Shown here: positions 1 through 38,439 of the stretch, in pieces | Position numbering within the stretch: the stretch's first letter is position 1 | Layout: the number at the start of each line of letters is the position of its first letter | Assembly (NCBI GenBank): GCA_048939765.1 | Contig: JBHLPF010000035.1 | Location: 1-38,439, forward strand | DNA: 38,439 nt | Direction: 5' to 3' | Origin: Promethearchaeota archaeon | GTDB lineage: Archaea > Asgardarchaeota > Thorarchaeia > Thorarchaeales > Thorarchaeaceae | Position numbers and translations under genes: made by a program | Notes under the pieces: generated by a model | The model's input: the letters and a program-made list of their open reading frames with translations, nothing else | Told to the model about the DNA's origin: nothing | Databases searched by the model: none

Positions 1-46
1 ACCAACTCCGGAGGCTGGTGCCTTATCCAGGCTAGACTACGGCCCC
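1..46 (-). tRNA. tRNA-Arg(CCG), 5' half (truncated by window edge)
   Basis: Minus strand reads GGGGCCG TA GTCT AGCCTGGATA AGGC A CCAGC CT-CCG-GA GTTGG T: acceptor 5' strand, D arm, and anticodon stem CCAGC/GTTGG with a 7-nt loop and anticodon CCG. Confidence 0.92.
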
Positions 47-95
47 AAGACTCCTCATAGATTCCTCTTTTTAGATTTGCTGCACAGCACCAAGA

Positions 96-629
96 TTATT
101 CTCGAACAAGGTCAGGCTCGACAAGCCACCATGCATCACGTTTCCCCTTTACCTCCCCCTTTTCATATCTGAGAATTCGAGATCCAAGGACCGCCTTGGA
201 TCGATCATTCAACTTCCGGATTCGTACGTGAATTGTTTTGCGTTTCTCTGCATCTTTGAGGAATTTCTTGGCAATCTCTGGCGTTGATGCGCCCTCATGT
301 TGTAGGAAGTAGGCGACTATATTGCGGTCTAGGTCATCTCGACATATCTGAGTCCGGACAGTCTCATTCATTCCTCCAATATAGACACTAGTAGAACGAA
401 TACTCTCCAGATGTTCTACCCTCTCCTGAAGCTGTTCCACATCTTTCATCAGCTCGAAGACCACGGGAGGAATATCCTTGTCAAGTCTCCACAGAATAGC
501 ATCCTTGATGAACCTCTGTCGCCCCCGCTCTCCGGCCATGGCATCTATTCTCTTCAGGGTTTCCTCGTCAAGCGCTACACGAATGCTGAGAGTTCTCTTC
601 TTGCGTGCTGGATTCATCTCAATGTCCAC
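96..629 (-). CDS. Putative transcription regulator: N-terminal ribbon-helix-helix, coiled coil, C-terminal winged-helix-like domain
   Basis: RVALDEETLKRIDAMAGERGRQRFIKDAI is CopG/RHH-like; central heptad segment; IVAYFLQHEGASTPEIAKK is wHTH-like. Confidence 0.55.
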   Translation of the reverse strand: MDIEMNPARKKRTLSIRVALDEETLKRIDAMAGERGRQRFIKDAILWRLDKDIPPVVFELMKDVEQLQERVEHLESIRSTSVYIGGMNETVRTQICRDDLDRNIVAYFLQHEGASTPEIAKKFLKDAEKRKTIHVRIRKLNDRSKAVLGSRILRYEKGEVKGKRDAWWLVEPDLVRE

Positions 630-752
630 CTCTTCCGACTAGACCACATTCAATACCGGAACAAAAAGCCTTCCTCTATCTGATGTGCTCCTCCGACACA
701 GTTATAACAAGTGCCGCAGCGGGCACGCTGAAGAAGCAGCGGTGAGAATCTG

Positions 753-1202
753 ATGGTCAACAAGGAGAAGGCTGCGAAACGGGACCTGATAAGAATAAGA
801 AAGAGCCAGAATCCGCAGCAGATAGACTTCAGAAGAATGCGGAAGCATCGCAAGGCGCGATCAGAATTGTGGGCATTCAAGAAAAAGCCCTCATCACATG
901 TTGTTAAGGAGAAGAAGGAGAAGGCCAAGCCCAAGAAGAAGGCGCCAAGAAGAACGAAGAAGCCGGAACTGGAAGTCATTGACGAGGAACCTGAATTAGA
1001 AGTCATTGATGAGGAACCAGAACTCGAGGAGATTGAGGATGAACCAGTATTGGCGGTTCTTAAAGAGGAGCCAGAACTGGAAGTCCTCGAAGAGGAAGAA
1101 GAGGAGCCAGAACTCGAGGCCATTGATGAGGAACTCGAGGACCTTTACTCGTATGATGACGATATTCTGGATGATGATGAACTCGAGGAACTGGATGAGT
1201 AG
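753..1202 (+). CDS. Hypothetical bipolar protein (basic N-terminus, acidic repeat C-terminus)
   Basis: ATG preceded by GGTGA Shine-Dalgarno-like motif; K/R-rich first 70 aa, E/D-rich remainder. Confidence 0.75.
   Translation: MVNKEKAAKRDLIRIRKSQNPQQIDFRRMRKHRKARSELWAFKKKPSSHVVKEKKEKAKPKKKAPRRTKKPELEVIDEEPELEVIDEEPELEEIEDEPVLAVLKEEPELEVLEEEEEEPELEAIDEELEDLYSYDDDILDDDELEELDE
963..1133 (+). repeat. Six degenerate 27-bp coding tandem repeats (PELEVIDEE)
   Basis: Units start at 963, 990, 1017, 1044, 1071 and 1107 (e.g. ccggaactggaagtcattgacgaggaa / cctgaattagaagtcattgatgaggaa). Confidence 0.85.
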
Positions 1203-1280
1203 AGTCTACACCTTCCTTCAATTCATGACAAAGAATAAGACAAGGGTTTCCCTGAATTAGCTCGTATTCAGGTGATTTGA

Positions 1281-2096
1281 GTGACTACTCTATTGACAAT
1301 CATAAAGCATCTTGAGATGATTGCCCCTCCGCCTCTTGCATTTGGAGGTCTTTATTCTAGAGTGGAGATAGGGCCTCAGACTGAGAAAGAGCAAGAGAAA
1401 ACGACTGTCAATCGAATCATCATTGCCACATACCCCTCCGGAAGAATAGTGGCTAAGGCTACACAAGACAAGGCAAACCTGCTCGTGATACATCGACCGT
1501 TGTTTCCTTTTGCAGTGGATCGGCTTTCAGGTCTTGACCTGATCAGAGTCAGGCTGTTGACGAAGAACTACATCTCGAGCTATATGATTGGTAGTGCATG
1601 GATCTGCGCACGTGATGGAATAGCCGATGCCTTGGTTGAAGCCCTGGAATTGAACAGGAAGCAAGAGTTCCTGGTCATGGGAGATAGTGAAGACCTTGTT
1701 CCTGCAGGTAGAGTCTGTCGACCTAAGACCACCATGAACCATTCGCGGTTCGCTAATTATCTAGCTGAGAAACTTGGGATTGAAACCGTGAAGTTTACGG
1801 GCGACTTAGATGAAGAGGTGGGTCAGACGCTGGTATTCCCTGGTAGCCTCTTGGATGTACCCGAGATTCTAGCCGCAAAGAAACAGGATATCACAACAGT
1901 AGTCACTGGAGAGCTGTCACCTGAAGTGAGGCTTTTGGCAGCTGAGGAAGGAATGCAGGTCTACGAGGCGGGGGCATTTGTGACGGAGGAGCCAGGGATG
2001 AATCGATTAAAGCATCAGCTTAGTCTGCAGTTTTCTGACCTGAAAATTGAGTACACAAAGTCAGAGCCTGTGACGAAGATTCTTACAAAGAGCTAA
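1281..2096 (+). CDS. Nif3/YbgI (DUF34)-like protein, degenerate metal site
   Basis: Fold motifs LLVIHRPLF, VVTGE, EAGAFVTEEPGM; GTG start after AGGTGA. Confidence 0.75.
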   Translation: MTTLLTIIKHLEMIAPPPLAFGGLYSRVEIGPQTEKEQEKTTVNRIIIATYPSGRIVAKATQDKANLLVIHRPLFPFAVDRLSGLDLIRVRLLTKNYISSYMIGSAWICARDGIADALVEALELNRKQEFLVMGDSEDLVPAGRVCRPKTTMNHSRFANYLAEKLGIETVKFTGDLDEEVGQTLVFPGSLLDVPEILAAKKQDITTVVTGELSPEVRLLAAEEGMQVYEAGAFVTEEPGMNRLKHQLSLQFSDLKIEYTKSEPVTKILTKS

Positions 2097-2108
2097 GTGC
2101 AGAAGTCT

Positions 2109-2990
2109 TCAAGGCTTTCTGACAAGAATGACATTCTGATTGAGACTAGTGCCTATGTGTCTAGCCACAGGCGGACACTTCGTTCTAAGAATGTGCACGA
2201 TGGGACAGTGAGGCTCCAGTTCCGTCAAAGACTCGAAATTGCCCATTCCCTTGGCGACTATCAATTCTGCTTTGTTAAAGACATCTAGGAACTCCAACGA
2301 ATTCCTTTCAACATTCACTCCGATTGCAGCGGCACCTGTGTCTATGACTTCGTCGGCACATTTGTCTAGGTCGACTTCCTTGGCATCATTCATTGTAGCA
2401 TCGTTCAGAACAGGGCCTCCTTTTACTACTGCAACCACCTTCAATCCAAGATTCTTGAGCTCAGATATCAGAATCATGTCCAGAACAATCTCTCCAGCAT
2501 TATCCAGTAGGTACAGGACTTCCTTTTTGTCGCGGCATAATCTCATGAACTCGTCAATCTGATCAATCGCAAGATCTGATTCCACGTTTTCAACTATTCC
2601 ACGAAGCTCTTCCAAGTCGAAATCCCGACCTGAAACATCAAACTCGATTGCATTAGCTGCCGCGGCTATGAGTGCAGCTCTCCTGAACCTGCTCTCAGAA
2701 TTAGGAGACTCATCCAATAGCTGCGTCAGCTCTGGAAGGATACCAAGTGCCACGGCATTAGAAATGCGTTTGAGCTCTTCATATGGGTCTCTGCCTGTCA
2801 TCTCTTGTACCAAGAGGTCACGGTCTGTGCCGATGTGACTGGGCACTGCATCCATACTGAAGCTCTTGCTCAGAAAATCAAGCATTGCTGCAGTCACATT
2901 CATCCGTGTATCTGGGTCATCTGTCGCTAGCATCACTTGATTTATTGCTCTTTTGAGCAGACAGTGCGCGCATTCTAATGACACCTTCAC
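2109..2990 (-). CDS. DUF89/ARMT1-like damage-control phosphatase
   Basis: N-terminal ECAHC, DPY, ANAIEF, DNAGE, KGGPVLNDAT, KGMGNFESL, KCPPVA motifs. Confidence 0.92.
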   Translation of the reverse strand: MKVSLECAHCLLKRAINQVMLATDDPDTRMNVTAAMLDFLSKSFSMDAVPSHIGTDRDLLVQEMTGRDPYEELKRISNAVALGILPELTQLLDESPNSESRFRRAALIAAAANAIEFDVSGRDFDLEELRGIVENVESDLAIDQIDEFMRLCRDKKEVLYLLDNAGEIVLDMILISELKNLGLKVVAVVKGGPVLNDATMNDAKEVDLDKCADEVIDTGAAAIGVNVERNSLEFLDVFNKAELIVAKGMGNFESLTELEPHCPIVHILRTKCPPVARHIGTSLNQNVILVRKP

Positions 2991-3045
2991 CTACAATCGC
3001 CAACTCCTCGGGTGGGAATTCCTGTGAAAAATGAACCGGAATGGC

Positions 3046-3729
3046 CTAATCTCTGATCGGTTCAATCAAGTCTTTTAACACATCTTCAGGCTTGTTTGAC
3101 TTGGCAACAGCTGAAGCAAGAAGAACGCCCTGAGAACCGAGCTTGATAGCAGCCTTCACATCGTCCCCAGTCCCAATTCCAGCTCCACAGAGGATAGTGA
3201 CTTCCTTGTTTACCGCACGAATTCGTTCTACAGTGCCCGAGATTACTTCGGGCTGAGCCTGGGATACTGATATTCCGGATCCAATTAACTCTGGAGGCTC
3301 CACAGCGATGGCATTCGGATTGAGTGAAGCTGCTGCAACGCTGACCAATGGATTGTTCGTGCATACAATGGTGTAGAGATTGAGATGCTCAGCGCGCCTA
3401 GCGGCATCTTCAATGTCTGCAAGCTGCATTCTCTTCTCAGAGTGATTAAGCAATGTTCCAGCACACCCCGCATCAACTAGGGTTTCTCCAATAACATGCC
3501 CTGTGAACCGACCAGGGTCTCCTGGATCCATATGCTGTGAAAATACTGGAATATCAACTGCCCTGCTGATTCTATATAGGTCGGGAACCTGAGGGCAAAC
3601 GACAACTGAAACTCCATACTCCTTTGATACCTTCTCACAAGTCTGCGCAAGTAATACTGCCTTTTCTCCGGTGGCTTGTGGGTAGGTCTTGAAATTTATC
3701 GCAATAACTGGTAGCTCTATCGCTGGCAT
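3046..3729 (-). CDS. tpiA: Triosephosphate isomerase (archaeal type)
   Basis: INFKTY, NHSE, AVEPPELIGSG, LCGAGI, GVLLAS motifs; start moved to ATG at 3729. Confidence 0.97.
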   Translation of the reverse strand: MPAIELPVIAINFKTYPQATGEKAVLLAQTCEKVSKEYGVSVVVCPQVPDLYRISRAVDIPVFSQHMDPGDPGRFTGHVIGETLVDAGCAGTLLNHSEKRMQLADIEDAARRAEHLNLYTIVCTNNPLVSVAAASLNPNAIAVEPPELIGSGISVSQAQPEVISGTVERIRAVNKEVTILCGAGIGTGDDVKAAIKLGSQGVLLASAVAKSNKPEDVLKDLIEPIRD

Positions 3730-3822
3730 TTTGTACTGTCCTGCCGGTCTCCGCCTCAATAGCGATGCAGGCAGGGAATTCGTGGTGTTTCGGTTAATAA
3801 GTTGTTTTGCTCATTGCAGCAT

Positions 3823-4407
3823 CTAGCGGACTTGTCCTACCAGGAGCTTCAGGAGCGGGACTCTAGCATATCCCTGACGATTCATCCATACAAGGTCCTT
3901 GCGAAGTTCGATTTTTACAAATTTGCCAGCCTCAGGATTTCTGTAATATTTCATGTAGACTTGCCTAAACTCTTGGAAATTAGGCACACTCAATAGCTCT
4001 GTTACTGCATCATTCGAGATGCGTATGAAAACATCTTCATCAGGAGCAGTCCCTGTCCCGAATTTGACCTCACCTCGAGCCTCCTTGATGAAATTGAATC
4101 GTTCACCCATAGCCATGAACTCAATTGTAAACTCATCAGGGCCCTCGATATTTGCAGCGATGTTAGCATCTTGAAACATGTACTTCAGCCGGTCTGTGAT
4201 TTCTGAATGATATGGAATTGTGGCGGCCCCGTCTACTGGAAAGGGCTCATCAGGCTCAACTTCAGTCTCGGGCTCAGACTCAGCTGATTCCTCTGTGACC
4301 TCCGCAGGTTCTGCTTCTGGAGCGGTTTCTTCAGCGGCAGGGGTGTCTTCAGTTTTTGTCTCCTCTTTCTCTTCATCACGACCAAGTAGTTTCTTGATTC
4401 TATCCAT
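3823..4407 (-). CDS. Hypothetical protein with acidic disordered N-terminus and possible SCP2-like C-terminal domain
   Basis: E/P/A-rich linker, then GEVKFGTGTAPDEDVFIRISNDAVTELL reminiscent of SCP2 folds. Confidence 0.6.
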   Translation of the reverse strand: MDRIKKLLGRDEEKEETKTEDTPAAEETAPEAEPAEVTEESAESEPETEVEPDEPFPVDGAATIPYHSEITDRLKYMFQDANIAANIEGPDEFTIEFMAMGERFNFIKEARGEVKFGTGTAPDEDVFIRISNDAVTELLSVPNFQEFRQVYMKYYRNPEAGKFVKIELRKDLVWMNRQGYARVPLLKLLVGQVR

Positions 4408-4530
4408 CTTCCACACGGTCTCCTTTCAAAAGTCGACATCCTAGATTCGCGAAGCATTCAATATAGGTCTGAATAAGTCGACAAACACCGAATAACTGCA
4501 ATTGCAGAAAAAGGTAATTTGACTGTACAA

Positions 4531-4761
4531 TTAGGCTGATGGCTCAATAGGTGCTACTTTTGGTGCAGCGGCAAGTTCCTGAATCTGAGCAATAAGCGGA
4601 ACGGATTTGGATGGAGTGCGATTGCCCCATAACTCATCCACGAGAAGGTCTCGAATGGCAATTCTGATTACTTCAGAGCGGTTAGGGTATTTGCTCTGCC
4701 CAATGAGCTTGTCCAGACCTTCAACATAAGACTCAGGGAGGCAAATCGTTACTACTTTCAT
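4531..4761 (-). CDS. Ribbon-helix-helix (CopG/CdrS-like) transcription factor
   Basis: MKVVTICLPESYVEGLDKLI..KYPNRSEVIRIAIRDLL is a classical archaeal RHH signature. Confidence 0.9.
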   Translation of the reverse strand: MKVVTICLPESYVEGLDKLIGQSKYPNRSEVIRIAIRDLLVDELWGNRTPSKSVPLIAQIQELAAAPKVAPIEPSA

Positions 4762-4863
4762 TCTTGACCAATCAATGGAGGGCAAACACGTTAATGAAAG
4801 CGTGTCATTTCCAGATTGACACCACGGTATTACTCGCTCTCTATTGAAACTGGAAACGGCATC

Positions 4864-5907
4864 CTACGGGGTGAGAACAATCTTTCCGAATTGATCTCCA
4901 CGTTCTAGAATCTCATGGGCCTCTTTTGCTGAAGAGAGAGGGAGAATCCGGTCCACAATAGGTTTGAGCTGTCCATCCCACACTAGTTGAAGAACAGCTT
5001 CCAGCTCTGCTCGGCTGGCCATAGTAGACCCCAGTATGTCTAGTTGCTTCCAAAACACCAGATTGACATTTGTAACTGCGTTCGAGCCAGAAGTAGCTCC
5101 GCAAGTCACTAGTCGTCCGCCTTTGCGGAGGCTGCGAAGACTCCGTGCCCAAGTCGCTTCGCCAACCGAGTCGACAACGACATCAACACCTCGCCTATCT
5201 GTGAGTTTCCATATTTCTCTGTGATAGTCAGGTGTTTCTGCATGGTTGATCAGAAAGTCAGCACCTAGTTGACGTGCCTTCTCGAGTTTATCATTGGAAG
5301 AGCTGGTCACAAAAACACGGGCACCAGTTGCCTTGGCAATCTGTAGTGCAGCTACAGCTACGCCGCCGCCAATCCCAATAATCAATACATCCTCATCCGC
5401 TTTCAAGTGAGCCCTGGTCTTGAGCATCCTCCAAGCAGTCATGAATGTGAGAGGAACTGCAGCAGCCTCCTCAAAGCTGAGTTTAGTGCCCGTAGGAATG
5501 GGAATTACTTTGTAAGCATCGATTGCCATGAACTCCCTATAGCCCCCTGGGTGATGTTCACCAAGGATTCCATAAGTGGAGCACAGCGATTCTTCACCTA
5601 AGGCACAGAACTCACAGACTCCGCAGGAGACACCAGGGTCGATAACCACCCGTGTGCCAACTTTGAACTCATCTGAAACATCAGAACCCTTCTCCGCTAT
5701 GACTCCAGAAATATCACTTCCCAAAATGTGTGGCATCTGTAGACTCAGACCGGGAATTCCTGCGCGGGTAAACAGATCAAGGTGGTTCAAAGCAACAGCC
5801 TTGACCTCAATCATCACCTGGCCAGGACCAGCAATAGGCTTTGGAAAGTCCGTTGTGTACTGGAGCACATCTGGGGGCCCATGTTCGTTGAAAACTGTGG
5901 CTTTCAT
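4864..5907 (-). CDS. Zinc-binding MDR-family oxidoreductase (quinone-reductase/ADH-like)
   Basis: ALNHLD, structural Zn CGVCEFC..C, AAAVPLTFMTAWRML, GIGGGVA, GKIVL. Confidence 0.92.
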   Translation of the reverse strand: MKATVFNEHGPPDVLQYTTDFPKPIAGPGQVMIEVKAVALNHLDLFTRAGIPGLSLQMPHILGSDISGVIAEKGSDVSDEFKVGTRVVIDPGVSCGVCEFCALGEESLCSTYGILGEHHPGGYREFMAIDAYKVIPIPTGTKLSFEEAAAVPLTFMTAWRMLKTRAHLKADEDVLIIGIGGGVAVAALQIAKATGARVFVTSSSNDKLEKARQLGADFLINHAETPDYHREIWKLTDRRGVDVVVDSVGEATWARSLRSLRKGGRLVTCGATSGSNAVTNVNLVFWKQLDILGSTMASRAELEAVLQLVWDGQLKPIVDRILPLSSAKEAHEILERGDQFGKIVLTP

Positions 5908-6028
5908 TGAATCTCTCCTCAAATCTGGATTGCATAGGGCGAGGATTAGTCTAAAACTCTATGTTATAGCACTTCAGTATCGCAGTGCTTATTGCGGTGT
6001 TTTGCTTGGCTTGACATGGTGTCACACA

Positions 6029-6346
6029 ATGGGCAAGAAGAGCAAAGCCAAGAAGAAAAAAGGTGACGGGGGAGGCAAGGTATGCGCCAGTCATATTTTG
6101 GTCAAGAAACATAGCCAGGCACTTGAGATAATCAGCAGAATCAGGGAGGGAGAGGACTTTGCTGCTCTCTGCAGAGAGTACAGTGATTGTTCTTCAAAGA
6201 AGCGCGGGGGCGATCTTGGTTGTTTTGGAAGAGGCGAGATGGTGAAGGAGTTTGAAAGGGCAGTCTTTGCGCTCAGTGTAGGAGCAATGACCACAGAGCC
6301 GGTCAAGACCGAGTTTGGCTACCATATCATAAAGAGAACTGGATAG
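6029..6346 (+). CDS. Parvulin-type peptidyl-prolyl cis-trans isomerase (Par14/PpiC-like)
   Basis: ASHILVK, FAALCREYSDCSS, GGDLG, MVKEFE, PVKTEFGYHII; likely start is ATG 6029. Confidence 0.95.
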   Translation: MGKKSKAKKKKGDGGGKVCASHILVKKHSQALEIISRIREGEDFAALCREYSDCSSKKRGGDLGCFGRGEMVKEFERAVFALSVGAMTTEPVKTEFGYHIIKRTG

Positions 6347-6366
6347 CTATCTTGAAACAAAGAGAT

Positions 6367-6386
6367 TGCGGGATTGCAGTCCCGCA
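6367..6386. terminator. GC-rich hairpin between convergent parvulin and fbp genes
   Basis: TGCGGGA-TTGCAG-TCCCGCA perfect 7-bp inverted repeat in the convergent gap. Confidence 0.5.
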
Positions 6387-6387
6387 T

Positions 6388-7536
6388 CTACTCTGCAGAG
6401 GCAGAAGTGTCCTTGGCTTTGCCAGTCGGGACTATCTCCTGTTCAGTGAATCGAGTGCCACACTTGTCAAGCACTTTTGGCAGAGTGCTGTACTCCATAC
6501 GATCTGATGACAGTCTGTGGAATTCAAATGGACCGTGCCGACGAAGGTAGTCTGCGATCTCCATTCCACGCTGGCGAGTGATGTCAAACGCAACATCATC
6601 GAAGAGATCGACTGGACCGACGAGCATCCCGTCTGAAATCTGGAAGCCAAGTCCGATTACACGAGGCGGACCATCGAACCTTGTACATCGCGAGTCCTTT
6701 AGCGCAACTGGGAGAAGTGGTCCAGCGTGTGAACCGCGCATCCATCCAGCGACTAGATGCGGAATTGTGAATGCCTCCAGCACCTCTCCCATAGCAGGCA
6801 GACCTGAATGTGCTCTAATAATGGCAACAGGATCATCTTTTCCAACGTATTTCCCTGCAATGGCATGAAGCTTGTCTGTACTGACCGAAGCACAGACCAT
6901 GCCATCCGCTCGATAGATCTTCTTTATGGTGAAAGTCCCAGTGCTGCCGAGAAGAGCAAGTAAGTCGTACATCTCTTCAGGACATTTCATATCAACGAAA
7001 CACGGGACTTCCTTCATGATATCCTGGACCACGAAGGTGAACCCATCGTGAAGGTTCGGGTCAATGACGAGTCCGGCAGTGTTGAACGGATCTGCAAATA
7101 CCTTAAACAGAGGCAGATTGAACGCACCGGGCTCAGTCTTGTCAGCCATGAATATTGCGAATGGCTCAGACTTTCGTTCCTCAATTGTCATCTCAGCAGA
7201 GCCAGGTCCCATGCCCTTGACATTACCACTGAATGTGTCTGACAGGATGTCTTGGCCGGCTGCATAGATCTTCTTCTCACGAGCCAGTTCTGTACCCTTT
7301 AGAAAGGTTTCAAAAGCTAGACGATGAACCTCCTCGTTATTCTCACCCTTAAAATGAGTCATAATGAGTTCAAGATCGTCTCCGGCATTCGCCACATGGA
7401 AGTCGTTGATGATCTTCTGTTCAACACCCTTCTTCAGCTCCTTTCTTGCGAACTCAAACAGAAAGTCCGGAACAACAACATGACCAGCCAAAGAACCGAT
7501 ATCGGCTTTGATTACACTAATGGTGGTTTCAACCAA
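6388..7536 (-). CDS. fbp: Fructose-1,6-bisphosphate aldolase/phosphatase (class V FBPase)
   Basis: ISVIKADIGSLAGH, GDDLELIMTH, DKTEPGAFNLP, YVGKDDP, GWMRGSH, FDGPPRV; probable TTG start at 7536. Confidence 0.97.
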   Translation of the reverse strand: MVETTISVIKADIGSLAGHVVVPDFLFEFARKELKKGVEQKIINDFHVANAGDDLELIMTHFKGENNEEVHRLAFETFLKGTELAREKKIYAAGQDILSDTFSGNVKGMGPGSAEMTIEERKSEPFAIFMADKTEPGAFNLPLFKVFADPFNTAGLVIDPNLHDGFTFVVQDIMKEVPCFVDMKCPEEMYDLLALLGSTGTFTIKKIYRADGMVCASVSTDKLHAIAGKYVGKDDPVAIIRAHSGLPAMGEVLEAFTIPHLVAGWMRGSHAGPLLPVALKDSRCTRFDGPPRVIGLGFQISDGMLVGPVDLFDDVAFDITRQRGMEIADYLRRHGPFEFHRLSSDRMEYSTLPKVLDKCGTRFTEQEIVPTGKAKDTSASAE

Positions 7537-7744
7537 TCTCTTCTCGCTCCATTTCCAAATTGTCATGAGGGCATAGGATACCCTCTGGCAGGACTGGGCG
7601 CCTTTTGCATTCGTAATAGATTTTTCGGAGACCCTGTCCCGAACAAGGCTCAAATATTCTATGAACGTATAATAGTTTGTTGGTAGTGCAAATCGTGCCC
7701 CGAAACTCAAATAGCCTAGTAATGATGAATCAGAGGGGATATCG

Positions 7745-8578
7745 ATGCCAAAAGATACTGTTTCTGCACGTAAACCTGAAACCACTGAGCGACAGCAATA
7801 CCATATTGAAGTAAAACCTGGAGAGGTTGCAGAGACAGTTCTGCTTCCTGGAGACCCCCAGCGTGTGGCAAAGATTAGCTCAAATTGGGACTCATTTCAG
7901 GAGGTTGCTGCACACAGGCAATATGTGACCCACACAGGGTTGTTCAAGGGCACACCAATCTCTGCCTGTTCAACTGGTATTGGTGGCCCAGGTGCAGCAA
8001 TTGCAGTTGAAGAACTTGCCAACGTCGGTGTCAGGAACTTCCTACGTGTTGGATCGTGTGCGACACTCAAAGAAGAGATAGAGATAGGCGATCTGATTAT
8101 TTCCGCAGGTGCCGTTAGACTAGAGGGCACCAGTAAGCAATATGTGAGACCGGAGTACCCGGCAGGCGCATCATACGAAGTCGTCATGGCTCTCGTGGAA
8201 GCGGCAGACACTCTAGGATTCAATTATCACTTGGGAATATCAGCCTCAACAGACTCATTCTATCTTGGTCAATCTAGACCAGGATTTAATGGATATACAC
8301 AGAGCTTCAGTGAAACTCTGATTAGTGACCTCCAGAAGGCTAATGTGGTGAACTTCGAGATGGAGGCCGCTACTATCTTTACTCTGGCAAACATCTTTGG
8401 CTTTAGGTCAGGTGCGGTGTGCGCAGTCTATGCCAATCGTGTCAAGGATAAGTTTGCAGTCGCAGGAGAGGAGGACGTAATTGCATGCGGTAATGAGGCT
8501 GTACGAATTCTTGCGGAAATTGATGAAGAGAAGGCGATTGCAGGCAAGGACTACTGGACACGCAGTCATAAACAATAG
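7745..8578 (+). CDS. udp: Uridine phosphorylase
   Basis: QYHI, LLPGDPQR, STGIGGP, VEEL, LRVGSC, RLEGTS, STDSFY, NFEMEAA. Confidence 0.9.
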   Translation: MPKDTVSARKPETTERQQYHIEVKPGEVAETVLLPGDPQRVAKISSNWDSFQEVAAHRQYVTHTGLFKGTPISACSTGIGGPGAAIAVEELANVGVRNFLRVGSCATLKEEIEIGDLIISAGAVRLEGTSKQYVRPEYPAGASYEVVMALVEAADTLGFNYHLGISASTDSFYLGQSRPGFNGYTQSFSETLISDLQKANVVNFEMEAATIFTLANIFGFRSGAVCAVYANRVKDKFAVAGEEDVIACGNEAVRILAEIDEEKAIAGKDYWTRSHKQ

Positions 8579-8741
8579 ATGGCTGGAGGTTCCTGCAACT
8601 ATCTACAGGCACATTGCCAGTATAATGAATTAGACATGCCCGAAGTATCTTCTGATTTGGGGAATGCACTGATATATATCAGGAATCTTCAGCATACTCA
8701 TGTCCATTGGTGAGGGTTGCACAATCACTGTAAAAGAAGGA

Positions 8742-10559
8742 TTACTCGTAGTAGTAATCTCCAGATCGTTTCTGCTCCTCATCCTTGACGCTTCCAGCCT
8801 TGTTGACTCGCGGTCTACCGGTCTGAGGATCTCGTCTAAAGGTGACAGCCATCTGTTTCAAGAATGCATTCATTCCACGACGAAGTGTAGTGACGGATGA
8901 TGCAATCCCCTTCCTCCCAGGCACTCCGCCAAATATCACCATACTATCGCTCAGATAGTCTGCCATGAGAATTGAGTGCTCAACAACAAATGCAGTCCTC
9001 ATCTGAGTCTGAATGGTCCTGCGGATAGCCCTTGAACTGGCCAGTCTTTGCTCAATGTCGAGGAAAGCTGAGGGCTCATCGAAGAGGTAGATATCTGCAT
9101 CTTGGGCCAGAGTTCGTGCTATAGTTGCACGTTGAAGTTCGCCACCAGACAACTCAGCCACTGCATGGTCCATCAAGTCTTCGAGTTCGAGTTTCCTCAG
9201 TACTGAGGTTCTGAAGTCTGCGCTATCTACTGTGGAACCACCAGCCTCACGAAGATACATTCTCACATTTCCAGAATAGTCTGCCTCAATGTACTGTGGT
9301 TTGTATGCTACTTTTAGATCGAAGCCAGAAACAGTCTTTGTTGGAACTTCTCCCTCACTGGACTCTAACTCCCCAGCTAGCATCCGGACAAAGGTAGTCT
9401 TTCCAATCCCGTTGGGTCCAAGGATGCCAATTATCTGTCCTCTATTCACACGCCCACCTTTCACTTCAAGTGTGAAGTCTTCGAACTCCTTCCTCAGGTC
9501 TCCATACTCAATAAGGGTCTCTGAGCTCCTAAACTCTTCATCTTCTCCTGTCATGCCTTTGAATGAGATTGCGGTGTCTCGAAACCTCATGTTCTCATCA
9601 GGGATATAGCCATCGAGAAAGATGTTCACGCCAACTCTGGTTCCATGGGGATGAGATACAATTCCATAAGCACCTGGTTTGCCATAGAAAATGCAGACCA
9701 GATCTGAAACATAATCGAGAATTGAAAGGTCGTGCTCAACAACGACCACTGTCTTTCCTTGGTCAGAGAGGTTGCGGATTGCTCGGCCCACTCTTAGTCT
9801 CTCGCGGACATCAAGGTAGGCAGTTGGCTCGTCAAAGAAGTAGATATCGCCCTCCCGCACAATTGCAGCTGTCATCGCAACTCGCTGCAGTTCTCCACCT
9901 GAGAGAAATTTGATTGGACGGTCCCAAATCTCAGTCAGGCTCATGTCTTCCTTCAGGTCTTTGAGTCGACCGGAGGTGTCTGCAGCTTGAAGGAGTTCAC
10001 TGATTGGTTTATCAGCCACAGCTTTGACCTTGGGCAGGTCGGTTATGGTCTGGGGTTTGTGGACTGGCACAATCTGCCCATCCTGTATTCGTTCAAAGAA
10101 GGGCTGCAACTCTGACCCTCGATACTGCTTGATTATATCATCCCATTCGGGAGGGCGCTCTACATTGCCAAGATTGGGCTTCAATTCGCCGGCCAGTATT
10201 CGAATAGCCGTCGTCTTGCCAACGCCATTGGCACCAATCAGCCCTAGGACCTGCCCCTCCTTTGGAATAGGCATCCGGAAGAGTTCGAATCCATTAACGC
10301 CGTAGCGGTGACTGCCGTCAGTATCGAGTTCTTCAGGAAGATTCACCACGCTGATTACATGGTAGGGACACTTCTTCACACACATTGCTGCCCCGGAGCA
10401 GAGAGACTCCACAATGGTAGGGGGCTTGTCAGGGCCATCGAAGAATACGACTGTTTCAGTGCCAGTCCTGACCATAGGGCAGAACCTCTGACACTCATGA
10501 GTGCAGTCTTTTGGCCTGCAACGGACCCTATCAATTACTGCAATGCGCATTGTTGTCAT
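8742..10559 (-). CDS. rli: Ribosome recycling ATPase ABCE1 (RLI)
   Basis: N-terminal Fe-S domain, HRYGVNGFELF, two Walker A motifs, two LSGGELQR, TFRRD..TGRPRVNK, GDYYY. Confidence 0.98.
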   Translation of the reverse strand: MTTMRIAVIDRVRCRPKDCTHECQRFCPMVRTGTETVVFFDGPDKPPTIVESLCSGAAMCVKKCPYHVISVVNLPEELDTDGSHRYGVNGFELFRMPIPKEGQVLGLIGANGVGKTTAIRILAGELKPNLGNVERPPEWDDIIKQYRGSELQPFFERIQDGQIVPVHKPQTITDLPKVKAVADKPISELLQAADTSGRLKDLKEDMSLTEIWDRPIKFLSGGELQRVAMTAAIVREGDIYFFDEPTAYLDVRERLRVGRAIRNLSDQGKTVVVVEHDLSILDYVSDLVCIFYGKPGAYGIVSHPHGTRVGVNIFLDGYIPDENMRFRDTAISFKGMTGEDEEFRSSETLIEYGDLRKEFEDFTLEVKGGRVNRGQIIGILGPNGIGKTTFVRMLAGELESSEGEVPTKTVSGFDLKVAYKPQYIEADYSGNVRMYLREAGGSTVDSADFRTSVLRKLELEDLMDHAVAELSGGELQRATIARTLAQDADIYLFDEPSAFLDIEQRLASSRAIRRTIQTQMRTAFVVEHSILMADYLSDSMVIFGGVPGRKGIASSVTTLRRGMNAFLKQMAVTFRRDPQTGRPRVNKAGSVKDEEQKRSGDYYYE

Positions 10560-10682
10560 TCACCTTCAGGAGGAATGAGGGGGGATTTGGCGCATAGTAT
10601 TTAGCGCTTTGGCTCAGGTCGAGGCAAGTAAATAGACAGATGAAAAACCTTTAGAACCATTGGCGTCAACAAAAACACAGAG

Positions 10683-10925
10683 ATGAAACTATTAGAACGA
10701 ATTCTGGGCATATTTGCCAGACAGCGCAATCTGTTCCTAGGCGCAGTTGGGCATCCAGACACTCTTGCTGAATACATCTATCAAGTCAGAGCCCAGACAT
10801 ATCTTAGACTTACCGGAAAGAAGCTCACACAAGTATCTATGAAAGATGCCGCAAACAGTCCCAATCCAAGCGACCTCTCAGATAGCATTTCTCGTGTCCG
10901 GCGTGTGACTCGTAGAAATGCATAG
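10683..10925 (+). CDS. Small hypothetical protein
   Basis: 80-aa ORF with ATG filling the gap divergent from ABCE1; no recognised motif. Confidence 0.5.
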   Translation: MKLLERILGIFARQRNLFLGAVGHPDTLAEYIYQVRAQTYLRLTGKKLTQVSMKDAANSPNPSDLSDSISRVRRVTRRNA

Positions 10926-10940
10926 CGAGACAAGGGCTTG

Positions 10941-10992
10941 AGAGAGTTTATAGGATTTCAGTCGTAGAAGCACTTGGGGATTGGAGATTCCA
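10941..10992 (+). promoter_or_regulatory. Promoter/leader copy 1 (TTTATA box), duplicated at 11616-11666
   Basis: agagtttataggatttcagtcgtagaagcacttggggattggagatt is nearly identical to the upstream region of the paralogue. Confidence 0.6.
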
Positions 10993-11604
10993 GTCAAAGG
11001 TCGCAATTCTGTTCTGATGGGTCTATTGGTAATTGCCCTCCTCATCCCATTCATCACCATGGTCACAGTCCACGCAGAAGGGATCCATCTAGACCTGACC
11101 TATGAATACTTGCACTTCTACAGGCAGATTGGATCTGAAAATACAAATGAAACATCTGAAACCTACAGTATCTCCGTCGGCGTATCTCTAGATAATTTGA
11201 GCCTTGCCCTGAGCGGTGAGGAGTTCGAAGGGTATCCAGTCTGGGCTAATGTGAGCATGTGGAGTGAGGGTGATACAGTTCAATTAGGCGGCCAAGAAGT
11301 CACAATCTTGAGTAGCCAAACCAGGTATGGATTCTATTGCTGGGTGGCAGAAGATCAAAATGGTACAGATATCTACTATCATAAGGAATTTGGTATATTC
11401 CTGGGTTCTTATTACTGGGAATCATTCTGGTTGGAAGATTCATTTTCGGTGTGGGAAACACGGGAAATCTTTCTGACAAATCAGAATATTGACGATTTCA
11501 ATGCTGTTCAGTTTATGTACAATACCGATGCGATACTGTTCTCAGCGATTCTAATTGAGTCCGTAATACTCGTTCCTGCCTATGAAAGAAGGGAAACCAC
11601 ATAG
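10981..11604 (+). CDS. Membrane-anchored extracellular protein, paralogue 1
   Basis: N-terminal hydrophobic helix, aromatic beta-rich middle with NxT sequons, C-terminal hydrophobic segment. Confidence 0.8.
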   Translation: MEIPVKGRNSVLMGLLVIALLIPFITMVTVHAEGIHLDLTYEYLHFYRQIGSENTNETSETYSISVGVSLDNLSLALSGEEFEGYPVWANVSMWSEGDTVQLGGQEVTILSSQTRYGFYCWVAEDQNGTDIYYHKEFGIFLGSYYWESFWLEDSFSVWETREIFLTNQNIDDFNAVQFMYNTDAILFSAILIESVILVPAYERRETT

Positions 11605-11615
11605 CTGACCGTTGC

Positions 11616-11666
11616 TAGAGTTTATAGGAATTCATTCATAGAAACACTTGGGGATTAGAGATTTCA
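11616..11666 (+). promoter_or_regulatory. Promoter/leader copy 2 (TTTATA box)
   Basis: agagtttataggaattcattcatagaaacacttggggattagagatt. Confidence 0.6.
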
Positions 11667-11684
11667 CTCTCGAGTCAGGACATA

Positions 11685-12275
11685 GTGGTGGCAAGCCTTA
11701 TTGTCATTGCACTCGCCATTCCGATAATCACCATTGTCCAGATAATCCCAGAAACAATAGATCTTCAACTCAACTACTTGTATAGACACAGCGTTCAGCA
11801 CGGTAGTTTTGATTCTGATACCGGCACCAACTACACCATCTACGAGTTCTCATCAGCGGCAACGCTAGACAATTTCAGTCTTGTCCTTAGCGGTAAGGAA
11901 GTGCGGAGCTATCCAGTTTGGATCAATGTCAGCTCGTGGGATTTCGGCGATACTGTACAAATAGCCAATCAGACAGTTACGATTGAATGGGACTCTGAGA
12001 GAAATGGCCTAGAGTGCTGGATTGGGCAGCTTCAGAATGGAACAGACGTGTATTATTCAAAGGAGTACGGTGTTTTTCTTGGTACCTACTATCATGAGTT
12101 TGAGTTCATTGGTGCGACTTTCTACTCTGAAACATACCAGATTGAACTCACATACCAGAATCTCATGGATTTCTTTGAGATAGAATACGAATTCAACATT
12201 GATGCGCTAGTACTCTCTATAGTCCTCATAGAGGCGGCCATCGTCATTTGGCTTGTTGAAAGAGGACGAAGATGA
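11685..12275 (+). CDS. Membrane-anchored extracellular protein, paralogue 2
   Basis: Shares LDNxSLxLSG, YPVWxNVS, GDTVQ, CW, QNGTDxYY, GxFLGxYY with 10981-11604. Confidence 0.8.
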   Translation: MVASLIVIALAIPIITIVQIIPETIDLQLNYLYRHSVQHGSFDSDTGTNYTIYEFSSAATLDNFSLVLSGKEVRSYPVWINVSSWDFGDTVQIANQTVTIEWDSERNGLECWIGQLQNGTDVYYSKEYGVFLGTYYHEFEFIGATFYSETYQIELTYQNLMDFFEIEYEFNIDALVLSIVLIEAAIVIWLVERGRR

Positions 12276-12320
12276 GTGTAACTCCGAAAGTCTTAAGCAA
12301 AATCAAGGATGGCTAGTAAT

Positions 12321-12393
12321 GTGGAATGATGATGAAGTAGGGATGGTGAGCGTCTCATCAACGTGATGACCCACTAAACCGCAGTCTGACCAC
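12321..12393 (+). ncRNA. Box C/D methylation-guide sRNA
   Basis: Terminal stem GTGG/CCAC; C box ATGATGA 12326-12332; D'-like GTGA 12346-12349; C' GTGATGA 12363-12369; D box CTGA 12386-12389; exact K-turn geometry; intergenic, with a TATA-like CTTAAG about 26 nt upstream. Confidence 0.85.
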
Positions 12394-12487
12394 TTATCAG
12401 TATACACTGAATTGTAATTCAACACCTCATAACGAAAAGAGGACCCAAAGCCCTTGACGGCCTCTACCAGGAGACCCATGAAACTTG

Positions 12488-12895
12488 ATGGCCATTGACT
12501 GTAAGCGGTTTTGCCCCGATGTGAGGATATGCTGTCAAGAAACCGAGATGACCATCACACGAAAGGATGCAGAAAGAATCAATGCACTTGGCTATTCCAC
12601 CACAGACTACTCCCATAAGGTAGAAGACGGGTTTTGTGAATTGGATAATATTGATGGTCATTGTTACTTCTATGACCCATCATCTAAAGGCTGTAGCATA
12701 TACGATGCGAGACCAGAAGGGTGTCGATGGTTTCCCGTTGTATATCACTATAAGAAGCGCAGGTGTGTTCTTGATGATGTCTGTCCTGCATCGCCAACTT
12801 TAACCAGGACCGATATTAGAAAGGTCTGTCACAAGGTGAAAGCACTGATAGAGGAGTTAAGGAGAGAGGCTGCTCATGCCGAGAGCCCTTGCTGA
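12488..12895 (+). CDS. YkgJ-family cysteine cluster protein
   Basis: CC, GHCYFYD, GCSIYDARPEGCRWFP motif. Confidence 0.9.
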   Translation: MAIDCKRFCPDVRICCQETEMTITRKDAERINALGYSTTDYSHKVEDGFCELDNIDGHCYFYDPSSKGCSIYDARPEGCRWFPVVYHYKKRRCVLDDVCPASPTLTRTDIRKVCHKVKALIEELRREAAHAESPC

Positions 12896-13733
12896 CCTTC
12901 ATACCCATTCGTCCATTTCGGATGGACAAGATTCTCCAACTGATTTGGTCAGACTAGCCGATGAATTGAATCTTGGCGGAATTGCATTGACAGACCATGA
13001 CACTATCTTGGGTCTAAGAGAGTTCATGGAGGCAAAGGCAACACTCGACCTTCAAAGGGTTCCAGGTCTGGAACTCAGTGCAGACTACGAGAATCAAGAA
13101 GTGCACATTCTAGGGTACTTTGTGCCCTTGGAATCCGAGAAGCTTGATGCAAAACTTGGAGACCTCAGAGATCGCCGGCGGTTCAAGTTTTCCAAAATGA
13201 TTGACAAACTTCATAATCTTGGGATAGAACTGGAGCATGAGGAGATAGAAGCGGCGCTGGAAGGAGTAGAGAGTCCTGGGCGTCCACATCTTGGTGCGTT
13301 GCTGGTGAAGAAAGGAATAGTGGCATCAATCGATGAGGCATTTGACTTGTACCTAGGAGAGGGAAGACCTGCATATGTTGAGAAGAAACGCATGCATGTT
13401 TTCGAGGCGATTGATCTTATCAGGTCAGCAGGGGCGGTGCCTGTTGTTGCGCATCCGTTTACCGTCGAGGTGCCCGACATAGTAAGTTTCCTTGAAACCC
13501 TAAAGAGAGCAGGAATTCTTGGTGTTGAGGTCGATTATGACTATCATCCTGCCAGAACCGATGTGAAATTGGAAGAATTGCGAAGAGTCACACAGGAGCT
13601 GAATCTCATAGAAACCGGAGGAAGTGACTATCACGGAGAGTCCTGGATGGGCACATTGGGAAGTGTAACAGTGCCAGTAAGAACCATTGAGATTCTCAGA
13701 AATGCTGCAGATGACATTAATACGCAAGCCTAA
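12876..13733 (+). CDS. PHP-domain phosphoesterase (TrpH/YciV-like)
   Basis: DLHTHS..SDG, ALTDHD, VHILGY, GRPH, AHP, GGSDYHG. Confidence 0.93.
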   Translation: MPRALADLHTHSSISDGQDSPTDLVRLADELNLGGIALTDHDTILGLREFMEAKATLDLQRVPGLELSADYENQEVHILGYFVPLESEKLDAKLGDLRDRRRFKFSKMIDKLHNLGIELEHEEIEAALEGVESPGRPHLGALLVKKGIVASIDEAFDLYLGEGRPAYVEKKRMHVFEAIDLIRSAGAVPVVAHPFTVEVPDIVSFLETLKRAGILGVEVDYDYHPARTDVKLEELRRVTQELNLIETGGSDYHGESWMGTLGSVTVPVRTIEILRNAADDINTQA

Positions 13734-13771
13734 TCTGAAGTGTTTTCAAGTGGCAGTCGAGTGGTGACCAG

Positions 13772-14677
13772 TTGAGAATAATAGATGCTCATACACACAC
13801 TTGGACTAGGGATATCATCAGTGAGAAGGACCTCGAGGCACGTCGCATCGCCGCAGAACGGGATGGCACAGAGCCTCAACTAGACTCCCCTCTTAAAGCA
13901 CTGCAGGCCTCAATGAAAGATGCGAATATAGAGAGAGCAGTCATCCTTCCGATTGACAGTGGTCTCAATCAAGATATGCCATTGACCATGAGGGAAAAGA
14001 CTGACTGGCATGCAGATGAAGTGAAAGGATATCCGAATATCCTCACCTTTGTGGGACTCGATCCTCGCAGAGGGAAGGAAGGATTAGAGGAGCTAGAAAG
14101 GGCAGTCAAGGAGAAGAACTGTGCTGGATGGAAGATGTACCCTCCAAACGGATTCTATCCTGATAACGAGGAGTTCTATCCCTACTATGAACTATGCACG
14201 GAACTAGGAGTTCCAGTGCTAATTCACCAGGGATTCACTTCAAGATTCAAGCACATCAAATTCGGGCAGCCAGTCCATGTGGATAGTGTGGCGGTAGACT
14301 TTCCGAAACTCAAGATAGTCTTAGCACATGTAGGAGTTCCATGGGTGGATGAGGCTCTGACAATCGCTGCAAAGAATCCCAACGTGCATGTCGATGTATC
14401 AGGATGGCAGATCTATGCAGCTGGCAACGCATCCAGACTCTATCGCATGGTCGTAGATGCGAAGACTATGCGAGTGTTCCCAAATCGTGTCATATGGGGT
14501 AGTGATTTCCCACTCTTCGAGCAGGTCATGTCCTTGAAGAAATGGAGTGAATTCTTTGCGAATCTCCAAGTTCCTGACTCAATACTGGATGAGGGGCATG
14601 CTCAAGTAACCAAGGATGAGATTGAAGCTGTGATGTGGAAGAATGCCGCTCGTTTGTTCTTCGGTGAGAAATTATGA
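13772..14677 (+). CDS. Amidohydrolase family 2 protein
   Basis: IDAHTH, GWKMYP, VLIHQG, IVLAHVG, NVHVDVSG, WGSDFP, NAARL. Confidence 0.9.
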   Translation: MRIIDAHTHTWTRDIISEKDLEARRIAAERDGTEPQLDSPLKALQASMKDANIERAVILPIDSGLNQDMPLTMREKTDWHADEVKGYPNILTFVGLDPRRGKEGLEELERAVKEKNCAGWKMYPPNGFYPDNEEFYPYYELCTELGVPVLIHQGFTSRFKHIKFGQPVHVDSVAVDFPKLKIVLAHVGVPWVDEALTIAAKNPNVHVDVSGWQIYAAGNASRLYRMVVDAKTMRVFPNRVIWGSDFPLFEQVMSLKKWSEFFANLQVPDSILDEGHAQVTKDEIEAVMWKNAARLFFGEKL

Positions 14678-15153
14678 CCCATTTCATTGTTGATGCAATG
14701 CTGGGCAAACTCACTCTTTGGCTAAGACTGACTGGGCACGATACAATCTATTCCACAGAAATACATGATGATGAGATGTTGCGTATTGCTGAGAGAGAAA
14801 ATCGAGTCCTGCTGACTGCAGATGAAGAGCTTTTCGAACGGTCCCAGCAGAGAGGAATCAATGCACTCCTTCTAAGAGGTACTGTCGATGAGCGTGTGGC
14901 ACGGGTATTCAGCGAGTTTAACATTCGGCCTCATATCGACCCTAGTAATTCGCGTTGCTCAAAGTGCAATGGTACTCTGGAAGAGCTGAGTAATACCACG
15001 AAGGTGAAGATCAAGGACCTTGTCCATGAACAGACCTACAATCATTACGACAAATTCTGGTATTGCAGTGATTGTCAAAGTGTATATTTCCAAGGTGGAC
15101 AATGGGAGAATATCACTGAGTATATGGAACGAATTAGAGGGCTCCTCGGCTAA
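14674..15153 (+). CDS. Mut7-C (PIN-like) RNase domain protein with Zn ribbon
   Basis: FIVDAMLGKLTLWLRLTGHDT, RVLLTAD, SRCSKCNG, FWYCSDC..YFQG; ATGA overlap with upstream gene. Confidence 0.92.
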   Translation: MTHFIVDAMLGKLTLWLRLTGHDTIYSTEIHDDEMLRIAERENRVLLTADEELFERSQQRGINALLLRGTVDERVARVFSEFNIRPHIDPSNSRCSKCNGTLEELSNTTKVKIKDLVHEQTYNHYDKFWYCSDCQSVYFQGGQWENITEYMERIRGLLG

Positions 15154-15608
15154 TCCGTTTCCTCGCGAACAGACACGTCGTAGTCTATCGGTATACTTCC
15201 GCTTATTGTGCGTGTAAGATGACAGTATTCTTTCATGAGGTGAAGACACCTCTCACCTGCTTCTATCTCGTCCTCACCAACAACTATCTCACCCCAGACA
15301 GATATGCCAGTTATCTTGTAGCCCTCACCATCGAATTTGGCTGTTGCTTTGCCATTCAGATCTATAGCTATGAGATGCATCTCAAATCGTCGCTGAAAAT
15401 CAAGGAATGTATTGTTCAGGCACCCCAAGACTGATGACACAAAGAGCTCATCTGGACAGATACCATCTCCCCTGCCGCCATAGGTTGGTGGAGTGTCAAT
15501 CACAACCTTTCGATTATTTGTCACATAGGCGGTACACCCAGTCAGTCCGTCCCACGAGCTTCTGGCCGTGTATTCCAGAATCTCAGGGTATCTTGGTTTC
15601 AACTTCAT
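15150..15608 (-). CDS. OsmC/Ohr-family protein
   Basis: IDTPPTYGG.GDGICPDELFVSSVLGC and second Cys in EYCHL. Confidence 0.85.
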   Translation of the reverse strand: MKLKPRYPEILEYTARSSWDGLTGCTAYVTNNRKVVIDTPPTYGGRGDGICPDELFVSSVLGCLNNTFLDFQRRFEMHLIAIDLNGKATAKFDGEGYKITGISVWGEIVVGEDEIEAGERCLHLMKEYCHLTRTISGSIPIDYDVSVREETD

Positions 15609-15712
15609 CAGAAGCACCTCGATGGAGTCGGTTCTAGGTTCTGATTAAGGATTGCGGTCAGTCAGTAAGCCATTTAAACGGGCCAACCAATCACGCCTTG
15701 GAGTCTGACCTC

Positions 15713-16756
15713 ATGAGCCGTCGAATGAACGCTGCAATGTATCATGGAGTTGGGGATATCAGATATGAACAGACTGATGTTCCGGAAATTGGCCCTGGTG
15801 AGCTGCTGGTGAAAGTCGGCAATGCACTCACCTGTGGTACAGATGTCAAGACCTACAAGAGAGGACATCCAATCCTCTTGAAACATACACCGGCGCTGTT
15901 TGGTCATGAATATGCAGGGACAGTCGACTCCGTTGGAGAAGGCGTAGACAGATTCAGTGTAGGAGACCGCGTAGTAGCCACAAACTCAGCTCCATGTGGA
16001 ACCTGCTTCTTCTGCAAACGTGGTAGTTTCAATCTCTGCCCTGAGCTGAAGGAGTCATTCGTGAATGGTGCCTTTGCAGAGTTTGTAAGAGTCCCTGAGC
16101 ATGTAGTCAAATGGAACACACATCGCATTCCGGATTCCCTCTCGTTTCGAGATGCTGCCTTGACCGAGCCTCTTGCCTGTGTTGTCCATGGGATAGAAGA
16201 AGCGAACATCCGGCTTGGTGACACTGTGGCGATAATTGGGGCAGGACCTATTGGACAGATGATGATTATGCTTGCAAAGAAGAGCGGCGCATCCAGTGTC
16301 ATAGTGTCAGATCTGGCTAAACTTCGAAGGGAGATGGCGTTGCGGGCCGGAGCAGATGTTGTGATTGATCCCGCTAATGAGGATGCTATCGAGAGAGTGA
16401 GGTCAGAAACCGAGGGCTATGGAGCAGATGTTGTGATTGAGGCGGTTGGGCTCCCAGCGACTTGGGAGCAAGCGGTGGATATGACCCGAGATGCTGGCAT
16501 GACTGTGCTGTTTGGCGGCGCTGCTTCGGGAACCAAGTTCGAGATTGACACAGTACGATTCCACTATGGACAGCTCACGATCAAAGGTGTCTTTCATCTG
16601 ACACCAAGACATGTAGAACAAGCGCTCAAGCTCATAATAGCCGGCGATGTTGACCCCGATATCTTGATTACTCACACAATGCCTCTCGAGAAGGTGACCG
16701 ATGCCATTCTTATGATGAGCAAGGGAGAGAGCATGAAAGTCGCTATTGAGCCATGA
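15713..16756 (+). CDS. Zinc-dependent alcohol dehydrogenase (sorbitol/threonine DH-like)
   Basis: CGTD, GHEYAG, CGTCFFC..C, EPLAC, GAGPIG. Confidence 0.93.
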   Translation: MSRRMNAAMYHGVGDIRYEQTDVPEIGPGELLVKVGNALTCGTDVKTYKRGHPILLKHTPALFGHEYAGTVDSVGEGVDRFSVGDRVVATNSAPCGTCFFCKRGSFNLCPELKESFVNGAFAEFVRVPEHVVKWNTHRIPDSLSFRDAALTEPLACVVHGIEEANIRLGDTVAIIGAGPIGQMMIMLAKKSGASSVIVSDLAKLRREMALRAGADVVIDPANEDAIERVRSETEGYGADVVIEAVGLPATWEQAVDMTRDAGMTVLFGGAASGTKFEIDTVRFHYGQLTIKGVFHLTPRHVEQALKLIIAGDVDPDILITHTMPLEKVTDAILMMSKGESMKVAIEP

Positions 16757-17265
16757 CTTCTCTGGGGAAAAGAACCTTGAGCGACGATAGAGATAGAACG
16801 CTCGAAGACAAGGTTGAAACGATATATAGAGCGAGAGACAAAGAGAGAGAGAGCGCCCGGGGCCTGCGAGAGAATGAGAGGTCACTGATAAGCCTCATTC
16901 AGAAGCTGGATGACTATGAGGGTATTATTGTGATAGTGGAGGGAAAACGAGATGAACACATTCTCCGGAGTCTGGGACTTCGTGCTCCCATAGTGAAGAC
17001 ACAGCATGGTATGCCAAGGCCAGAACTCTTGGATGATATTGCATCACGTGCAGGCAGGAATGGACAGGTTCTCATCCTTACAGATTTTGACGACGAGGGC
17101 GTTGAGATCTGCAGGTTCATTGAAAGAGGGCTGGAACCAAGGCGGGTAAGAATCCTTCAAGGCCTCCGCTTAGAGATTCGCAAAGCTATGGGAAACTGGC
17201 GTTGTATTGAGGAGATGGTGGCCCTCTTCAAGAGAAAGGACTCACCAGAACCATGTCCGTACTAG
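16753..17265 (+). CDS. Small stand-alone TOPRIM domain protein
   Basis: VIVEGKRD and ILTDFDDEG (E and DxD motifs). Confidence 0.88.
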   Translation: MTSLGKRTLSDDRDRTLEDKVETIYRARDKERESARGLRENERSLISLIQKLDDYEGIIVIVEGKRDEHILRSLGLRAPIVKTQHGMPRPELLDDIASRAGRNGQVLILTDFDDEGVEICRFIERGLEPRRVRILQGLRLEIRKAMGNWRCIEEMVALFKRKDSPEPCPY

Positions 17266-17459
17266 CCCAACTATACAGTGACCTGTGAGCCGCAATTCTG
17301 ACAGATGAACTGTCCACCAGCCGCACCCAAAGTGATGCCACACGCAGACAAAGGCCATTTAAGAAGAGTGCGTTGAGCATTTGCATACGAAGGAAAAGCG
17401 ACAGTTTTGCTGAATAAGAAGACAGAATAGCAATGCATCTAGGAGTGAAATGAGGTTTC

Positions 17460-17957
17460 ATGCGAGTCTTTTCGATTGCTGGTTACTCAGGCACAGGCAA
17501 GACAACACTAGTCGAGGCACTCATCAGAGAACTGACTAGAAGGGGATACTCGATTGCAACTATCAAGAGCACCAATGAGAATGTGACTGATTTGGAAGGT
17601 ACAGACACGGAGCGGCATCGATTGGCTGGAGCAAGGATCACAATGCTGGTGGGACCAGATTCAGTGATGATTCGGTCGGAGAGACCGTCGAGTCTGAAAG
17701 AGTATCTTTCCTCATTTCAAAGCGACCTGCTAATAATCGAGGGCATGAAGGAAAAGGCCATTCCTAAGATCTGGTGTATTGGTAAGGATGTGCCACCGAA
17801 GGCCTTGCCTGACGGCGTCCTGGCAGTATTCACATTGGATGAAGCATCATCTGATGAGGAAGGGCCTACGATTTCACGTTATACCAGAGAGCATATTGCG
17901 GAGCTTGCTGATTTGATTGAAACAGATTCGGTAGACTTGGATGAGGTAGACCTGTGA
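17460..17957 (+). CDS. mobB: Molybdopterin-guanine dinucleotide biosynthesis protein B
   Basis: GYSGTGKTT, IATIK, GTDT.RH..AGA, LIIEGMK..PKI. Confidence 0.88.
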   Translation: MRVFSIAGYSGTGKTTLVEALIRELTRRGYSIATIKSTNENVTDLEGTDTERHRLAGARITMLVGPDSVMIRSERPSSLKEYLSSFQSDLLIIEGMKEKAIPKIWCIGKDVPPKALPDGVLAVFTLDEASSDEEGPTISRYTREHIAELADLIETDSVDLDEVDL

Positions 17958-18008
17958 AGGCGGCATGTCCAATCAAAATACTCTTCAAAGGTCATAACGC
18001 TGCATACT

Positions 18009-18857
18009 ATGATGCGGACTATCAATGCCGAGAATTTTAACCTGGCAGACACAATTGAGTGCGGTCAGACCTTTAGCTGGATGAGAGAGGAAAAGGGATA
18101 CATCAACCCTGACGTTGGGCAGGTAGTATACGTAGAGCAACATGGGAACAAGCTCCACTATGAAACATCTGATAGGAATATAGATCTAAGGAAGCTATTC
18201 AGGCTGGATGACCCGCTACTTCAGATTCAAGACGAGATTGCCAAGGACAAAATCATGAGGGAGAGTATTGCATTTGCTCCTGGGCTTCGTCTTGTTTCGG
18301 ACGAGTTCTTTCCCTGTCTGATATCATTTATCCTCTCTATACAGAGCAACATCCCAAGGATGCATGGATGTATGCATTCTCTTAGACAGAAATATGGACA
18401 TATCTATGAGTTCCGTGGGAAGACCTTTTACGGCTTCCCCAGTCCGGAACAATTGAGTATCGCGTCTACACAGGACTTGAAAGAACTCATGTTTGGATGG
18501 CGATCCTCATTCATAGTCGGGACCACTGCCTCTATTCTGACTGGAGAAGTTGACCCTCAAGAGCTAGGCAAGCTCAATTATGCTGAGGCTCATAGAAGAT
18601 TGAAGTCCCTTCATGGAGTTGGAGACAAGGTCGCCGATTGTGTTTGCTTGTTCTCACTTGGCCATCTTGAAGCATTTCCAATCGATGTGTGGATTGAGAA
18701 AGTAATCAACCAGCATTATGACATATTCAAGACTTCAGGAAAGTCATACTCTAAGAGGTCGTTGGCCGCCAGAGAGTACTTTGGGAGATATGCTGGCTAT
18801 GCACAGGAGTACCTCTACAATTATGCTAGATTAGGGGAGGCAAGACTGGTACTTTAA
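18009..18857 (+). CDS. 8-oxoguanine DNA glycosylase (OGG1-like HhH-GPD)
   Basis: TIECGQTF, LISFILS, FPSPEQL, LHGVGDKVADC (catalytic Lys), FPIDVW (catalytic Asp), YAGYAQEYLY. Confidence 0.92.
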   Translation: MMRTINAENFNLADTIECGQTFSWMREEKGYINPDVGQVVYVEQHGNKLHYETSDRNIDLRKLFRLDDPLLQIQDEIAKDKIMRESIAFAPGLRLVSDEFFPCLISFILSIQSNIPRMHGCMHSLRQKYGHIYEFRGKTFYGFPSPEQLSIASTQDLKELMFGWRSSFIVGTTASILTGEVDPQELGKLNYAEAHRRLKSLHGVGDKVADCVCLFSLGHLEAFPIDVWIEKVINQHYDIFKTSGKSYSKRSLAAREYFGRYAGYAQEYLYNYARLGEARLVL

Positions 18858-18861
18858 ACAA

Positions 18862-19977
18862 TCAGAAGAACTGCTTTGGTTTTCTTCTTCGTTCGTACCA
18901 GGAATGATTTGTGATACCCTTGCTCATCTCCCATGCTCTTGTGTTGTAGAATGCAAGAGGATGGAGTATAAATCGGCACAGAGGATCGGAGGCGGTTCCA
19001 AGTTGAACTGGACATAGACCTGCGTTTTGGAGCTTCTTGCATCCAGGAGGTTTGTACTCCTTTCGACGAATGTGATCCACCTGATATCCAGCGAGACTCC
19101 TAGCAAAATCAGGTGAGCCCTCAAAGATCTTCATAATGGACTTCATATCCATATTGATATTGAGAAGGAACGATGCCAGAGCAAAGCGGCCTTCGTGTGA
19201 AACGTTCCTCCCGTCTAGATGGTCCTGATGCAGATTGGCGATGCATGGAGGGAATGCGGTTGATGCATCCTCTGGTAATTCGATTTCTGAACGCTCCCGA
19301 ACATAGGTGGGCATTTCGGATTCAATTCTTTGCACGGCCTCTGTTAGACGCATGGGCAGGTCAGGAACAGTGATTTCGCTTTGCTCGATGAGATTTTGAA
19401 ATTTCCCGGATATTAGTCTATGAAGCTCTGATTTCCTAACTGATACCCAACCGTGATCAAGATGACGGTTGATTAGTTTCCATTTCCCGGTAGCATCTTT
19501 GAAGGAGGGAGCAACTTCAAGAAAGTCCTCGAAATGAATCCGATAGTCAAAGCTTCTAAGTGAAATGGGTAGTTTTGCCCTCTCAGATGATGTTCCAGTA
19601 GATTCGATCTCCCATCCTAACGAATCGGTGCATAGACTCATGACATATCTCTCTCGCTCGGAGCTTAGATGCTTGTTGACAGCTTTGGACTCTGCGACAG
19701 CTTGAATCCCTCTAAGTGTCTGCCTTCCAATCTTTTCGACTATAAGACGGGCCGTCTGATATACAAGCAGAGCTTCCTCACGGACTATGGAGGGGATTTG
19801 AATCTCTGATTTTGTGAGTGCCGCATATACTCGACCCTCGGCCTCTTCAATTATGTCGTAATTGCGGGGATCCTCTAATATCTTGACCATGGAACCGATG
19901 TCACGTGCAATCTTCTGAACCGATGTCCTGGCCTCCACTGAAAAGGGATATTTCAGTAGCTCAATTGAAACGGCCAA
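18862..19977 (-). CDS. priL: DNA primase large subunit
   Basis: KYPF, WKLINR..HGWV, FPPCI, HEGRF.LASFL, YQVDHI, YKPPGC, Fe-S Cys, HPLAFY. Confidence 0.93.
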   Translation of the reverse strand: MAVSIELLKYPFSVEARTSVQKIARDIGSMVKILEDPRNYDIIEEAEGRVYAALTKSEIQIPSIVREEALLVYQTARLIVEKIGRQTLRGIQAVAESKAVNKHLSSERERYVMSLCTDSLGWEIESTGTSSERAKLPISLRSFDYRIHFEDFLEVAPSFKDATGKWKLINRHLDHGWVSVRKSELHRLISGKFQNLIEQSEITVPDLPMRLTEAVQRIESEMPTYVRERSEIELPEDASTAFPPCIANLHQDHLDGRNVSHEGRFALASFLLNINMDMKSIMKIFEGSPDFARSLAGYQVDHIRRKEYKPPGCKKLQNAGLCPVQLGTASDPLCRFILHPLAFYNTRAWEMSKGITNHSWYERRRKPKQFF

Positions 19978-20013
19978 GTCCTCGCGCCTCTCACCAGTAT
20001 TCTTTCTGACCCG

Positions 20014-20253
20014 TTAAATAACCTGTCCTCGACGACCTCTGGAGAACCGCTTCCCGAATGTTGGTGTGTAATCATCAATTCCTCTTGTATAGTACCTTTT
20101 TCCGCATGAAGTATACTGAAACATTTGGACTGCCTTCGTCCGACCCCAGCGGTCAAAGATACGATGTACATTCTCACTATGACAACGAGGACATACTACA
20201 TTGGATACCTCGTAGGTCCATGGCGAATGACGCCGTTTTGTCCTCATTGACAT
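20014..20253 (-). CDS. Small basic zinc-ribbon-like protein
   Basis: CPRCHS...QMFQYTSCGKRY; co-oriented between thioredoxin-like gene and priL. Confidence 0.65.
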   Translation of the reverse strand: MSMRTKRRHSPWTYEVSNVVCPRCHSENVHRIFDRWGRTKAVQMFQYTSCGKRYYTRGIDDYTPTFGKRFSRGRRGQVI

Positions 20254-20282
20254 CCTCACATACACAATGAAGGTGTGCTACC

Positions 20283-20822
20283 TTAAACTCGACCTAGAAC
20301 GTAGTCGGATCTTATCAGTAGACTCATGAACTCACTGAGACTTTGCCGTAGAATCTCTGAATCGCTGTACAGGCTCTTAAGCGCGGCTTTTCTGTCGGCC
20401 AGGACCGGCTTAGAACCCTGATTCACATGCTTATAGGCTGCATTAGGTCTCTCGACCCATCGACATATCTCCTGGTTCTCTTCACTCATGAAAAGCACTA
20501 CAGGCGTCTTTCTCTTCCCGTTGACCTTGTATTGCTGGTGGAGTTTAGCATTCTTATCACTGTCAAGAACACGAAGCTTTAGTCTTGGAGAAAGCGCCGT
20601 CATCCGGGCAAGCACGGGTATGTTTCCTGCAGAATCATCACAGCGGTCAGTTCCAATGACAAGGATTCGAATCTCATTCTGAATGCTGCTCAATGTCTCT
20701 TGTTCAGCCTCATTTAGCATGAGATCAGTGTATCGTGCTTTCATAAGCTCGACATTCTCACGAGCATTCTTTAGGAATGTATCGTATTCCACAGCACTGT
20801 CCCAATCTGCAGTTTCACACAT
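20283..20822 (-). CDS. Thioredoxin-fold protein (Thioredoxin_9-like, CxxS)
   Basis: ILVIGTDRCDDS..NIPVL, GKRKTPVVLF, RWVERP. Confidence 0.85.
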   Translation of the reverse strand: MCETADWDSAVEYDTFLKNARENVELMKARYTDLMLNEAEQETLSSIQNEIRILVIGTDRCDDSAGNIPVLARMTALSPRLKLRVLDSDKNAKLHQQYKVNGKRKTPVVLFMSEENQEICRWVERPNAAYKHVNQGSKPVLADRKAALKSLYSDSEILRQSLSEFMSLLIRSDYVLGRV

Positions 20823-20968
20823 GTTCTACCAACTCAATATTCACGAAGAATTCCGCTGAGCATGCCAGCAATATCATCTTGCGGCGTTCGAATAAAAGGA
20901 TTACCTGAAAGGCATTTACAATCAAGAAATGGAAACAAATCTATAGTCAGCTCCTTGGATGAAGATAC

Positions 20969-21652
20969 ATGGTAGAAACAACTCGTAGAGCCTTGATGCA
21001 AGATCTTAGGAGTAGAGAGGACAAAGAGAAAGGGAGAATGGTTGCCAGCTACATGAAGACATCGAGCCTTCGATTCCTCGGAGTTTCTGTGACCGAGGCT
21101 CGCAAGATTACAAGGATGCACATCAGAGGACTGGCTATTGATGACTTACCCTTGCTGATAGAGCTGCTATGGCAAGAGCCTGTATTCGATTTCAAGCTAG
21201 CGGCAATAGAAACACTTGAGGAGTACAGTGCAAAGGGCAACATCAAGATTGCATTTGCCATGATTGATAGAATGGTTGAGGACGTTGATACATGGTCCAC
21301 TGTAGACCCATTATGCATCGTCTGTCTGGCAAATATCATCATAAGAGACCCAGATTATGAGAAGAAGATAGCTAAGTGGCGTAGAAGCAACAACTTCTGG
21401 AGGCGTAGAGCTTCTATCTTGCCCTATGTGCATCTATCCAAGAAGAGCATCTATCGTAAAGAGTATGCAGAACGTTCGCTTGCCGCAATCGAGCCCCACC
21501 TATCCGATACCGAGTTCTTTGTGGCAAAGGCAGTTGGATGGGTTCTAAGAGAACTGAGCAAGAGAGAACCAGACCTCGTACGTAGATTCATTGATGATAA
21601 TAGGGAGAGGATGACCAAACTCTCGATAAGAGAAGGAAGCAAGAAACTGTAG
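20969..21652 (+). CDS. DNA alkylation repair protein (AlkD-like)
   Basis: YMKTS..FLGV, VDTWSTVD, NFWRRR, EFFVAKAVGWVLRELSK. Confidence 0.9.
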   Translation: MVETTRRALMQDLRSREDKEKGRMVASYMKTSSLRFLGVSVTEARKITRMHIRGLAIDDLPLLIELLWQEPVFDFKLAAIETLEEYSAKGNIKIAFAMIDRMVEDVDTWSTVDPLCIVCLANIIIRDPDYEKKIAKWRRSNNFWRRRASILPYVHLSKKSIYRKEYAERSLAAIEPHLSDTEFFVAKAVGWVLRELSKREPDLVRRFIDDNRERMTKLSIREGSKKL

Positions 21653-21712
21653 TAGGCTTCTCGGGGCTTCCGAGTAGATGATATAAGGCCAGGGTTTGCT
21701 GGAATCAGTAAC

Positions 21713-22060
21713 ATGACAGCTAAGATGATGGCATATTGTGGGATCGTCTGTACGGAATGTAACGCATACATTGCAACAAAGACCAATGATGATGAGCTCC
21801 GACAGAAGACAGCAAATGAGTGGGGCTCACCTGAATGGCCTGTTGAGGCTGCAGATATCAATTGTCAGGGGTGCAAATCGACCGGAGATGAACATTTCAA
21901 GTTCTGTTCGACTTGTGGTGTCAGAGCCTGCGGTAGTCAACGCGATGTCGAAACGTGTGCACACTGTGAGGACTACGGATGTGATATTCTCGAGGAATTC
22001 CTCAAGATGACAGGAGAATCGTTCAGAGAGAAGCTCGAGGCACTCAGAAGGAGCCTTTAG
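21713..22060 (+). CDS. DUF3795 Cys-rich protein
   Basis: AYCGIVCTEC.AY, CQGC, C.VRAC, TCAHCEDY.C. Confidence 0.88.
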   Translation: MTAKMMAYCGIVCTECNAYIATKTNDDELRQKTANEWGSPEWPVEAADINCQGCKSTGDEHFKFCSTCGVRACGSQRDVETCAHCEDYGCDILEEFLKMTGESFREKLEALRRSL

Positions 22061-22140
22061 CGCCTCATCATAGACAATACTTTCGGTTTCCTGTTGGGTT
22101 TATCTAACATAGTCTTTCACTATACTTAGGAGCACTGAGA

Positions 22141-23271
22141 ATGAAGAGAGCAGGTGTTGCTGACCTGAAGCTGCATCCAGGCAAGGCACCATATTGGCTG
22201 GTCAAGAGGATGATGCCCATGGCCAGTGCGCTCTGTGAGTTCATTGTGGACGAGTTTGGCACACTCGAGCTTCTAAGACGACTCTCAGATCCGGTCTACT
22301 TTCAAGCGCTGTCGAATGTGTTGGGTTATGATTGGGACAGTTCAGGATCAACCACGGTGACATGCGGAGTCCTGAAGTCTGTTCTGAGTTGGGAGAAGCA
22401 CGGCATGGTAGGCATAGGAGGGAAAGGACTTGCCTCCAGAAAGGTGCCAGATCAGCTGAGGGCATTGGAAGACTTTGGACTCGATGGATACGGACTTGCT
22501 GAGATAAGCAAGGCCGTTGCAAAGGTAGACAATGCCGCAGTCCAGGACGGATATCAGCTGTATCAGCATGTCTTCTTTGTAGACCCTGAGGAAAACTGGA
22601 CAGTGGTACAGCAAGGCATGGATAACAATTCAAACGATGCGCGCAGGTACCACTGGATCTCTGAAGAAGTGGAGAGCTTCATTGATGAGCCTCACTCTGG
22701 AATGATATCGGGGCAGGTGAAGAAGGCGACTCTCGATCTCACCTCCAAGGAGTCGGATGAGTGTCGAAAGACAACTCTTGATGTAGTCAAGGAGAATCCG
22801 CGAAAAGTCAGGAAGCTCTTCGAGGATATGAAGGCATATGGTGAGAGCACGCTGATCCCATGGATTGAAGGAGATGACCCAGAGGTTTCAATGCCATCTT
22901 ACAAGGTAATCCCCAACAGAATGGACTGGAATGCAGTACGCAAGGCATACGAAGTGCAGCCATCCGGCTATGAGGATATGCTCTTTATAGATGGGATGGG
23001 GCCCGCCACAGTGAGGGGATTGTCTCTTATCTCAGAGATGATCTATGGGTCAGCACCATCCTGGTCAGATCCAGTCCGCATGACATTTGCATTTGGTGGG
23101 AAGGATGGAGTACCTTATCCAGTCCCTCGTCAAAACTATGATGAGGCAATCAAGTTCATGGAGCAAGCTTTGAACGATGCGAAACTGGGTAGAAGAGACC
23201 GCGTTGTAGCCCTCAGGAGGCTGAGGGATTTTGCACCCCCGGTCCTCCATGCGACTTCCCAAGGTAGCTGA
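22141..23271 (+). CDS. DUF763 family protein
   Basis: ADLKLH.GKAP.WL, DWDSSGSTT, AKVDNAAVQDGYQLY, VQQGM, ARRYHW, GGKDGVPYPV. Confidence 0.93.
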   Translation: MKRAGVADLKLHPGKAPYWLVKRMMPMASALCEFIVDEFGTLELLRRLSDPVYFQALSNVLGYDWDSSGSTTVTCGVLKSVLSWEKHGMVGIGGKGLASRKVPDQLRALEDFGLDGYGLAEISKAVAKVDNAAVQDGYQLYQHVFFVDPEENWTVVQQGMDNNSNDARRYHWISEEVESFIDEPHSGMISGQVKKATLDLTSKESDECRKTTLDVVKENPRKVRKLFEDMKAYGESTLIPWIEGDDPEVSMPSYKVIPNRMDWNAVRKAYEVQPSGYEDMLFIDGMGPATVRGLSLISEMIYGSAPSWSDPVRMTFAFGGKDGVPYPVPRQNYDEAIKFMEQALNDAKLGRRDRVVALRRLRDFAPPVLHATSQGS

Positions 23272-23324
23272 CGTCGATGGTGCAGACCGAAGCATAGATT
23301 TTACCGACTTGCACAACCAAACCC

Positions 23325-24131
23325 ATGATAGAGATTGAGCCTTATGACAATCTGATGACATGTATCAAGACTGGCTCAGAATTCAATGGCAGTGTTGTGA
23401 TGTGGACTTATGCCTACCGGATTGAGGACTCTCTAATAGATGCAGGATGCCCAAATGCATCTAGGGAAATTCAGGAATTTGCCACCAGAAATCCAATCAG
23501 ACGTGTTTTTGTGACACATACTCATGAAGACCATCTTGGCTGTTGCTCAGTTCTCGCACCTGAATCCGAGATATATGCAACACCCCCCGTTGCAGAGTTT
23601 CTGAAGAATCCAAAGGCACTCCCTGACTTCTTTGTGATGGTCTGGGGTCAACCAGAACCAGTTCATGAAGTCTTGCCGATGCCTCAACAGTTTGAGATTG
23701 GGGATCTATCATTTGAATGGTTATCACTGCCTGGCCATACAGACCATATGATAGGGTTCTACGAAAGGGAGAGAGGGTGGCTTTTCTCTGCGGATGCAGT
23801 CCCATTGCCATCAAGGAAGGAACTGGCAATGCCTGATGAGAATGTTCCAGAGATGATAGCCACCATGGAGAAGATTCAGAAACTTGAACTGAACATTCTC
23901 TTTGATGGTCATAGGGGACCTGTAGAAGATCCCTACGAATACATTCAGAAGCGAATTGATTTTCTGAAGGAATTACAGGAATCTGTAAGGGAACTGCATG
24001 GTCAGGGGCAAGATATTCCGGAAATCCAGGAGAGTCTTGGAATAGAGGCACCTTGGTATGCTGGTATGACTGAGGGACGATTCACTGTGGACCACTTGAT
24101 TAAATCGCTGATTTTTGATGAAGTTCCCTAA
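23325..24131 (+). CDS. Metallo-beta-lactamase-fold hydrolase
   Basis: THTHEDH, PGHTDH, LFSAD, GHRG. Confidence 0.9.
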   Translation: MIEIEPYDNLMTCIKTGSEFNGSVVMWTYAYRIEDSLIDAGCPNASREIQEFATRNPIRRVFVTHTHEDHLGCCSVLAPESEIYATPPVAEFLKNPKALPDFFVMVWGQPEPVHEVLPMPQQFEIGDLSFEWLSLPGHTDHMIGFYERERGWLFSADAVPLPSRKELAMPDENVPEMIATMEKIQKLELNILFDGHRGPVEDPYEYIQKRIDFLKELQESVRELHGQGQDIPEIQESLGIEAPWYAGMTEGRFTVDHLIKSLIFDEVP

Positions 24132-24188
24132 GCTGAGAAGTAATAAGGGCAGGATTCAACTAATGCGTGAAAGTGAGATGAGCAAGAG

Positions 24189-24503
24189 ATGCTTATGGGA
24201 ATCGTAACAATAGCAGTCATCATCATTGTAGCTGCTGCCACTCCACTCATTTTCCCTAACATCTATGCTGACACAATAGGTCATTTCTTGGCGGCTAGGC
24301 CAGACGATTACGAAGGTTGGACATTCTATGGGGAAATTCTGACCCGATTGAAGGAATACGACACTGCACTATTTGCCTTTAACAAAGCAGTGGCAATCAG
24401 GCCGGACTATTCAAGTGCGTGGGAGAAGATGGGAGACCTCTTCATGCTGCTGAACGAACCCGAAAACGCCAATCAAGCCTACAGAATGGCAAGAGATGAA
24501 TAA
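24189..24503 (+). CDS. Small membrane-anchored TPR protein
   Basis: N-terminal TM helix followed by two TPR-like repeats. Confidence 0.75.
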   Translation: MLMGIVTIAVIIIVAAATPLIFPNIYADTIGHFLAARPDDYEGWTFYGEILTRLKEYDTALFAFNKAVAIRPDYSSAWEKMGDLFMLLNEPENANQAYRMARDE

Positions 24504-24644
24504 TTCCCCATCACTCGTCTTTAGGCATGCATCTTCCCGCATAGACATATTTGTCGTTCATCATTCGACTGGCTATATGGTCCGTCATTGAACACCTGCG
24601 AAAATGGACAGGCTTTAGGTCTTGCACAGAAGATGGCATTTCTT

Positions 24645-25799
24645 TTATCGGGTCTTCTTCGACTTCCTCCTGCGTTCATCGAATCTGTCAGAGAAGGAGC
24701 GAGAGGCCTTTTCATGTTCTCGTTCTGCACGGGCGGCCTTCTTTTGGTGTGAGCAGTTGATACGTGCTGCACGGCCTAGCTCTGTAACGCGTTTTGCTTC
24801 TTTGTCGTCACCACGCCTCTTGTAGAGCTTTCGTGCCTCTTTCCAAGCCTCTGATGCAGAACAAAAATCATCCAGTCGGGCAGAGGTTGTTGCTTTTGCA
24901 TCAAACACCCGTGGATCATCCTTGACCAATGCAGTAAGTCGCTCCCAAGTCTTGCTGGCTCCAGACCAGTCCTCTAAATCCATTTGGACAAAGCCCAGAT
25001 TTCGAAGCGCGGTGATATGTTTCTTGTCACGAACTAATGCCCTTCGAAAATGCGCCGCCGCATCTTTCAGCCGACCAGCTTTGAACTCGATCATGCCCAT
25101 AGTGTTCTCAACTGACGCATCACTTGGGTCGATTTCTGAGGCCTTCTTGAGAGCCTTCATCGCCGCATGTTGTCTACCGTATCTGATGTTCACATCGGCA
25201 AGAACACGCCAGGTTTCTATGTCGTCTGGTGCTAGCTTGGTGGCCTTCTCAGCTGATTTCACTGCTTCATTTCCCTTCTCCATCATTGAGAGGCCTATTG
25301 CTCGATGAACCAGCGCCGTCACCTTTTCAGGATCAAGCAGCAGCGCATGGTCATAGTCCCTGACTGCATCATTGAAGTGTCCCTGCTCCAACTTGATGTC
25401 GCCCATCCGAATCCAGACAGCTGGAACGTCAGTGACTGATTTGCTGACCTTCTCATAGCATGCAAGCTCTTCATCCGTTCGGCCTAGTGCATGCAGAGCC
25501 TTGGCCTTGTCAATAAGGGCCTCTGAATTGTTTGGAGAGAGGCGAAGTGCTCTGTCGAAAGACTCCAACGCGCTACTTGCCTTGTCGGGACCTAGAGCCA
25601 TAAGGACACGACCGCGATTAGTGTGTGCCTCTGAGAGGCCTGAGTCCAAGCGAATTGCTCGGTTCAAACAGCGCAGAGCCTCTCCGAACTCCTTCTTGTT
25701 TGCTAGAAGAACTCCCCGGACATTCCAAGCGGATGCATCATCTGGATTCTCCTCAAGATGCTTCTCCACAGCTCTCAGGGTATCATCCACAGATGTCAT
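24645..25799 (-). CDS. Tetratricopeptide repeat protein
   Basis: About 9 TPR repeats (AWNVRG, AHTNRG, ALVHRA...) and a basic C-terminal tail. Confidence 0.9.
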   Translation of the reverse strand: MTSVDDTLRAVEKHLEENPDDASAWNVRGVLLANKKEFGEALRCLNRAIRLDSGLSEAHTNRGRVLMALGPDKASSALESFDRALRLSPNNSEALIDKAKALHALGRTDEELACYEKVSKSVTDVPAVWIRMGDIKLEQGHFNDAVRDYDHALLLDPEKVTALVHRAIGLSMMEKGNEAVKSAEKATKLAPDDIETWRVLADVNIRYGRQHAAMKALKKASEIDPSDASVENTMGMIEFKAGRLKDAAAHFRRALVRDKKHITALRNLGFVQMDLEDWSGASKTWERLTALVKDDPRVFDAKATTSARLDDFCSASEAWKEARKLYKRRGDDKEAKRVTELGRAARINCSHQKKAARAEREHEKASRSFSDRFDERRRKSKKTR

Positions 25800-25906
25800 C
25801 CAAATCTAGATGATATCACTTGGATTGAAGAAAAAGGTTGACCGACTAGACTCCTCTGCCGTCAGATATAGATAGAGGTAGGCAAATTGCATGTCCACTT
25901 GGCGGA

Positions 25907-26650
25907 GTGCTGATGATAGAAGGAATTGATGCCCTTATCTTCGACTTAGGAGGAACCCTTTACAGGACCGAGAGAGACCTAGGAGAGGTCCATAGACGAT
26001 TTCTTGCCGAGGTAGGCCTGGCAGATATCGCAGTCATGTCTGACTATGAGCTTGAAGGAGCGCAATCCCGCGGCCCGGATGTGTGGCTCGATGAGTTCAT
26101 GTTGAAGAAGCGAGCCGACCTGCATTGGGAACCATCCAGAGAGGATTGGGTGGAGTATGATAAGAGACTGTTGAGGAGCCTTGGCGCAAAAGGGGATATT
26201 GAGAGATTGGCTAATGATCTTCAATCATTATGGGATGATTGGCTTCGACTTGAACGATACATAGCTCTTGATGGCTGTAGAGAAACACTAGTGGAACTGA
26301 AGAGGAGAGGCTACAAGCTTGGAATGGCATCAAATCGCTTTGGAGACCCTAAATCTGTCCTGAAGCGAGATGGCAACCTATCTCTCTTTGGATCTGTAGA
26401 GTATACAAATGTGCCTGGATACAAGAAGCCATCTCCGTACATGTTGTTCAAGGTGGCTGACGACCTTGGAATCAATCCGAGAAGATGCGTGTACGTCGGC
26501 AACTATGTGAAATATGATGTTGAGGCTGCAATCAGAGGCGAGATGGTACCGATTTTAATCGTAGAGTGCAACCCTGCGGAGAGAGAGATTGCACCGGCCA
26601 ATACCACGATTATCGAGCATTTGCCTGAACTACTGGAAATCTTACCATAA
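25907..26650 (+). CDS. HAD-superfamily hydrolase
   Basis: IFDLGGTLY, MASN, KPSP, YVGN...DV. Confidence 0.88.
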   Translation: MLMIEGIDALIFDLGGTLYRTERDLGEVHRRFLAEVGLADIAVMSDYELEGAQSRGPDVWLDEFMLKKRADLHWEPSREDWVEYDKRLLRSLGAKGDIERLANDLQSLWDDWLRLERYIALDGCRETLVELKRRGYKLGMASNRFGDPKSVLKRDGNLSLFGSVEYTNVPGYKKPSPYMLFKVADDLGINPRRCVYVGNYVKYDVEAAIRGEMVPILIVECNPAEREIAPANTTIIEHLPELLEILP

Positions 26651-26683
26651 TCCTAAAGACAAAAGAGCAACATACTCAGGGCA

Positions 26684-27493
26684 ATGAAACATGGACTATG
26701 CGGAGCTATACTCTCTGTTGCATTGCTTATCTCATTTCTCAGCGCTCCATCCATTTCAGCCCAGAGCAATCATAACCTAGAGTGGGGAGTGGATGTAGGT
26801 GACGAGGTAACATATGTTCTGCAGAGAAAATTGCTCGACGAGACCTTTGGCTCCTATCTCAGTGAGTTCATGCCGTTCATCTCCGAAGTAGATGAAGGAC
26901 AAAAGATTACCGCGCGCGTCACACATCTTGATCCCATTCCTTCTTTGATCAATGAGTCTAGTCAGATGCCATGGTCAAATTGCACTCTGATTCGTCAAAA
27001 TGACTCTGAAGTCATAATGGAAGACATGTTTTTGGTCGTAGTGCCAATTGGTGACTGGAATTTCTCAAGCGAACTGGGTGGGTTTGCATTCTTTGGAGGC
27101 GTCAATGAATCAGAAGCGCCCAGTAACTTCACAGCTTTTGACGATATTGAATTGGTTGACACCGATACAACCTGGGGCACTGTAATTGACACCTCATTCG
27201 TCTTCGGAATATTCCCCATCTCTATCTATATGGAGATGCTCTACGAAAAGGTCAATGGGACTCTAACAAGCATGCAAATGCGTGTCAATTTTGCTGGGAA
27301 TGACATGATAAATCTCGTGTTCACCCAGTGGTATCCAGGAATAATGCTCATACTTCCTCCAGAGTTGCAGCTTCTCACAATTGGCCTTATTTCTACTGGA
27401 GCGATTATCATCGTTCTCATAGCTTTCTTCTATAGGCGTCGACAGATGCGGCGGGCTCAGCTTGTTGCACCTTCAGAGATACATGGTGAGTAG
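26684..27493 (+). CDS. Secreted protein with C-terminal membrane anchor
   Basis: Signal peptide, LEWGVDVGDEVTY, C-terminal TM followed by RRR. Confidence 0.8.
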   Translation: MKHGLCGAILSVALLISFLSAPSISAQSNHNLEWGVDVGDEVTYVLQRKLLDETFGSYLSEFMPFISEVDEGQKITARVTHLDPIPSLINESSQMPWSNCTLIRQNDSEVIMEDMFLVVVPIGDWNFSSELGGFAFFGGVNESEAPSNFTAFDDIELVDTDTTWGTVIDTSFVFGIFPISIYMEMLYEKVNGTLTSMQMRVNFAGNDMINLVFTQWYPGIMLILPPELQLLTIGLISTGAIIIVLIAFFYRRRQMRRAQLVAPSEIHGE

Positions 27494-27496
27494 TCT

Positions 27497-27847
27497 ATGA
27501 AGCCTAAAGATACCGAGATGCGGCAGATTGAATGTCCAAAGGCAATATGCGAGGTCACAGTCCAAGTGGGAGAACGCTTCTTCTACCAGTTTCATAGACA
27601 TGGTTCTGTCGGTGAGGATGCTGAGTTTGAGATTGATGATGACACGGTGATTTATCTGGAGGACACCGAATCCGAGTATGTGAATCCAGAGAACATGAAG
27701 AAGCCAGGATGGACCGGAGGAGACGCTGAGAAGGTGAGGTGGATTTTCAGAGCATTACGCCCAGGGAAAGCAACACTCACCATTCGGACATTGTTCAGGT
27801 TCGAGGTGGAAGAAGATCGACTCATAGACGTCACAGTGGTATTCTAA
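27497..27847 (+). CDS. Chagasin/I42 protease-inhibitor-like Ig-fold protein
   Basis: VTVQVGERF...GGDAEKVRWIFRALRPGKATLTI pattern. Confidence 0.6.
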   Translation: MKPKDTEMRQIECPKAICEVTVQVGERFFYQFHRHGSVGEDAEFEIDDDTVIYLEDTESEYVNPENMKKPGWTGGDAEKVRWIFRALRPGKATLTIRTLFRFEVEEDRLIDVTVVF

Positions 27848-36671: not shown

Positions 36672-37277
36672 ATGTCTATCGAGATGGAATTGTTCCCTGC
36701 ACTTGAATTGGGACTATACAATGGATGGATTCTATTCCTTATTCTGGTGATTTCAGAGGGACTGATGTTCTTGATATTTCCACGTGAGGTGGTATCAAGA
36801 CTGACAGACTTTGACAGGTCAAAATGGAGCAAAACACAGAGAGTCTCATTTGCTACTGGAAAGACCTTTTCGCTGATCTGTATCATCCTGATTGTATTCA
36901 CACCACTGAAGATGGGGACCCTTGGGTGTGGAATTGGTATAATCATCTTTGGTCTTGGATTAGCAGGACTTGCTGCGTCAGTGATTACGTTCAGAAGAGC
37001 CCCTTTAGACAGACCTGTTACTGCGGGACCATATCGATTCTCACGCCATCCACAGCAGGTGTCTTTGTTTACACTACTCACAGGCATCTCAATTGCCATT
37101 GGCTCGGGGATTGCTTTCCTAGTCTTACTCATATCACGGATCCTCAATAGTGCTGGAGATAGGGCTGAAGAACAAGCATGCCTAGACTTCTATGGTGAGG
37201 CATATGGAGAGTACATGGAACAAGTGCCACGCTATCTCCTATTCAAAAGCCGCATCAGTAGACAAGATACTACCTGA
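36672..37277 (+). CDS. Isoprenylcysteine carboxyl methyltransferase/PEMT-family membrane protein
   Basis: PVTAGPYRFSRHP, AEEQAC...YGEAY.EY..QVPRY; start ATG 36672 after GGTGA. Confidence 0.88.
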   Translation: MSIEMELFPALELGLYNGWILFLILVISEGLMFLIFPREVVSRLTDFDRSKWSKTQRVSFATGKTFSLICIILIVFTPLKMGTLGCGIGIIIFGLGLAGLAASVITFRRAPLDRPVTAGPYRFSRHPQQVSLFTLLTGISIAIGSGIAFLVLLISRILNSAGDRAEEQACLDFYGEAYGEYMEQVPRYLLFKSRISRQDTT

Positions 37278-37343
37278 ACAGCCAACATCGGCAGGCCATC
37301 ATCCTCTGCCGTTCAGAATTATCGTCTGATACGCATCTTGTAT

Positions 37344-38189
37344 TCAAGGTCTTCGGCGCATCACGATAATATTGAGTGCAATGATAATTCCTGAGATTCC
37401 AAGAGCTATTGGGAGCGATCCCTCCACCAATGGACTGATTACTGTTGGAATAATACTAGTGGATGTAGTTGTTGTGGACGTGGTAGTTGTTGTAGTTGGT
37501 GTTGGTTCCTCAAGAACGGTAACAACAACCTGATCTTTGATTTGGTTGCACGCGGCATCAGTCACAATAATGCTATAGTTGTACACACCAGGCTCATGAC
37601 CGTCAACAATGATATTGACGTCGTTATCATATGAGTAGAAGCCGCATGTTAGCAATGATTTCTCCAATAGGACTAGATAGCAATCAGGATTTGCGTCAGT
37701 TGGAACCCATAGGATACTATGACCACTTGATCCCACTATGTAGGTAATATCTTCAGGTGAATTAACCGCAGGCTTTGTATCATCTGTGACAAAAGAGAAT
37801 AGTGCAGATTCCCAATTGTTATCGGTGTCGTTTGCGTAGAGATGAAGAATGTGTTGTCCATCACCGGTTGGTAGCTGAATCTCATATGGTTCGAAAATGC
37901 TCTCATTGATTCCGAAGTCCCAGGCGAACAGGACATGGCTCAGACTGAATGATCCTTCTATTGCGATATCTATGACTATCCCGGACCGTAGGACCGAGTT
38001 ATTCGCTGGAGATTCAAGCATGATAACAGATGCATCTGAGAGCCACATAGCAATCGCTTCTCTTGGATGCCCTTCTTCTTGAAGAGTCGGATATGTACTG
38101 ACTTCCGAAGAAATGACACAGATAGCAGAGATGACCAGTACAGCACCAAGCGTAAGAACAAGGACTTGATTGCCCCTTATTGGCTTCAT
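37344..38189 (-). CDS. Cell-surface protein with Ig-like domains, Thr-rich linker and C-terminal anchor
   Basis: Signal helix, LESPANNS, YANDTDNNW, PTPTTTTTTSTTTT, TM plus RRRP. Confidence 0.85.
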   Translation of the reverse strand: MKPIRGNQVLVLTLGAVLVISAICVISSEVSTYPTLQEEGHPREAIAMWLSDASVIMLESPANNSVLRSGIVIDIAIEGSFSLSHVLFAWDFGINESIFEPYEIQLPTGDGQHILHLYANDTDNNWESALFSFVTDDTKPAVNSPEDITYIVGSSGHSILWVPTDANPDCYLVLLEKSLLTCGFYSYDNDVNIIVDGHEPGVYNYSIIVTDAACNQIKDQVVVTVLEEPTPTTTTTTSTTTTSTSIIPTVISPLVEGSLPIALGISGIIIALNIIVMRRRP

Positions 38190-38439
38190 GCGTTCTTCCT
38201 CCAAGCGAAAGCACTCTATAACTCTCCTTGGCTATAAGTCTCCCCCAGTTTCCATTTCAAGGACTCAGTGACCTGAAAGCGAGCTTCTCTACCTTTTTTT
38301 GGAATGCATTTGGAGCTGAGAGCAGTGTTGTGTCCTCTTCCTGAAACGAATACGCCAACTTGAGAGCTTATTAAGAGGACGTTAGAAATCAATGGTGACC
38401 TTCTGATGAAGTGGAGTAGAGAGTCCCTATTTGCACTCA

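What the first reader, a model, noticed from the sequence alone, without database searches (positions are those of the whole stretch)
12321..12393. Intergenic box C/D sRNA with a predicted 16S rRNA target
Seen: a GTGG/CCAC stem, a 3-nt bulge, perfect C, C' and D boxes, a GTGA D'-like box, and a probable own promoter. The D guide contains TAAACCGCAG, complementary to CUGCGGUUUA, which from memory is conserved in archaeal 16S rRNA (E. coli region about 948-957). The D+5 rule predicts 2'-O-methylation of the C in CUG[C]GG, near E. coli position 952. I could not place the D' guide (TGAAGTAGGGATG). The guide spacers (13 and 16 nt) and the D'-C' linker are longer than in compact archaeal sRNAs, and an internal hairpin TGGTGAG/CTCATCA could occlude D'. 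If the host is Asgard, this bears on snoRNA origins.
Basis: partly seen in the sequence, partly recalled or inferred. Interest (0 to 1): 0.72.

Follow-up and report, generated by a model that had tools for sequence, protein, structure and literature searches.

The report
Thorarchaeal box C/D rRNA-methylation guide RNA
This 73-base stretch is a real, conserved small guide RNA of an Asgard (Thorarchaeota) archaeon that most likely directs sugar methylation of two cytidines in 16S ribosomal RNA; it is a new example of a well-known RNA class, not a new kind.

Summary
Window 12321-12393 (+) carries a GUGG/CCAC terminal stem, a 3-nt bulge, box C and box D. It is conserved as a discrete unit in about 50 distinct variants, almost all from Thorarchaeota MAGs. 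Flanks diverge completely, the terminal stem covaries, and a BRE/TATA-like element sits at a fixed distance upstream.

The host encodes L7Ae, Nop5 and fibrillarin. No curated Rfam family reaches threshold.

Both guides pair with the host's own 16S rRNA:
One pair is a G.U wobble, because the host 16S reads CUUGCGG, not CUGCGG.

Guide substitutions across species are mostly ones that keep pairing.

My one correction concerns the internal motif. Both spacers are then 13 nt, so the "long spacer" anomaly disappears.

The closest precedents are the Nanoarchaeum sR15/sR17 long-range 16S chaperone guides.

This scan already reported the same family in two other Thorarchaeal genomes. Expression and methylation remain unshown.

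The parts
12286..12290 (+). BRE-like element GAAAG
   Evidence: It directly precedes the TATA-like box. The motif (G)AAAG(C) recurs at the same distance in most of the 50 homologues.
12291..12298 (+). TATA-like box TCTTAAGC, centred about 26 nt upstream of the terminal stem
   Evidence: A+T frequency peaks at 0.84-0.94 at positions -28 to -26 across 50 homologues whose flanks are otherwise unalignable.
12321..12324 (+). 5' strand of the terminal stem (GUGG), stem I of the C/D K-turn
   Evidence: Pairs with 12390-12393. Compensatory changes are seen in homologues: GCGG/CCGC, GUCGG/CCGAC, ACGG/CCGU, GUCG/CGAC.
12326..12332 (+). Box C AUGAUGA (A12325, A12326 and U12327 form the 3-nt bulge)
   Evidence: UGAUGA is invariant in the 50 variants.
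12333..12345 (+). D' guide/spacer UGAAGUAGGGAUG (13 nt); 12334-12345 pair with host 16S 1350-1361
   Evidence: 12 contiguous pairs (10 Watson-Crick, 2 G.U). G12341 pairs with C1354. U12338 is replaced by C in some lineages, turning the G.U into G-C.
12346..12349 (+). Box D' GUGA (non-consensus first base)
   Evidence: A12349 is invariant and G12348 is kept in 44 of 50 variants.
12350..12353 (+). 5' strand of the internal stem I (GCGU)
   Evidence: Pairs with 12361-12364. Pair 35-51 is GU 17, AU 16, GC 14. Pair 36-50 is CG 48, UA 1. Pair 37-49 is GC 48.
12354..12360 (+). Loop CUCAUCA capping the internal stem
   Evidence: The sequence is largely conserved. No function is shown. Its 7-nt complement in 16S 967-973 is at chance level.
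12361..12364 (+). 3' strand of the internal stem I (ACGU)
12366..12372 (+). Re-registered box C' AUGACCC (bulge G12365, A12366, U12367; sheared G12368 and A12369; C12371-G12346 and C12372-G12345 pairs).
   Evidence: G12368 is invariant. The second GA is kept in 47 of 50 variants, and the 3 GG exceptions are exactly the 3 with D' UA. The first GA is lost in 10 of 50. Both stem II (non-canonical stem) pairs change together to CA/UG in one lineage.
12373..12385 (+). D guide/spacer ACUAAACCGCAGU (13 nt); 12375-12384 pair with host 16S 916-925
   Evidence: 10 contiguous pairs (9 Watson-Crick, 1 G.U). G12381 pairs with C919. G12384 alternates with A in homologues, and both pair with U916.
12386..12389 (+). 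Box D CUGA
   Evidence: Identical in all blastn-found relatives, which were not selected on it. In A1 its invariance is imposed by the search pattern.
12390..12393 (+). 3' strand of the terminal stem (CCAC)

Best explanation
Window 12321-12393 (+) is the gene of a dual-guide box C/D sRNA of a Thorarchaeon. It is transcribed from its own BRE/TATA promoter, starting at or next to the terminal stem.

Inferred mechanism:
- L7Ae binds the terminal C/D K-turn and an internal C'/D' K-turn. That internal K-turn is closed by a 3-4-bp stem (GCG(U)/(A)CGU) and a CUCAUCA loop.
- A Nop5 dimer and two fibrillarins complete the particle.
- The D guide pairs with 16S 916-925 and places C919 (E. coli 952, 5' strand of helix 30) at the fifth position upstream of box D for 2'-O-methylation.
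- The D' guide pairs with 16S 1350/1351-1361 and places C1354 (E. coli 1382, at the start of the 3' strand of helix 28) likewise.
- The two sites lie about 435 nt apart but both belong to the base of the 3' major (head) domain. The particle probably also acts as a folding chaperone that transiently holds these strands together.

Shown: the motifs, their conservation and covariation, the complementarity, and the presence of the protein genes. Inferred: transcript ends, protein binding, methylation and the chaperone role.
For: - Motifs are at the stated coordinates.
- Conservation is limited to the 73 nt, in 13 of 16 genomes of the genus plus other genera of the family. There are 50 distinct variants. 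The covariance model finds it in 15 of 26 genomes of the host's family and gives nothing strong in 124 other Asgard genomes.
- The terminal stem covaries, and no shuffle of 500 reaches the observed covariation score.
- Internal K-turn model: 87% of cells are paired, 8 pairs show a change on both sides (0 of 500 shuffles reach this), and slid controls give 23-47% paired. G12368 and A12349 are invariant, and D'/C' show a coordinated UA/GG change.
- Anchored guide-rRNA pairing: the D score is reached by 92 of 2000 shuffled guides, the D' score by 11 of 2000, and both together by 1 of 2000.
- Thorarchaeal 16S genes share UUGCGGUUUA and the lineage-specific CUGCUUC that the guides match.
- Fibrillarin and Nop5 lie next to each other on C64, and L7Ae is on C12.
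- The BRE/TATA-like element keeps its position.
- All sub-threshold Rfam hits that span the element on the + strand are C/D-box families.
- Precedent: N. equitans sR15 and sR17 pair with opposite strands of helices 30 and 28 (PMC4644070).
Against: - No transcript ends, strand or level are shown. RNA-library contigs of a close relative cover 12277-12412 but also include the promoter region, so they could be DNA carry-over or read-through.
- Complementarity alone is not unique. The 3.4-Mb genome holds dozens of equal or better anchored matches: 55 listed for D and 82 for D', with some sites counted twice and the gene's own antisense included. One is a perfect 13-mer inside an ORF on C22.
- Box D' is GUGA, not CUGA.
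- No terminator is present.
- The minimum-free-energy fold is unremarkable (z = -0.75).
- A few lineages carry unrelated D' guides.
- Methylation at these two positions was not found in the papers read.
Confidence: 0.85

Rival explanations
1. It is a C/D sRNA with the reader's architecture. C' is GUGAUGA at 12363-12369 and forms a K-loop with D'. The linker is an unstructured 13-nt loop and the D spacer is 16 nt.
For: GUGAUGA matches the consensus perfectly in the host. The first GA is present in 40 of 50 variants. K-loops are the typical archaeal C'/D' form (PMC6009581).
Against: The first GA is lost in 10 of 50 variants, while the second G is invariant. In this register the C' G6 faces G12346, not C. 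The GCG/CGY stem and the GG/CC pairs are kept and covary. The optimal archaeal spacer is 12 nt (PMC8413462).
Confidence: 0.2
2. It is a C/D sRNP that acts only as an rRNA-folding chaperone at one or both sites. For example, the D' half with its non-consensus GUGA box may bind 16S without catalysing methylation.
For: D' is non-consensus. Long-range dual guides have been proposed to act as chaperones (PMC4644070). The D' guide is replaced in some lineages while the D guide is kept.
Against: Both duplexes are anchored 1-2 nt from the box, with a Watson-Crick G-C pair at the fifth position, as catalysis requires. The GA of D' is conserved.
Confidence: 0.2
3. The true targets are not 16S rRNA but mRNAs or tRNAs, for example the ORF on C22 that carries a perfect 13-nt complement to the D' guide.
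For: There are many equal-scoring sites genome-wide and one perfect 13-mer.
Against: Such numbers are expected by chance in 6.7 Mb of two-stranded sequence. No tRNA match exceeds 7 pairs. Guides stay constant across genera, where coding sequences drift, while the 16S sites are invariant. Both guides hit the same rRNA.
Confidence: 0.05
4. It is not an RNA gene. It is a conserved DNA or leader element of the downstream gene, or part of the 58-codon minus-strand ORF at 12303-12479.
For: The ORF exists. In many species a Shine-Dalgarno-like AGGAG follows within about 10 nt.
Against: Conservation stops at the stem ends, so the ORF is not conserved. The covariation is of the RNA-helix type. The ORF has no Pfam match. 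Neighbouring sequence differs between lineages.
Confidence: 0.03

Closest known systems
Nanoarchaeum equitans sR15 and sR17 (long-range 16S dual guides; Dennis et al. 2015, PMC4644070)
   Same: They are dual-guide C/D sRNAs whose two guides pair with distant 16S strands at the base of the 3' major domain (helices 30 and 28). The sR17 D guide pairs with the same UCCCUGCUCC stretch, with its predicted site about 2 nt from ours.
   Different: Each Nanoarchaeum RNA bridges the two strands of one helix. The Thorarchaeal RNA combines the helix 30 5' strand with the helix 28 3' strand. The methylated positions differ, there is no detectable sequence homology, and the Nanoarchaeum RNAs are compact (about 54-60 nt) with short D'-C' linkers.
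Canonical archaeal dual-guide box C/D sRNAs (Pyrococcus, Sulfolobus and Pyrobaculum sR families)
   Same: Shared features are the C/D K-turn with a short terminal stem, two guides with the fifth-nucleotide rule, near-12-nt spacers, and the L7Ae-Nop5-fibrillarin genes in the host.
   Different: This RNA is 73 nt rather than about 50-60. Its C'/D' motif is closed by a stem-loop (an internal K-turn) instead of the usual K-loop. D' is GUGA and C' is AUGACCC. No Rfam family reaches threshold.
Eukaryotic box C/D snoRNAs
   Same: They share the C/D K-turn and the fifth-nucleotide rule. The best sub-threshold Rfam hits include SNORD31 and SNORD53/92.
   Different: This RNA has two functional-looking guides, symmetric 13-nt spacers, a well-kept C'/D' motif and its own archaeal promoter. 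These are archaeal traits, not eukaryotic ones.

Membership tests
Archaeal box C/D sRNA | Box C RUGAUGA near the 5' end and box D CUGA near the 3' end | tested here: met
   ATGATGA at 12326-32 and CTGA at 12386-89. Both are also identical in all blastn-found relatives, which were not selected on them; in A1 their invariance is imposed by the search pattern.
Archaeal box C/D sRNA | Terminal stem that juxtaposes C and D, with a 3-nt bulge (K-turn layout) | tested here: met
   GUGG/CCAC with bulge AAU. Pairs 2-80 and 3-79 covary. The three-dimensional kink itself cannot be tested here.
Archaeal box C/D sRNA | Internal C'/D' motif with tandem G.A pairs | tested here: met
   Met only after shifting C' by 3 nt. 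G12368/A12369 face A12349/G12348, with G12368 and A12349 invariant, and stem I and stem II covary. D' is non-consensus (GUGA).
Archaeal box C/D sRNA | Guide of about 10-12 nt complementary to rRNA or tRNA, anchored next to D/D', with a paired nucleotide at the fifth position | tested here: met
   D: 10 pairs to 16S 916-925. D': 12 pairs to 1350-1361. Both scores together are reached by 1 of 2000 shuffles. The matches are not unique genome-wide.
Archaeal box C/D sRNA | Spacers near 12 nt between the boxes | tested here: met
The optimum is 12 nt per PMC8413462.
Archaeal box C/D sRNA | Host encodes L7Ae, Nop5 and fibrillarin | tested here: met
   PF01248, 96 bits, on C12. PF01798, 229 bits, and PF01269, 284 bits, adjacent on C64.
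Archaeal box C/D sRNA | Expressed as a discrete small RNA | tested here: inconclusive
   Three RNA-library runs from two studies hold 151-163-nt contigs of a relative over 12277-12412. Contigs show no ends or strand and also include the promoter.
Archaeal box C/D sRNA | 2'-O-methylation at the predicted nucleotides | not testable with these tools
   This needs RiboMeth-seq or primer extension on Thorarchaeal 16S rRNA.
Any curated Rfam C/D family | Score at or above the family's gathering threshold | tested here: not met
   There are no hits at gathering. The best sub-threshold hit is SNORD31 at 23.8 bits against a threshold of 40.

The most novel reading that the evidence does not exclude
Thorarchaeal C/D particles may be a step towards the eukaryotic type. 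The internal C'/D' motif of this RNA is a full, stem-closed K-turn rather than a K-loop. In addition, L7Ae of the host's family carries an Arg in loop 9 (GI[E/S/Q]RPT). That is the Snu13 R95 position, where Thermococcus L7Ae and the other Asgard families sampled (all except f1, f7 and f20) have Val, and this loop is reported to decide K-loop binding. If this L7Ae has lost K-loop binding, the RNA stem would be its compensating partner.
Probability: 0.12. Interest if true: 0.65.

Novelty: new member of a known kind. Interest (0 to 1): 0.4.

Why it matters
In the library I searched I found no paper that catalogues box C/D guide RNAs of Asgard archaea. This family gives a well-defined, widely conserved example with two testable 16S targets at the head-neck junction of the small subunit. 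It shows that at least this Thorarchaeal guide is archaeal in design: dual guides, near-12-nt spacers and its own promoter. That tempers the idea that it bears directly on snoRNA origins. The stem-closed internal K-turn, together with the eukaryote-like Arg in L7Ae loop 9, is a small, cheap-to-test lead on how K-loop recognition was lost on the way to Snu13.

Tried and rejected
- Rfam at gathering thresholds gave nothing. At a permissive E-value it gave only sub-threshold C/D families.
- RNA-library contigs: runs X1, X3 and X5 cover 12277/82-12399/12412 at 90-95% identity, so they come from a relative; X2 laid nothing. Contigs cannot give ends, strand or level, so this is not counted as expression evidence.
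- Single-sequence folding gives z = -0.75, which is uninformative. RNAalifold recovers only the terminal stem.
A linker/C' hairpin UCAUCA/UGAUGA is 80% paired with little covariation. Both are weaker than the K-turn model.
- The linker as a third antisense element: its 7-nt match to 16S 967-973 is at chance level.
- Search for paralogues that share the GA-stem-CUCAUCA-stem-NNNGA module in the host: none besides this locus.
- tRNA targets: the best match is 7 pairs.
- Looking behind the only tRNA-Gly that aragorn found, for the other C/D RNA noted by the scan: not found.
- PMC2802039 and PMC1289080 are not held.
- Supplement alignments of PMC4644070 have lost their column spacing, so exact label positions could not be read.

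Full report
**Observation.** It lies between a 196-codon ORF that ends at 12275 and a CxxCxxCC-domain gene that starts near 12485. A 58-codon minus-strand ORF overlaps it but has no family match.

**Host.** The assembly has archaeal 16S and 23S genes. A pattern built from the element (TGATGA, a gap of 30-55, then TAAACCGCARTCTGA) was run over one genome for each of 185,579 species. It returned 65 loci. About 53 are archaeal, almost all titled Candidatus Thorarchaeota, with a few titled Promethearchaeota or uncultured archaeon and one titled Hermodarchaeota. The other 12 are bacterial hits that lack every other feature. The host is therefore a Thorarchaeon, an Asgard archaeon.

**Is it a discrete conserved element?**
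- A blastn search of 12300-12410 against 40 relatives found it in 13 of 16 genomes of the genus and in four other genera of the family. For all but the closest relatives the match was confined to query 23-95, which is window 12322-12394.
- In the alignment the flanks are unalignable, while the boxes and most of both guides are invariant.
- Fifty distinct variants were aligned as A1.
- The terminal stem covaries. Pair 2-80 is UA 21, GC 11, UG 4, AU 2. Pair 3-79 is CG 35, UA 11. Pair 4-78 is GC 49, CG 1.
- A covariance model (R1) found the RNA in 15 of 26 genomes of the host's family. In 124 other genomes of the phylum it gave nothing beyond two 26-27-bit hits.

**Promoter.** In all 50 homologues an A/T-rich box sits at a fixed distance upstream. 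A+T frequency is 0.84-0.94 at -28 to -26 relative to the first stem column. The box is usually preceded by (G)AAAG(C), as in GAAAGCATATTTAGCC. In the host this is GAAAG at 12286-90 plus TCTTAAGC at 12291-98. By the usual archaeal spacing (established knowledge), transcription would start at the stem. There is no conserved T-run downstream. The 3' end is therefore presumably set by trimming to the protein-protected body, as reviewed for Sulfolobus (PMC7994747).

**Targets.**
The D guide pairs with 916-925: nine Watson-Crick pairs plus G12384.U916. G12381, the fifth nucleotide upstream of box D, lies opposite C919.
- I aligned the host 16S to an E. coli 16S and corrected for a 17-nt deletion in that copy, using the universal-primer landmarks at 515, 907 and 1392. 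The sites map to E. coli 952 and 1382.
- Shuffled guides reach the D score in 92 of 2000 trials, the D' score in 11 of 2000, and both together in 1 of 2000.
- Seven 16S genes of the host's family share UUGCGGUUUA. The four of them whose D' region the pattern retrieved, the host included, read CUGCUUC, where other Asgard lineages have CUGCUCC; the GAAG of the D' guide matches it.
- Variation in the guides mostly preserves pairing. G12384 alternates with A opposite U916. U12338 alternates with C opposite G1357.
- No tRNA gives more than 7 pairs.
- As a caution, the genome as a whole holds dozens of equal or better anchored matches. One is a perfect 13-mer in an ORF on C22, where about 0.1 would be expected by chance. 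The case for 16S therefore rests on the joint hit, on conservation and on precedent, not on complementarity alone.

**Machinery.** Nop5 and fibrillarin lie side by side on C64, and L7Ae is on C12.

**Internal architecture.** The alignment favours another register:
- G12368 and A12349 are invariant.
- The GA at 12368-69 is kept in 47 of 50 variants. The three GG exceptions are exactly the three variants whose D' reads UA.
- The GA at 12365-66 is lost in 10 of 50 variants, which read UA, AA, AG, UG or CG.
- The bases right after D' (GCG) pair with the bases before 12365 (CGU). Pair 35-51 is GU 17, AU 16, GC 14. Pair 36-50 is CG 48 plus one double change to UA. Pair 37-49 is GC 48.
- G12346 and G12345 pair with C12371 and C12372. 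Both pairs change together to CA/UG in one lineage.
- Overall 87% of cells are paired, against 23-47% in slid controls. Eight pairs show changes on both sides, which 0 of 500 shuffles reach.

This is the layout of a complete K-turn: stem I, the 3-nt bulge GAU, tandem G.A pairs, then two Watson-Crick pairs. C' is then AUGACCC at 12366-72 and both spacers are 13 nt. Archaeal C'/D' motifs usually form K-loops (PMC6009581), but internal K-turns flanked by a helix are a recognised alternative, and the optimal spacer is 12 nt (PMC8413462). They may be alternative folds of the naked RNA.

**Comparison with known systems.**
- No Rfam family reaches threshold. Most sub-threshold hits on the + strand are C/D families.
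[quoted passage not shown] Both were proposed to chaperone folding of the 16S 3' major domain (PMC4644070). The sR17 D guide pairs with the same UCCCUGCUCC stretch.
- The Thorarchaeal RNA joins the helix 30 5' strand to the helix 28 3' strand. The helix assignment is from established 16S secondary structure and is an inference here.

**Expression.** Three sediment RNA libraries from two studies contain 151-163-nt contigs of a close relative covering 12277/82 to 12399/12412. These contigs also span the promoter and cannot show ends or strand, so I do not count them as support.

**Earlier notes of this scan.** The same family was already reported in two other Thorarchaeal genomes with the same reading. 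Another C/D RNA was noted elsewhere in this genome. I reached my conclusions from my own tests. The C' re-registration and the L7Ae observation are additions.

**Side observation.** Host L7Ae is archaeal in type; its best solved relative is Thermococcus L7Ae (E = 2.6e-44). Its loop 9 reads GIERPTAAVAI where Thermococcus has G(L/I)EVPAASVAI. All seven genomes of the host's family that I sampled carry this Arg, as do families f7 and f20. Nineteen genomes of nine other Asgard families have Val. The position corresponds to Snu13 R95, in the loop reported to control binding to K-loops that lack stem I (PMC8413462). Whether this is linked to the stem-closed C'/D' motif is untested.

**Verdict.** This is a genuine, previously uncatalogued family of a well-known RNA class, with a sound target prediction and an archaeal rather than eukaryote-like design.

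Noticed in passing
G000:C12:31087-31455 (-) = L115:1459-1830 (-); relatives L134-L163: L7Ae loop 9 carries an Arg (GI[E/S/Q]RPT) in all 7 genomes sampled from the host's family, and also in families f7 and f20. Nineteen genomes from 9 other Asgard families have the usual archaeal Val. The position equals Snu13 R95.
   Followed up: partly
G000:C22, minus strand, reverse-complement position 4128-4140: A perfect 13-nt complement (CATCCCTACTTCA) to the D' guide lies inside an ORF in sense orientation. About 0.1 such matches are expected by chance. Its conservation was not checked.
   Followed up: partly
L132:1501-1577 (+) = G102:C167:6335-6411: This is a 27-bit match to model R1 in a different Asgard family. 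It has a terminal stem, a C box, an internal GCCC/GGGC stem with the same CUCAUCA loop, and different guides, but its D box reads CUGC. It could be a distant or decayed relative.
   Followed up: no
G000:C86 (-) 17113-17157; C72 (+) 22526-22584; eight others listed: A simple scan (box C, box D, terminal stem, D guide with at least 9 anchored pairs to rRNA) gave 10 candidates in the genome and 0 in the reversed genome. Apart from the present locus, none was verified.
   Followed up: no
L094 (G014:C82:4569-6699): The 16S gene binned with this same-genus MAG reads GCCUGCGGUUCAAUUGGAUUC, like other Asgard families and unlike its genus. It also carries a long insertion, so it may be a binning contaminant.
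   Followed up: no
L027, L082, L036, L037, L063, L077 (homologues): These lineages keep the D guide and the scaffold but carry unrelated D' guides. This is guide turnover of the kind reviewed for other archaea.
   Followed up: no
window 8742-10559 (-): An ABCE1/RLI-type ATPase gene (Fer4_RLI plus two ABC domains) lies upstream of the locus.
   Followed up: no
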